Of a stretch of DNA of 64,000 bases, positions 1 to 64,000 are shown one piece after another. Origin of the DNA: Candidatus Cloacimonadales bacterium (lineage in GTDB: Bacteria; Cloacimonadota; Cloacimonadia; Cloacimonadales; JAFGVF01). The stretch spans positions 1,088,001-1,152,000 of the forward strand of contig OY762964.1 of assembly GCA_963667035.1 (NCBI GenBank). The letters are read 5' to 3'. Every line of letters begins with the position of its first letter. The stretch's first letter is position 1. The position numbers and the translations under genes are program-made. The notes beneath the pieces were generated by a model, which saw only the letters and a list, made by a program, of their open reading frames with translations, ran no database searches and was not told the DNA's origin.

Positions 1-175
1 TAGGACGTCCAATATTACCGGAATAAAGAACACTGAAATGAGACTCATTTACCTGCTCAAACACATGGTTACGGATTGTATTCCAATTTGAGGTTGATAA
101 ACGAGTTCGATTAGGAAGGTTCATATCCCAATCAAAAATTATATCTTGATTATGCTTGTTATTCTTCTTAAACAA
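1..175 (-). mobile_element. 5' end of a transposase gene (IS1182/IS5-like N-terminus), running off the window
   Basis: Hand translation from TTG at 175 after an AGGAG RBS gives MFKKNNKHNQDIIFDWDMNLPNRTRLSTSNWNTIRNHVFEQVNESHFSVLYSGNIGRP, open to the window edge. The 'F..VxE..FxxLYS...GRP' pattern recalls DUF772-type transposase N-termini. Not in the ORF track. Confidence 0.55.
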
Positions 176-446
176 TGTTGTCTCCTATCAAAAAAGATGA
201 TTCAAGTATAGATAAGGCAATGTTCTTTGCAAGCTTTTGGTATGATTTAAATAGTATTCTTTATATCTCTATTTATCACCCATCGAAAGGATGACTCTTT
301 TCTACAGAGTCATAATATTTTACTTCATTAATATACATTTCTTTGTGGAAACACTATCATCAGTCTTTATTCTATAGCGATCATAAAAATAATTCATCTC
401 ATAGAATCTCCTTTTCTTTATTCAATAACATGTAATAAATACGAAT

Positions 447-1742
447 TTACATATTATTGATTTTCAATATCTTTGACGAATATCTGATTCCCTTATTGTC
501 TGTTACATTTACAAAATAAACACCTGATGGGGCTTTATGACACATTCTATCTCTTCCGTCCCATTTTACTTCCTGTTGCTCTATAGGTATTTCTCTAATC
601 TTCTGCCCTCTCACATTAAATATTTCTAACTTTGCACTTTGTACGCTTTTTGATGGAAATTCAAGAACAATCGTTGTTTCGTCTGTAAAGGGGTTTGGGT
701 AATTAGAAATTTGATTTACAGGAGCTACAAAATCTTCATCGATAACTGTGGTTGTAGTCGGTTCCAGACTCTTCAATAATGTGGAAGGAGAGTAATTTCC
801 GTTAGCAATCACATATAAGTAATTATCAGAATTTAAGTAGAGGTAATCGACACCTGCATCACCGGGAATAAGGTCAGTCTGAACTTCTTCCCAAGTCTGA
901 CCATTATTCTGGGAGTAATGTACTCCTGCAAGATATTGAGGATAATTTCCCGTTCCAACATACAGATTATCATTTGAATCGTTTATGATAGTAAACATCT
1001 GGCTTGCATAACTGAAACACTGATTCCAAGTTTCTCCCTGATCTATTGAATGCATAACTACCTTCTCGTAAGTATAATAATTACCTGCAGTACAAGCAAA
1101 AAACTCTCCATTTGAATTTATCGTTAAGTCTTGGACAAAATAGTAATCCAATCCGATATGCTCCCATGTATCCCCCCGGTCATCAGATCGGTATATTCCT
1201 CCTGTAGTTCCTGAGCCCTCAAAATTTGTGGAACTGGCAAAAAGAACATTATTTTCATTACTAACAATCGAAGTCACAATCTCTTCATAAGTACATGCTA
1301 AAACCTGAACCCAATCTTCATTATCACTGTCATATTTATAAATACAGCCCCAACCGGTCAAAAACATAGTATCATCTGATGTTATAAAAAGATCAACAAG
1401 ATCATAGCCGGTTGGTCTATTCATTACATTCCAGGTAAGCCCTTGATCAATTGAATAATGCATACTAAGTAATGGTGGATATGAAAGTGCATAGATACAG
1501 TCAAGAGAATTAACACCTATTGTCTCAACTCCCGCTTCATCAAAAATCTGTTGCCATGAACTACCATTATCTACTGATTTAAATAAACAATCACGGGTTG
1601 CAAGATACATTACTCCCGTTGAGTCTTCCTGAAATCCCTTTATTCTTGACTCTGAACTAAACAACTCTTCAAAGTATTCCTGACCGAAACAAAGGGATGC
1701 ATATAACATGATTATAAATAAAAACCAATATCTCTTTTTCAC
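447..1742 (-). CDS. Secreted BNR/Asp-box beta-propeller protein with C-terminal FlgD-Ig/T9SS-A-like domain (paralog 1)
   Basis: Repeated SxDxGxxW Asp-boxes; NYPNPF...IFNVRGQKI...WDG tail; signal-like N-terminus. Start moved from 1817 to GTG at 1742, which follows a GAGGT RBS. Confidence 0.8.
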   Translation of the reverse strand: MKKRYWFLFIIMLYASLCFGQEYFEELFSSESRIKGFQEDSTGVMYLATRDCLFKSVDNGSSWQQIFDEAGVETIGVNSLDCIYALSYPPLLSMHYSIDQGLTWNVMNRPTGYDLVDLFITSDDTMFLTGWGCIYKYDSDNEDWVQVLACTYEEIVTSIVSNENNVLFASSTNFEGSGTTGGIYRSDDRGDTWEHIGLDYYFVQDLTINSNGEFFACTAGNYYTYEKVVMHSIDQGETWNQCFSYASQMFTIINDSNDNLYVGTGNYPQYLAGVHYSQNNGQTWEEVQTDLIPGDAGVDYLYLNSDNYLYVIANGNYSPSTLLKSLEPTTTTVIDEDFVAPVNQISNYPNPFTDETTIVLEFPSKSVQSAKLEIFNVRGQKIREIPIEQQEVKWDGRDRMCHKAPSGVYFVNVTDNKGIRYSSKILKINNM

Positions 1743-1972
1743 ACTTACCTCTTTTATAAAATAACTACCAATAATACCATGAATCTGATTACTACTTTCA
1801 GACACTTTTAACTCCACGATTCTATTATTACTATTGGTAATATAGTTGTCACATATCTTTCGTCATTAACTCACTTATCATTTGGGTTTAATCAAAAACG
1901 ATGTTTTCTCACTTTAAAAATGCTTCATTGTTCTTTTCCCGGCTATCAAATCCGGTTGTAATGAAAAAACAT

Positions 1973-3250
1973 CTACTTCATTAAAATACACTTCTTTGTT
2001 AAAATACCGGCTCCCGTTTGTATTCTATAGGAATAAATACCGGACGGAACCTTATTGCCCCTTTTATCTCGCCCGTCCCATTTTACTTCCTGTTGCTCTA
2101 CGGGTATTTCTCTAATCTTCTGCCCTTTCACATTGAATATTTCTAGCTTTGCACTTTGTACGTTTTTTGATGGATATTCAAGAACAATCGTTGTTTCGTC
2201 TGTAAATGGGTTTGGGTAATTAGAAATTTGATTTACTTGAACCACAAAATCTTCGTCGATAACTGTGGTCGTTGTTGGTTCCAGACTTTTCAATAATGTG
2301 TAAGGAGGATAATCTCCGTTAACTATTGCATATAAATAGTTATCTGAATCGCAGTAGAGATAATCAACTTGGGCATTATTAGATATCAGGTTTGTCTGAA
2401 GCTGATTCCAAGTCTGACCATTATCCTGAGAATAATGTATTCCTGCCTGATAAACAGGATAATTTCCCATTCCGACAAATAGATTATCATTAGAATCGGT
2501 GGTAATTGCAAACATCTGGCTAGCATAACTGAAACACTGATTCCAGGTTTCTCCCTGATCAGTTGATCGCATAATTACTTTTGAATGTGCTGTCGTATGA
2601 CCGGCTGTGCAGGCAAACAACTCATTGTTGGATGTTTCTGTTAAAGATTGGATGTAATAATTCGGTAATCTGATATTCTCCCATGTATCTCCTTGATCGA
2701 AGGATCTGTAAAATCCTCCCGGGTTCTTTGTGTTGGCAAGATATGCTGTAGAACCCGCATAATATGTTCCATCAGACGACTCAATAAAAGTATTAAATAC
2801 CTCTCCGCTGTTTGTAGAAAATGTTTGCTGCCATGTATAACCTCCATCTATTGATTTTGCAATACCACGCCAACCGTAGATGAATAGTTGTCCGATTGTA
2901 TCATATCTGAAATCTCTGCACCCAACAGTGCTATAATTAGATATTAATTGCCAATCTTCAAAATTAGTAGAGAAATAGCAATTACCTAAAGATTGAATGA
3001 ATATCCCATTTGAAGGAGTGATGCAAAACTGAAGTAATAAGTTTTCATCAAAAATCAAACTCCAGCTGTTTCCGTTATCGGTTGAGCGATGGAGACCGTC
3101 ATCATTCGTTAAGTAAAGATTTCCCAGACTATCGATTCCAAAATCATATATTCTTGACTCTGAACTAAACAACTCTTCAAAGTGTTCCTGACCGAAACAA
3201 AGGGATGCACATAACATGATTATAAATAAAAACCAATATCTCTTGCTCAC
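1973..3250 (-). CDS. Secreted BNR/Asp-box beta-propeller protein with C-terminal FlgD-Ig/T9SS-A-like domain (paralog 2)
   Basis: Same architecture as 447-1742; GTG at 3250 after GAGGT; tail ends SGIYSYRI...KKCILMK. Confidence 0.8.
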   Translation of the reverse strand: MSKRYWFLFIIMLCASLCFGQEHFEELFSSESRIYDFGIDSLGNLYLTNDDGLHRSTDNGNSWSLIFDENLLLQFCITPSNGIFIQSLGNCYFSTNFEDWQLISNYSTVGCRDFRYDTIGQLFIYGWRGIAKSIDGGYTWQQTFSTNSGEVFNTFIESSDGTYYAGSTAYLANTKNPGGFYRSFDQGDTWENIRLPNYYIQSLTETSNNELFACTAGHTTAHSKVIMRSTDQGETWNQCFSYASQMFAITTDSNDNLFVGMGNYPVYQAGIHYSQDNGQTWNQLQTNLISNNAQVDYLYCDSDNYLYAIVNGDYPPYTLLKSLEPTTTTVIDEDFVVQVNQISNYPNPFTDETTIVLEYPSKNVQSAKLEIFNVKGQKIREIPVEQQEVKWDGRDKRGNKVPSGIYSYRIQTGAGILTKKCILMK

Positions 3251-3459
3251 ACTTACCTCTTTTATAAAATAACTACCAATAATACCATGAATTTTACTAG
3301 AATTTTTAGATACTTTTATAAACGCCACAATTCTATTTGTTCTATTAGGATTTATATTGTCAAATAATACTTTTTTAATTTAGTCTCCCCATAAAGAGTG
3401 TATCAACATGCATATATAGCTTGACTATATAGTATAATCAGTATAAAAAACTGGGAGTT

Positions 3460-4092
3460 TTATGATAAAGAATAAACCTGAAGAACTTGACCTTTTTGGA
3501 GGATGCTAATTTCCGGTAAAAGATTAGGATATATCTTCAACTTATGCTTCCAATTGGTTGTTACTACATAACGCTTCGGAGGTCTTAACAACAGGTTATT
3601 CATACGTAACAACTCTATTAGTTTATCCCTACCTATCTTTAGGTTAGGATCATTTTGTTTCTCAAGCATTTTTATTATCATTCGATAGCCTGTTGTCTCC
3701 TGTTCTCGTCGGAACTCTTCAACAAGTCTCACTATCTCACGGTCTCTCGCAGCATCTCGCTCGAGTATTTTCTTATGCTTATTATAGCCTTGTCTTGTAT
3801 AGCCGTACACTTTCAAATACGCCCTAATCCTCTGTATTTAAGTCCGCATTCAACAGCTCTTTCTTGAGTTTCTCCTGCACTATCGAACCAAGCTTTTTTT
3901 TAAATCCATACCTAGCTTCTTTCCTGAAACCTCGATTAAAGTCTCAAGTGCTAACTCTTTTAGGTAACTGTCATCAAGTGCACGCTGAAGGCGCCTATTC
4001 TCCTTACGTAAGCGAATCAATTCTGATTTTTCATCTTTACTCATCATTTCTCCTGTTCCTTTTTATTAGGGTAACCTATCCAGGACAGTACA
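3460..4092 (-). pseudogene. Degenerate IS3-family element, left part (IRL, truncated orfA, slippery site, frameshifted orfB 5' part)
   Basis: IR TGTACTGTCCTGGATAGGTTAC starts at 4092 on the minus strand, identical to 53653. A8G slippery run at 3893-3901. The orfB fragment contains the HTH_21-like GYR...IGRDKL..LLR...L...PKRYVVTTNWKH...YPNLL segment. Confidence 0.75.
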
Positions 4093-4110
4093 ATCTTTCA
4101 CTGCTAAAGT

Positions 4111-4215
4111 TATCAACGCACTGCGTTCGCACTGTGTCTGCAGTGTGAATGCACTGTCAACCCACTGATTCACCGGGTTCATAGTACGTGCACAGTGGGA
4201 AAACAGTGGGATGAT
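4111..4215 (-). repeat. Phased CACTG/CAGTG dyad element, copy A
   Basis: Reverse complement aligns without gaps to copies at 18928, 35289 and 53539. Confidence 0.85.
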
Positions 4216-4313
4216 TATGCTTTGCTGGAGTTTGCCATGAAACCTTCACGTTATGATCTCCCGTTTTGCCCTAGATTAACAAGCACAAAATCGAAGCATG
4301 CATGTCACAAAAA

Positions 4314-4376
4314 ACTTGCAACGTTCTTGCATAGTTATGCAAGATTTATGCAAGGGTTATGCAAGAGTCTTGTAAG
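4314..4376. repeat. Second 11-bp-phased dyad array with TTGCA/TGCAA core
   Basis: TGCA at 4317, 4328, 4338, 4349, 4360 and TGTA at 4371; central near-palindrome CTTGCATAGTTATGCAAG. Confidence 0.65.
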
Positions 4377-4498
4377 TTGGATGTGGTTATTTGTCATGAG
4401 AGAATCATGAGATTGAAGAGGTAGATTGAGTTAGTTAGAGATATATTTTGTGAATAGGTCTATATCCCAACGGGATAAAATATGAGTAGCCATGTGTC

Positions 4499-4664
4499 AA
4501 ATGCATGGTACACCGGGTACGCCTACATCTTGCAGGCTTTGGATTAAATAAAATACATGGTACACTGGGTACGCCTGCATCTTGCAGGCTCTGAATTAAA
4601 TAAAATGCATGTGCGGACAAGATGTCCGCGTTCCCAAAACAAACGGACAATATGTACGTGCTCC
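4499..4664. repeat. REP/BIME-like cluster: two 52-bp tandem units followed by inverted REP-like copies
   Basis: Units 4499-4550 and 4551-4602 each carry GGGTACGCCT(A/G)CATCTTGCAGGC. An inverted GCGGACAAGATGTCCGCGTTCCC lies at 4613-4635 and a degenerate copy at 4643-4664. Confidence 0.7.
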
Positions 4665-4799
4665 TAGACACAAACAAGTAAGGAAATTCGCTTTCCGACT
4701 AATGATACCCCTACAATAAATCCAATATTCATCTTCAATAAAGATGAATACATAGAAATTCTTGATACTTCTTAGATTCAATTCGGTTAACCTACAGAA

Positions 4800-4991
4800 C
4801 AGGAGACAACAGGAGCAGTAGAGGCATTTAATAAAGCATAAAGTGGTACAAAAATCCCTCGATGGATAATACTTCACTCTGATTATGGAGTCCGGTACGG
4901 TAGTAAATCAATTTAGAAAAGATAGAATTATTTCGTCAAATGAAGTAAACTGAGTAAATGAAACTATGGTAAATTTATTTAGGACACTACA
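4800..4991 (+). pseudogene. IS3-family right-end remnant (integrase core fragment plus IRR)
   Basis: Translates ETTGAVEAFNKA*SGTKIPRWIILHSDYGVRYGSKS, compare the rve motif LIHHSDxGxQY. Ends in GGTAAATTTATTTAGGACACTACA, whose reverse complement resembles the IRL at 4092/53653. Confidence 0.6.
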
Positions 4992-5225
4992 CTATTGGTA
5001 GAAGTATTCCTAATAATTTAGGAATAAAAAGAAAATATAGTAAAATAATATTATGTTGACAATAGATAAGCATATGTAATTACTATCAAAAATAAGCATA
5101 GTCGAAATTAAAACATTTAATCTTATAACGTTGTGTCTCAAGATGTAACTTTACGATTAGTGCTTGCAAATCAGGAAAAGTATTAACAAAAGGGTTAATT
5201 TCTATATGTCGTAGGAGTAAAAAAC

Positions 5226-6875
5226 ATGACAGAAAATAGACCATTTTATTGTAACAATTCAAATCCTAAAAGGTGTAAAAGATGTTGTAAAATGTTTGAG
5301 ATGCTATATATACTAATCATGACTGATCAAAGAGTGTCTGGATTATGGGGATACTCTGAAGCACCAATAGCAAGAGCAATTTTATTAGGTAAAGAGGAGT
5401 ATTCTAGAAAAGACTCATTTATCCGAGGAAGTACTACTCATACAGATGTCATCGCTCAAAATCTAAAGAATTTTCTAAATAATATTCGAGGTAAAAATGA
5501 TATTGCTAAAGACAAGTTTGAAGTAGTCAAAAGAAGTATCTTAAATGGACTTAAAACAAAGAAAAGAGTATATCAAAACAAAGAATATTACACAGATATA
5601 ATGATGCCTATTCATGAAGAGATACCTAACAAATTTATAGATAGAAATATCAGACATACATCATCCGGTGTTATGCTTTTGTTTAATCTCGATCAAATAG
5701 GGAATGATTTTTATAGTGGAGTTAACTTTTTACTCAATAACTACGAAAAAGCAATTGATAGCCTTCCGATAATAACTGTTCCAACTCTTTTCAGATTAGT
5801 TAACATTTTGATTGATAATATTGATAAAATAGATAGCAATCGGATACAACTTGATAATATTGATATTAAAGATGATAGAGAGTATACGATTAAGACATAT
5901 CTGAAGACAATACAAGATTATTTGTATAATACTGAATTCATTCGTCAGAGAATATCTAGTGAAAAGTCAGGTAAATTTATTAGTGAGGATGGATTCTTAA
6001 ATAGTAGACAGGATGTAGCTAATGACCCAGCAGGAATATATTGGACTTTGTGGATGATTTCCTATATGCCTCAACTAATTAAAAAAAATAAAGATGAGAT
6101 GGTAAAGGTAATCAAGTATTTAACATCAGAGAAGATAGAATTAAACGGTGGAATACCTATATTAACTGGTGATGATCCGGTAAGAAAACATGTAAGAAGT
6201 ACAGTCCCTTATGATTTAGGTAAACATCCTGACTTTGGTATGACTGGACATATGATTTATGTGTTAAATATCTTTGCTAAAGAAATTAAAGATAAAACTG
6301 ATGCTGAATACATAAAAAACAAGGCGTGTGATTACTTTGATTTTCTACTTAAGAATGTTACTAAACGAAATTATCATGAAACATCAACGACTAAAGCATA
6401 TTCATATATACTTGGTTTAGAATTATGCCCTACAGTTGTGGAATACTTTACAAAAGAAAAGCTGGAAAGTATACATAAAGCTAATGATCAAGTTCAAAAA
6501 TTAAAAAAATATAACAGGAATAAATTGAATAGAATTTTATCAAAGAATCTACACATTAGCGTTATCTATAGAAGAGTATTGATAATGTTTCTAAAGAAAA
6601 AGAGATTTGGGGAAAGGTGTTTACAGGAAAAAGGTAACAAATCAGCTTATAAAATTTATTCAAGACCTAAGTCACTAAAAAAAATAGCTTATTTACTAGC
6701 CATGTTTGTAGTACTAATCACTACAAGTTATTATCTCAAGATTCATGATGTTGTGTTTAGGCTTTTTATGCTAGATGCTACAGAATATCAAATTATAATT
6801 GTTAATACAATATTTGCTCTTATAGCATCTACAGCATTCAAATTAACATTATGGATTTTTAATAGAGAAAGATAA
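5226..6875 (+). CDS. Hypothetical AT-rich protein with two C-terminal transmembrane segments
   Basis: 549-aa ORF with AGGAG RBS; hydrophobic C-terminal stretches; only weak resemblance to prenyltransferase/squalene-oxidase-type repeats. Confidence 0.6.
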   Translation: MTENRPFYCNNSNPKRCKRCCKMFEMLYILIMTDQRVSGLWGYSEAPIARAILLGKEEYSRKDSFIRGSTTHTDVIAQNLKNFLNNIRGKNDIAKDKFEVVKRSILNGLKTKKRVYQNKEYYTDIMMPIHEEIPNKFIDRNIRHTSSGVMLLFNLDQIGNDFYSGVNFLLNNYEKAIDSLPIITVPTLFRLVNILIDNIDKIDSNRIQLDNIDIKDDREYTIKTYLKTIQDYLYNTEFIRQRISSEKSGKFISEDGFLNSRQDVANDPAGIYWTLWMISYMPQLIKKNKDEMVKVIKYLTSEKIELNGGIPILTGDDPVRKHVRSTVPYDLGKHPDFGMTGHMIYVLNIFAKEIKDKTDAEYIKNKACDYFDFLLKNVTKRNYHETSTTKAYSYILGLELCPTVVEYFTKEKLESIHKANDQVQKLKKYNRNKLNRILSKNLHISVIYRRVLIMFLKKKRFGERCLQEKGNKSAYKIYSRPKSLKKIAYLLAMFVVLITTSYYLKIHDVVFRLFMLDATEYQIIIVNTIFALIASTAFKLTLWIFNRER

Positions 6876-7554
6876 CTAGTTCAAAATCATTTCCCATGAT
6901 TAATGGACTTGAATTCATCCAACGGGATAGAACAAATACAAGAGATATAAATCAGATTCTTATGATAGGATTCTTACGTTCTCAGAAAAGGCAACTTGAG
7001 TTGTCTTAATGATGAATGTTGTGTCAGATGTTGAAGTGATGCATTTTCTTGTGTTTTGCTTATAGATGTTATGTAATTAATTAGTATTTATACTAACTAG
7101 AATACTAAGCGATAAATAAATTAACGGGTAGTTTTATTACACTAAGGCATTAGCTTTCCTCATAACTGATATTATCACTTTAATAGTTTACATTCTCCCC
7201 ATCAACAAATCCACTATGATTTAGCGATTTTATTCTATGTAGATTTCATAACTTACATATATCTTCACTTTCTTCTTTACAACTAAAAAAGTATATCGAT
7301 AATTGACGGTTGGTCTAAACAACAAACTAAGAGAGACGGTAAGGAGAGTCAAAAACTATTGATGTTAAGTGGTTTGATATTGTTTTTTATTTTTACGTTT
7401 TTAATTGTCGTAACATTTGAATTCAAACTACACTTATCAATGGGTAACAACAAGATTCCGTCTGAGTTTGAATCAACCTGGTTACGAAGTGTTTTTCTTA
7501 AAACAAACAAGAACAAGGCTGTTGTACATACGATAGCTGGAGCGAGGAACTAAG

Positions 7555-9027
7555 ATGAAGACTATAAGGGTTAACAAAATCGCATTCAGGTTGAATGGAT
7601 GGTTGGTAAGAGCAGTTTGTAAGCCTGCTGAGACAGCGTTGGAAATGTTGCACAGGTTAGGAATGCTGAGCGTGAAAGAAGTGTGTTCGGAAGGAGATTG
7701 TGGGGCTTGTACAATAGCTGTAGGAGAGATTATCGAGTCGAAACTTCATTACAAATCCATCACTTCATGCATCTATCCGGCTACCAAACTCCATGGAAAA
7801 CATGTTGTTACTGTTGAAGGTTTAGGCTCTCCTGAAAACATGCACATAATACAAAAAGTGCTTTATGAAAACCACGGAACTCAATGTGGATTTTGTACAC
7901 CCGGTATTATTATGAGCATATTCTGTTTGTTAGTGGAGAATCGGAAACCTTTGATTGAGGATTTCAAAACAGCGTTAGAGGGCAATCTATGTAGGTGTAC
8001 AGGTTACAAGCATATTGTTAATGCGGGAGAAGAGCTTATTGCCAAAGTTCATGGTGAGTTACTGAATCATTCCGAAATATTAACTGATTCTGAGGAAAAA
8101 ATAATTAACGATTTAAAATCAATATCGGAAGATATACCAAGTTTAGAACAAGAAGTTGAAGACCATTATCCGGTAGAGTCTTATTTAATTCCAAAGAATC
8201 TGGATGATATGTATGGTTGTATGGAACGTAGGGGATATACAGTTATTTGTGGAGCTACCGATTTAGGTGTAGAAGCTAATATAAGGAGAGATTTCCATAC
8301 TGAGTACTTGGACATCTCGGAAGTTAAGGAGCTTCGGTACATTGATGAATTGGAGGGAGTAGTTAAGATAGGTGCAACCGCAACTTTGACTGAGATTATG
8401 AATGACCCGGTTGTTCAAAAATGGTTCCCTTCTTTGGTCGAGACTATCAAGATTATGTCTTCAACACAAATACGTAATGTCGCCTCGTTAGGTGGTAATA
8501 TTTGCAATGCCAGTCCTATTGCTGACGGGACATCTGCACTGCTTGGTTTGAATGCTAAACTGTTGATTGATGGTGTATGGGGTGAACGATTCATTAAGTT
8601 GAGTGATTTCTACAAGGGTTACAAAGACATAGATTTATCTGAGAATGAACTGATTGTCGCAATAGTGATACCTAAGAAGGAATTTACATATTCAGGTTTC
8701 ATAAAAAGCTCTAAACGTACCAATGTTGATATTTCCTCAGTAAACTCTTCAATGTCTGTCAGCATTCATGAAGGGGAAGTATATGATATGAACTTAGCAT
8801 TCGGTGGAGTGAAAGAATATCCTGCATTGGCTGAGAAAACTATGGAATACCTACTATTCAAACCGATAACAGATAAGGTGATAGAGAAAGCTATAAATAT
8901 TGCAGTTAATGAGTTTAATCCGATTAGTGACGTAAGAGGAAGTGATGAATATCGCTCTTTACTGATTAGGAACCATTTAAAGAAACACTTTGATAGATTA
9001 AAATTGGCTATGAATAGTCACTGCTAA
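7555..9027 (+). CDS. xdhA: Xanthine dehydrogenase small subunit (two [2Fe-2S] clusters plus FAD)
   Basis: CSEGDCGAC, QCGFCTPG and GNLCRCTGY motifs; FAD motifs GATDL, QIRNVASLGGN, ASPIADG, ISDVRGSDEYR. Confidence 0.9.
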   Translation: MKTIRVNKIAFRLNGWLVRAVCKPAETALEMLHRLGMLSVKEVCSEGDCGACTIAVGEIIESKLHYKSITSCIYPATKLHGKHVVTVEGLGSPENMHIIQKVLYENHGTQCGFCTPGIIMSIFCLLVENRKPLIEDFKTALEGNLCRCTGYKHIVNAGEELIAKVHGELLNHSEILTDSEEKIINDLKSISEDIPSLEQEVEDHYPVESYLIPKNLDDMYGCMERRGYTVICGATDLGVEANIRRDFHTEYLDISEVKELRYIDELEGVVKIGATATLTEIMNDPVVQKWFPSLVETIKIMSSTQIRNVASLGGNICNASPIADGTSALLGLNAKLLIDGVWGERFIKLSDFYKGYKDIDLSENELIVAIVIPKKEFTYSGFIKSSKRTNVDISSVNSSMSVSIHEGEVYDMNLAFGGVKEYPALAEKTMEYLLFKPITDKVIEKAINIAVNEFNPISDVRGSDEYRSLLIRNHLKKHFDRLKLAMNSHC

Positions 9028-9113
9028 GCATAACTTAATGTGTGACAACTAAAACTATTAAGGAAGTCTGTTTTCATAACTAATTACATACTCCCTTAAT
9101 ATGCGGAGAATTT

Positions 9114-11402
9114 ATGGATAAGGTTAAAGAAAGTAAGCATCTGAGCGGTAAGTTGCATGTATGTGGAACTTCCAGATTCATTGGTGAAGAGAATCTCCCT
9201 CAAGGAATGTTGTATGCCCACGTTGTGACTTCTAATGTTGCTCATGGGGAGATAGTTTTAATTGATGATTCCGAATTGGAAATGATAAGTGGTTTCAGAT
9301 ATCTGATTACAGCCAGAGACATACCCGGTAAAAATAATATAGCTCATGGAAATGGAGATAATCAACCTTTATTGCCTGATAAGTTAGTAAAGTACTACGG
9401 GCAACCTGTTGCAATAGTCTTAGCAGATGATGCCTGGACAGCCGAGTATGCTGCCGGTAAGGTAAAAGTTGAGATTAAAGAATTAAAACCAATACTATCT
9501 ATAGAAGAAGCTGTTGAAGCGAGTGAGTATTATATCAATCCCAGAAGAATTGAAAGAGGCGATCCGGATAAGGGATTTGCTGAAGCGGATTTGATAATTG
9601 AAAAGACTATTGAAACAGGAGCTCAAGAGCATTTTTACCTTGAAACTCAACGTTGTCTAGCTATCCCAGAAGATAATGGTTGCTTTACTCTTTATTCATC
9701 TACTCAATCTACATCAGAGACCCAGGAAGTTACAGCACATGTGCTGGGTTTGACTTCCAACAAGATTACAGTTGATGTGAAAAGATTAGGTGGAGCATTT
9801 GGCGGTAAAGAATCTCAGGCTACTTTATGGGGGGCTTTATCTGCTCTTGGAGCTTATGTCTCAAAGAAACCGGTTCTACTCCAATTGAGAAGACCTACCG
9901 ATATGCAATCGACGGGGAAAAGACATCCTTTCAAGAATAAATTCAAACTGGGAGTCAAATCCGATGGGAGGATTACTGCTTTCGAAAACATACTTTATTC
10001 TAATGGAGGAGCATACACGGATTTGTCCATTGCTATTCTGGAAAGAGGATTGTATCATTCAGACCACGCTTATTATATACCTAATTCTACCTTTGTCGGT
10101 TATCCTTGCAGGACAAATCTGCCTCCTAATACAGCCTTTCGTGGATTTGGAGCTCCGCAGGGAATAATGAGCATTGAGTATGCTCTTGATATTGCTTCCC
10201 GTAAGCTGGGTATTGACCCGTTAGAGATAAGGCGTATCAATTGTTATAAAGAGAATCAGACAACTCCTTATGGCATGGATGTATTCGAACCTGTTGGAGC
10301 TGAGATGCTCAGTTTGTTAAGCGAAAATGTTGATTATATAGCATTGAGAGAGCAAGTTGATAGATTTAACGAAGTAAACAAACACAAGAAACAAGGAATC
10401 GGAGTTATACCCGGTAAGTTCGGTATATCTTTTACTGCCGGATTTCTAAATCAAGGTTCTTCATTAGTTTGGATTTATGCCGATGGAACAATCTCGGTAT
10501 CGCACGGTGGAATAGAAATGGGGCAGCAGGTGAATACTAAGGTTTGTCAGGTTGTAGCGGAAACTCTTGGAGTCAATATGGATAGAATCCGTATAGAATC
10601 TGCCAATACTAAAAGAGTAGGTAATGCTTCTCCTACTGCAGCATCTACAGGAAGCGATATAAATGGTTATGCTGCAAGAAATGCGGCTCTAAAATTGAAA
10701 GAACGACTATTATTAATTGCTGAGAGCTATTGGAAAGATAATGGTTTAGTGATTAAACATGAGATAGTAATAGATAAAGACTTCTTTGTATCGGGAGATA
10801 TAAAAGTACCATTTAGTGATTTAGTTCATTATGCCTATTTCAATTGTGTTGATTTAGGTGCACATGGATATTATCATACACCGGGAATAGAATTCGACCA
10901 TGAAAAGGGTAAAGGACGACCGTTTGCGTACTTTGTTTATGGTGCCGCTTTATCGCTTGTAGAAGTTGACCTGTATACCGGGGAATATTCACTAAAGAAG
11001 GTCTCGATAGTTCACGATAACTCATCCCCGATAAATGCAGAGATTGATAAGGGACAAATCTACGGAGCTTTTACACAAGGTTACGGACTATGTACTATGG
11101 AAGAGCTTCCTTATGATAAAAAGGGACGCTATTTAGCAGTTAATCCTTCCACATACAAGATACCTTGCATTAAAGATATTCCTGATGATTTTAATGTAGA
11201 TATGGTGACTGTTGAGAGAGAACATGCTAGCGTAATGGGAAGTAAGGCCGTTGGTGAGCCACCATTGATATATGGGTTATCAGTGTGGTTAGCCTTGTTT
11301 GATGTTGTAAAGAAATGCAATCCCGATTATGATGATTTAAAGTTTCCTGCTACTCCCGAAGCAGTTTTGATGGCAATATCCAATGAAGGAGATAACTTAT
11401 GA
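9114..11402 (+). CDS. xdhB: Xanthine dehydrogenase molybdopterin-binding subunit
   Basis: QEHFYLE, GGAFGGKE, AFRGFGAPQG, EMGQ, PTAASTGSD and SKAVGEPP motifs. Confidence 0.92.
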   Translation: MDKVKESKHLSGKLHVCGTSRFIGEENLPQGMLYAHVVTSNVAHGEIVLIDDSELEMISGFRYLITARDIPGKNNIAHGNGDNQPLLPDKLVKYYGQPVAIVLADDAWTAEYAAGKVKVEIKELKPILSIEEAVEASEYYINPRRIERGDPDKGFAEADLIIEKTIETGAQEHFYLETQRCLAIPEDNGCFTLYSSTQSTSETQEVTAHVLGLTSNKITVDVKRLGGAFGGKESQATLWGALSALGAYVSKKPVLLQLRRPTDMQSTGKRHPFKNKFKLGVKSDGRITAFENILYSNGGAYTDLSIAILERGLYHSDHAYYIPNSTFVGYPCRTNLPPNTAFRGFGAPQGIMSIEYALDIASRKLGIDPLEIRRINCYKENQTTPYGMDVFEPVGAEMLSLLSENVDYIALREQVDRFNEVNKHKKQGIGVIPGKFGISFTAGFLNQGSSLVWIYADGTISVSHGGIEMGQQVNTKVCQVVAETLGVNMDRIRIESANTKRVGNASPTAASTGSDINGYAARNAALKLKERLLLIAESYWKDNGLVIKHEIVIDKDFFVSGDIKVPFSDLVHYAYFNCVDLGAHGYYHTPGIEFDHEKGKGRPFAYFVYGAALSLVEVDLYTGEYSLKKVSIVHDNSSPINAEIDKGQIYGAFTQGYGLCTMEELPYDKKGRYLAVNPSTYKIPCIKDIPDDFNVDMVTVEREHASVMGSKAVGEPPLIYGLSVWLALFDVVKKCNPDYDDLKFPATPEAVLMAISNEGDNL

Positions 11403-13861
11403 GGCTAACTGATGCTCAATTACAAAATGAAATAGAGAGATGTGCTTATTGTGAAGAAAAACCATGTACTAAAGCATGCCCTGTCGGATGCAGTCCTGCT
11501 GATTTCTTAATGGCTGCTAAAACGGGGAACAATAGTGATTATAAAAGAGCAGCAAGCATGATTCTATCTATGAATCCCCTGGGCTCTGTGTGTGGGGATG
11601 TTTGCCCGGATAAGCATTGCATGGAGGCATGTTCTCACAAACTATTTGATGCTCCTATTAGAATACCAGACTGTCAAGCTACAATTATGGCTAAAGCAAG
11701 AGAGTTGGGAGCTATGCCAGAGTTTAGAGTTCATGAGAGTAACAACAAGTGTATTGCAATCTTAGGTGCAGGTCCTGCAGGATGGGGTGCTGCTGTTGTA
11801 TTGGCTCAATTGGGATATAATATAGATATTTATGACAGAGAGATCGAGATTGGGGGAGCTATGCTCTACATTCCTGATCATAGACTTGATAAAACAATAC
11901 TGAGAGATGATATTGAATTCTTCATGAATGAGGATAGAATTCAGTTTTACCCTGATACTGAGATTACGGATTTAAATGAGTTAAGGGCAAACTATGATGC
12001 AGTTATCATAGCAACAGGATTATGGGATGTGATGAATTTACCTATTCCGGGAAATGAATATGGAATAGGATGGGATAAGTTTTTGAAGCTGGAAGATGAC
12101 CTTTCCGGTAAGTCAATAGCCGTAATCGGTGGAGGTGCTATTGCACTTGATTGTGCAGTAACAGCACAGAAAGCAGAAGCCACTTTAGTTGATATGATTA
12201 TGCTTGAGAACACATCCGAGATGCTGTTGTCAGTAAAAGAGCGTGAAGAACTGAGAGAGAACAACATCAATACTATCTGCCGTACTCAAGTAACTGCTAT
12301 AACTAATACAGATTCAAATCAACTCAGTGTTGCAGGTGAAAGAGTTAAACTGGAAAGCGAAACATTCTCATTGAAAGGAATAAAAGCTATTAAAGGTACA
12401 GAGCATTTCATAAATGACTATGATTACATTGTCTGGGCAATAGGCTCAAGACAGGAGATAAGCTTTGAAGAGCAAAATGGTTTGTTCTTTGCAGGTGATT
12501 TCAAAAATGGAGCAACCACTGTTGTTGAAGCAGTGGCTTCAGGAAAGAATGCAGCAAGCAGAGTTGATGCCTTTGTTTTTGATATACCCAAATCATCTAT
12601 TGAAAATGAACTCCACTCTGATGTTGAGCTGATGGGAGTAATAAAATATCCGGTTAACTTAAAGTGTGATTTCTTCGGGAAAGAGTTATCTACACCATTT
12701 ATTCTGTCTGCATCACCTCCTTCAGATGGCTATGAGCAAATGAAAAGAGCTTTTGAAGCAGGTTGGTCCGGTGGTGTAATGAAGACAGTCTTTGATGGTC
12801 TTGATATTCATATCCCGAGTGAATACATGTTTAAAATTACTAATGATACTTATGCAAATTGTGACAATGTTTCGGGTCATCCTTTAGAAAGAGCAGCATT
12901 TGAAGCAGCACAGCTGATTGAAGAATACCCTGATAGATTGATAATGGTCTCCACGGGTGGACCTGTGACTGGTGATGATGAGAAGGATAAAGCCGTTTGG
13001 CAATCCAATACAAGAAAGCTTGAACAAGCAGGTGTACATGGAATTGAGTATTCGTTATCGTGTCCCCAAGGTGGAGATGGTACTGAAGGTGATATAGTAT
13101 CTCAAAATGCTCCATTAACTGCTAAGATAGTAGAATGGATAATGGAGATTTCGAATCCTGACATCCCTAAACTGTTTAAGCTAACAGGAGCAGTTACGTC
13201 CGTTATCCCGATTCTTAGAGCTATTAAAGCTGTCTTAGATAAGTATCCGGACAAGAAAGCGGGAGTAACACTTGCCAATTCATTCCCTTCTTTGGAGTTT
13301 AGAGATACAGGTAAGGGAAAGTGGGATGAAGGTATAATTGTAGGTTTAAGCGGAGAAGGTGTACGCAATATATCTAATCTTACACTTGCTAATGCTTCAA
13401 GTGAAGGTCTATACATATCAGGTAACGGTGGACCTATGAACTATAAAGCAATTGCTGATTTCTTGGCTCTCGGAGTTGGCTCTGTTCAACTTTGCACAGC
13501 ACCAACTAAATATGGAGTGAACTATTTCAATGAGTTAGCTCAAGGACTTTCCTATTATATGAAAGAGAGGGGTATTGGCAGTATTGCCGAGTTACGTGGT
13601 ATTGCTTTGCCTAATCCTGTTACTGACTTCATGGATCTTACTCCTGTTAAGAGGATCTCGGATGTGAATCCTGAACTTTGTGTATCATGCGGGAATTGTG
13701 CTCGTTGTCCATACATGGCAATAGAGCTTAATAAAAAGGGTATTCCCGAGACAAATCCTGAAAAGTGTATCGGTTGTAGTATCTGTGTTCAGAAGTGCTT
13801 TACCGGGGCTATGTTTATGCGTGAGAGAACCAAGGAAGAAGCTGAAGCACTCAAAGAATAA
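11399..13861 (+). CDS. Dihydropyrimidine-dehydrogenase-like flavoprotein: GltD/PreT-like FAD/Fe-S domain fused to PreA/DHOD-like FMN barrel and C-terminal 4Fe-4S dicluster
   Basis: N-terminal CxxCxxxPC...CP; GAGPAG and GGGAIALD Rossmann motifs; SLSCP and ISGNGG in the barrel; CVSCGNC and CIGCSICVQKC at the end; ATGA overlap with xdhB. Confidence 0.8.
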   Translation: MRLTDAQLQNEIERCAYCEEKPCTKACPVGCSPADFLMAAKTGNNSDYKRAASMILSMNPLGSVCGDVCPDKHCMEACSHKLFDAPIRIPDCQATIMAKARELGAMPEFRVHESNNKCIAILGAGPAGWGAAVVLAQLGYNIDIYDREIEIGGAMLYIPDHRLDKTILRDDIEFFMNEDRIQFYPDTEITDLNELRANYDAVIIATGLWDVMNLPIPGNEYGIGWDKFLKLEDDLSGKSIAVIGGGAIALDCAVTAQKAEATLVDMIMLENTSEMLLSVKEREELRENNINTICRTQVTAITNTDSNQLSVAGERVKLESETFSLKGIKAIKGTEHFINDYDYIVWAIGSRQEISFEEQNGLFFAGDFKNGATTVVEAVASGKNAASRVDAFVFDIPKSSIENELHSDVELMGVIKYPVNLKCDFFGKELSTPFILSASPPSDGYEQMKRAFEAGWSGGVMKTVFDGLDIHIPSEYMFKITNDTYANCDNVSGHPLERAAFEAAQLIEEYPDRLIMVSTGGPVTGDDEKDKAVWQSNTRKLEQAGVHGIEYSLSCPQGGDGTEGDIVSQNAPLTAKIVEWIMEISNPDIPKLFKLTGAVTSVIPILRAIKAVLDKYPDKKAGVTLANSFPSLEFRDTGKGKWDEGIIVGLSGEGVRNISNLTLANASSEGLYISGNGGPMNYKAIADFLALGVGSVQLCTAPTKYGVNYFNELAQGLSYYMKERGIGSIAELRGIALPNPVTDFMDLTPVKRISDVNPELCVSCGNCARCPYMAIELNKKGIPETNPEKCIGCSICVQKCFTGAMFMRERTKEEAEALKE

Positions 13862-13870
13862 GGAACAATT

Positions 13871-15199
13871 ATGAAAATTAGAATAAAGAATGGGATTATT
13901 ATAACATTAAATGCCAATCAAGATGTTTTATACAACCATGATCTGGTAATTAACGATGAGTTTATAGAAGGTGTCTATCCCTCAGACACTGTAAATGGGG
14001 TCTTCGATAAAGAGATAGACGCAACCGATAAAGTTATAATGCCGGGATATATTAATGCTCACATGCATTTCTATTCTACAATGGTTAGAGGTCTTGGTAA
14101 AGCAAAACCATCAGCTAACTTCAATGAAGTACTTGAGAATCTATGGTGGCGTTTGGATAAGAAACTCATGCTGGAAGATGTTTATTACAGTGCATTAATC
14201 ATGCAGGTAGAGGCTATCAAGAAAGGTTGCACTACTCTCATTGACCACCATGCAAGTCCATTTGCAGTTTTAGGTTCACTCACAGAGATTGAGAAAGGTT
14301 TTATCGGAACAGGATTAAGAGGTAGTCTGTGTTATGAGCTATCCGATAGAGATGGTGAACATATCATGAATGAAGGGATTGAAGAGAATGTCTCATTTAT
14401 CAAGAGGTGTAAAGAAAGGGGTGGTGATATGCTCTCAGGTATGTTTGGAATGCATGCATCATTTACTATCTCAGATAAGACAATGCAGAAAGCCGTTGAT
14501 GCTAATAGCAGTCTAAACACAGGTTTCCATATCCACTGTGCAGAGGCGGACAGTGACCAGCAGGAGACTATCAAAATGACTGGTATGCGTGTTGTAGAAC
14601 GACTTTACAAGGAATGTATTCTAGGAGCAAAGACTATTTGTGCTCATGGTGTTCATCTTAATGACGAAGAGTATAGACTACTAGCTGAGACAGATACAAT
14701 GGTTGTTCATAATCCTCAATCAAACATGAACAATGCTGTTGGGATTGCCGATGTAGTGAAACTCAGCGAACATAGTATTCTAACAGGTTTGGGAACTGAT
14801 GCTATGACAGTTGATATGGCTCAAGAAGTAAGAGTTGCTATGTGGGCTCAACATCTAAAGCAGAATAATCCTACTGCTGCTTTTATGGAAGTTGCAAACC
14901 TTTTATATAAGAATAATGCTAAGATTGCTAATCGTGTGTTCAACGGACTGAAAATCGGACAGCTTACTAAAGGTTACAAAGCCGATGTCATACTTTGTGA
15001 TTATCTACCACCGACTGAACTTAACAATGCAACTGCTTTGGGACATTTAATCTATGGTGTGAGCGGAGCAACTGTTGACACAACTATTTGTAACGGTAGA
15101 GTTCTGATGGAGAATAAACTATTGCAACTTGATTTGGATGAAGTAGAGATTAACAAGAAATCAAGAGCATTATCAACTGAATTATGGAATAGATTTTAG
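13871..15199 (+). CDS. ssnA: SsnA-family amidohydrolase
   Basis: NAHMHFYS, LENLWWRLD, DHHASP, GMHASFT, HIHCAE and HNPQSNMNNAVG motifs. Confidence 0.88.
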   Translation: MKIRIKNGIIITLNANQDVLYNHDLVINDEFIEGVYPSDTVNGVFDKEIDATDKVIMPGYINAHMHFYSTMVRGLGKAKPSANFNEVLENLWWRLDKKLMLEDVYYSALIMQVEAIKKGCTTLIDHHASPFAVLGSLTEIEKGFIGTGLRGSLCYELSDRDGEHIMNEGIEENVSFIKRCKERGGDMLSGMFGMHASFTISDKTMQKAVDANSSLNTGFHIHCAEADSDQQETIKMTGMRVVERLYKECILGAKTICAHGVHLNDEEYRLLAETDTMVVHNPQSNMNNAVGIADVVKLSEHSILTGLGTDAMTVDMAQEVRVAMWAQHLKQNNPTAAFMEVANLLYKNNAKIANRVFNGLKIGQLTKGYKADVILCDYLPPTELNNATALGHLIYGVSGATVDTTICNGRVLMENKLLQLDLDEVEINKKSRALSTELWNRF

Positions 15200-15208
15200 G
15201 AGAGATAA

Positions 15209-16411
15209 ATGGAATTGTATAAAAAGATTTATGATAGAGCAAAAGAAATAGAACCCATTATTGCCGACTTCCTTTCTCGTTTAGTACAAACACCATCTTT
15301 CTCAATGAAAGAAAGAGATGTTGTAGAAGTTATTCGGAAAGAGATGGAAAAGCTAGACTTTGATGAAATTAGAGTTGATGCTCTTGGCTCAATAATAGGT
15401 CGAATTGGTACCGGTAAAAGACTTATCGCATTTGACGCACATATTGACACTGTATATCCTGGTAATAGAGATAACTGGGATTTCGAACCGTTCAGTGGGC
15501 ATATCAAAGATGGATATCTATGGGGTAGAGGTGCTTCAGATCAAAAAGGTGGTCTTGCATCCATGATTTATGCAGCTAAGCTCATCAAAGAATTAGACCT
15601 TAATGATGAGTTTACAATTCTCTTTACCGGTACTGTGATGGAAGAGGACTGCGATGGTATTGCTTGGGAACACATGATTAAGGAAGATAATATCCGTCCG
15701 GAACTAGTTGTCAGCACTGAACCTACCTCCCTTAGCATATATAGAGGACAACGAGGCAGAATGGAAATATCTGCTGAAGTAAGAGGAATCTCTTGTCACG
15801 GTTCAGCTCCTGAGAGAGGTGATAATGCTATTTATAAAATGGCTCGTATTGCTTTTGAGATAGAAAAGCTTAACGATAATCTTCAACATGATGATTTCTT
15901 GGGGAAGGGTACAATTACAACTTCTGTATTTAAATCCGATAGTCCTTCTCAATGTGCTGTAGCTGATTATGCATATCTACAAGTTGACAGAAGGCTTACT
16001 GACGGTGAAACAAAAGAACTTGCTGTTAAGCAATTAAGCGAATGTGCTGAAAGAGCAGGTGTGGAAGCTGATATAAAGGTTTTGACTTATGAAGAGAAAG
16101 CTTACACTGGCAAGGTATATCCCGTCGAAAAATATTATCCGACTTGGGTATTAGATAAAGATTCAATTTATCTTGATAAAGCGGAAACTGCTTTCATCAA
16201 TATCTTCAACAAGAAGCCACTTATTGATAAATGGACATTCTCCACAAACTGCGTGTTTATAATGGGTAAGCATCCCGAGATTAAATGTATGGGTTTCGGT
16301 CCCGGTGACGAAGACCAAGCACATGCTCCGAATGAGAGAATCAAAGTATCTGATTTAGGTGATGCAACAGCATTCTATGCAGGACTGGTAGCACAACTTA
16401 ACGGCAGGTAA
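15209..16411 (+). CDS. ygeY: YgeY-family M20 metallohydrolase
   Basis: FDAHIDTV, GRGASDQKGG, MEEDCDG, RGQRGRMEI, SCHGSAPERGDNAIYKM, WTFSTN and AHAPNE motifs. Confidence 0.88.
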   Translation: MELYKKIYDRAKEIEPIIADFLSRLVQTPSFSMKERDVVEVIRKEMEKLDFDEIRVDALGSIIGRIGTGKRLIAFDAHIDTVYPGNRDNWDFEPFSGHIKDGYLWGRGASDQKGGLASMIYAAKLIKELDLNDEFTILFTGTVMEEDCDGIAWEHMIKEDNIRPELVVSTEPTSLSIYRGQRGRMEISAEVRGISCHGSAPERGDNAIYKMARIAFEIEKLNDNLQHDDFLGKGTITTSVFKSDSPSQCAVADYAYLQVDRRLTDGETKELAVKQLSECAERAGVEADIKVLTYEEKAYTGKVYPVEKYYPTWVLDKDSIYLDKAETAFINIFNKKPLIDKWTFSTNCVFIMGKHPEIKCMGFGPGDEDQAHAPNERIKVSDLGDATAFYAGLVAQLNGR

Positions 16412-16412
16412 T

Positions 16413-17564
16413 ATGCAATACTACGAATGTATTGAGTGTGGCAAAAAGTACTCAACCGAAGAGGTGCATTATCTTTGTGATGCATGCGGTAAGGATTGGC
16501 ATCCCGGTACCCCGTTAAGAGGTGTGTTAAAAACAATTCTTGATTACGAGATGATTAAGCGTGAGTTCAATTTTAAGAAACCCGATTGGAATCTCTTTTT
16601 TCCTGTGGATAGAAAGTTCTATCCTCCCATTAGCATAGGGAATACTCCTTTCTTTAATGCCGATAAACTTAGTCAAGAGTATGGTTTCACAGTCTCAATC
16701 AAATTTGACGGTTGTAATCCAAGCGGTTCTTTAAAGGACAGAGCTTCATTCTTGGTTGTTGCTGAAGCGATAAGACTGGGGAGAAAGGAAATTGTTTGTG
16801 CATCTACAGGTAATGCCGCTTCTGCATTAGCTACGATTTGTGCCTCAACTGATGTAAAAGCAAAAATATTTGTTTCCCAATCAGCTCCCGAAGCTAAGCT
16901 GATACAAATGAAATTAAGTGGTGCGGAAGTAGTTGAAGTTAAGGGGAGTTATGACGATGCATTTAAAGTATCAATTGAAGATACGGAACAGCATGGGACT
17001 CTAAATAGGAACACTGCTTTTCATCCTCTGACAATTGAAGGAAAGAAGACAGTTGCTTTTGAAATCTATGAGCAAAACGGATTCAAAGTTCCTGATTATA
17101 TTGTCATTCCTGTTGGGGACGGAGTAATTCTTTCTGGAGTTGCAAAAGGATTCGAAGATTTACTACAGGTGGGATTCATAAACAGGCTCCCAAGACTGGT
17201 GTCAGTTCAAACTGCTACATCTGATGCGATAAATAATTACTTTGATACAGGAGATTATAGGGACGCAGTAAACCCCGATACGGTAGCCGATTCTATCAGT
17301 GTTAAGACGCCTTCAAATCTTTATATGGCAGTGAAGTATCTTAATACATTTAAAGGAATTTCTATAACAGTACCGGAAGAGAATATATTACCTGCCCAGA
17401 AAGCTCTATTTAGGAAGTCAGGTGTTTTTGCAGAGCCTGCCGCAGCTGTGACATATTTAGCATTGGAGCATCTAAAGGGTAGGATTAGCAGTAACGAGCA
17501 AGTAGTACTTCTTGTTACCGGACACGGTCTGAAAGACATTGCGAGTGCTAAAAAGAATGTCTAA
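16413..17564 (+). CDS. Threonine-synthase-like PLP-dependent enzyme (fold type II)
   Basis: N-terminal CxxC...CxxC; NPSGSLKDR, ASTGNAA, EGKKT, PVGDG and TGHGLKD motifs; embedded in the purine cluster. Confidence 0.8.
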   Translation: MQYYECIECGKKYSTEEVHYLCDACGKDWHPGTPLRGVLKTILDYEMIKREFNFKKPDWNLFFPVDRKFYPPISIGNTPFFNADKLSQEYGFTVSIKFDGCNPSGSLKDRASFLVVAEAIRLGRKEIVCASTGNAASALATICASTDVKAKIFVSQSAPEAKLIQMKLSGAEVVEVKGSYDDAFKVSIEDTEQHGTLNRNTAFHPLTIEGKKTVAFEIYEQNGFKVPDYIVIPVGDGVILSGVAKGFEDLLQVGFINRLPRLVSVQTATSDAINNYFDTGDYRDAVNPDTVADSISVKTPSNLYMAVKYLNTFKGISITVPEENILPAQKALFRKSGVFAEPAAAVTYLALEHLKGRISSNEQVVLLVTGHGLKDIASAKKNV

Positions 17565-18813
17565 GCTTTTGATAAAGAACGCTAGAGTAGTAAATCCGGA
17601 CTCTGTTTCCGATGCTGATGTACTCATCTCCGGTGATATGATTACTCGTGTAGAACCAGGTATTAAGGATACTGAAGCAAAAATCATAGATGCAACCGGA
17701 CTTCACCTGTTTCCCGGTTTCATAGATTTTCATGTCCATCTTCAAGATAGAATTGGTGATTACTATATTGCCGATACTTATGAGGAAGGCTCCAACATTG
17801 CTATAAACAATGGGATAACTACAATCTGCAGTTTCATAACTCAGAAGAAAGGCATGACCTTAAAGCAAACGGTAGATGAAACTGTTCAAACTTATAAATC
17901 CAAGATAAAGACTGGCATACACTGGCATCTTACTCCCACAACTTTTAGTGATGAAGATTTAAAGGAGATAGAAGAGCTAATTGATTCCGGGTGGAATACT
18001 TTTAAATTCTACACAACCTATAAGAAGAACGGACTCTTTGCTGGCTATGAGGCAATCGAGACATTTGCTCAAAGCTTCAAGGATAAAGATATAACTATCA
18101 TGGTTCATTGTCAGGATGATGAGATTTTGAATTATAAACACTTCTCACTTGTCAGTGAAATTGAGACTGAGTATTCTCAACGCTCGGAAAGGTATGCAGT
18201 TCGTAAGATAGTGGAGATTGCAGAAAGAAACAAAGTTCATTTTCATATCGTTCATCTTTCCAATGCAAATAGCTATATTGTATCTGATTATCTTACTTAT
18301 GAGACCTGTCCTCAATACCTTTTTCTTACAAATGATGTCTACCGAAAAGAAGATGGATATAAGTATCTTTGCAGTCCCTATTTTGGTGACGAAGACAACA
18401 GACAGCGTTTGATTTCCTTAGTCCGGGACGGTGATATAGATGTTCTGGCAACTGATCATTGTCCGTTTACAAACTCAGATAAAGCTTCGCATGCGGATAA
18501 CTTAACAAAAATACCCAATGGTCTTTGCGGACTTGATTACCTCGTACCTCTAGCTTTCAAATCACTGCATGACCTACATAACCATAATCTTATGCAACTT
18601 TGCAGGATGCTCTCATATAATCCGGCCCACTTAATTGGTGAATCAAGTCAACTGGGACAAATTAAACAAGGATTTAAGGCTGATTTAGTTCTAGTAGATA
18701 TAAACTTAGGGTGTCAACTTAGATCACGTAAGAATCTTCATAATTCATATCAGGGAGTATATTCTGATGTTTTCATTAAGTACATTATTCGTGGTGGGGA
18801 GATTATCAGATAG
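17557..18813 (+). CDS. Dihydropyrimidinase/hydantoinase-like cyclic amidohydrolase (HyuA-like)
   Basis: PGFIDFHVH, FKFY, HIVHLS, ETCPQYL, CSP, ATDHCPF and IPNG motifs; ATG at 17557 overlaps the upstream stop. Confidence 0.8.
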   Translation: MSKLLIKNARVVNPDSVSDADVLISGDMITRVEPGIKDTEAKIIDATGLHLFPGFIDFHVHLQDRIGDYYIADTYEEGSNIAINNGITTICSFITQKKGMTLKQTVDETVQTYKSKIKTGIHWHLTPTTFSDEDLKEIEELIDSGWNTFKFYTTYKKNGLFAGYEAIETFAQSFKDKDITIMVHCQDDEILNYKHFSLVSEIETEYSQRSERYAVRKIVEIAERNKVHFHIVHLSNANSYIVSDYLTYETCPQYLFLTNDVYRKEDGYKYLCSPYFGDEDNRQRLISLVRDGDIDVLATDHCPFTNSDKASHADNLTKIPNGLCGLDYLVPLAFKSLHDLHNHNLMQLCRMLSYNPAHLIGESSQLGQIKQGFKADLVLVDINLGCQLRSRKNLHNSYQGVYSDVFIKYIIRGGEIIR

Positions 18814-18927
18814 TTTAAACTAGCATACAAGTTTTTGTGATCCGGTCGGAGAAGACATTTAATCCCCATATTATTTACTATTTTTCAGCATCTTTTACTC
18901 ACAATTTTCAGACTATCTATCAAAACG

Positions 18928-19035
18928 CAATTTTCCCACTGTTTTTCCACTGTGTAGGCACTATCAACCCGGTGTTTCAATGAGTGGACACTGCGTTCAC
19001 AGTGCATGCACACTGGGAACGCAGTGCGTTGGTAG
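18928..19035 (+). repeat. Phased CACTG/CAGTG dyad element, copy B
   Basis: Gap-free alignment with copies A, C and D. Confidence 0.85.
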
Positions 19036-19264
19036 AATGTGAAGTGAATTAGAGATGAAAGGGCATAATAATTGCGTAAGTTATTGCAAAACGCAGTGTA
19101 TGGAGATCTCTATCCATGATTACAACAGCATGGATAGGCCTTCGGTATTTATAAGCAATTCACATTTCGGTTGTCTATCAACAAACATAATGCTATAAAT
19201 GCTTTGACATAGCAGTAACAATTATTAATGCTTGAATACATACTTTTAAAGGAGTTGTTTATCT

Positions 19265-22228
19265 ATGATTTCAGATAAGTTCGGCAGTCTACTCCATCAT
19301 TCCAGATTCGGAAGTAAAGATTTCCATCGCCTAATGAAGAAGAGAGTAACCAAGATTCTTTTGGTTTCTTCATTTTACGATGCTTATATATTTGAACAGG
19401 ACGGTAATTTTTCAGAGCAGATATTCGGGGAATACAGAGAGTTTAATCTCTCGGCTGTACCTAGAATAATTCATGTCCCTACAATAGAAGATGCTCTCAA
19501 TATTCTTGATGAAGATGATTTTGACATGGTTATAACCATGATGCGTATTGGTGAGACAATTCCATATAGATTAAGTAAATCAATTAAAGAGAAATACCCT
19601 GAACTTCCGGTTTTACTACTATTGAATGTACAATCGGACATCGGCTTAATCAAAGCCAGTCCGGACAAAATGATGTATATAGACGATGTCTTTCTCTGGA
19701 ATGGTGATAGTAAGCTCTTTTTAGCTATGATTAAGAGTATTGAAGATAAACTGAACTTGGAAGAGGATACAAAGAACAGTTTTGTTAGTGTTATCCTGAT
19801 TGTGGAGGACTCGGTTAACTTCTATTCGGCATTTTTACCGCTGATTTATACCGAGATTATGATGCAGACTCAGCGTATTATTGAACAGGAAATCAATGAT
19901 ATGAACAAGCGTTACAGGATGAGATCAAGACCTAAAGTTATACTTGTTCATAACTATGAAGATGCGATTAGTACCTATCGAAAGTATAAAGAGTATATAA
20001 TAGGTGTTATAACGGATATTGAGTATCCCGTAAATGGTAAAATGGATCCTCAGGCAGGTATTAATCTTATGAAGCAGATTCGTTCGCTTGATAGTCATTT
20101 ACCTATACTATTACAATCATCCGATATCCAATGGACAAGCTATGTGGAGAACTTTCATGCCCAGTTCTTATCAAAGCAATCGAAATCACTATTGCAAGAT
20201 TTGAAGAAATTCATACACTTCTATCTTGGATATGGAGAGATAATATTCTGCGATGAACAGGGGAATGAGTTTACCAGAGCCAATACGTTAAATGACCTTG
20301 AAAAGTGCCTAAATACAATACCGGATTCTTCTTTGTTATATCATAGTAACTACAACCATTTTTCGACTTGGCTTATGGCTCATGGTGAAATCTCGGCAGC
20401 TCGAAAGATAAAAGAGATACGACCTTGGGTATTTTACACTACAAAAGAGCTTAGAAACTATCTCAGAAGTATTTTTAGAGAAGTTAGAATAGAGAAATCA
20501 AGAGGTAAGATTGTTAATTTCAATCCTGAGAATCTTAAAATAAGAAACCAGATAGTCAAACTATCGGAAGGCTCTTTAGGTGGAAAGGGAAGAGGTCTTG
20601 CTTTCTTGAATAATCTGCTGACCATTATAAGTAGTGAAGAGAAATATGAATCTATCTTTATTACTCTACCTCTGACCGCAATTATCGGTACACAGGAGTA
20701 TGATGATTTCATTGTAAACAATAAAATTACAACTGCAATCACTTTGTTACCCGATGCAGAGATTGCCTCTATCTTTATGCATGGTAAGCTTACAGAAACA
20801 TTACTTCAAAAGTTGGATATCTACCTTGATACAATTAGAAAGCCTATTGCCGTGCGTTCTTCCGGTTTGCTGGAAGACTCACAAGCCCAACCTTTTGCAG
20901 GAATTTATTCAACATACATGCTTCCAAATAATCACGAAGATAAGAGTGTTAGGTTGGAGAGATTGACCCAAGCAATAAAACTTGTTTATGCCTCAGTTTA
21001 CATGAGGACAGCCAGATCCTACATAGAAAGTGTTAACTATAAAGTTGAAGAAGAAAAGATGGCCGTAATTATTCAGGAAGTTGCAGGAGCTGAACACAAA
21101 GGTTACTACTATCCGCACATCTCCGGAGTTGGTCAGTCATATAATTTCTATCCTACTCATAGCTTAGAGCATGAGGACGGTATTTGCTCAATGGCAATGG
21201 GACTTGGTATCTCAGTCGTTGAAGGAAGCAATATTTATCATTTCTCTCCGAAGTACCCTCAGGTGCAGTCAATAAGTGAATCAGAGATGGTTTCTAAAAC
21301 CCAGAAACACTTCTTTGCTTTGGATATGAATAATCACGACTACAATATTCTTGATGGGGAAGATGCCAATCTGAAGAAGCTTAGTCTTAGGCAGGCTGAA
21401 CCTCATAAAACATTGACTCATCTGGTTTCAACTTGGGATTATGAAAATGATCGTCTCGTTGATGGCTATCAGGTTAAAGGGTTAAAAGTTCTCACTTTTG
21501 CTAATATTCTAAAATATGAACATATACCATTAGCCGAACTCTTAAACGATTTTCTCAAGATAGGGCAAATGGCAATGGGAGCACCGGTCGAAATTGAATT
21601 TGCGGTAACTTTACACCGTACAATGAATAAGAATGCTACTTTCAACATCCTACAGATTAGGCCTTTAACAACTAACTACGAGCAGATTAGAATCGATACC
21701 GATTCAATAAATCCTAATGAACTTGTTCTTGAGACTACAAGTAGTATGGGATTTGGTAAGAAAGATAACCTCTACGATATTATATTTGTGAATCCTAAGC
21801 GTTTTAAGAGTACGGAGACCATGAATATGCTGGAAGAGCTTAATGAGCTTAATGCTCAGATGAGAGAGCAAAACCGACCCTATATCCTCATTGGCTTCGG
21901 AAGATGGGGGACAAGGGATGAATTCCTGGGAATCCCGGTAAAATGGGAGAACATCGATAAAGCCAACGTTATTGTTGAAGCTGAACTCCCGAATTTTAGA
22001 GTTGATCCTTCTCAAGGTACTCATTTCTTCCATAATATGGTCGCCATGAATATTGGCTATTTCTCAGTTGGATATGATAAAAAGAATAATCATATTGATT
22101 GGGATTTTTTACTTAACCATCCAAGAAGAAAAGAAGGTAACTATTTCGTTCATATCAGAAGCTTTAAACCTTTCGAAGTGTTAATGGATGGCGAAACTAA
22201 TACTGCGATAATAAAGAAGGATATTTAG
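19265..22228 (+). CDS. Receiver-like domains fused to a PEP-synthase/PPDK N-terminal (ATP-grasp) domain
   Basis: ILLVSS and ILIVED receiver-like starts; GGKGRGLAF, IAVRSSGLLEDS, FAGIYST, PVEIEFA, LQIRP and SQGTHFF motifs. Confidence 0.8.
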   Translation: MISDKFGSLLHHSRFGSKDFHRLMKKRVTKILLVSSFYDAYIFEQDGNFSEQIFGEYREFNLSAVPRIIHVPTIEDALNILDEDDFDMVITMMRIGETIPYRLSKSIKEKYPELPVLLLLNVQSDIGLIKASPDKMMYIDDVFLWNGDSKLFLAMIKSIEDKLNLEEDTKNSFVSVILIVEDSVNFYSAFLPLIYTEIMMQTQRIIEQEINDMNKRYRMRSRPKVILVHNYEDAISTYRKYKEYIIGVITDIEYPVNGKMDPQAGINLMKQIRSLDSHLPILLQSSDIQWTSYVENFHAQFLSKQSKSLLQDLKKFIHFYLGYGEIIFCDEQGNEFTRANTLNDLEKCLNTIPDSSLLYHSNYNHFSTWLMAHGEISAARKIKEIRPWVFYTTKELRNYLRSIFREVRIEKSRGKIVNFNPENLKIRNQIVKLSEGSLGGKGRGLAFLNNLLTIISSEEKYESIFITLPLTAIIGTQEYDDFIVNNKITTAITLLPDAEIASIFMHGKLTETLLQKLDIYLDTIRKPIAVRSSGLLEDSQAQPFAGIYSTYMLPNNHEDKSVRLERLTQAIKLVYASVYMRTARSYIESVNYKVEEEKMAVIIQEVAGAEHKGYYYPHISGVGQSYNFYPTHSLEHEDGICSMAMGLGISVVEGSNIYHFSPKYPQVQSISESEMVSKTQKHFFALDMNNHDYNILDGEDANLKKLSLRQAEPHKTLTHLVSTWDYENDRLVDGYQVKGLKVLTFANILKYEHIPLAELLNDFLKIGQMAMGAPVEIEFAVTLHRTMNKNATFNILQIRPLTTNYEQIRIDTDSINPNELVLETTSSMGFGKKDNLYDIIFVNPKRFKSTETMNMLEELNELNAQMREQNRPYILIGFGRWGTRDEFLGIPVKWENIDKANVIVEAELPNFRVDPSQGTHFFHNMVAMNIGYFSVGYDKKNNHIDWDFLLNHPRRKEGNYFVHIRSFKPFEVLMDGETNTAIIKKDI

Positions 22229-22551
22229 TTATTCATTTTGATTAAAGTAACATGCATAATGGTAACAAATATTATTAGAAATGCTACCATTAGTCCTTTT
22301 CATGCATTCCTCTATATAATATTTATGCAAATATGAACATGAGTAATGAAAGTCAATAAAGATTTAAATGAGTGTTTACAGTAGAATCTATGTATCATGC
22401 TTGAGCTATATAAATTTTATTAAGCTTTACTGATAAATGCTAGATCACAATAGATTAAACCTAGAAGTAGGATTGCGAGCTGGAGTTCGCCTACCCTATG
22501 TTACCATAGTTTAAAATCCATGACTACTACTAAGTTATCCTTTTTGGAAAT

Positions 22552-22584
22552 AAAAAAACAGGCTTCTGATTAATCAGAAGCCTG
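22552..22584 (-). terminator. Intrinsic terminator after serC
   Basis: CAGGCTTCTGA-TTAA-TCAGAAGCCTG perfect stem preceded by an A-run (U-tail on the minus strand). Confidence 0.8.
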
Positions 22585-22605
22585 CAATATATAACAATAT
22601 ATTAA

Positions 22606-23697
22606 CTATTTATTCTCAGCCATGAATTTCTTCATGAATTCAGCTAAGGCATGTGCACTTTCGTAAGGGCATGCATTATAAACAGAAGCTCTGCAACCAC
22701 CAACTGAACGGTGACCTTTAAGCCCGTTAAGATCGTTTGCGGCAGCTTCAGCTATGAATTTCTTTGATAACTCATCGCTAGGAAGAAGGAAAGTGATATT
22801 CATTAATGAACGACTTTCTTTATCTGTAACAGAGCCGGTATAGAAACCGTTTGAGTTATCGATCACATCATAGATGAGGTTTGCTTTTGCAAGATTACTC
22901 TCTTTGATGCTGTCAATTCCACCTTGTTCAAGAATCCATTTGAAAACTTCACCAATTACATAAATAGCGAATGCCGGTGGTGTGTTAAACATAGATTCTT
23001 TAGCAATGTGTGTTTTGTAATCAAGCATAGTAGGAAGTCCACCGGGAAGCTTAGCTGCAAATTCTTTTTTGATAAGAACAACAGTACAACCTGCCGGACC
23101 AACATTCTTCTGGGCTCCGGCATATACCATGTCATATTTTTCAATATCAACAGGTCTGCTCATGAAGTTAGAAGACATATCGGCAATTAGAGGAACACCT
23201 GCAGGAACTTCAGGAGTCCAATGGTATTCTGTACCTCTGATTGTGTTATTGTGAGTGATATGAAGATAAGCAGGGTTCTCGGAGAGAGTGAACTCTCTAG
23301 GAATATAAGCAAATCCATCGGCTTCAGATGTAGCGGCAAGATGAGTTTTCTTACCAATCTTAATAGCCTCTTTATAAGCATTAGTTGCCCAAGTACCTGT
23401 ATTAATGTAGTTAGCAACTTTGTCGTCAGGGCAAAGATTCATAGCTACCATAAGGAACTGTGTGCTAGCTCCACCTTGTAAAAAGAGAACTTCCCAGTCA
23501 TCACCGAGTCCGTAGATCTTTCTTGCATTCTCGCGAGCAGCATTGATAATCTCACCATACTCTTTTGAACGGTGAGACATCTCCATTACTGAGAGACCTA
23601 AACCTTTGTAGCTTACAAGGTCTTTTTGAACCTGATGTAACACCTCTAAAGGAAGTGTTGAAGGTCCGGCACTGAAGTTATGAATTCTTTTTTCCAT
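22606..23697 (-). CDS. serC: Phosphoserine aminotransferase
   Basis: NFSAGPS, EMSHRS, LQGGAS, DMSS, AGAQKN and GHRSVGG motifs; start placed at ATG 23697 after GGAGG. Confidence 0.95.
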   Translation of the reverse strand: MEKRIHNFSAGPSTLPLEVLHQVQKDLVSYKGLGLSVMEMSHRSKEYGEIINAARENARKIYGLGDDWEVLFLQGGASTQFLMVAMNLCPDDKVANYINTGTWATNAYKEAIKIGKKTHLAATSEADGFAYIPREFTLSENPAYLHITHNNTIRGTEYHWTPEVPAGVPLIADMSSNFMSRPVDIEKYDMVYAGAQKNVGPAGCTVVLIKKEFAAKLPGGLPTMLDYKTHIAKESMFNTPPAFAIYVIGEVFKWILEQGGIDSIKESNLAKANLIYDVIDNSNGFYTGSVTDKESRSLMNITFLLPSDELSKKFIAEAAANDLNGLKGHRSVGGCRASVYNACPYESAHALAEFMKKFMAENK

Positions 23698-23804
23698 GCA
23701 ATCCTCCATTTATTATATTTTTTTGGATTATTATCGCTAATATGAGAAGAAGTCACACTATTTTGTCAATCAAAATTAATGACATGTTCTCTTATGCTAC
23801 TTAA

Positions 23805-25088
23805 CTAGCCTTTGTAAAACTCTTTAAGTGCTTCAATCATATAGATATGATCTGCTTGTCCACCTGTTTCACGCACTGAGTGCATTGCCCAAACGGGAGA
23901 ACCAATATCAACCGTATCTATACCTAATAAAGCTGAGCTGATTGGTCCGATTGTTGAACCGGAACGGGCATCTGATCTGCCAATTATCTTTTGTACAGGA
24001 ACATTGGCTTTCTGACATAACTGCTCGAAGAAATAGGATGTCTCTGCAGTTGTTGCATAGCTGAACCCGGCATTAATCTTAATCACCGGTCCTTTATTCA
24101 TAACAGGAGTATAGGCGGGGTCATGTTTGTCTCCAAAATTAGGATGATAAGCATGAGCAAGGTCAGCAGATACCAATATACTCTTTCTAATTGCTATTAA
24201 GTTTTCTTCTTCGTTAAGATTGTGTGCAATAGAGATTCTCTTAAGTATTGTAGCTAAGAAAGGAGAAGCAGCACCTTGTAATGTTCTGCTTCCTACCTCT
24301 TCATTATCAAAGAAGATGCCTACAAGTGTAGAGTCGGAAACTTCAGATTCGATAAGGGAAGTTAAAATTGCATGACACATAGATAAGTCATCCTGCCTGC
24401 CTGAAACTATATAGCCATCTTCAATTTCACCTATTAAAGAGGTTGGCTGCGGGTCATACAAGAATAAATCGTATTCCAATATATCTTCCATCGGTATATC
24501 GAGATGTTCAGCTAATAGACCTTTCAAGTAGTTTTCATTGTTCTCGCCACCTGTCCCCATCATTATAGGAAGATGATGTTGAGCATTATACTTAAAACCA
24601 GCATTTACTTCTCTATTCATGTGAATAGCTGCATTGGGAATAATACCTAGTGGTTTAATCAGATTTACAAGTCTTGATTCAAAGTTGTCATCAACTTTTA
24701 TGACTACTCTTCCGGCAACAGAGAGCTCTCTATCGAGCCATGTTGATAATATGGGACCGCCGTATACTTCTACACCAAGCTTACGTGTTCCTTTCACAGT
24801 TGTCTCTGTTAAAGGTTTAATCTTCAAGGCAGGACTGTCAGTGTGTGCTCCGATTAACTTATAACCAAAATCTTTAGGAGAAGAAGTTCCATTGATAAAG
24901 GCAATCACAGCTGATTGATTCCGCTGAATATAATATTTACCGCCTTTCTCAAGCTTCCATTCTTCGCACTCATCCAGCATTTTGTAGCCAGCATTTTCAA
25001 GTTCATATATAATGTTACTGCTTGCTTGATAAGCAGTTGGTGATTGGTCTAAGAATTCTTTTAGCTCTTCAACATACTTTCTATTCAT
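23805..25088 (-). CDS. apeB: M18 family aminopeptidase
   Basis: GAHTDSP, YGGPIL.TWLDREL, FDNEEVGS, SADLAHA.HPN, GSTIGPI and AMHSVRE motifs. Confidence 0.88.
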   Translation of the reverse strand: MNRKYVEELKEFLDQSPTAYQASSNIIYELENAGYKMLDECEEWKLEKGGKYYIQRNQSAVIAFINGTSSPKDFGYKLIGAHTDSPALKIKPLTETTVKGTRKLGVEVYGGPILSTWLDRELSVAGRVVIKVDDNFESRLVNLIKPLGIIPNAAIHMNREVNAGFKYNAQHHLPIMMGTGGENNENYLKGLLAEHLDIPMEDILEYDLFLYDPQPTSLIGEIEDGYIVSGRQDDLSMCHAILTSLIESEVSDSTLVGIFFDNEEVGSRTLQGAASPFLATILKRISIAHNLNEEENLIAIRKSILVSADLAHAYHPNFGDKHDPAYTPVMNKGPVIKINAGFSYATTAETSYFFEQLCQKANVPVQKIIGRSDARSGSTIGPISSALLGIDTVDIGSPVWAMHSVRETGGQADHIYMIEALKEFYKG

Positions 25089-25314
25089 GTTAATTCTCCT
25101 TTGTATCTTTATTTACAATATGTTAAATCTTGGCAAGTAATTTTGACAACACACTTTTTTATATATGTTTACTTATCGGAAATACTGTGAAGTATTACAT
25201 TTACACTTGCTGAACTCTTACGTTTCCCTTTATTCTTTTATGAAGTTATAAATTGTTTATAAGAGGATGGATATCTTAGCGTACTAAAGCATCTTAGGGT
25301 TGTTTGATAGTATA

Positions 25315-26661
25315 TTATAGCATATTAATTTTGTCTATATAAGCGGTCATATCAAACTTACGCTCTAATCCTTTATCGTTCATGTAGCGAACTTTTCCGA
25401 ATATTGGTCTTTCTTTCCAAGCCGTATCATGCTTTCCGAAGCACCAAGCTACTCCTGCATAGCCATTAGGACTAAATCCGTCTATTGAGTACTTATTGTT
25501 GAGATATAAGGCTATTTCGTATGCATCTAAAGGATCTTTAGTCCATTCAATAATCTTTTTACCCCAATACATTCGCATGTAACCATGCATTTTACCCGTT
25601 ACTAGCATCTCCTTTTGAGCTGCATTCCAATAGACATCATGAGTCTCCGCATCTTCAAGTTGTTTCAAAGTATAAATGTACTCTCGTTTGTCATCCGAGT
25701 GATCCTGAAGAGTTTGCTTAGCCCAATCGGGTAGTGAATTAAAGTTTTCATAGTTAGTATTATAGTGCACAAAATTATATGAGAGCTCGCGTCGGACTAC
25801 TAATTGCTCAACGAACCTATCCCTATTAGCATCACTATGTTTTTCCAGAGTGTTCAATATTCGTATAGGGGAGATTTGACCGAAATTAAGATAAGGACTG
25901 ATGTTTGATTGATAGTTTTCGCCTACAATATTCCTACCTTCATTATAGTAGCTTAGTCCTTTTTCAATAAAGTCTCTAATCAGTTTGACTGCTTTCCTCT
26001 CACCTGAAGCAAGTTTAATAGGATTTATGTATGGCTTTAATTTTAGTTTGTCGATGAAAGGTTTCATGTTCGGATAGAAAGAGAAATTGTTAGGAAAATC
26101 CAGATTTAGGCTTTCAACAAAAACTTTTGGAGTATTGGTTTTAGATATGAAATAGGATAGTTTCTCATGAATTCTAGGTCTGAATGTTCGAGCTGCGTAT
26201 TCTTCTTTTGTAGATGCAATACTAACAGGCACAGTTAGTTCAGATTCAAATAGCTTAAAGGAACAGGGTAACTTTATCTTACTTCTAATATCATTATCTT
26301 CCTTCAAATATGAATAGTCACCAATTACTTCAACAGCTTCCTTTCCATATCTCTGTACACATGCGACTTTCTTATCAATTTCAATTTGAAGTCTGATACC
26401 TCCAGAGTAGAGGTCTCTTCTAAGAGAGTTCAGGCCTTCGAGAATAAATTCATAGTGTCTTGAATTTAGCAGGGGATAACTCAAATCAATAATATAAAGA
26501 ATAAGCAATGGTTTCTTGTATTTGTTTGCTAACTCAATTGCGTGATTCAATGAATAGTTATCTCTTATTCTAAGGCTTTGATCCATCCAATATAGTATAT
26601 AGTGTCCAGCCTGATTAGGTTTCTTATCATTGATGATATGTAGTCTTTCGGTTTGATTCAT
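25315..26661 (-). CDS. phrB: Class II CPD photolyase
   Basis: KEEYAARTFRP, SPYLNFGQIS, VRRELS.NF, THD.YWNAAQ, HGYMRMYW and RPIFGKVRYM motifs. Confidence 0.9.
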   Translation of the reverse strand: MNQTERLHIINDKKPNQAGHYILYWMDQSLRIRDNYSLNHAIELANKYKKPLLILYIIDLSYPLLNSRHYEFILEGLNSLRRDLYSGGIRLQIEIDKKVACVQRYGKEAVEVIGDYSYLKEDNDIRSKIKLPCSFKLFESELTVPVSIASTKEEYAARTFRPRIHEKLSYFISKTNTPKVFVESLNLDFPNNFSFYPNMKPFIDKLKLKPYINPIKLASGERKAVKLIRDFIEKGLSYYNEGRNIVGENYQSNISPYLNFGQISPIRILNTLEKHSDANRDRFVEQLVVRRELSYNFVHYNTNYENFNSLPDWAKQTLQDHSDDKREYIYTLKQLEDAETHDVYWNAAQKEMLVTGKMHGYMRMYWGKKIIEWTKDPLDAYEIALYLNNKYSIDGFSPNGYAGVAWCFGKHDTAWKERPIFGKVRYMNDKGLERKFDMTAYIDKINML

Positions 26662-26900
26662 TAGTTATCCCTATTGATTATGATTTCAATAATAATATAA
26701 GGTGCTTTGTTGCTTTTGCAATTGTTAATAGTTATTAAAAGAAGGGTTGTCCCCGGTCTAAACAAATTTGAGCGTTAGAAGTATAGCTATTCGAACCGGG
26801 GACAATATTGAGAGAGGGTTAGTATAGTATGTATGACATTGCTTTTTAAAATATCCTGCACAATAAAAAAGAATATTTGGAGGAAACCGTTTAGAATGAA

Positions 26901-26931
26901 TAAAGGCTGTTGAATTAATCAACAGCCTTTA
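26901..26931. terminator. Hairpin terminator after the PPIase gene
   Basis: TAAAGGCTGTTGA-ATTAA-TCAACAGCCTTTA inverted repeat. Confidence 0.7.
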
Positions 26932-26952
26932 CAAGTATTTACAGAAAAATCT

Positions 26953-28737
26953 TTATTGTGGATTGAAAGCAGGGTCATCAAACCATTTATAAACTTTGGC
27001 TTCATTAATCTTTGATGTTAACCATGAATCAAAGAACTTATCACTTTCTTCTTGGGAAAGCTTCTGGAAAAGCTCTCTCTTAACAACATGAAGGTTCTTC
27101 TTATCCGGTCTCTGAATACTCTTAGCATAACCAATATAAACGCCATCTTCAAGAACAACAGGTTGAGTCGCTGTTTTAGCAGAACGTAGATTGATAATAT
27201 CATCAATAAGGTTACTACTATTTATCCCATGAACTGAACTTTCATAAGTTAGCTTAGGTAAATCTATTATCTCATAACCTGATTGCATAGCAGTTTCGAA
27301 GAGTTTGTCTCCTTTGAAGCTATCAATAAGCCTCTTAGCATTATCAACAGTGAGACGAAGCTTTTTCTCAACTAAAAGTTCAGCTTCAATCTCTTTTTTG
27401 ACTGTTTCAACCGGAACATAGCTACTGGCTTTTGCTTCAGTAACTTCAATAAGTATGAATGCTTTCTCATTATGATGCTTGATTGGGTCTATGACTGTAC
27501 CGGCAGGTTTTCTGATTAACTCACTAACAAGAGTAGTACTCTTACCTAATGACGGAATAACATCGTTTTCTTCAGTTAAACCGTTAACTCTCTCAACAGT
27601 CATATTATATTCTGCTGCTGCTCCTGCAAGACCGATAGTCTTAGCTAATTGAGTGACATTCTTCATCTTTTCATCAATCATAGCATAGGCTTTCTCTCCG
27701 GCAACAGGCTTAATTCTTATGAGTCTCAATTTAACCATTGTTTTGGTTTTGTCCTCTACTTGATAGATACTCCATTCTCCATCATTTAGTAAAGGCTTAG
27801 TAAAACTTGAAATAGGGGTCCTTTTTACAGCATTAACAACGTTAGTTGGCAAATCTGCTAATTTAATAAATCCTAAAGAACCATCATTTTTCCGTGAATT
27901 ATGCATTGAATATTGTGTTGCCAAATGTGAGAATACAGCACCATTATTAAGTTCAGTAAAGAGTGAATCAGCAACATATCTAGCATTCTCTTTGTCTTCA
28001 TCCGTAGGTAATACAGGGAACTTCATATAAGTAATATCACAACTTGCAGGAATAAAGTACTCTCTAATGTTCTTATTATAGTAATCATCTATCTCTGCAT
28101 TTATTACAACAGTTCTTGTATCTTCCGGATTCATATAAATGATTTTAGCATCAACAGTTGAATAGTAGTACTCGTATACATTTTCAAGTTCTTCCGTACT
28201 CATATCCTGAGCTCTGTAGGATAACTGTTTCAATTTTTGAAGAGGAATCTTATATCTAAGATAATCCATCTTCAACCAACCTAAATCAATTGGATCGCTC
28301 TCTCTCAAGCATTTCTCATATAATGTGTAATCAAATTCACCATCCATATTGAACAGGGGTGAATTCTTCATTAAAGTAGGAACATTTGTTAGTAATGTAT
28401 CTAGAACTTCAGGCATTGTCGAAGTAATATTATACTTATCGAACAAATCAACCAGTACAAAATGCTTAACAATATCCTCCCAGGTTTGATCATAAATCTG
28501 TCGCTTTTCTTCATCTGAAGGTTTACGATTGATTCTCAAGGAATATCCCTCGTAATGCCCCATATATGAACGAACAAAATCATCTTCAGTAACATTATGA
28601 TCGTTAATTTTTCCGGCATAATCACTACGTGTTTTAGTATCATTAGTACCCACAACTGTTTGCATGAAATTCGAACTACAACCCGCAAGTAGTACTATTG
28701 ATACTAAACAAAATAGGGTTAATCTGGATAATCTCAT
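26953..28737 (-). CDS. SurA/PpiD-like peptidyl-prolyl isomerase chaperone, probable lipoprotein
   Basis: LAGC lipobox; parvulin-like F..LA..YS...DGSLGF motif; start at ATG 28737. Confidence 0.75.
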   Translation of the reverse strand: MRLSRLTLFCLVSIVLLAGCSSNFMQTVVGTNDTKTRSDYAGKINDHNVTEDDFVRSYMGHYEGYSLRINRKPSDEEKRQIYDQTWEDIVKHFVLVDLFDKYNITSTMPEVLDTLLTNVPTLMKNSPLFNMDGEFDYTLYEKCLRESDPIDLGWLKMDYLRYKIPLQKLKQLSYRAQDMSTEELENVYEYYYSTVDAKIIYMNPEDTRTVVINAEIDDYYNKNIREYFIPASCDITYMKFPVLPTDEDKENARYVADSLFTELNNGAVFSHLATQYSMHNSRKNDGSLGFIKLADLPTNVVNAVKRTPISSFTKPLLNDGEWSIYQVEDKTKTMVKLRLIRIKPVAGEKAYAMIDEKMKNVTQLAKTIGLAGAAAEYNMTVERVNGLTEENDVIPSLGKSTTLVSELIRKPAGTVIDPIKHHNEKAFILIEVTEAKASSYVPVETVKKEIEAELLVEKKLRLTVDNAKRLIDSFKGDKLFETAMQSGYEIIDLPKLTYESSVHGINSSNLIDDIINLRSAKTATQPVVLEDGVYIGYAKSIQRPDKKNLHVVKRELFQKLSQEESDKFFDSWLTSKINEAKVYKWFDDPAFNPQ

Positions 28738-28739
28738 TA

Positions 28740-31364
28740 TTACCTCTCTATCTTTTCTTGTAAATCTTTCAATACTTTCCATGCCTCAATAGGAGAAATA
28801 CTATTAAGGTCAAGCTCTTTAATCTCTTCGAGTACGCTATCATTACTTTCAGTTATCTCAGCCATGTACTCAAATATATCTATTTGATCTGAGCTTTGAT
28901 GTAACTGCTTCTTTAGCTTCTGAGTTAAGCCTTGTGGACTAAGCTCTTGACTCTCCAGATTCTTTAAAATCTGTTTGGCTCTATTTATAACTTTTACAGG
29001 TAGACCTGCCAGTCTAGCTACTTGAATTCCATAGCTCTGATCAGCACCACCTCTTTCAATCTTTCTTATGAATATCATTTCATCATTCCACTCGCGTACA
29101 GCAATGTTATAATTCTTTATTCTATTATAAACTTGCTCCATTTCTGTCAATTCATGGTAATGAGTGGCAAACAAAGTTTTTGCTTCTTTGAATTTAAGTA
29201 CATACTCCACAATTGCCCATGCAAGACTCAAGCCATCAAACGTAGAAGTTCCTCTGCCAATCTCATCAAGCAGTATCAGAGAGGCGGAAGTAGCTGAGTT
29301 CAATATGTTTGCAGTTTCTATCATCTCCACGAGGAAAGTGGATTGCCCCATAGCTAGATTATCAGATGCTCCCACACGAGTGAACACTTTGTCGAATATC
29401 GGTAAACAAGCTTTATCTGCAGGAACATAACAACCTATCTGAGCCATAATAGCTATCAATCCAATCTGCCTTAGGTAAGTTGATTTACCTGCCATATTGG
29501 GGCCTGTTAGAATTGCAATAAGATTATCCTGACTATCCAGATTCACATCATTAGGAATATACTGTTCATCTTCGAGAAGTTTCTCAATCACAGGATGACG
29601 GCATTCTTCCAACTCCAGAATTCCCTCTTCATTGAATAGAGGTCTAGTATATCTATTGGAATATGCAATAAAGGCAAAATTGGAAAGGACGTCGAGAGTT
29701 GCCACAATTTGTACAAACTGTTGCATCAACTCTATTTGATCAGCAAGCCCTTGTCTTAAATCAAGATATAGTTCATGCTCAAGAGCTTTACTTTTCTCTT
29801 CTGAACTGAGAACTTTTGACTCAAACTCTTTTAGTCTGGGGGATATGTACCTTTCAGAATTAACTAGGGTCTGCTTTCTGATATAATAATCAGGAATTTT
29901 ATCTTTATGAGTTTTAGTGACTTCAAGATAGTATCCGAAGACTTTATTGTAGCCAACTTTTAATGATGGAATTCCTGTTTTTTGCTTTTCTTCATCTTCG
30001 AGTCTGGCAATCCAGGATTTACCGTCTCTACTAATGGAACGAAGTTCATCCAGTTCTTCATGTATACCGTCATTTATTAATCCCCCTTCCGTGATTAGTA
30101 CGGGAGGATTCAATGTTATTGTTTCTCTTATACTTTTGATAATAGGTTCGTATTCAAGGATTGAATCTCTAAGCATTACTAAGGTTGGAGCATTGTAATT
30201 CTCCAATATTTGTCGAATATCAGATGCTTGTTCCAGATATCCTGCCAGAGCATTCATTTCTCTAGGATTGATTCTTCCTGCACCTAATTTACTCAATAAT
30301 CTGCTCAGGTCTCCAATAGAATCCAATAATTCTCTTAAATCAGCAGTATAAGTTATCTTTTGGATAAAGTTTTGTACGGCATTGAGTCTTTCATCAATTT
30401 CTGTAACCGAAAGGAGGGGGTGTAACAACCAGTTTTGTAACAATCTGGAACCCATCGGGGTTTTTGTTTCATCCATAACCGAGAGAAGGCTTCCATGCTT
30501 ATCTCCATATCTCATAGACCTTAACAACTCAAGGTTTCTTCTTGTAACTTCATCCAATTGCATATAATTGCTGATAGAGTAATAATGAATCTCCGTAATA
30601 TGCTTTAATTCATCCCTTTGCATCTCTTTTGCATAGGTTAAAGCAATCCCTGCGGCTATTACTCCTACTGTTTTCTTTTGAGCTCCCAAGCTTTCAAGTG
30701 TTGATGTATGAAAATGTTCTTTTATTGATTTCTTAAGTTCTTTTGTATCATATTGCCAACCTTCTGCAATTGATATGGTCGGGTGACTCTCAAGTTTAAG
30801 TTTCTCAAGCATCAATTTATCATTGTCATTGATAACTAGCAATTCAGAGGGGAGAAGTCTTTGTATTTCGTTAGTCAATTGCTCAATTCTCAATTCCGTA
30901 AACAAGAAATCTCCGGTAGAGATATCAAGCATTGCTAACCCTATCTTTGATTTTGAGCTTACCACAGCACCTAAAAAGTTATTGGAATTAGTACCTAGTA
31001 ACTGTTGATCTAGTATAGCCCCGGGGGTAATAATTCTTACAATATCTCTTTTAACAACTCCTACAGCAAGTTTAGGATCTTCAATCTGTTCACAGATTGC
31101 AACTTTTAATCCGGCTCTAACCAGTTTATCAAGATAGTTATCCAAAGCATGATGTGGGAATCCTGCTAAAGGCACAGGATCGTCATCTTTTTTGTTTCTT
31201 GCAGTTAATGTAATCCCTAATATTTTAGAAGTCTGCTTTGCATCATCAAAGAAAGTCTCAAAGAAATCACCCATGCGAAACAAAAGCAATTTATCCGGAT
31301 GTTGTTCTTTGAACTTAAAATATTGCTCCATCATAGGAGTCAGTTTTGCCGGTTTATTGCTCAT
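28740..31364 (-). CDS. mutS: DNA mismatch repair protein MutS
   Basis: TPMMEQY, FRMGDFFE, TGPNMAGKST, STFLVEM, DEIGRGTST and SYGIQVA motifs. Confidence 0.97.
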   Translation of the reverse strand: MSNKPAKLTPMMEQYFKFKEQHPDKLLLFRMGDFFETFFDDAKQTSKILGITLTARNKKDDDPVPLAGFPHHALDNYLDKLVRAGLKVAICEQIEDPKLAVGVVKRDIVRIITPGAILDQQLLGTNSNNFLGAVVSSKSKIGLAMLDISTGDFLFTELRIEQLTNEIQRLLPSELLVINDNDKLMLEKLKLESHPTISIAEGWQYDTKELKKSIKEHFHTSTLESLGAQKKTVGVIAAGIALTYAKEMQRDELKHITEIHYYSISNYMQLDEVTRRNLELLRSMRYGDKHGSLLSVMDETKTPMGSRLLQNWLLHPLLSVTEIDERLNAVQNFIQKITYTADLRELLDSIGDLSRLLSKLGAGRINPREMNALAGYLEQASDIRQILENYNAPTLVMLRDSILEYEPIIKSIRETITLNPPVLITEGGLINDGIHEELDELRSISRDGKSWIARLEDEEKQKTGIPSLKVGYNKVFGYYLEVTKTHKDKIPDYYIRKQTLVNSERYISPRLKEFESKVLSSEEKSKALEHELYLDLRQGLADQIELMQQFVQIVATLDVLSNFAFIAYSNRYTRPLFNEEGILELEECRHPVIEKLLEDEQYIPNDVNLDSQDNLIAILTGPNMAGKSTYLRQIGLIAIMAQIGCYVPADKACLPIFDKVFTRVGASDNLAMGQSTFLVEMIETANILNSATSASLILLDEIGRGTSTFDGLSLAWAIVEYVLKFKEAKTLFATHYHELTEMEQVYNRIKNYNIAVREWNDEMIFIRKIERGGADQSYGIQVARLAGLPVKVINRAKQILKNLESQELSPQGLTQKLKKQLHQSSDQIDIFEYMAEITESNDSVLEEIKELDLNSISPIEAWKVLKDLQEKIER

Positions 31365-32553
31365 TTATAACCTTTAAGAATGAATTTATGTTCATTGATT
31401 TTAAAATTTGCTTAGCTGAACCTGCTCTACTTCCGTCAACAAAAGGACCTGCAAGTACTACATAAGAGTCCTTATCATTAAATACGGTTTTAAAGTAGCT
31501 ACAGTTTATCTGCTTTTCTCTAACTTTTGTAGCCAGGTTACTAGCATTATTCTCTACTCCAAATCTTCCGATTTGCAGATAAATACCTTTTCCCGGATTG
31601 TCCACTCTAATAGGATTAGAATTTAAGTACGTTGATCTTATTTCTGCCAGAGCGAAATTGTGTTCCGCTTCTGTTTCTTCTTTTGGTTTCTTTGATGTTA
31701 TTTCTTTTAATGGCAGTACAGGTCTGTTTTCCGGTTTCACTTCATTCCCAGGGTACAAACAGGATAGATCAATACAATCTTTGAATAGTGTTTTTAGAAC
31801 ATAAAGTTGTTTCTCAGCTTCGTAGGCGTAAGATGATAATCTGTCAATAGATACTACCTGCTTATAAAACTCATAAGAGGTCTTTGGATTATCTGTTTTA
31901 AACTGATAATTTCCAAGTTTCAGAAGATAGTATTGGGATTTAAGCAGTTCAGGAAACTTCTCAGCCATTTGCACTAATACTTCAATTGCTTTATCATGGT
32001 CATAGGTTTCTGCCCAAGAATCGGCAATTGTATAGTAAGCCAATTTAACTTTATCAACATTATCACTGCTGTTAATAAATAATTCAGCTTCCGTTCTAGC
32101 TTTACGGTAGTTTTTACCTTGCTTGTAATAGGTTCTTGCTTTCCAGAAATGTGTGTCGGCATAATCTCCTGCACATTCGAGATATTCTAATGCGTCACTG
32201 TAACGTCTTTCGAAGAAACGAATTTTTCCCATCTCTAGACATGTATCTTTATAATATGCAGTTTCTCTTCCTTGTTTGATAGCTTCCAAATAGAATCTTT
32301 CGGAAGTAGCAATATTGGAGGCAAGCTTACCCATATACAAATTGTAAAACGCAGAGTCATCATTATTGTAATGCTTGAATGTTTTCAGACTATCAATAAC
32401 TGCTTTGTTATTGCCGTTCAGAAACTCATTGAGAATGCTACTATGACGTGCAATATTTGCCCTTAAACCTACGCTTAGAGATAGGAAAAGAATCAAATTA
32501 CTAATCTTGATTAATCTTTTTCCTGACAAGACCATAAGCTTTAATATCTGCAT
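31354..32553 (-). CDS. TPR-repeat protein with C-terminal SPOR domain (true start probably slightly downstream of 32553)
   Basis: Helical TPR-like repeats; C-terminal YLQIGRF...NA...YVVLAGPF SPOR motif. Confidence 0.7.
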   Translation of the reverse strand: MQILKLMVLSGKRLIKISNLILFLSLSVGLRANIARHSSILNEFLNGNNKAVIDSLKTFKHYNNDDSAFYNLYMGKLASNIATSERFYLEAIKQGRETAYYKDTCLEMGKIRFFERRYSDALEYLECAGDYADTHFWKARTYYKQGKNYRKARTEAELFINSSDNVDKVKLAYYTIADSWAETYDHDKAIEVLVQMAEKFPELLKSQYYLLKLGNYQFKTDNPKTSYEFYKQVVSIDRLSSYAYEAEKQLYVLKTLFKDCIDLSCLYPGNEVKPENRPVLPLKEITSKKPKEETEAEHNFALAEIRSTYLNSNPIRVDNPGKGIYLQIGRFGVENNASNLATKVREKQINCSYFKTVFNDKDSYVVLAGPFVDGSRAGSAKQILKSMNINSFLKVINEQ

Positions 32554-33703
32554 TAACTTTTAAATAAACATTTGTATTAGGTTTTGTAAACTCAATCTCT
32601 GAGCCGTCTTCCATTGAAATTGAATCAACTGTCATTAAAATATCATCATCGGGATCAGGAAAGATTATTTCAATCTCTTCATCAAGACCAAACTTACTGT
32701 AGCATTCAATGATAGCTCTATCATTATCAACTCCAATAACTCTTCCTAAATACTGATAATCTCTAATGTAAGCGGATGAGCCGTAGAATTGTGTGTTATC
32801 TGAATCAAAGCCATGAAAGAATCCTGTTCCATAAATTCTATGACTAATTTTGTATAACTCTTCGGAAAGGGAGTTCTCAACATCAATACCTTTTTGAATT
32901 AACTCAATAGCTTTTCTGTAAGTTCTTACTACATTTGCTACGTAATAAGCACTTTTCATTCTACCCTCAATCTTGATGGAATGAATCCCGGAATTGAGAA
33001 TTTGGGGGAGTTCGCTAAATAGGTTCAAATCCTTCGAGTTCATGATGTAAGTGCCGGCATTATCTTCTTCAATATCAAAGTACTGATTAGGTCTTGTTTC
33101 TTCAACTAGGCTGTATTTCCAACGACAAGGCTGCGTACATTGTCCGCTGTTTCCGCTTCTATTATTTAGAAATGCACTTAGGAGACATCTTCCTGAATAG
33201 GCTATGCACATAGCTCCATGAACAAATATCTCAATCTCTGCTTTAGGTACTTTATCACATATCTCTTTTATCTCTTCGTAAGTCAATTCTCTGGCTAATA
33301 TGATACGTTTAACGCCATTATCAATCCAGAACTTAACCGATCTCCAAGATACTGTATTAGCTTGAGTACTAAGATGAATAGTGAGATTTGAATACTCTTT
33401 TACCATTGCAACAACACCGGGATCAGAGACTATGACAGCATCTACATTAACATCCTCTAGTTGCTTCAGTAACTCCGGTAACTCATCAATTTCATCATTA
33501 TGAAGGAAACTGTTAACTGTTACGTAAACTTTTTTGTTTAAAGAATGAGCAAATTGTACCCCGACATTAAGTTCTTCTATTGTGAAGTTATCTGCTTTAG
33601 CTCTTAACCCGAACTTCTTTGTTGCACAATAAACGGCATCAGCTCCGTAAGTCAGGGCATATTTAAGCTTGATTAAATTTCCGGCAGGGGCAAGTAGTTC
33701 CAT
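32501..33703 (-). CDS. U32 peptidase-family protein (TrhP/YegQ-like)
   Basis: ELLAPAG, HLSTQAN, LAREL, HGAMCIAYSGRCLLS, CTQPCR and KIEGRMKS motifs. Confidence 0.88.
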   Translation of the reverse strand: MELLAPAGNLIKLKYALTYGADAVYCATKKFGLRAKADNFTIEELNVGVQFAHSLNKKVYVTVNSFLHNDEIDELPELLKQLEDVNVDAVIVSDPGVVAMVKEYSNLTIHLSTQANTVSWRSVKFWIDNGVKRIILARELTYEEIKEICDKVPKAEIEIFVHGAMCIAYSGRCLLSAFLNNRSGNSGQCTQPCRWKYSLVEETRPNQYFDIEEDNAGTYIMNSKDLNLFSELPQILNSGIHSIKIEGRMKSAYYVANVVRTYRKAIELIQKGIDVENSLSEELYKISHRIYGTGFFHGFDSDNTQFYGSSAYIRDYQYLGRVIGVDNDRAIIECYSKFGLDEEIEIIFPDPDDDILMTVDSISMEDGSEIEFTKPNTNVYLKVNADIKAYGLVRKKINQD

Positions 33704-34962
33704 TAGCTACTCATGTTTTTCAGAAGATCTTCGTTTGTTTTGGCAGTTTTCATGCGTTTCTTCATCATCTCTATTCCTTGGATAGGACTCATTGTTTTGA
33801 GATATTTACGCAATATAAACATTCTATGTTTTTCAAGGTCAGATTGGAGTAATTCTTCTCTTCTTGTTCCTGATTTAACAACATCTATAGCAGGATATAA
33901 TCTCATATCACTGATAGTACGATCAAGTACCAATTCCATGTTACCGGTTCCCTTGAACTCTTCAAAGATAACCTGATCCATTCTGCTTCCTGTATCAACG
34001 AGAGCAGTAGCTATAATGGTTAAACTTCCTGATTCTTCCGTATTTCTTGCAGCACCGAAGAATTTTTTAGGTTTGTGTAAACCGTTAGCATCAATACCAC
34101 CACTAAGAACTTTACCTGATGAAGGCACAATATTGTTATAAGCACGAGCAAGTCTGGTAATACTATCAAGAACGATAACAACGTCACGTCCCATCTCGGC
34201 TAATCTCTTAGCTCTATTCATAACCATTTCGGCAACGGCAATGTGATTGCGTGGAGTTTCATCGAAAGTTGAACTGAGAACTTCTCTTTTACCGGGCTTA
34301 AGTATGCGTTTCATTTCTGTAACCTCTTCCGGACGCTCATCAACTAATAATACTATTAGTTCTACTTCGGGATGATTTGTGAGGATTGCATTGGCTACAT
34401 TTTGAAGTAATACTGTTTTACCTGTTCTAGGAGGAGCAACAATTATACCACGTTGACCTTTACCGATAGGAGTAAAGAGATTCATAATTCTTGTTGTATG
34501 TTCATTAGGGTGATGTTCGAGATTAAGTCTTTCGGTTGGATAGTAAGGGGTTAATTGATCAAATTTCTTAGCTTCAAGAACTTCTTGAGGGTCAGCTCCA
34601 TTTACTGCAGAAACTCTAAGAAGAGCATAATATTTTTCTCCGTCTTTAGGGGAGCGAACAGGACCGGAAACAAGGTGACCGCTCTTTAAATTAAACCTTC
34701 TAATTTGAGTTAATGATACATAAACGTCATCTTTACCGGGAAGGTAGTTGTTATGCTCGAATCTAAGGAATCCGTACCCGTCATCCATTACATCAAGACA
34801 TCCGGTTACAAAAGCAAGACCTTCTTGCAAAGCAACCATCTCTAATATCTTGAAGATGAGCTCTCTTCTGTCCATGTTAGTATAGCCTGTAATCTTATAT
34901 GTACGGGCAAGTTTATTCATTTGAGTTCCATTTAACTCAAAAATGTTGTCAATGGATTCCAT
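33703..34962 (-). CDS. rho: Transcription termination factor Rho
   Basis: [43 protein letters not shown] and [10 protein letters not shown] motifs. Confidence 0.97.
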
Positions 34963-35288
34963 AAATGACTCCTTTAGTTGTAAACTTATGATATTTAGCG
35001 TTTCTTACATGCTAAATGCTTGTATTTTGGTCTCTTTGTCCCAATACTCAGACAAATTCATAACCTCTGTTTTCTGTCAATCATATTTTATGAGGAAAGC
35101 TATTATTGTTTGTCATTGTTAAGGACGGTTTTTATTATTATACTTCATTTCTATAATTTAAGTAGATATTTTTTATGCTATGCAATTTTCTACTCTATAA
35201 CATGTAACAAAAAATATTCCGGTAATTACATAAAATCTCAAACTTTATTACCTATCATTGCCCTTAAATTAAATTCTTCATCAATTCG

Positions 35289-35396
35289 CATTTTTCCCAC
35301 TGTGCTCCCACTGTGATGTCACTGATATCGCACTGAAACAGTGGGTTGGTAGTGAGTGCACAGTGCCTTCACAGTGCGAAAGCGGTGGGTTGGTAG
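35289..35396 (+). repeat. Phased CACTG/CAGTG dyad element, copy C
   Basis: CACTG x4 at 11-bp spacing, CACTG-AAA-CAGTG centre, CAGTG-like x5 at 11-bp spacing. Confidence 0.85.
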
Positions 35397-35538
35397 ATTT
35401 TGCACTAAAGGGGAGCATTACTGTAGTAAAAAGTTTGGAACTCTTCATAAAACGCACTGTTGATTCATAACTTGCTATTCAATAATATGGATTAGCAATC
35501 TTCCACTAATTATTAATGTTAGAATCATTAAAAGTATT

Positions 35539-36480
35539 TCACGATTCATTAATTTGTTTTTGACCCTCTGCTTGTTGTATTAAGGTGTTCAACATTCCAT
35601 GTCTGATACCGCAATCATGTACTATTAATTGTTCCTGCTGGGTAACTTCCATTACAGCTTTAACGATTAAAGTACCTGCCAGAATTATATCGGCTCGTTT
35701 AGGATGAAGTCCTTGCACTTTTTTGCGTTCTTCAAGCGTCATGCCTGCAAAGTACTTAACCATACTGTTTATATCGCCGATAGTGAGTTTTAATCCTTCA
35801 ATCCATTGAGCATCATACTCCTCGAGACCAACTTTGACAGCGGCAAGAGTTGTAACTGTTCCACCGATAGCGAGCATCTTACTAATCTCTTTCTGAGCAA
35901 AATGCTTTTGAAGAACAGTTTGAAGATATGCGGAGAGTGATTTTATTTCATCTTCGGACGGCGGATCGGATTTGATAAATCTATCTTGCATTATTAAAGC
36001 ACCCATTGGTAAACTGATCTGTTTCAGTATTTCATGATGCAGGCTTAAAGTGAATTCGGTAGACCCACCACCGATATCAAAGACCATATAGCTGGTTTCA
36101 GGTTCATCAAGCTTGATTTTGACTGATTCAAAGGCAAGTCTTGCTTCCTCTTCTTGAGAGATAATTTTAATTGTAATGTTTAGCTCTTTACGAACAAGTT
36201 TAACGAATTCTTCTGCATTCTCAGCTCTTCTGAGAACAGCAGTCGAGAATACTTCAAATCTATCAACATTCTCTTCTTGAGCTATTTGGGCAAATCTCTT
36301 TATAGCATGAAGATTACGTTCCATAACAGAGAAAGGGATAGCACCTGTATCTTGTAGACTTTCTCCTAATCTGGTAACATCAAGCTCATCTTTAATTATC
36401 TCTACTCTGCCCTCATCATACTCAGCTAATAAGAACTTCATGGAGTTAGTTCCTATATCCAGAACAGCGTATTTTGCCAT
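35539..36480 (-). CDS. ppx: Ppx/GppA family phosphatase
   Basis: DIGTNS, EEEARL, DIGGGSTE and RADIILAG motifs. Confidence 0.85.
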   Translation of the reverse strand: MAKYAVLDIGTNSMKFLLAEYDEGRVEIIKDELDVTRLGESLQDTGAIPFSVMERNLHAIKRFAQIAQEENVDRFEVFSTAVLRRAENAEEFVKLVRKELNITIKIISQEEEARLAFESVKIKLDEPETSYMVFDIGGGSTEFTLSLHHEILKQISLPMGALIMQDRFIKSDPPSEDEIKSLSAYLQTVLQKHFAQKEISKMLAIGGTVTTLAAVKVGLEEYDAQWIEGLKLTIGDINSMVKYFAGMTLEERKKVQGLHPKRADIILAGTLIVKAVMEVTQQEQLIVHDCGIRHGMLNTLIQQAEGQKQINES

Positions 36481-36543
36481 TGGTATCTCCGTAATGCGTA
36501 GTTCAATTATTGATAAAAAAGGGGATTAATAGATATGTGTCAA

Positions 36544-37284
36544 TTAATAAATTTTATCAACACTTCCGGAGAAGAAGGGTTGAATCATACCTGCCCTTAA
36601 CTCTAACAATAAGGCTCCCTTACTGTTAATTCCATGTACTTTACCTGTAAATTTATCGAATTCAGTAACTAAATCTATTTCTTTTCCGGTTAAATATGAT
36701 TGCTCACGATAGTATTCTAGATATTCTTTGAGTCGGTTCTCAATAAATTCAGGCAATTCTTCTGCATAGAGCTCAAACAGTCTTTCCAAGAAGAGGTCAT
36801 GGTCGATATCCGTACCTAACTCAATCGAAATACTGGAAGCGACTTCTTGAAGCTCCTCAGGGAATTCTGATATGTTTGTATCTATACCAATACCAACCAG
36901 AAAATAGTTCTTAACTCCTAAATGTGTGGTTAGAATACCGCATATTTTCTTGTCCCCGATGAATATATCGTTGGGCCATTTTATTTTAACTTTGCCGTCC
37001 AATTCAGGATAAAGATCAACAATGGTTTTATGAATAATCACACCTGTGAATATAGTTAATGAACTATCAAGTGGTAATCCGTATAAAGCCATTGTAAACC
37101 ACAAACCACCTTCTGGTGAGAACCATTTGTTCTTTTGTCTTCCTTTTCCACCGGTCTGCTCATTAACTCGAACAAGGAAATTGCCGTTAACATCTCCATT
37201 CTGAATCATCTTTTGAGCAGAGTTCATAGAACTTAAGACTTTATTGAAAGAGTAGATTTCATCGAACAAGTACTGTTTAATCAT
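36544..37284 (-). CDS. birA: Biotin-protein ligase lacking the N-terminal HTH
   Basis: QTGGKGR..W.SP, IKWPNDI and KKICGIL motifs. Confidence 0.9.
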   Translation of the reverse strand: MIKQYLFDEIYSFNKVLSSMNSAQKMIQNGDVNGNFLVRVNEQTGGKGRQKNKWFSPEGGLWFTMALYGLPLDSSLTIFTGVIIHKTIVDLYPELDGKVKIKWPNDIFIGDKKICGILTTHLGVKNYFLVGIGIDTNISEFPEELQEVASSISIELGTDIDHDLFLERLFELYAEELPEFIENRLKEYLEYYREQSYLTGKEIDLVTEFDKFTGKVHGINSKGALLLELRAGMIQPFFSGSVDKIY

Positions 37285-38315
37285 TATAGTATCACCATTG
37301 CATCACCGTAACTGAAAAATCTATACTCCATCCTTACGGCTTCTTTGTACGCATTCATAACATTATCATAACCTGCAAATGCACTAACTAACATCAATAA
37401 GGTTGATTCAGGCATGTGAAAATTTGTAATCAATCCATCTATTACTTTTACTTCTTTACCCGGATAGATGAAAATATCAGTCCAATGCCCCCCAGGTTTA
37501 ACTTTACAACCATCTGCAAAGCTTTCCATAGTTCGTGTTGATGTAGTCCCAACCGCAATCACACGTCTACCTTCATCTTTAGCCTTATTGATTATTTCTG
37601 CCGATTTTTGAGATATTTCACAATATTCTTTATGCATTATATGTTCTTCAATATTCTCGGTCTTCACCGGTCTGAATGTGCCTAAGCTAACTCTTAGGTT
37701 AACTTCGGTAAGAATAACACCTTTGTCTTTTATCAGTTTCAGAAGTTCATCGGTGAAATGCAATCCTGCAGTAGGAGCTGCGACGCTACCTTTTTTGTCC
37801 GCATAAACAGTCTGGTAGTTCTCTTTATCTTCATCATTACTCTCTCTCAAAATATAGGGGGGGAGAGGTACACGTCCATGGATTTCAAGAGCCTCCCAGA
37901 AATCTCCTTTTGCTTCAAATCTTACAATCCTTGAACCTTCGTCACCATAACCGATAATTTCTCCTGTAAGATTATCATTGAAGATAACCTTTGCTCCATT
38001 CTTTAACCTTCTACCAGGCTTTACCAAGCATTCCCAGTCCATATTCTCTATCTGATGTAATAGAAATACTTCTACTTTTGCACCTGTAGTTTTTGTACCT
38101 AATAAGCGAGCGGGGATGACCTTAGTGGTATTAAGAACTAAAACATCACCCGGGACTAAGAGGTCAACAATCTGAGTGAACTTTAAATGCTCTCTATCTC
38201 CGGATTCTTTGTTTAAATATAGTAGTTTTGATTCGGATCTGTTCTTTAAAGGATACTGAGCAATAAGTTGTTCAGGGAGTTCATAGTAATAATTACTTCT
38301 TTCTTTTAGTGACAT
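37284..38315 (-). CDS. queA: S-adenosylmethionine:tRNA ribosyltransferase-isomerase
   Basis: PLPPYI, GSVAAPTAGLHF, TNFHMPESTL and FSYGDAM motifs. Confidence 0.96.
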   Translation of the reverse strand: MSLKERSNYYYELPEQLIAQYPLKNRSESKLLYLNKESGDREHLKFTQIVDLLVPGDVLVLNTTKVIPARLLGTKTTGAKVEVFLLHQIENMDWECLVKPGRRLKNGAKVIFNDNLTGEIIGYGDEGSRIVRFEAKGDFWEALEIHGRVPLPPYILRESNDEDKENYQTVYADKKGSVAAPTAGLHFTDELLKLIKDKGVILTEVNLRVSLGTFRPVKTENIEEHIMHKEYCEISQKSAEIINKAKDEGRRVIAVGTTSTRTMESFADGCKVKPGGHWTDIFIYPGKEVKVIDGLITNFHMPESTLLMLVSAFAGYDNVMNAYKEAVRMEYRFFSYGDAMVIL

Positions 38316-39042
38316 TTTTAGCATTCCTGAGTACGGCTTTGAAAGAGCCGAAGATTATTTTACTTTCGAGAAGCACAGGAATCTTTTCTTCATCATCCGT
38401 CAACCAGATAAATACGCGTCCTGAGTTTGCAAATATTGTTTCACCATCAACGACAGGTTCAATTTTAAGGCAATTTACTTCTCCGAAAATAGTGTCAATT
38501 TTTTCTCTTTTATGACAGATGATTTTAATTGGGGCAGTAACACCATCTGCTGTTACACTCAGATTGAGTGTATCTCCCGGGACTAACTCCCGTTCTCTGG
38601 ACCAATAGAAAGCTGAGAACATATCATGTGTGTCAGGAGGAATTTCCATGTAGGTCTCTTTCCAAACCTCTTGTTTGAACTTCCATTTGCGATACATAGT
38701 TAAATTATCATTTCTCTTAAACACATGAATACGATGTTGACGGTAATTACCTTCTTTAAGTTTTTTCACAAATTCATATGGTAATCCGGTGTCAGGATTG
38801 ATAATTGATTTTATCTCATCTCTCACCTTGAAGATTGAATCAAAAAATGGGTATGTCTTTGTTGTTGCGGAGACTTGAATAGCGGTTGAATCTTCATAAG
38901 CTACACTATCAACAGCAAGAACTGCTTCTGCTGCTTTTATGAATCCGTATTTAATATCAAAGGTTAGTTTCTCACCAACTCTATAACTAAATAAATGCGA
39001 TACTAAAGAAAAAATGATTACTATCAAAAAGGCTTTTCTCAT
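38293..39042 (-). CDS. DUF3108-like exported protein
   Basis: GEKLTFDIKYG, FKVRD and WLTDD..KIPV motifs; N-terminal signal peptide. Confidence 0.7.
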   Translation of the reverse strand: MRKAFLIVIIFSLVSHLFSYRVGEKLTFDIKYGFIKAAEAVLAVDSVAYEDSTAIQVSATTKTYPFFDSIFKVRDEIKSIINPDTGLPYEFVKKLKEGNYRQHRIHVFKRNDNLTMYRKWKFKQEVWKETYMEIPPDTHDMFSAFYWSRERELVPGDTLNLSVTADGVTAPIKIICHKREKIDTIFGEVNCLKIEPVVDGETIFANSGRVFIWLTDDEEKIPVLLESKIIFGSFKAVLRNAKNVTKRKK

Positions 39043-39786
39043 CTATAACTTACCACCTGTGACAAAGAACTCTTCACCACTAATATACCTACTGTTTTTA
39101 TCAGTTAAAAACTTGCATATGTTTAAAATATCTTCATACTCTGCAAGTCGTTTCTTAGGGATTAGTTCTAACTCCCTAGCATAATATTCTTTTCTAAAGT
39201 CTCGATACTCTTCACTGAAGTGCGAATCATCAATCTTAATAGGACCCGGAGAAACTGTATTTACAGTAATATCGTAGTCCTCTAACTCAAGAGCTAAACT
39301 TCTTGCCAAGTTTGCCACTGCCGCTTTGGATGCGGCATAGGCAGTTCCCATTTTTAAGCCAATCCTGCTTACATTAGAACCGAAAAGTATGATTCTTCCA
39401 TAATTACTTGCTTTCATTACAGGCAGATTGGCATGTAGCAAGTTAAAGGTTGAGAAGAGATTGCTTTGAATGATTTTATACCATAACTTCGGATTACTGT
39501 CTTCAAGTTTACTGAAATCACTACTGCGTATTGAAGCAGTATGAATGATTATGTCAGGAGTACTACCGCTATTTTTGTTTAACTCTTCACAGGCATTCAC
39601 AACTTCACTCAGATTGTTTAAATCACATTTTTGATAGTATACATTAGAGTGCCTATTAACAAGATCAATAATCCTTGAATCATTATCATGAACTAATAGA
39701 TGTAGAATGTAATTCTTAGAGTGGAAGTGATGGGCAATATAACTACCTAAGTTTCCATTAGCTCCTGTAATAAGAATTGTTTGCAC
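39043..39786 (-). CDS. SDR family oxidoreductase
   Basis: TGANGNLG, YAASK and VNTVSPG motifs. Confidence 0.85.
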   Translation of the reverse strand: MQTILITGANGNLGSYIAHHFHSKNYILHLLVHDNDSRIIDLVNRHSNVYYQKCDLNNLSEVVNACEELNKNSGSTPDIIIHTASIRSSDFSKLEDSNPKLWYKIIQSNLFSTFNLLHANLPVMKASNYGRIILFGSNVSRIGLKMGTAYAASKAAVANLARSLALELEDYDITVNTVSPGPIKIDDSHFSEEYRDFRKEYYARELELIPKKRLAEYEDILNICKFLTDKNSRYISGEEFFVTGGKL

Positions 39787-40949
39787 TAATTATCTCCAAT
39801 AACGTCAAGAATGAAGTCTGCACTGTCAGTTTTTCTTCCTTCAAACTTATGTTCAGTGTTATGCGATAGTATTACTATTGAAGTTTCATCCGAACCGCTT
39901 ACCCTAAGGTCATTTGCAACAACCCAATCCAGATTTTTCTTTTCAAGCTTAATCAGAGCATTCTTTACGATGTCTTCCGATTCAGCGGCAAAACCTATCA
40001 GATGCTGACCGATTAACTTGTCTCTACCCATATTTGCCAGGATGTCTTCAGTTCGCTTTAATTCTATTGTTAAACTACCGGATTTCTTTAATTTGTGTTT
40101 TGATTTATACTCCGGTGTATAGTCCGCAACAGCAGCAGTCATTATAACTATATCTTGGGAAGCATAATGCTTCATAACTTCTTTGTACATCTCTTCTGCT
40201 GAAATAGCTTTTATTGGATTCAGATATGCCGGTACTTTCTCAGAGATATTGCTATGAATAAAGGTTACGGACGCTCCTCGCCAATAAGCGGATCTCGCAA
40301 GAGATAGACCCATTTTTCCACTCGAGTGGTTAGTAATGTATCGCATAGGATCAATATCCTCACATGAAGCTCCTGCAGTGATAAGAACTTTCTTACCTTT
40401 CATATCTTTCTCTGAAGCGGTTATTGCTCTAATGGCATGAACAATTTCGACCGGTTCAGGAAGTCTTCCCTTTCCTTTATAGCCACAAGCAAGAACTCCA
40501 TCGTCCGGTTCTAACAAATAGTTCCCATAACTCTTAAGTGCTTTTAAGTTTGCTTGAGTTGCAGGACTATCATACATGTATATATTCATTGCAGGAACAA
40601 AGAGGATTGGTTTAGGACTGGCTAGAATTGTGGAACTAAGCAAGTCATCTGCTATTCCATTAGCTGATTTAGCAATCATGTTTCCGGTTGCCGGAGCTAT
40701 GACAATCAAATCAGCCCACCCCGCCCAATTTACATGGGCAATTGGTTCATCTAATTGGAACTCATGAGTGAGCACCTTTTCTCCGGTTATGCCTGCAAAG
40801 TTAATAGCTCCAATAAACTCTTGAGCATGCTTTGTCATTATAGTTCTGACAATTGCTCCCTCTTTCTTTAGTCTACTTGCAATCTCAATCGCTTTGTATG
40901 CAGCTATGCCTCCGCATACTCCTAATAATATTTTCTTATCTTTAAGCAT
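39786..40949 (-). CDS. coaBC: Phosphopantothenoylcysteine decarboxylase/ligase
   Basis: GGIAAYK, APATGN, PAMN, LACG, DPMRYITNHSSGKMG, AAVADY and GFAAES motifs. Confidence 0.95.
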   Translation of the reverse strand: MLKDKKILLGVCGGIAAYKAIEIASRLKKEGAIVRTIMTKHAQEFIGAINFAGITGEKVLTHEFQLDEPIAHVNWAGWADLIVIAPATGNMIAKSANGIADDLLSSTILASPKPILFVPAMNIYMYDSPATQANLKALKSYGNYLLEPDDGVLACGYKGKGRLPEPVEIVHAIRAITASEKDMKGKKVLITAGASCEDIDPMRYITNHSSGKMGLSLARSAYWRGASVTFIHSNISEKVPAYLNPIKAISAEEMYKEVMKHYASQDIVIMTAAVADYTPEYKSKHKLKKSGSLTIELKRTEDILANMGRDKLIGQHLIGFAAESEDIVKNALIKLEKKNLDWVVANDLRVSGSDETSIVILSHNTEHKFEGRKTDSADFILDVIGDN

Positions 40950-41118
40950 AATGTCCTACTAATTTCAATTTGTTATAGATTATTGCATGAATATATCGTG
41001 TCAAATGAATTCATTGTTACCGATAGATTGTTGCAGAATAAAACGGAATCTTGTCTCAAGAGGATTTACATTGATTTATTAAATGTTCCGGAATAATTTG
41101 ATTAAATGCGTGTAAAAC

Positions 41119-41149
41119 AAAAAGAGTATTACCCAAAAAGTAATACTCT
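41119..41149 (-). terminator. Intrinsic terminator
   Basis: AGAGTATTAC...GTAATACTCT stem preceded by an A-run, just past the stop at 41171. Confidence 0.6.
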
Positions 41150-41170
41150 ATAAAAATTAGTTGTTATGTA

Positions 41171-42067
41171 TTATAATATAGCTTTCTTTCTTTGAACCAC
41201 ACTGGAAACAGGAACTAAGTCGTAACCATTCTCATCGGCTAATCTAAGGAATTCCTTTAACTGTATAAGCTTCTTCTCTGTTAAGCAGTGAGTGATAACA
41301 ATAGTAGGATTATCTTTCCTGTTTTTCTTTTCAAGTTCATCAATTTTGTTTACTGCATTTTCTAAAGATGAATCCGGAACGTCTAAAAATATGTGTCTTC
41401 TGTTTGTCGGAACATTCATAGAAAGACATACATCTTTTACGACTGAGTTAGCCTCAGTGAAACTATCGATAAAGAACATGTTATTAGCTTTCAATCTCTC
41501 GCATACTATCTTCATGACTCTTTTATCTGCTGTTGCCTTGCTTCCCATGTGATTATTAATACCAATTGCACTAGGCAATTGATTAATGTAATAATCCATT
41601 CTTGAAGCTATCTCTTCATCAGAAAGACTGGTTAGAATAGCATTCTCACCGGGATTATCCTTTGGATAGCTTAATGGTTCCATAGGAGTATGAATGATCA
41701 CCTCTCTATTTTGTAGCATAGCCTCTGCCATAATATCCTTACTGTGGGGGAGATCAGGCATGATTGCGAAGGCAATCTCAACAGGTAAATCCATGAATTT
41801 TTGAATAAGTTCATTATGATTTTGACCGAAATCATCAATAATCACACAAAGCTTTTTTCCTGTATGATTGATAATAGGTTCTGTCTCAACATTATTGCTA
41901 TCAGAAGGGATTTGAGATTCATCAACTTCAACATATTCAGGCTTATCTTTAATATCATTATCATTATCATTGACTTTAGAGCAAGTTATTGGAATTACTA
42001 CTATTAATGCAACAATGATTATGAATATCCAGTTATAGCCGTTATTGTATCTTTTCTTTTCCATCAT
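41171..42067 (-). CDS. Divergent polysaccharide deacetylase (YibQ-like)
   Basis: IIDDFG, HTPMEP, GINNHMGS and FFIDS motifs. Confidence 0.85.
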   Translation of the reverse strand: MMEKKRYNNGYNWIFIIIVALIVVIPITCSKVNDNDNDIKDKPEYVEVDESQIPSDSNNVETEPIINHTGKKLCVIIDDFGQNHNELIQKFMDLPVEIAFAIMPDLPHSKDIMAEAMLQNREVIIHTPMEPLSYPKDNPGENAILTSLSDEEIASRMDYYINQLPSAIGINNHMGSKATADKRVMKIVCERLKANNMFFIDSFTEANSVVKDVCLSMNVPTNRRHIFLDVPDSSLENAVNKIDELEKKNRKDNPTIVITHCLTEKKLIQLKEFLRLADENGYDLVPVSSVVQRKKAIL

Positions 42068-42632
42068 TTGTTCTCTCCCAAGAAACTACCGAGCCAACAG
42101 TTATACCCGCCATGTCGCTAATTCCTGCATTAAGTTCTAATACATACATTGCGGGTTGATAGCACACAATCGGGTCTTCACTGTAAGGAATTGTATCTTT
42201 TGAAATCTGTATAATTCTATTATCACTATCTATAAATAGCATATCAAGAGGAAGGTAGGTGTTTTTCATCCAAAAACTAAGGGGTTGCGGGTTCTTGTAT
42301 ACAAAAAGCATACCTTGATTCGGAGCCATTTTCTTTCTGTACATTAGTCCTTGTTCCATCTTCTCAGGAGTCTCGGCAATCTCAATATCGAAATTTCCTA
42401 AATGATAATCACCATCTTTGATAGTTAGTACTCCATGCTTGGTAAAAGGATAGTTCTTTTCTTCAGTCTGTCCTTTAGGTTCTGCAACAAATCTAGTCGC
42501 AGCGAATTTGGCAAAAACAACTTTAAAGAGATAGAAGAATAGCATAAAGGCAATTACATATACAATGAGCTTGATGGTATTCTTTCTTTTCATCTCTTTT
42601 AGTGAACGTTTCTGTCTATCTGTACTTGTCAT
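42042..42632 (-). CDS. DUF192 family protein
   Basis: EIAET....QGLMYR, GMLF, FWMKNT..PLD and YVLELNAG motifs. Confidence 0.85.
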   Translation of the reverse strand: MTSTDRQKRSLKEMKRKNTIKLIVYVIAFMLFFYLFKVVFAKFAATRFVAEPKGQTEEKNYPFTKHGVLTIKDGDYHLGNFDIEIAETPEKMEQGLMYRKKMAPNQGMLFVYKNPQPLSFWMKNTYLPLDMLFIDSDNRIIQISKDTIPYSEDPIVCYQPAMYVLELNAGISDMAGITVGSVVSWERTNDGKEKIQ

Positions 42633-42690
42633 TTAAACTCCAATTATCTATGCTGTTTTTAACTAATACAATCGCATTGCTACGTCAAGT

Positions 42691-45534
42691 TTATTTCATT
42701 AGAACCATTTTTCCAGTAAGTTTTACTTTGTCAGCTTCAAGACGATAGAAATAAACTCCCGATGCTACTTTATCTCCATTACTGTTCTTCCCATCCCAAA
42801 TGACAGTATGTTCACCTGATGTCAGTAGATCTGAAACTAGAGTGTTTACTTTATGACCTTTTATGTCATAAATTATTAAAGAGGTCTCAGTATTGTTATT
42901 TGCAATTGAGAAGTTGATTGTAGTAGTCGGATTAAATGGATTCGGGTAGTTTCCTGAAAGCATTGTAACCTGATTAACTGCATTATCGTTATTAGCGAAA
43001 CTGTCTAGCATCTGAGTGTTCTCAAAGCCATTACAAAATGATTGAGCGGTATAGGGTAGGGGAGCATCACTAATGTAATTGAAAGAGATAATTTCTCCTG
43101 TGTTTGTTAGATTATTTGCAGGTAGATAAAGAAGTCTGTAGTTATCTACACCTTTGTAATATCCGCCTAAATGCTCAACACTAGAGAGCGGTTCAACAGT
43201 AAAAGTGTTAAAATCTATTAAAAGAGCATACATTTCAACCGGGAAAGTTTGAGTAACGAATATACTAGTTTCATCGATATCACAAACAACAGTCGGATTT
43301 TCATAGGTGATATCTAATCCGTTTTGTACCGGCAACCGGTCCAGTGTACCACAGAAATATCTGTATAGTAAGCCTGCATCTATATAGTTAATTAAATTGT
43401 TATTATCCATGTTAGCAGTATCGAAAGAAGTTATTGTCCAAGTCTCGGAATCACTAAGAACAAAATCGGCGAGTAAGTCTATATCAAAAGCAGAGATTAT
43501 TCTGTCTCCATTTAAATCACCAATAATAGGTAGTGTGGAAGTAATTTCGAAATTGTCTATCTTAATTCCATCATTTCTAAGACCTACATCAGTCTCTAGT
43601 CTGAATCTGAGGTAAAGATTATCATACCCTTGTATAACATAATCGTGATAATTCCAATAATCAGCACCATTGTAACTAGCAATAGTCTCCCAAATATTCC
43701 CGTTCTCAGAGATCTCTAGATAACCGTAGTCATAACCTTCTTCTAATTCAAAATACATATCGAAACTAACTTTTACCGGCATTCCGTTTGTCTGAATTGG
43801 TGATGAAAGACCGCAAGTGACATTTAAATTATTATTGTATTGTCCGGAAGGAGAATCAGATAGTACATTAGAGCCATTATCAGATTCAATTCCCCAGCTT
43901 CCGGTTGTTTGCCATTGAGCTAGACCTGTATCAAAATTATCGAAGAACAAAACGCTTTCGGATGGAAATACTAAACAGATATCTGAAGTATCCCATAGTG
44001 AAATAGATGTGTTTAAAGTTTGTGTACCAATACTGGCTGTTACTTGATAGTCTCCTTGTAGCAAAGTAGCTGAAAATCTACCATTCTCATCGGTTATAAC
44101 CGTGTTTGTTGTATAAAAGGCTATTTGACCGTTACTAATTAACTCTCCATTAGAGAATCTTGCAACACCATTCAAGGAAACTTCTTGTGCTTGAATAAGC
44201 TCGAAATTAATTGTTGTATACCCTGATGCAGGAACGACAACATCTTCAACAGTAACACTACGGAATCCTTCTTTTCTAGCAGTAATGGTATAAACTCCGG
44301 GAAGTAGTAATCTGTGGTAATCTCCAACTCCCGGATGAGATAAAATGGATTTATTGTTGTTTTCAATAATGATTTCTGCTTCAATTGGGTTTTGCGAATC
44401 ATCTGTAACGATACCTTTGATACCATTTTGAGCAAACTCAATATAAGAAAGCAATGATTCACGATTCTGATCCCAAATAGTTGATAACAGATTTGTGTTA
44501 GGCCATTTTTCATCATATACTTCACAAGTTATATCAAAACAATTTGAATAGGAGTAACTCCAGTCCTGAATTGATCCCTGAGTTTCATACCATGCATTTC
44601 CATTAGTTATACCGTTGTTAAATTCATTACTGTTATACATAGCAGGATAATTCTGAGAATATACTAGTGACATCTGTTGGAACAACTGATCATCATGTGT
44701 CAATGATGGAGTATAATCCCAAGGGTAATTCATAACGGTTGCTCCACCATGGAAAACAAGACTCTCCGTGAAATAATGACTCTCGCTCCAATCAAGAATC
44801 GCTTGTGTTTCAGGTTGCCAACTATTACCGTCTGGATGCATGATTCCTGAAGGAGTCGGGAAATTACGATTCAGGTCAACATTATTCTGATTGTATCTTG
44901 TATGATTGATATAACCATCCGGATTCATTAATGGATTAATCCATAACTCTGTATTATTTACTATATTAGTGATTCGTGTATTTGTTCCGTATTCACTTGT
45001 TAGTAGATTGATAAGTCTTATCATGAAGTCGAAACCAACCGTTTCATCACCATGAATAGATGAAATATACCTTACCTCTGGTTCTTCTTCGTCGATAGCA
45101 ACATTATCTGAAATCTTCATAAAAAGAATATCATTTCCATTAACTGAATCACCTATGTCTACAAGTCGACAAATGTTTGGGTAACTTGAAGCAGTATTTT
45201 GCATGAAATTTATATATTCTGAATAGCTGTAATACTCTCTCATAGGATCACGAGTGTCCTTTGTCTCTTCCCAAAGTCTGTTGGCATATTCTTTAGCTTT
45301 GTCAGTTATAAAATCAATGCTGTAACCGTTAGCATTAAGTAGTTGGATATCTTCTTCAAAGAGATACAAATAAATAGTATTTCCTATTACTTTATCTATG
45401 TCAATACCATTCTTATTCATAAATTTTATATCATTTCTTATGTTATTGCTAGTAATAGTTGCTGTTTCATATGTAGCCGCTAGCGTACTCATTAACAATA
45501 GCATTGCAGCCAGTATTATTATAATCTTCCTCAT
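42691..45534 (-). CDS. Secreted M14 zinc carboxypeptidase with dockerin-like repeat and C-terminal FlgD-Ig/T9SS-A-like domain
   Basis: IHGDE, NPDG, DLNRNF and FHGG motifs; GDLNGD and NMDNNNLINYID EF-hand-like repeats; NYPNPFNP...SGVYFYRL...KMVLMK tail. Confidence 0.88.
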   Translation of the reverse strand: MRKIIIILAAMLLLMSTLAATYETATITSNNIRNDIKFMNKNGIDIDKVIGNTIYLYLFEEDIQLLNANGYSIDFITDKAKEYANRLWEETKDTRDPMREYYSYSEYINFMQNTASSYPNICRLVDIGDSVNGNDILFMKISDNVAIDEEEPEVRYISSIHGDETVGFDFMIRLINLLTSEYGTNTRITNIVNNTELWINPLMNPDGYINHTRYNQNNVDLNRNFPTPSGIMHPDGNSWQPETQAILDWSESHYFTESLVFHGGATVMNYPWDYTPSLTHDDQLFQQMSLVYSQNYPAMYNSNEFNNGITNGNAWYETQGSIQDWSYSYSNCFDITCEVYDEKWPNTNLLSTIWDQNRESLLSYIEFAQNGIKGIVTDDSQNPIEAEIIIENNNKSILSHPGVGDYHRLLLPGVYTITARKEGFRSVTVEDVVVPASGYTTINFELIQAQEVSLNGVARFSNGELISNGQIAFYTTNTVITDENGRFSATLLQGDYQVTASIGTQTLNTSISLWDTSDICLVFPSESVLFFDNFDTGLAQWQTTGSWGIESDNGSNVLSDSPSGQYNNNLNVTCGLSSPIQTNGMPVKVSFDMYFELEEGYDYGYLEISENGNIWETIASYNGADYWNYHDYVIQGYDNLYLRFRLETDVGLRNDGIKIDNFEITSTLPIIGDLNGDRIISAFDIDLLADFVLSDSETWTITSFDTANMDNNNLINYIDAGLLYRYFCGTLDRLPVQNGLDITYENPTVVCDIDETSIFVTQTFPVEMYALLIDFNTFTVEPLSSVEHLGGYYKGVDNYRLLYLPANNLTNTGEIISFNYISDAPLPYTAQSFCNGFENTQMLDSFANNDNAVNQVTMLSGNYPNPFNPTTTINFSIANNNTETSLIIYDIKGHKVNTLVSDLLTSGEHTVIWDGKNSNGDKVASGVYFYRLEADKVKLTGKMVLMK

Positions 45535-45647
45535 AATCTCCTCTATTGGGTTCAGTTGAACAAATCAGATGTAAAATTAGGCATTATTGTCAATTATAAT
45601 CTAGTCTATGTGTTCCATAACTGTAATAATCCAAAAAGGAAGTATAA

Positions 45648-45682
45648 TGATTAAGGCACCTTGTTTCCAGGTGCCTTAATCA
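45648..45682. terminator. Hairpin terminator after methylmalonyl-CoA mutase
   Basis: TGATTAAGGCACCT...AGGTGCCTTAATCA perfect 14-bp stem. Confidence 0.7.
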
Positions 45683-45706
45683 ATCAATATGTTAAGAGAA
45701 AGGATT

Positions 45707-47884
45707 CTACAATCCCAGTCTCTCATTTAACTTTTCAATAATGACTCTTGCAGCATGAGGTAAAACAGTACCGGGACCAAATATAGCCGCAGCACCGTGC
45801 TCATAAAGATAGTCATAATCTTGAGCAGGAATAACTCCACCACATATGACCATGATGTCTTCTCTACCTAATTTAGCAAGCTCATCAATCAATTGAGGAA
45901 GTAATGTTTTATGTCCTGCAGCTAATGAGCTCATACCAATAACATGCACGTCATTCTCGACAGCTTGTCTGGCAGTCTCTTCCGGAGTTTGGAAAAGAGG
46001 TCCCATATCGACATCAAATCCCATATCTGCATAAGCAGTGGCTACTACTTTTGCACCACGGTCATGTCCGTCTTGGCCCATTTTCGCAATCATGATACGA
46101 GGTCGACGTCCTTCTTTTGCTTCAAATTCATCAGCGAGTTTTCTAACACTCTCCACATCTTCTGAGTTTTTGTATTCAGATTTGTAAACATTAGAGATAA
46201 GTTTAATAGTCGCTTGATGTCTTCCAAATTTCTTTTCCATAGCGTTAGATATTTCTCCTAAAGTGGCTCTGGCTCTTGTAGCATATATTGCTAATTCCAA
46301 GAGGTTACCATCACCTGTTTCACAAGACTTAGTAATTGCATCCAAGCATTCATTAACCTTACTATTATCACGTTCAGCTTTAAGTTTATTAAGACGTTCT
46401 ATCTGAGATAATCTAACTGAAGTATTATCAACTTCCAAGATTTCAATTGGATCTTCTTGTTCTAAACGATATTTATTAACACCAACGATTGTCTCAATTC
46501 CGGAATCTATCTTTGCCTGTCTTCTCGCAGCAGCTTCTTCAATACGCATTTTTGGAAGACCGGATTCAATAGCTTTTGTCATTCCACCAAGTTCTTCAAC
46601 TTCTACAATATGATTCCAACCCTTAATGAGCAAGTCATTTGTTAAGGCTTCAATATAGTATGATCCACCCCAAGGGTCAATCACATTGCATACTCCTGTT
46701 TCATGCTGAAGGAAAAGCTGAGTATTTCTTGCTATACGAGCACTGAAATCTGTTGGTAAGGCAATAGCTTCGTCAAGTGAATTGGTATGTAACGATTGAG
46801 TATGTCCCATTGTTGCAGCTAAAGCCTCAAGAACGGTTCTTGTAATATTATTATATGGGTCTTGTTCAGTAAGAGACCAACCTGAAGTTTGAGAGTGGGT
46901 CCTAAGAGCCATAGATTTAGGATTCTTAGGATTGAATTGTTTTACTAATTTTGCCCAAAGTATGCGAGCTGCTCTTAACTTAGCCACTTCCATGAAATAG
47001 TTCATACCTTCCGCCCAGAAGAAAGATAGACGTGGGGCAAAAGCATCAATATCAATTCCGGCATCAATACCGGTTTTGATATATTGTAGACCATCAGCTA
47101 TTGTATAAGCCATTTCAAGGTCTGCAGTAGCTCCTGCTTCCTGCATGTGATATCCTGAAATACTAATACTATTAAACTTAGGCATATTCTTTGAAGTAAA
47201 CTCAAAGATGTCGGCTATAATTCTCATAGATTCTGTTGGTGGATAGATGTATGTATTACGCACCATGTACTCTTTCAAAATATCATTTTGAATAGTACCT
47301 GAAAGTTGTTCCCATTTAACACCTTGCTCTTCAGCAGCTACTATGTAGAAAGCCATTACAGGAATAACAGCTCCATTCATGGTCATGGAAACTGACATCT
47401 TGTCTAATGGGATGCCATCAAACAAAATTTTCATATCAAGTATTGAATCAATTGCTACACCGGCTTTACCAACATCTCCGACTACTCTTTCATGATCTGA
47501 ATCATAACCTCTATGTGTTGCAAGATCAAAGGCAACTGAAAGACCTTTCTGACCCATAGCAAGGTTTCTACGATAAAAAGCATTACTCTCTTCGGCAGTA
47601 GAGAAACCTGCATACTGACGAATTGTCCAAGGTCTTGTTACATACATTGAACCGTATGGTCCTCTGAGATAAGGTGGAATTCCTGACATAAATCCTAAAT
47701 GCTCCATATCAATAAGATCATCTTGCGTGTATACAGGTTTTACATCAATCTTCTCATTAGTTTTCCACACTAATTGTTCTATACTTTTACCGGATTCTTT
47801 TTGTACTTTTGTAACCCAGTCAGTGTATTTCTCTTTACTTTCTTTAAGTTTAATATCTATTTTTGTGAAATCAGGATTGCTCAT
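45707..47884 (-). CDS. scpA: Methylmalonyl-CoA mutase large (catalytic, B12-binding) subunit
   Basis: [18 protein letters not shown] and GQDGHDRG (DxHxxG) motifs. Confidence 0.96.
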
Positions 47885-50013
47885 TTAGCACCTCCGACTT
47901 TCTCTGCGAGTTTATTTAAAATTTCATAAGCATTAGCTTTTACATGAATGAAATCATCTACTCCAAGTTTAGTAAACTCTTCAATATGCTCTTTAGGGTA
48001 TCCGGCAAGAATAATTGAGACATCCGGATTAATCTCTTTAGCTTTAGCTACAACTCCGGGAACAAGCTCCGGGTATGTTGCATCGGTTGAACAGATTACA
48101 ATAATAGGTGATTTGTTTTCTTTATATGCTTTAGCAAAGCAGTTTTGACATTCGAAACCGTTTGTCATGATTGTGTTGAACCCTGCGACTTCGAAGAAAC
48201 CTCTTGAGAAATCAGCTCTTGCTTTATGTTGTGAAACAGGTCCCATATTAGCAAAGAAAACCTCGGGTCTCTTTTTCATGCATTCAACATTTTCTCTTAG
48301 TTGCTCGAAATGTTTAGTTGCTCTACTTTGATTGAATGAATCAATAACTATTTCTTCTTGCTCAGGATAGAGGATAGGGGCAATCTCTGACAAGATAGCT
48401 CCAGCTTCCCATAACTCACACATTTTATCTATTGAGCATGAGCATTTAGAATCAAGCTTTGTCTCTTTGACAAGTATTTCAACTTTAGAATCTCTATCAG
48501 AAAGAAAGTCCTGTATATCCAAAATTCTACCTTGAACCATACGCTTAACATCATTATCACGATTCTCTAGTTTCTCCTCATTTAAGTTAGCGTACATATT
48601 AGTTCCAACTTGCACATCCTTACGTGTATTAAGGTTCTGTCTTTTTTGGTCGGCAACTTCTTCAATAGCTTTTTGAATGGAACCATTCTTAAGAGATTGT
48701 ACTAATCCTTTTTCTTTTTCAACACTCTGGAATATCTCCCAAGCTTTTGAAGCGATTTTATCTGTTAATGATTCAATATACCAAGAACCACCTGCAGGAT
48801 CAATAAGCCATCTGAGATTTGATTCGTCTCTAAGGATTATTTGTTGGTTTCTAGCTATTCTTCTTGAAAACTCATCAGGTCTTCTGACAAGCTCATCAAA
48901 GAAACCTATATGCAAACTATCGACTCCACCAAGTACAGCACTGAATCCTTCAGTTGCAGTTCTCAAAATATTTACGTATGCATCATATACGGTTTTATTA
49001 AATCTTCCTGTTGAAGCATGAATGTAAATAGTTTTCACTTCTTCAGAAGCTCCGAATGCCTCAAGAATATTGCTCCAAATGAGGCGTGCAGCTCTAAATT
49101 TGGCAATTTCCATAAAGAAATCAGGCCCTATAAATAAGTTGAATTGAATGCTTTTAACAATTGTATCAATATCAAGACCACGATCAAGCATTGCTCTAAT
49201 ATACTCAACAGCTTTTGCAAAAGAATAGCCGAGTTCTTGGGTAGCACTACAACCACTATCCATATAAACTCTTGAATTAACAGAAATCATTCTCATATTA
49301 ACATTATTTTTAGAAGCCCACTTAATCATGTTACGCATCATATCATACAAATGTGTTAATGGAATAGCAAGTTTTCCTGATTCTTCAAGCTCAAGAATTG
49401 GATCAAAAGCTACGCTTCCTTTTAAAGACTTGATATCATCTTTAAAATAAGCTCTAAGAAGAGACAGATAAGCTGGAGCCATAACTCCTGAATCAAAATC
49501 AAGAGCTGTATTTTCAAAGTAGACGTCTTCGAATAAATTCTGAAGATCTTCCAGTTTTTCTACAGAAGTTCCCCTATAATAGTATTCTTTATTTAATTTA
49601 TCAGGATTTTTGCCTGATTTGCATTGTCTATCAAGTCTGATTCTTACTTTAGATACACCACGACCAAGATCTTCAAGTAACATTTTGTTGGCTTTACTTG
49701 GATTGTATGCTGTTTGTTCTTGAGCAATTTCCCAAGAACTGTTTAAATATCCTAAAGAATTATTGGCCCTTACTTTATCCTCTGCTCCGGGCATTTGAGA
49801 TTTGAAAGTCAAATCTTTAACATCTTCTTCCGTGTAGATTGGTTTTAGCGTAATACCTTCATAGGTTTTAGTTAGCATAGCCTTATCAAAGGGTTTACCT
49901 TTGAGAAGTTTGTTTACTTCTTCAACCCATTCTGAGTACTTCGGATTACCGAAATCTTCAAGTAGATTTAAGTCAGAAGCTTTATCAGCTTTCTTCATCT
50001 TAATTTCTGCCAT
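47881..50013 (-). CDS. mutA: Methylmalonyl-CoA mutase small subunit
   Basis: [30 protein letters not shown] and ICSTD..Y motifs; lacks DxHxxG; ATGA overlap with the large subunit. Confidence 0.9.
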
Positions 50014-50323
50014 TTGTTTACTCCGTATTCAGAAATTTTTTTATTTCAACTATTTGAGTCATAGAAATATGTCAATGTCATTTTCCTTTTTAGTGGTATT
50101 TAAACTGAATATAATTTAGTTTTTCAAATGTATCCGAAAAGACTAATAAAAGTACAACGAGTTAATAAAGATTATTGATATTGATTTTTTGCTACCTCAA
50201 TGTTTGAGCTTTAAGCATGGCTATATAAGTTCTATAAAGTCAGTTACAGGGAAAACAATAATTTGTATATGTGAATTTCTAAAATCTGATTAGTTTATCT
50301 CAAAATCATTCATTGGAGGTTGT

Positions 50324-51994
50324 ATGCTGTCAGATTTAGATATAGCACAAAAAACAAGGATATTACCGATTACAGAGATTGCAAAATCTGTAGGTATTAA
50401 AGAAGATGAACTTGAATTATACGGGAAACATAAAGCCAAGCTTACTTATGAAGCTGTAAAAAGAATTAGAAAACAGGAAAGAGGTAAGTTGATTCTAGTA
50501 TCAGCAATTACTCCTACTCCTGCAGGTGAAGGTAAAACAACAACAACGATAGGGCTTTCTCAAGCTTTAAATAAAATAGGTAAAAAATCTGTTGCAGCAA
50601 TTCGAGAACCGTCATTAGGTCCTGTCTTTGGTATTAAAGGTGGTGCCGCGGGTGGTGGATACTCACAAGTTTTACCTATGGAAGACATTAATCTTCACTT
50701 TACTGGTGATATGCATGCTGTGACTTCAGCAAACAATAATCTTTCAGCATTAATCGATAATTATATATATTGGGGAAACCCAATTAACCTTGATCCTAGA
50801 ACTATTAACTGGAATAGAGTACAAGATGTTAACGATAGAATGCTAAGAAGCATGGTTGTTGGACTTGGTGGTAAGAAACAGGGATTCCCGTTAGAAGAAA
50901 ATTTCATGATTACTCCAGCTTCTGAAATAATGGCGATTTTATGCTTAGCTAATGATATTGAAGATCTCAAAGCAAGAATAGGTAACATTCTTGTTGGTTA
51001 TACTTATGATAGAAAACCGGTATATGTTAAAGAGCTTGGTTTTGAAGGAGCTATTGCCTCATTATTAAAAGATGCGATTAAACCCAATCTTGTACAAACT
51101 ACTGAGAACACTCCGGCTTTTGTTCATGGAGGTCCTTTTGCAAATATTGCCCAAGGAGCTAATAGTGTAATAGCAACAAAAATGGCTCTAGGATTATCTG
51201 ATTATGCAGTTACTGAAGCTGGATTTGGTTTTGATTTAGGAGCTGAGAAGTTCTTTGACATTGTTTGTCGGATAGGTGGTTTTTGTACAAATGCTGTTGT
51301 CCTGGTTGCAACAGTAAGAGCCCTGAAGCTTCATGGCGGTATGAAATTGAAAGAACTGACAGAACCTAATGTTGATGCAGTAATTAAAGGGCTTGAAAAT
51401 CTTGAGAAGCATCTTGAGAATATTCAAAAGTTTGGTATGAAATCTGTTGTAGCGATAAACAGGTTCAGTACCGATACTGAAGATGAACTTCAGGCAATAG
51501 CAGACTTTGTTGAAAAGAAAGGTTTTCAGTCATCAATAGTAGAATCTCATGCGAGGGGAGGAGAAGGAGCAATTGATTTAGCTAATAAAGTCGTAGACCT
51601 TATTGAAAATGACCAATGTACACTACGTCCTCTTTATCCTCTAGAAATGGATGTAAAAGATAAAATATTTAAGATTGCCTCTGAGATATATGGTGCTGAG
51701 AATGTTGATTTTACTCCAGAAGCAAAACAGGATTTGTTAATGATAAAGAAACTTGGATTAGAGGGTTTGCCGATATGTATGGCAAAGACTCAGAAATCTC
51801 TTTCCGATAATCCTAAACTGTTAGGCCGACCTAAGGATTTTCTAGTTACAGTTAGAAAGATTAATGTATCAGCCGGAGCAGGATTCCTTGTACCTATTAC
51901 AGGAGAGATAATGCTTATGCCCGGATTACCGAAAGAACCTTCAGCAAATGCTATGGATATTGATGAAAATGGTAATATAAGTAATCTATTCTAG
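50324..51994 (+). CDS. fhs: Formate--tetrahydrofolate ligase
   Basis: TPTPAGEGKTT, IKGGAAGGGYSQ, HGGPFANIA, EAGFG.DLGAEKF and MPGLP motifs. Confidence 0.97.
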   Translation: MLSDLDIAQKTRILPITEIAKSVGIKEDELELYGKHKAKLTYEAVKRIRKQERGKLILVSAITPTPAGEGKTTTTIGLSQALNKIGKKSVAAIREPSLGPVFGIKGGAAGGGYSQVLPMEDINLHFTGDMHAVTSANNNLSALIDNYIYWGNPINLDPRTINWNRVQDVNDRMLRSMVVGLGGKKQGFPLEENFMITPASEIMAILCLANDIEDLKARIGNILVGYTYDRKPVYVKELGFEGAIASLLKDAIKPNLVQTTENTPAFVHGGPFANIAQGANSVIATKMALGLSDYAVTEAGFGFDLGAEKFFDIVCRIGGFCTNAVVLVATVRALKLHGGMKLKELTEPNVDAVIKGLENLEKHLENIQKFGMKSVVAINRFSTDTEDELQAIADFVEKKGFQSSIVESHARGGEGAIDLANKVVDLIENDQCTLRPLYPLEMDVKDKIFKIASEIYGAENVDFTPEAKQDLLMIKKLGLEGLPICMAKTQKSLSDNPKLLGRPKDFLVTVRKINVSAGAGFLVPITGEIMLMPGLPKEPSANAMDIDENGNISNLF

Positions 51995-52008
51995 AATAAT
52001 ATTATAAC

Positions 52009-52115
52009 AGGAATCATACTGAGTATGATTCCTCAGACTGTTGACAAAGCTATGAAATCTTACTCATAGCTTTGTCAATAGTCGGTAAAAGACCCTGAGT
52101 ATTCAGGGCCTTTTT
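52009..52115. terminator. Three consecutive hairpins between the convergent fhs and DUF6765-like genes
   Basis: Stems at 52009-52033, 52036-52083 and 52087-52115; the last has A and T tails, so it looks bidirectional. Confidence 0.7.
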
Positions 52116-52118
52116 GTA

Positions 52119-53219
52119 CTAAACAACAACGATATTATTCTTTGGCAACAAGTCCCTAAGAATATACGTTCTATGATACTCGGCAGCAATAAAGTAATTG
52201 TATACTTCCGTATCAACAAGTACTACAGTTTCCGAATGATTCTTTAACTTCAAATCTTCTATCCATGAATATCCCATATATTTTGGAATGTTTCGTTCCG
52301 GAAAATCGAAAATACTTTTATCTCTAAAAGCTTTTTTCCAAAAGGATGCTCTTTCATCTTTTTTACCTTCTAATGATAAGACTTCTCTCAAGCTATCTTT
52401 AATATCAGCAAACTCTAAAGAGATCCTTTCATCCAGTTCATCAGGATTAAAGATTAGGTAGCTTTTATAATAGTTGTATAAACCTTCACAAGCCTCAAGA
52501 AAAGTACTGACATTATCTCTCCTATTCAGTCCGTTAGTAGCTTCACAAGGATGATCATAATTGAATGTCCATTTTAAGAAAGGTTTATCAGGATATGTAG
52601 CTACTGCTCCATGTCCCAAAGCTCCGGAGGCTTTTTCTACTGTATTAAGCCCAATAGTTCTGAAATTCTTAATCATTAAAGATGTTAACTGATTGAAAAA
52701 ACTTTTTTCTTTCTTCTTCATTCGTTTTTTGAGGTTAACATCATTTACTGAATAATCGATTGAACCTGTATCAACTTCATTTCTTCGGGAACTAACTCCT
52801 GAAAATCCGTAGTGAGCAAATGTGTCTGCATAAACGTGTGAAGTGATTCCAACAAGATATTTTTGGAAAGGCTTGTAAGGGTAGAATAGTGAGTGGTCTA
52901 GCATCTGAAGGGCTATATCACTGTCTTTTTGACACACTAGTCGCTCGGTGAATTCACTACCGATATTACCAGGCAAAAAGTGGAAAGGTACCCAAACCAT
53001 TCTTTGGTCATCACGTTTTAAATTCTCAATAGATTCTCCGTGATGAGCAGTTATGATAGGTACTATACTGCTTCCGTCTTTAAAATTGCATTTTATCGAT
53101 TTATCAACACAGTCATCAACAAATTGAGCTGAATTTGCAATTATATGTGCTGTTTTTTCTTTTATTCCCGCAGCTCTGGCAATTGTGTAGGTTCCATAAT
53201 AATGGAAATCTATCTGCAT
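52119..53219 (-). CDS. DUF6765-like protein
   Basis: MQIDFHYYGTY..ARAAG, QFVDD, WVPFHFLPG, HVYADTFAH.GFSG and LGH...YPD motifs; start at ATG 53219 after GGAGG. Confidence 0.65.
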   Translation of the reverse strand: MQIDFHYYGTYTIARAAGIKEKTAHIIANSAQFVDDCVDKSIKCNFKDGSSIVPIITAHHGESIENLKRDDQRMVWVPFHFLPGNIGSEFTERLVCQKDSDIALQMLDHSLFYPYKPFQKYLVGITSHVYADTFAHYGFSGVSSRRNEVDTGSIDYSVNDVNLKKRMKKKEKSFFNQLTSLMIKNFRTIGLNTVEKASGALGHGAVATYPDKPFLKWTFNYDHPCEATNGLNRRDNVSTFLEACEGLYNYYKSYLIFNPDELDERISLEFADIKDSLREVLSLEGKKDERASFWKKAFRDKSIFDFPERNIPKYMGYSWIEDLKLKNHSETVVLVDTEVYNYFIAAEYHRTYILRDLLPKNNIVVV

Positions 53220-53538
53220 TGTTCCTCCAATGAACGTTACAAATCCTGTAGGATAAACGATTCTACTATTACTGATATCTAACATAAGCCCATAGAATGA
53301 TAATCTAGGATTTAATAATCTAAATTTAAATTGATAAATTCAAAGTGTCGTAAATAGTCAAGAATTAAATATTGTAACGGCAAATCTGATTGATAAATCA
53401 CTTTAATTAATTGATGTTATATGCTTAATCGCATTGTAAGGTTTACACACTTTTCTTTTTACTCCCTTACTCCTGTATAAAACCATTTATCTATTTATGC
53501 ATTATCACACCACATTGTTTAAACGACTTAGTAAAACA

Positions 53539-53646
53539 CAATTTTCCCACTGTGATCCCACTGTGAAGGTACTGCTAACCCGGTGTCTCAGTGAGTGGAT
53601 AGTGCGTTCACAGTGGAATCACAGTGCGAACACAGTGCGTTGTTAG
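53539..53646 (+). repeat. Phased CACTG/CAGTG dyad element, copy D
   Basis: Gap-free alignment with copies A-C. Confidence 0.85.
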
Positions 53647-53652
53647 AGTATG

Positions 53653-54014
53653 TGTACTGTCCTGGATAGGTTACCCTAAAAAGGAACAGGAGAAATGATG
53701 AGTAAAGAGACAACGAAAAGGTACCAACGTAGTTATAGTGTTGTATTTAAAATGAAAGTAGTGGACGAAATTGAGAACGGATGTTTAAGTCAGGGAGAAG
53801 CTCAACGGCTTTATCACATATCTAGTATATCCACAATCCAAGGGTGGATTAAGAAGTATGGAATGAATGCAAACTCAGATACAAAGGATTAGGGCACATC
53901 TGTAACTTGTATGGATACACACAGGACAGGGCTTTAATATGCATAAGAAGATACTTGAGCGAGATGCTACGAGAAACCGTGAGATAGTGTATATCGTCCT
54001 GAATAAAGTTGGCA
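53653..54014 (+). pseudogene. Degenerate IS3-family element (IRL, orfA HTH, decayed orfB start, then a further IR-like end)
   Basis: IRL identical to 4092. 53695-53892 encodes an HTH_Tnp-like YS..FK.KVV.E...W..KYG segment. 53870-53989 matches 3733-3850. TATATCGTCCTGAATAAAGTTGGCA at 53990-54014 is IR-like. Confidence 0.72.
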
Positions 54015-54256
54015 TATTGAGAAATGACAGAAAAAAGTATTCTTAAATTTTGAACATCATAATGCTTTTCTTCCTATAATATAGTTATTCCGAATCTATC
54101 ACTTATAATCTATTTAAATGGGGCTCTCTCTTTGAGATGTAAACAACAAGTAAAGATTATTACTAAAATCTACATTCAATTATGTAAAGAAAGTGTTTGA
54201 CAAGTATCAAAGGAATTAGGATTCTATGTAAAATCTTCCATAAAAAGGAGTGAATT

Positions 54257-56125
54257 ATGAAGAAAGGTTTATTATTTATTACACTTTTACTTCTTGCTCT
54301 ATCCGCTTTAGCTGTGCAAATCAATGTTGTTGCTGAAGTATTCACGGAATCTTGGTGAGGATACTGTCCAAGAGCAAGAGCAGGTCTGCTTTCGTTATAT
54401 GAAAATCAACCCAATGTCGTGCCACTTATATGGCAAGGAGACAGTTCGAATGTATCACCTAATTATTCAGGACGTAGAGGTTTAATCGGTTCGCTTTCAA
54501 GTGGTATACCACAAACAGCTTTCCAAGGTGTAGAACTTGAAGTTGGAGCCTTACCAACAGCTTATCAAAGCCAATTTTTACCAATTTACAATGATTTGAT
54601 TGATGATCCAAGTCCTGTACAATTATCCGGGGTATTTGTTCCAACAAGTACAGGATATAATCTTATTGCAGATGTTCAGCTTGAATCAAATCTTGATTAT
54701 TCAAACAACAAATTAGTATATATTATTACAAGACATCAGACAGATGAATATTTCTGTAGTGTCGTTGCATACGGTGATATGGATTTACCAATAAGTACAG
54801 CAGGACAATCAGGAAGTTATAACATGGAGCTTGCTGTAAATCAAGCTTGGGATCCTGAGACATTACAAGGTTACATCTTAGTTCAATCATTTGATACAAC
54901 TTACCCTTACATTTATCAAGCTGCTGAATGTGGCACATCACCTGTAACTACCACAAGTATGAATTTTGGAGATTCATACATCGGTGGAAATTTCGAGAAG
55001 AAGTTTAAAGTTATAAATATCTCAGATAATAATGCTAACTTTGTATTATCATTGATTGGTGACGGCTATACACTCACTGACCCTACTACTCTTAGTTTAA
55101 ATGCAGGTGAGCAGTATGAATATACTGTAACATTTACACCGACAGCAGAAATGCAATATCCTGGTGTAATAATGGTATCTTCAGATATCAGTGGTTTTGA
55201 GTATTCCGAGATAGCTCTTGATGGAACCGGTTTTGTAGATCAAGCTCCTAGTGCCGAATTAGTAACATTAACCGGAATGGCAATGCAAAATGATTTCCTT
55301 ACAGCAAGCTATACTTTCCTTGATATGGATGGTGACATGGAAGGAGATACAGAAGTCAAATGGTATAAATCTCAAGATGGAGATAATTGGGAAGAATTCA
55401 ATCATAATTCTAATGACCCAATGATAATGCAAATTGGAGCAGAGTATATTGGTTACATGATTAAGTTTACAGTATTACCGATAGACGAACACTCAATGCC
55501 CGGTACACTTGTGGAATCTAATACTTCAAGCGTAATTATTCCTTTGCAAGCTCCTTGGGGACTGGACTTTACATCTGAAAATGGAAATGATATCGTCCTT
55601 ACTTGGGAGAATCCATTAACAGACCAACGTGCCTTGTTCGGGTACAGAGTATTTAGAAATGGTGTTTCTCATGCAACCTTACCTAACAGTAATACTTTAA
55701 CTTATACAGATGTTGCTGTTGAAGACGGAACATGGGAATACTATGTAAGAGCTATTTACAATAATCCTCTTACAACATCAGAGCCGTCTAATACGATTAC
55801 TGTTGTTATTGAAGACGGTCTTGTTGGTAATAATGAGAATGTTGCAACTTTAAACAATACTCTTTCCGTTTCTCCTAATCCTTTCTCAGAATCGTCTAAT
55901 CTCTCTTTTTCACTTAAGAGTGCTGATGATGTTAGAGTGGATATTTACAATGTAAGAGGTCAGCTTGTTAACACTCTTGTTAATAGTAATCTTTCACAGG
56001 GTGAACATACTATCCAATGGAATGGTACTGATGCAAGAAACAACAAAGTCTCAAATGGTATTTATTTCTATAAAATAACTGCTTCAGATTATAATAGAAG
56101 TATGAAAACTATCTACATGAAATAG
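54257..56125 (+). CDS. Putative secreted selenoprotein: Omp28/thioredoxin-like UxxC domain, Ig/FN3-like domains and FlgD-Ig/T9SS-A-like tail (622 aa with Sec34)
   Basis: AAGGAG RBS, ATG at 54257, signal peptide, VVAEVFTESW-TGA(54356-54358)-GYCP in frame with the 54419-56125 ORF, and a SECIS-like hairpin downstream. Confidence 0.8.
54359..54394 (+). promoter_or_regulatory. Candidate bacterial SECIS element
   Basis: AGAGCA-GGTC-TGCTTT stem-loop at 54377-54392. The core GCAGGTCTGC begins 21 nt after the UGA and matches the apical stem-loop I recall for the E. coli fdhF SECIS. Confidence 0.7.
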
Positions 56126-56143
56126 ATAGCAATAGATTATATG

Positions 56144-56173
56144 AAAGCCTCATCAAATAGATGAGGCTTTTTT
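56144..56173 (+). terminator. Intrinsic terminator
   Basis: AAAGCCTCATC-AAATA-GATGAGGCTTT followed by a T-run. Confidence 0.85.
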
Positions 56174-56271
56174 AGTAGGAATAAATAAAATGCTCCTACT
56201 GATATTAGGTTGACATTTATTGAAAGAGATAACTATTATCACATAAGATGAAAACTAAATGGAGATAGATT

Positions 56272-59200
56272 ATGAAGTTATTTTGTAGGCGTTATTTACC
56301 TTTAATACTGCTGATTATGATTGTTGCCTTAATGTTCACTTTAGGAGCAAAGAAAAGTGGAGATAAAATTCCCCTTTCTGATGTGATTATATCTTCCAGT
56401 TCTGATATTGTGCCTTCTGATAGTGAGATATTCGTCTATTTAAACGATAAATATTCAAACAAAATCAATAATATAAATCCGGATAAGTACTGGTCGATAA
56501 GTCCAAAGCTTAAAGGTAGATTATATAAATCTGGAAGAAATAAGATTGTTTTCCGACCCGAGAACGGATTTAAACCGGGAGAGAACTATACATTTAAACT
56601 TCAATTGGATAAGATTCTTAACGAGAATAGAATTGATGAGTTTTTTCTTGATATTAGAATTCCACTAAATGAGATAATCAGATTCAATTATTATACATCA
56701 TTTGACGGAAATACAGGGCAAACCTTACTCAAAGGGAATATATCCGTTAACGGAAGAGTTGAGAGAGAACAGTTAAATGCCGGGGTTAGCTTAAAGAGTA
56801 AATCAGGTCTGGAATACAATATTGTCTGGAATGGCTATAGCGGTCGCTATTGGGATTTTGAGATAGGTCCTTTGGATACAAAAGATATTACTAATGAGAT
56901 GCAATTGGAGTTTGATAAAGACGCCTTATCTTTAAGAGAAAGCTCATCTCAAAGAATTGAAGTGAAAGAAGCAAAAGAGTTTAATCTTACTTCTATTTAT
57001 TGGGAGAAACTAAGACTTCAAAACCTGATGGTCCTATCTTTTGACTGTGGATTAAAGAAGTTTCAAGATTTAAACGGATTAATATCACTTGAACCTAAAT
57101 GCAACTTTACAAGTACTATAAGAGACGACAGAATTTATCTAAAAGGTGACTTTGTACCGGGTGTAACTTATACTGTAAAGCTTGCATCTTCAATTAGTAA
57201 CCACTATGATGTGAAAATGAAAGATGTCGAGAACAGAAAGACTACAGCTCCCGATTTAAATGAATTGCATGAGTTTAGTGAGCAAGGTAGTTTTCTATCG
57301 TCATTAAGCGATAATAAAGTTAGCGTAAACCTTATTAATATTGATAAATTACATCTTGAAGTTAAGAAGATTCATAAAAATAATCTCTCGTATTTCTTAG
57401 ATTACAATGAGCTCTCAACAAATGGCAATTACTATGGATATGACAATATCACGTATTATGGTGAGAGTATTATATCAAAAGATATTGATTTGGATATTCC
57501 TAGAAACAGTCTTGTTAGAGTTGACTTGGATTTATCTGACTTATCAAAAGAAAACGACGGTAGCATATTCGTTATTGAAATTAAAAATCCTAACGAATGG
57601 CAAAATAAAAGAAAGATAGTTATTAAATCAGATTTGGCAGTAACAATGTTTAAAAGCGAACTTGAAACTGTAATCTCAGTGCGTGAAATTGAGTCAGGCT
57701 TTCCGATAGCAAACGCTAAAGTAGATATTTTGTCCGAACAACATCAGCTATTAAAATCCGCTTTCACTAATGAAGATGGATTAATAACAGGTCTGGAAAT
57801 CAAAGAAGACCCAAAATATATTATTGCTCGTAATTTTGAGAAAATGGGATTGCTCCTACCATACAATATGATGTGGAATACTTCTACATTTGATGTCGGA
57901 GGAACATCCATAGCCAAAGGTTTACTTATTCACTCTTATCTTGACCGTTCTATCTACAGACCGGGAGAGACAATAACCCTTGCAGCGATAGTCAGAGATA
58001 GGAATGGAGATTACCCGGATGAGCTTCCTTTAAACATAAGCGTATATAATGCTGAGAACAAGCTAATCGGTGAAGAAGTGATTAAAGATAGCAAAAAGGG
58101 ATTCTTCTTTTACCGGTATAAAACATCCGAATCCGATTTAACTGGTAGTTGGAGATTTAAAATAGTTGCTGGAGCTACAGAAGAGAATATCTACTTCGAT
58201 TTACAAACAGTGATTGCCAATAGAATAACTGTTAATGTTAATACTGATAAAGACATTTATTCAAATGATGATGATAAGATTGATATCAATGTTAAATCGG
58301 ATTATTTATTCGGGAAACCTGCTTCAGATTTGGAAGGAATGATTAAGCTAAAGATAAGCTCTTATATAAAGTCGTTTAAGACTTGGAGCGATTATACTTT
58401 TTACGATAAAGAGAGGAAGTTTACTAAGTCTGAACAAACACTTAAGATTGAAAAGACTGATGCAGAAGGATATCTTAAAGTTAACTGGAATATCCCAGAT
58501 TATCCGGCTCTGCCATCTGCTTTGAACTTAATAATAACAGGTGAAGTAACTGAAAGTAATCGTCCTGTATCTACAAACAAAATAGTTAGTTATGAAAAAT
58601 ATAATCATTATGTAGGTATTAAGAGTGATAACTATTATCTACAACAAGGTAAGAAGCAGAAATATGATATTATCTATGTTGATAGAGAAGGTAATCCTGT
58701 AAGCAAGGAAAAGCTTACGGTTAAGGTTTATTATCAGGAGTACAATTGGTGGTATAATTACAATGATTCCAATATATCTTTTAAAGAAGATTACAATACC
58801 AGTTTAGTTACCGAAAAGACCATTACTTCAAAGAGTAAGCCGGTTACTTTTAGTTTTACTCCTGAACAAAAGGGTAAGTATCTTATTGAAGTTACTTCAG
58901 CCAATGGTCACTCTGCATCATTAGAAAGACAAACCAGTTGGTGGCAGAATGAATCAGGTAGTATGAGAAGTGAAGGGCTTATTACACTAAAATCTGATAA
59001 GTCAGTCTATAAAGTTGGAGATAAAGCAAAGATAACATTCCCTGCACCGGAAAATGGACAACTATTCTATACTCTATCCAAAGACGGTAAAGTGTTAATT
59101 ACTAAATCGGAAGAATTGAAGTCTAAAGACAATGAGGGTGAGATTATTTTAGACATCTCTAGTGAACTCATGCCAAATGCCTATCTTTCAGTTTCTATAA

Positions 59201-61665
59201 TACAACCGATAACAGTAAGTAAAAATGACAGACCGATAAGAATGTTCGGTGTAATTCCAATAAAGGTTGAAGAAGAGAGTACTCGCTTAAGTTTTGATTT
59301 GAAGACACCCGAGAAAGTCAAACCGGGAAGTAAGCTTACATGTGAGATTCAAGCAGATACAAATACTAAGATACCATTTACTCTCTATGTGATAGATGAG
59401 GGTTTAGTAACACTTACTGAATATAGAATACCTAATCCTTGGAACACATTCTATGCTAAACGTAGATTACAGACAATCCCTTATGATAACTATCCTTGGT
59501 TTATTGGATTACCGCAAGGAGATGCTTTCAAGACTTTCTCTGTTGGTGGAAGTGCTATGTTTGCAATGGAAGAAGCAGGAGCCGGAAGATTAATGAAAGA
59601 TGAGGTTGGTAATGATGAACTTTTGCAAAGATTCGTTCCTCTTTCTATTTGTAAAGGTGTGCTTGAGACGGATGCAAAGGGATATGCTAAGGTTGACTTC
59701 GATATCCCAAACTATCAAGGAGCGGTAAGGGTTATAGCTGTTGCTGCTAACGGTCATAGCTATGGAATGGAATCCGGTATTGTGAAAGTACTTGATGATT
59801 TGATTGTTATGCCGACTTTACCACGAGTAATGCATCCCGGTGATATTGCCGAGATACCTGTTTCCGTGTTTGCTGTGAATAAATCTATTAAAGAAGTAGA
59901 ACTTAAACTAGATGTTGAAGATGGATATGAAGTGATTGGTGATAATAGTTTATCACTTCCTCTTGTGAACAATCAGGCTAATGTGACTTTTAAGATTAAA
60001 GCACAAAGGACAGGAAACTATAACTTAAACTTCTCTGCTACAAAAGGGAATACTTCTGTTAACGTCTCAAAAGTTCTTCCGATTATAAGCGGCTCATCTC
60101 TGCAACTTGTGGAGAAGCAATATAAGTTTAATGAAAATACTTTAGTCTCTATACCTCTCCTCAGAAAAGACACTCTTTCTTATCACAGAGTTGAATTACA
60201 ATTTAATGATATATCAACACCTAATTTTCTTACGTATGTCGATCAGTTAACTAGATTTCCATACGGTTGTACTGAGCAGATTATTTCGAAGAGCTTCCCA
60301 TTAATATATATTAGAGATATTTTCCCTGAGAACAGAAGAGATTTCTATAATGTCGAACAGCAGATAGATAATACAATCAAAGAGTTGTCTAGACGTCTTA
60401 TGTATGACGGTAGTTTATCGATTTGGTACAACGGAAGCAGTAATCTATTCTTAAGTAATTATGCTCTGCATTTTCTTTTAGAAGCTGAGAATGCCGGATA
60501 CTATGTTCCAAATACTTTGAAAAGCAATTTGATTAAGTATATTCAAAGTTCTGTTAGCTCAATAGATTTAAACAATTATCCTCATTATTCATGCTATGGA
60601 TATTATGTTTTAGCAAAAGCCGGAGAAGCTAATTTAGGCTCAATGAACTATGTTAAAGAAGAGATGATAGATAGACTTGCAACAATAGATAAATGGTTCC
60701 TGGCAGCAGCTTATAAGTTAGCAGGCATTGATAAAACAGCAAAATCAATTAGCAAGAATTTGGATTATGAATTCTTTGATGCTTCAACTGAAGAGTACTT
60801 TTCAACTACAATTAGGGACAAAGCCATTGCCTTAAATTGTCTTCATGAACTGCAAGATAATAGAGAAGATGATCTATACTCAAACCTAATTATTCATCTT
60901 GAACATAAAGAGTATCTTTCAACTAATGAATTGAGTTATTCTCTCATGAGCATAGGTCAAGTATTGAAAGACAAGCATATGAATGAAAAGAGAGAAGGTG
61001 AAATCACTATTACGGATATGACAAGTAATGAGACTTTTAACTTTAAATTCACAGATAGAATGAAGGTTATAGATATTCCTCAGTCTTGGTCATCTAAGCT
61101 CCAAGTTGAAGTTGAAGAATCACTTTCAGATAAAATTGTTATGACTGTAGTTGAGAACTATAAGAGCATACAAATTAAACAGACTAATAGTGAAAACGGT
61201 CTGGCATTACAATACAATTTCTTTATGGAAGGAGTACGAATAGACCCTGAAACAATCAAAGCAGGAGACAGATTTGATGTAGTTGTAGGAATTGAAGCCA
61301 AGCAGACAGTTGCTAATAAGAATTATGTTATTTCAATACCATTACCTGCATGTTGGGAACCGGATCAAGTCGGCTTGATTAATGGGAACTCATTTGACTA
61401 TGGTAGAGATATTACTCTTGCAGAAGATATTAATGGTAATGAAACCAATTCAAAGAAATATATCCTAACTGAACCTACCCATAAAGAGATAAGAGATGAT
61501 AGAGTGTTATTCTTCTTTGATTTGTACGGAAGTAATCCGGCATTTAAGGTTTCATTAACAGCCGTAACCAAAGGTGAGTTCGAAATGGCTTCCGTAAAGG
61601 CATTAAACATGTATTATGGTAACTACAATGCTTCAAAAGCGGGAATGAAAATAATCTGTAAATAG
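56272..61665 (+). CDS. Bacterial alpha-2-macroglobulin family protein
   Basis: LDRSIYRPGE (MG2 domain), VIDEG, thioester motif PYGCTEQ and EIRDDRV; adjacent to pbpC. Confidence 0.92.
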   Translation: MKLFCRRYLPLILLIMIVALMFTLGAKKSGDKIPLSDVIISSSSDIVPSDSEIFVYLNDKYSNKINNINPDKYWSISPKLKGRLYKSGRNKIVFRPENGFKPGENYTFKLQLDKILNENRIDEFFLDIRIPLNEIIRFNYYTSFDGNTGQTLLKGNISVNGRVEREQLNAGVSLKSKSGLEYNIVWNGYSGRYWDFEIGPLDTKDITNEMQLEFDKDALSLRESSSQRIEVKEAKEFNLTSIYWEKLRLQNLMVLSFDCGLKKFQDLNGLISLEPKCNFTSTIRDDRIYLKGDFVPGVTYTVKLASSISNHYDVKMKDVENRKTTAPDLNELHEFSEQGSFLSSLSDNKVSVNLINIDKLHLEVKKIHKNNLSYFLDYNELSTNGNYYGYDNITYYGESIISKDIDLDIPRNSLVRVDLDLSDLSKENDGSIFVIEIKNPNEWQNKRKIVIKSDLAVTMFKSELETVISVREIESGFPIANAKVDILSEQHQLLKSAFTNEDGLITGLEIKEDPKYIIARNFEKMGLLLPYNMMWNTSTFDVGGTSIAKGLLIHSYLDRSIYRPGETITLAAIVRDRNGDYPDELPLNISVYNAENKLIGEEVIKDSKKGFFFYRYKTSESDLTGSWRFKIVAGATEENIYFDLQTVIANRITVNVNTDKDIYSNDDDKIDINVKSDYLFGKPASDLEGMIKLKISSYIKSFKTWSDYTFYDKERKFTKSEQTLKIEKTDAEGYLKVNWNIPDYPALPSALNLIITGEVTESNRPVSTNKIVSYEKYNHYVGIKSDNYYLQQGKKQKYDIIYVDREGNPVSKEKLTVKVYYQEYNWWYNYNDSNISFKEDYNTSLVTEKTITSKSKPVTFSFTPEQKGKYLIEVTSANGHSASLERQTSWWQNESGSMRSEGLITLKSDKSVYKVGDKAKITFPAPENGQLFYTLSKDGKVLITKSEELKSKDNEGEIILDISSELMPNAYLSVSIIQPITVSKNDRPIRMFGVIPIKVEEESTRLSFDLKTPEKVKPGSKLTCEIQADTNTKIPFTLYVIDEGLVTLTEYRIPNPWNTFYAKRRLQTIPYDNYPWFIGLPQGDAFKTFSVGGSAMFAMEEAGAGRLMKDEVGNDELLQRFVPLSICKGVLETDAKGYAKVDFDIPNYQGAVRVIAVAANGHSYGMESGIVKVLDDLIVMPTLPRVMHPGDIAEIPVSVFAVNKSIKEVELKLDVEDGYEVIGDNSLSLPLVNNQANVTFKIKAQRTGNYNLNFSATKGNTSVNVSKVLPIISGSSLQLVEKQYKFNENTLVSIPLLRKDTLSYHRVELQFNDISTPNFLTYVDQLTRFPYGCTEQIISKSFPLIYIRDIFPENRRDFYNVEQQIDNTIKELSRRLMYDGSLSIWYNGSSNLFLSNYALHFLLEAENAGYYVPNTLKSNLIKYIQSSVSSIDLNNYPHYSCYGYYVLAKAGEANLGSMNYVKEEMIDRLATIDKWFLAAAYKLAGIDKTAKSISKNLDYEFFDASTEEYFSTTIRDKAIALNCLHELQDNREDDLYSNLIIHLEHKEYLSTNELSYSLMSIGQVLKDKHMNEKREGEITITDMTSNETFNFKFTDRMKVIDIPQSWSSKLQVEVEESLSDKIVMTVVENYKSIQIKQTNSENGLALQYNFFMEGVRIDPETIKAGDRFDVVVGIEAKQTVANKNYVISIPLPACWEPDQVGLINGNSFDYGRDITLAEDINGNETNSKKYILTEPTHKEIRDDRVLFFFDLYGSNPAFKVSLTAVTKGEFEMASVKALNMYYGNYNASKAGMKIICK

Positions 61666-63969
61666 ATGAAAATAATAGTTAAAAGATTACCACTTCTCGT
61701 TAGATTACTTCTAATATCAGGAGTGGTAATCATTTTTATGTTTCTGATAATACCGGTTCCTAAACCGGATAATATTCCTTCGAGTACTGTAGTACTAGAT
61801 AGAAATGGTAATATCCTCAGAGTCTTTCTAAATGAGGATGAACAATTTCTTTATCCAATGGATGTTGTGCAGGAAGTACCTATAAAGATTGTAGCTGCTA
61901 TTACTATGTTTGAAGATAAGCATTTCTTTGATCATCCAGGAGTGAATCCCATTGCATTGTTAAGAGCTATGAAACTTAACATAAAATACGGGAGTATAAT
62001 AAGTGGCGGTTCTACAATAACCATGCAAGCAGTTGGTTTGCATAGAAGAAGAAGTAGAACATATTTTAACAAGATTCTTGAAATACTTGAGGCTGTTAAA
62101 TGGGAAATCTTATATAGTAAAGATACAATTCTGAAATCATATTGTAACAATGCTCCTTATGGTAGTAATATTGTCGGAATCAGAACAGCCTCATATAAAT
62201 ATTATGGAAGGGATTTGCAGCAGTTGACTTGGGCTGAATCAGCTCTACTGGCAATCCTACCGAATAACCCCGGTGCACTTTATCCCGGATGTAATCCCGA
62301 GCCTTTAATGGAGAAACGTAATAATTTGCTAAGAAGACTTTGGGAAACGGGGCGGATGAATGAAGAAACATATAAAAACGCATTAAGAGAACCAATACCC
62401 AATGAAATAAAATCTTTCCCGTTTCATGCTCCTCATTTATCCGATGAGATAAATCTTAAATCGAAAGGTGAGACATGTCATACTACAATTGATTACAGTC
62501 TTCAAAATCAAGTTGAATTAATTGCTCATAGGATGAAGAATCGCTATAACAATCTTGGAATAAAGAACTTCAGTATTCTTGTTACGGAAAGAAAAAGCGG
62601 TAAGATTAGAGCTTATCTCGGATCACAAGATTTCAGGGATAGCAAGACAAACGGACAAGTGAATGGTGTTACAGCTAATCGTTCAACAGGCTCAATTCTG
62701 AAACCGTTTCTTTATGCAGCATCAATTGACGAGGGATTGATATTACCCCAAACTCTGCTAACCGACACAAAATTACATTACATGCTTTTTGCTCCCGAGA
62801 ATTATGATACCCAATATCGAGGTATTGTTACTGCAAAGAATGCTTTAAGGAAATCATTGAACATACCGGCAGTTCGTTTACTGGAACAATATGGCGTGTT
62901 CCAATTTTACAATCTTTTAAAAGATGCAGGATTACCAACTCTTTTCAGGAGCTATGACGAGTATGGATTAAGTTTAATCATAGGTGGGGCAGAGGCATCA
63001 TTAATTGATGTTACCAATCTTTATCTACAATTAGCTAACACTGAAAGTATTCCTAAAGCTCATTATGTTATTGGTAAAGATCGTGAGTTTGCTAGAGATA
63101 TATCAATATCTAAGGGAGCTAAATGGCTTACTCTGGAAATGCTCAAAAACAATAACTTTACACCACTTGAAGTGTCCGGTAAGAAACCGATTGCTGTAAA
63201 AACAGGTACTTCATTCGGAAACAGAGATGCTTGGGCTACAGGCGTGACAACAGATTGGGTAATTTCGGTTTGGGCAGGAAACTTTACCGGTGAGTCTAAT
63301 CCCGAGATTCTAAGTTTTACTGCAGCTGTTCCACTATTAAAATCTGTTTATAGAATCCTCCCTGATATTGATAATGTTAATTGGTTCTATATGCCGGAAG
63401 CTTCCATGAGAAAACAAGAGATTTGTGAAGAAACAGGTTACTATCCTGGTCCTAATTGTGAGCATACAATTGAAATTTTAATCCCTGATGAAGCAAAGCC
63501 AATGCAGTCGTGTCCATATCACAAGAAGTTAAGCGTTGATATTGAGTCTGGTTACTCAGTATGCTCTCATTGTTGGAATGGTAAGAATGTTAAGCAAGAT
63601 TATTATCTTGAGTTTCCTCCCTCTGTCACAGCTATTTTGAAAACGCGAAACTCTGGACTTAAGCTTGCTCCTTCTCATAATCCTGATTGTCCTGTTTCAA
63701 TCGGTTATACTAAACCCGAGATACTCTATCCTGTAAACAATTCAAAAGTCTTGCTTCCTAGCGATTTTGGTGATAAGAAACAGAAAGTTGTTTTAAAGGC
63801 AAGTCATTCCAATCTTGATATAAAACTATTCTGGTATTTGGATAATGAACCTATAGGAGAGACTGTATCTAAACACACACTCTCAATTACTCCAGAGCAA
63901 GGGAAGCATACCTTAAAAGTAGTTGATAACAATGGTAGCAGTAGTTCGGTTAGTTTCTCTATTCAATAA
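61666..63969 (+). CDS. pbpC: Penicillin-binding protein 1C
   Basis: EDKHF, SGGSTITMQ, GSILKPF, SLN and KTGTSFG.RDAW motifs; PBP1C C-terminal domain. Confidence 0.93.
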   Translation: MKIIVKRLPLLVRLLLISGVVIIFMFLIIPVPKPDNIPSSTVVLDRNGNILRVFLNEDEQFLYPMDVVQEVPIKIVAAITMFEDKHFFDHPGVNPIALLRAMKLNIKYGSIISGGSTITMQAVGLHRRRSRTYFNKILEILEAVKWEILYSKDTILKSYCNNAPYGSNIVGIRTASYKYYGRDLQQLTWAESALLAILPNNPGALYPGCNPEPLMEKRNNLLRRLWETGRMNEETYKNALREPIPNEIKSFPFHAPHLSDEINLKSKGETCHTTIDYSLQNQVELIAHRMKNRYNNLGIKNFSILVTERKSGKIRAYLGSQDFRDSKTNGQVNGVTANRSTGSILKPFLYAASIDEGLILPQTLLTDTKLHYMLFAPENYDTQYRGIVTAKNALRKSLNIPAVRLLEQYGVFQFYNLLKDAGLPTLFRSYDEYGLSLIIGGAEASLIDVTNLYLQLANTESIPKAHYVIGKDREFARDISISKGAKWLTLEMLKNNNFTPLEVSGKKPIAVKTGTSFGNRDAWATGVTTDWVISVWAGNFTGESNPEILSFTAAVPLLKSVYRILPDIDNVNWFYMPEASMRKQEICEETGYYPGPNCEHTIEILIPDEAKPMQSCPYHKKLSVDIESGYSVCSHCWNGKNVKQDYYLEFPPSVTAILKTRNSGLKLAPSHNPDCPVSIGYTKPEILYPVNNSKVLLPSDFGDKKQKVVLKASHSNLDIKLFWYLDNEPIGETVSKHTLSITPEQGKHTLKVVDNNGSSSSVSFSIQ

Positions 63970-64000
63970 TACAGAGAAGCAACCCTTTTCTTACTTCTAC

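Follow-up and report, generated by a model that had tools for sequence, protein, structure and literature searches.

We found that positions 54257-56125 of the window (the whole 64-kb stretch of DNA that was analysed) hold a reading frame interrupted by one TGA, and we consider it very probable (about 0.93) that this is a true selenoprotein gene. The encoded protein is likely to be an exported, HBP35-like protein that contains selenocysteine (Sec) and is sorted by type IX secretion (T9SS); with less assurance, it is probably a catalytic oxidoreductase. The finding is solid but incremental, and it does not overturn current understanding. The features of the gene, all on the plus strand, were as follows.

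54245-54250, plus strand: ribosome-binding site AAGGAG, read directly from the letters, with a 6-nt spacer to the ATG at 54257.
54257-56125, plus strand: full predicted selenoprotein coding sequence together with its stop codon; the product has 622 residues, of which number 34 is U (translated with TGA=U).
54257-54313, plus strand: putative signal peptide (residues 1-19), judged by eye from a KK n-region, a Leu-rich core and A-L-A.
54314-54940, plus strand: HBP35-like module, residues 20-228 (AlphaFold2 model with pLDDT 90.2, Foldseek match to 5y1a, NF045500 match).
54356-54358, plus strand: TGA predicted to encode selenocysteine 34, with which the U-G-Y-C redox motif opens; aligned with the Cys of homologs.
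54365-54367, plus strand: Cys37 (TGT), putative resolving Cys of UxxC, in a column invariant in the 17-sequence alignment.
54378-54391, plus strand: putative SECIS core hairpin GAGCA-GGUC-UGCUU, from comparative pairing; its decamer is that of E. coli fdhF.
54932-55186, plus strand: candidate for the first Ig-like domain, of the ASH / choice-of-anchor D type and covering residues 226-310 (PF15780 24.4 bits, NF012200 26.3 bits; below the cut-offs).
55250-55516, plus strand: candidate Ig-like domain 2, residues ~332-420, AIR9 A9 / ZirU-like (PF23197 23.6 bits, NF040485 23.7 bits; below the cut-offs).
55550-55816, plus strand: candidate fn3-like domain, residues ~432-520 (PF00041 17.3 bits, PF24108 18.6 bits; weak matches).
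55868-56122, plus strand: residues 538-622, a C-terminal sorting domain for type IX secretion (PF13860, PF18962 and TIGR04183 above their cut-offs).

The original prediction had placed an in-frame ribosome-binding site and ATG ahead of the listed start, and both were present. In the table-11 list of open reading frames, the first start given was the GTG at 54419. The frame opened by the ATG at 54257 ran to a stop codon at 56123-56125, and the TGA at 54356-54358 (codon 34) was its sole in-frame interruption, as had been proposed. We also reproduced the N-terminal translation quoted at that time, which reads MKKGLLFITLLLLALSALA-VQINVVAEVFTESW-U-GYCPRARAGL. The signal-peptide region was conserved among homologs, with A19 and Q21 invariant in an alignment of 17 sequences. 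A promoter and terminator scan of 53280-56400 revealed sites no more numerous than in shuffled sequences.

Comparison with homologs revealed that the TGA occupies the column of the first Cys of their W-C-x-x-C-P motif, and that homologs carry either TGA or Cys at exactly that column, as the original prediction had expected. The best match in each same-family genome (50-77% identity) showed the same frame with exactly one TGA in 12 of 12 cases, and the TGA was found in 11/11 orthologs of the set used for the hairpin comparison. Among 20 motif matches (loci L025-L043), the column held TGA in 16 and Cys in four. A scan of genome contigs retained 70 family matches, 51 with TGA and 19 with Cys; these genes came from Cloacimonadota, Marinimicrobia and a few other phyla. 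In the family tree, the Cys clades were nested among the Sec clades, and six or more switches between Sec and Cys were needed. Additionally, the stretch that runs from the TGA to the GTG start of the annotation was conserved as protein, and its residues C37, P38, A40, R41 and L44 were invariant in the 17 sequences.

A search of the genome for selA, selB, selD and tRNA-Sec found all four above their curated cut-offs. The selB match scored 327.9 bits (cut-off 242), the adjoining selA scored 526 bits (cut-off 268), and selD scored 379 bits and carried an in-frame TGA of its own, which marks it as Sec-containing. The tRNA-Sec scored 57.7 bits and had the anticodon TCA. TGA is an ordinary stop elsewhere in this genome, as had been stated previously for the window: the ATGA overlap of two methylmalonyl-CoA mutase open reading frames (47881-47884, minus strand) was real, and 143 of the 1265 open reading frames of at least 300 amino acids ended in TGA. 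Reading through these 143 ends added a median of four codons and never 100 or more, and genome-wide recoding of TGA was therefore rejected.

Downstream of the TGA, the predicted hairpin was confirmed as a conserved structure with a compensatory pair. It consists of a 5-bp stem and a GGUC loop, begins 19 nt after the TGA and has a weaker extension at 54374-54395. The decamer GCAGGTCTGC at 54380-54389 occurred once in the window, compared with 0.02 occurrences expected by chance. The 5-bp core was paired in 11/11 orthologs, and the pair 54380-54389 was G-C in four and A-U in seven of them, with the coupled changes A42T and L45F. Within the first 118 codons, 30 columns of four- or six-fold degenerate codons were invariant in amino acid across the 11 orthologs, and only three of these used a single codon throughout: R41 (AGA), G43 (GGT) and L44 (CTG), all of which lie inside the hairpin. 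CTG accounts for only 8% of Leu codons in the genome. A second paralog in the same genome had UCGAGCA-GGUC-UGCUCGA in the same register. A G in the apical loop of a conserved stem-loop 3' of the UGA, which is a feature of SelB-dependent selenoproteins, was also present. The folding energy alone was unremarkable, both against dinucleotide shuffles (z = -0.76, not significant) and against synonymous recodings (z = -1.07, not significant; 14.7% of recodings folded equally well), so the case for the hairpin rests on the comparative data. No Rfam family matched the whole window at gathering thresholds or 54300-54460 at E values up to 10, and RNAalifold predicted almost nothing for 40 Sec-form sequences of the wider group. 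We regard it as highly likely that the hairpin at 54378-54391 is the SECIS of this gene.

An AlphaFold2 model of the N-terminal ~230 residues revealed a thioredoxin fold (about residues 24-114) followed by a 7-strand beta-sandwich (121-227). DSSP assigned strands at 24-30, 54-60, 86-89 and 93-96 and helices at 37-50, 70-76 and 102-114, which gives the topology beta-alpha-beta-alpha-beta-beta-alpha; W-U-G-Y-C-P lies at the N-terminal end of helix 1. Pro85 precedes strand 3 and was invariant in the 17-sequence alignment, as was E27. The top PDB matches of the model in Foldseek were 5y1a (HBP35; E 4.2e-11, TMq 0.70) and 2axo (E 9.7e-9, TMq 0.64), and a sequence profile search also found 5y1a, through the stretch VVLEVFTAEWCGYCP. 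The protein had been described as Omp28/thioredoxin-like. The fold model and the 5y1a match bear out the second term; the Omp28 label is weakly supported, since Pfam Omp28 (PF11551) did not match the window protein at E values up to 1 and matched 4 of 17 relatives weakly (best E 3.3e-4). Membership of the window protein in Pfam Omp28 was rejected, and HBP35 is the better comparison.

The NF045500 model matched residues 21-222 of the window protein with 37.2 bits (E 2.2e-9), far from its cut-off of 200, a value that was exceeded in none of 81 sampled Cloacimonadota genomes, where the best score was 85 bits. By these scores, the Cloacimonadota proteins are a divergent branch of their own, outside the reach of the model, and the gene is a distant relative of GOS_C / NF045500.

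The C-terminal region agreed with the FlgD/T9SS-like tail proposed originally, as three models exceeded their cut-offs: PF13860 (49.1 bits, cut-off 27), PF18962 (35.2 bits, cut-off 27) and TIGR04183 (34.9 bits, cut-off 23). Approximately 47 other genes of the genome matched the same tail region. The genome also encoded PorU (615 bits, cut-off 420), SprA (472 bits summed, cut-off 200) and a PorV-like protein (139 bits, under the cut-off of 250). We consider the protein a likely T9SS cargo.

The table-11 reading, in which the TGA terminates a 33-residue peptide and a separate 568-residue protein without a signal peptide starts at GTG 54419, is the default and is implied by current annotation, and the database entries of orthologs likewise begin after the TGA. 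We consider this reading very improbable. Codons 35-54 were strongly conserved as protein and in frame with the upstream part, and the Cys homologs read continuously across the site. Additionally, the periplasm would be closed to a T9SS cargo that lacks a signal peptide, and the database-entry start at MIWQGD falls within strand 2 of the thioredoxin fold. The idea that the TGA is a nonsense mutation in a pseudogene, or an error of assembly, has the bare presence of a stop codon in its favor and nothing more. It is effectively refuted by the recurrence of TGA in the same column, which was seen in all 12 same-family genomes and, among the 70 family genes from many assemblies, in 51. Three separately assembled sequencing runs also carried the same letters as the window, with no differences, which is weak evidence against an assembly error because the contigs all belong to a single sample of a single study, from which the window itself may stem. 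No RNA run was listed among the runs matching the window, and these matches are silent on expression.

Two further alternatives accept the selenoprotein gene and concern the hairpin and the module. The hairpin may be a family-wide mRNA element with another or additional role, such as a translational pause as the signal peptide emerges, with a different or more extended true SECIS. The 19 Cys-form genes kept the hairpin with covariation (0/500 shuffles reached the observed value), which indicates that it is not specific to the Sec forms. In these genes, 88% of cells were paired, compared with 76% in the wider Sec group, so that the Cys hairpin was equal or better, although the helix was named by hand before counting and the wider count leans towards the chosen structure. 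Among the Cys forms, five of 19 folded better than 95% of synonymous recodings, as did 15 of the 51 Sec forms, and the element covers codons 41-45, just past the signal peptide. However, the loop and stem in the window clade are letter-identical to those of E. coli fdhF, and their spacing from the UGA is plausible. The amino-acid sequence by itself also accounts for much of the pairing. A relic SECIS accounts for the Cys-form hairpins equally, as the Cys clades are nested among Sec clades. We find a different or additional role for the hairpin improbable. Somewhat less remote, yet still unlikely, is the view that Sec is inserted and the protein exported, with the UxxC module acting not as a turnover enzyme but in ligand capture (hemin or a soft metal) or as a selenenyl-sulfide tether to a surface partner. 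A redox enzyme located beyond the outer membrane has no known electron donor, and no reductant is known at the cell surface. The module also heads several different large surface proteins, including a 977-residue paralog and open frames of 700-980 amino acids in relatives, a pattern that fits a head used for binding or anchoring. HBP35, the closest relative with a solved structure, binds hemin and is reported to be required for growth when hemin is scarce (PMC2907840, in the part of the text accessible). On the other hand, the whole thioredoxin catalytic layout is conserved (W-U/C-x-x-C-P, E27 and Pro85), and HBP35 itself is reported in the same source to reduce insulin in vitro.

In the preferred reading, that of a Sec-containing surface oxidoreductase, translation would begin at ATG 54257 and yield, from one gene, a selenoprotein of 622 residues. 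The hairpin at 54378-54391 would recruit SelB and Sec-tRNA(Sec) at UGA codon 34, and we infer that selenocysteine is actually inserted there. The putative type I signal peptide would take the product across the inner membrane through the Sec translocon, and the C-terminal type-A sorting domain would pass it on to the type IX machinery (SprA, PorU and the PorV-like protein) for delivery to the cell surface, its predicted location. There, the N-terminal HBP35-like module would be the working part, a thioredoxin fold backed by the beta-sandwich, which the three Ig-like domains would keep away from the cell. A surface selenol/thiol-disulfide oxidoreductase appears most likely, in which Sec34 would attack as the nucleophile and Cys37 would be the resolving residue. 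The Sec/Cys column, hairpin, machinery, fold and tail support the original prediction of a Sec-containing, exported, multi-domain redox protein, where the redox activity, together with its substrate and electron donor, is what we infer.

As had been anticipated, standard annotation truncates such genes. The orthologs in public protein sets have 566-568 residues, start after the TGA and are filed as "T9SS type A sorting domain-containing protein". With the active-site TGA read as selenocysteine, the catalytic head proves to have been cut from these annotations, and public sets lack it for this gene and, in Cloacimonadota and Marinimicrobia, for its orthologs and paralogs by the dozen; homology and structure searches consequently overlook what these surface proteins do. 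The gene would also place selenocysteine outside the cell, on a T9SS cargo, and no paper linking selenoproteins with type IX secretion was found in the literature searched. The search likewise returned no paper joining Omp28 with selenoprotein or Cloacimonas with selenoprotein. The family is absent, by term look-up, from the main text of the deep-Sep and BSepDB papers, and it is not mentioned in the accessible main text of the Haft 2022 preprint; the supplements of all three could list it.

The hairpin offers a clean example of a SECIS kept in place through coupled amino-acid changes, with Cys homologs that retain it. A tentative extension, which we hold to be doubtful, is that the hairpin over A-R-x-G-L is a SelB-type element maintained by selection family-wide, with either TGA or TGC/TGT at the active site, or has a second job in export-coupled translation. 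If such a standing element were true, a lineage would switch from the Sec to the Cys form, or back, by a single nucleotide substitution, which would explain the six or more switches on the family tree. These T9SS surface proteins would then lend themselves naturally to the study of Sec/Cys turnover as driven by selenium supply. Cloacimonadota are common in anaerobic digesters.

We compared the gene with four known systems. The SECIS of E. coli fdhF shares the decamer GCAGGUCUGC (3-bp stem and GGUC loop), identical in both and in the same codon frame, A-G-L. The decamer starts at +25 from the UGA here, whereas it lies at +19 to +28 after UGA140 in fdhF; the hairpin here is 6 nt more distant from the UGA, and the flanking stem is unlike that of fdhF. 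In the fdhF SECIS, a bulged U is important, and SelB contacts the loop G and U. Atu2684 / DUF1223 (2axo) was the second-best structural match, and weak DUF1223 sequence matches were found in 9/17 family members. However, the score was 14.1 bits against a Pfam cut-off of 30.7, and Atu2684, which is of no known function, lacks both Sec and a T9SS tail. GOS_C / NF045500, the "Omp28-related selenoprotein", likewise has UxxC in a thioredoxin-like fold with mixed Sec and Cys homologs, although the window protein scored well under the curated cut-off, as given above. The hypothetical selenoprotein GOS_C was reported with 74 Sec and 312 Cys sequences (Zhang and Gladyshev 2008; PMC2398784, accessible text) and is linked to NF045500 in the table of a 2026 review (PMC13188914, accessible part). 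An exported thioredoxin-like UxxC selenoprotein is thus of a kind already known since 2008, and the original description of an uncommon kind of bacterial selenoprotein is toned down accordingly.

The fourth system is HBP35 of Porphyromonas gingivalis, the 35-kDa hemin-binding protein (5y1a). The two proteins share the order of an N-terminal signal (putative here), a thioredoxin-fold module and then a beta-sandwich, and the Foldseek alignment to 5y1a spans 252 columns. The active-site stretches, VVLEVFTAEWCGYCP in HBP35 and VVAEVFTESWUGYCP here, are nearly identical. Both proteins terminate in a type IX secretion sorting domain, and the thioredoxin activity of HBP35 is reported to require both Cys residues (PMC2907840, accessible text). 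The two proteins also differ: HBP35 has Cys where Sec is predicted here, the overall identity is approximately 15%, and the host is a member of Bacteroidota rather than Cloacimonadota. The protein described here additionally contains three candidate Ig-like domains between the head and the tail.

Re-reading of the sequence revealed that the window gene, which starts at GTG 54419 in the mechanical ORF list, extends upstream to an in-frame ATG with a ribosome-binding site and carries a single TGA at codon 34, all as in the original prediction. The features of the gene and its product are as follows:

54245-54250, + strand: AAGGAG (direct reading of the sequence)
54257, + strand: ATG start (direct reading of the sequence)
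54356-54358, + strand: TGA, codon 34, sole interruption in a frame open to 56125
54378-54391, + strand: hairpin core GAGCA-GGUC-UGCUU, 19 nt past the UGA
54374-54395, + strand: weaker hairpin extension (folding)
residues 226-520: Ig-like and fn3-like domains (weak matches)
C-terminus: sorting domain, above cut-offs (PF13860, 49.1 bits; PF18962, 35.2; TIGR04183, 34.9)

With TGA read as U, the product contained 622 residues and had the N-terminus MKKGLLFITLLLLALSALA-VQINVVAEVFTESW-U-GYCPRARAGL. At the predicted signal-peptide cleavage site (residues 19-22, window 54311-54322), Ala19 and Gln21 were invariant in 17/17 aligned homologs; Gln21 recalls the Gln seen just after the cleavage site in many Bacteroidota type IX secretion (T9SS) cargo proteins. 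The upstream neighbor (52119-53285, - strand) encodes a full-length DUF6765 protein (289 bits) whose function is not known, and is separated from the selenoprotein gene by about 970 bp. Directly downstream, the genes for a bacterial alpha-2-macroglobulin (1797 aa) and a PBP1C-type penicillin-binding protein (767 aa) abut each other in that order (56272-63969, + strand), a known gene pairing.

The first 230 residues were used as the query in a six-frame search of 41 related genomes. In all 12 same-family genomes, including the window's own, the best match showed 50-100% identity and exactly one in-frame TGA. Among the returned loci, the W-[U/C]-x-x-C-P column contained a stop in 16 matches and Cys in four more distant homologs (A1, the alignment of 17 homologs), and the segment from the TGA to the GTG was conserved at the protein level, with C37, P38, A40, R41 and L44 invariant in A1. 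A pattern scan with one genome per species yielded 62 loci, mostly from Candidatus Cloacimonadota, with some from Neomarinimicrobiota/Marinimicrobia and a few from Eisenbacteria and Krumholzibacteriia; this set is not independent of the 41-genome search because it draws partly on the same genomes. A motif scan of these loci gave 75 matches, and five spurious ones, which lay in the wrong frame, on the wrong strand or outside any family context, were removed. The 70 retained matches had TGA (51) or Cys (19) at the active-site codon, as expected for the claimed column.

The window's genome has a complete Sec machinery: selB (327.9 bits, cut-off 242) adjoins selA (526 bits, cut-off 268), selD, itself interrupted by an in-frame TGA, scored 379 bits, and the tRNA-Sec scored 57.7 bits, with anticodon TCA by ARAGORN. 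TGA was found to be a real stop elsewhere, as had been claimed: of the 1265 ORFs with 300 aa or more in this genome, 143 end in it, extension past these stops gains 4 codons at the median and in no case 100, and the ATGA overlap at 47881-47884 was confirmed. Contigs from three runs, all of one sample that is possibly the window's own source, matched the window at every position of 54200-54600. Because the TGA is conserved in the Cys column, the Sec machinery is present, TGA is an ordinary stop elsewhere and the contigs of the three runs agree, a nonsense mutation, an assembly error and genome-wide recoding were ruled out for practical purposes.

The energy of the hairpin alone was unremarkable (z -0.76 against dinucleotide shuffles; z -1.07 against 300 synonymous recodings, of which 14.7% fold equally well), and no Rfam model matched the window or the hairpin region. 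The comparative evidence is much stronger. The hairpin was conserved in 11 orthologs, which all retained the five core pairs, and one pair was compensatory: 54380-54389 was G-C in four orthologs and A-U in seven, a switch produced by a coupled pair of substitutions in the protein (Ala42 to Thr, Leu45 to Phe). The first 118 codons contained 30 columns with an invariant amino acid and four- or six-fold degenerate codons; a single codon was used in 11/11 orthologs only at Arg41 (AGA), Gly43 (GGT) and Leu44 (CTG, 8% of Leu codons in the window's genome), all inside the hairpin, and the remaining columns used two to four codons each. The decamer GCAGGTCTGC at 54380-54389, which folds as a hairpin, occurred once in the window versus 0.02 times expected by chance. 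E. coli fdhF has the identical decamer after its UGA140, read in the same codon frame and located in the stem-loop that forms the SelB-binding part of the SECIS; it starts at +19 from the UGA in fdhF and at +25 in the window gene. We consider the window hairpin very probably the SECIS element of this gene (probability of roughly 0.85).

In the wider family, the hairpin lay one codon farther upstream, over the A-R-x-G/A-L codons. With hand-named helices and counts inflated by kinship among the sequences, 76% of cells were paired in 40 Sec forms (TGA) and 88% in 19 Cys forms, versus 27-47% in slid controls, and 0/500 shuffles reached the observed pairing or covariation score in either group. The third position of Ala40 tracked the second position of residue 43 (C/U with Gly, G with Ala). 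Folding better than in 95% of synonymous recodings was seen for 15 of the 51 Sec forms and 5 of the 19 Cys forms; much of the pairing is therefore dictated by the protein sequence. Cys-form loci L064, L066, L072-L074, L077, L081, L084 and L094 had 4-8 bp hairpins with GGUCU or GGUCG loops and covariation at the SECIS position, about 20-35 nt past the Cys codon. On a quick, unrooted maximum-likelihood tree of 71 N-domains (active-site column masked, one short row left out), the Sec/Cys label required at least six changes, at least two of them forced by well-supported branches, and Cys clades were nested among Sec clades within Cloacimonadota. The Cys-form hairpins could be relic SECIS elements, or could be a standing element with which a Sec/Cys switch needs a one-letter change, or they may serve another role.

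Beyond the window (G000, the window's genome, contig C1: about 726800-729690, - strand) lies a second selenoprotein paralog, 977 residues long. It shares the N-terminal module (ELFTAST-U-GFCPDARAGL, TGA at C1:729586) and the T9SS tail, and has a large, different middle part; its hairpin, UCGAGCA-GGUC-UGCUCGA, has a 7-bp stem and GGUC loop in the register of the window gene. In selD (G000:C1:2882124-2883047, + strand), a strong hairpin (-25.4 kcal/mol) whose loop differs lies after the in-frame TGA. A third, weaker module homolog (G000:C1:2749761-2750204, + strand) has Cys (ATWCPNCP) and occupies the central part of a different protein.

The AlphaFold2 model of residues 1-230, with A1 as input (pLDDT 90.2), revealed the classical topology of thioredoxins, with strands at 24-30, 54-60, 86-89 and 93-96 and helices at 37-50, 70-76 and 102-114, followed by a seven-strand sandwich. 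U34 and C37 were located at the start of helix 1, and the invariant Pro85 preceded strand 3, the site of the cis-Pro in thioredoxin-fold enzymes. The thioredoxin half of the predicted Omp28/thioredoxin-like assignment thus stood. Omp28 membership was rejected for the window protein: Pfam recognized nothing in residues 1-225, with weak Omp28 matches in 4 of 17 relatives. NCBIfam NF045500, "Omp28-related selenoprotein", matched residues 21-222 with 37.2 bits, where the cut-off is 200; no genome among the 81 sampled from the phylum reached this threshold (best, 85 bits). The top Foldseek match was HBP35, the hemin-binding protein of P. gingivalis (5y1a; E 4.2e-11, TMq 0.70, 252 columns), also reached by a sequence profile via VVLEVFTAEWCGYCP, followed by Atu2684 (2axo, E 9.7e-9).

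The predicted T9SS-like tail was recovered by all three sorting-domain models. The window's genome also contained PorU (615 bits, cut-off 420), SprA (472 bits summed, cut-off 200), a PorV-like protein (139 bits, under the cut-off of 250) and about 47 other genes with the same tail; one of these is a 947-aa ORF at 42691-45534 (- strand; match G000:C1:1130730-1130954).

The window gene is a real, mis-annotated selenoprotein gene. Orthologs in public protein sets were truncated, as had been anticipated for standard annotation: P0003 (566 aa, "T9SS type A sorting domain-containing protein") starts at MIWQGD, after the TGA and inside strand 2. The ortholog P0004 has a full-length entry in which Trp replaces the TGA (WWGYCP), which implies that a gene caller applied a TGA=Trp code to that contig. 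The finding is solid and useful for annotation, and would not surprise a specialist.

We propose that the hairpin at 54378-54391 would direct Sec insertion at codon 34, and that the protein would be exported by its signal peptide and then carried by type IX secretion to the cell surface, where the UxxC head on an Ig-like stalk may act as a selenol/thiol-disulfide oxidoreductase. The main rival is a binding role for the head, for hemin, metal or covalent capture. HBP35 is reported to bind hemin and to have a thioredoxin activity dependent on both Cys residues (PMC2907840).

Among the papers open to search, none linked selenoproteins with type IX secretion or with Cloacimonadota surface proteins. 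The exported Trx-like UxxC kind, predicted to be uncommon, is itself already known, and the window gene represents a divergent branch of it with a T9SS tail. The 2008 Global Ocean Sampling study describes "hypothetical protein GOS_C", which has a Trx-like fold and UxxC, with 74 Sec sequences and 312 Cys homologs (PMC2398784), and a table in a 2026 review connects GOS_C with NF045500 (PMC13188914). The window protein is a relative of HBP35, which likewise carries the conserved C-terminal domain of T9SS cargo (PMC2907840), and a distant cousin of GOS_C.
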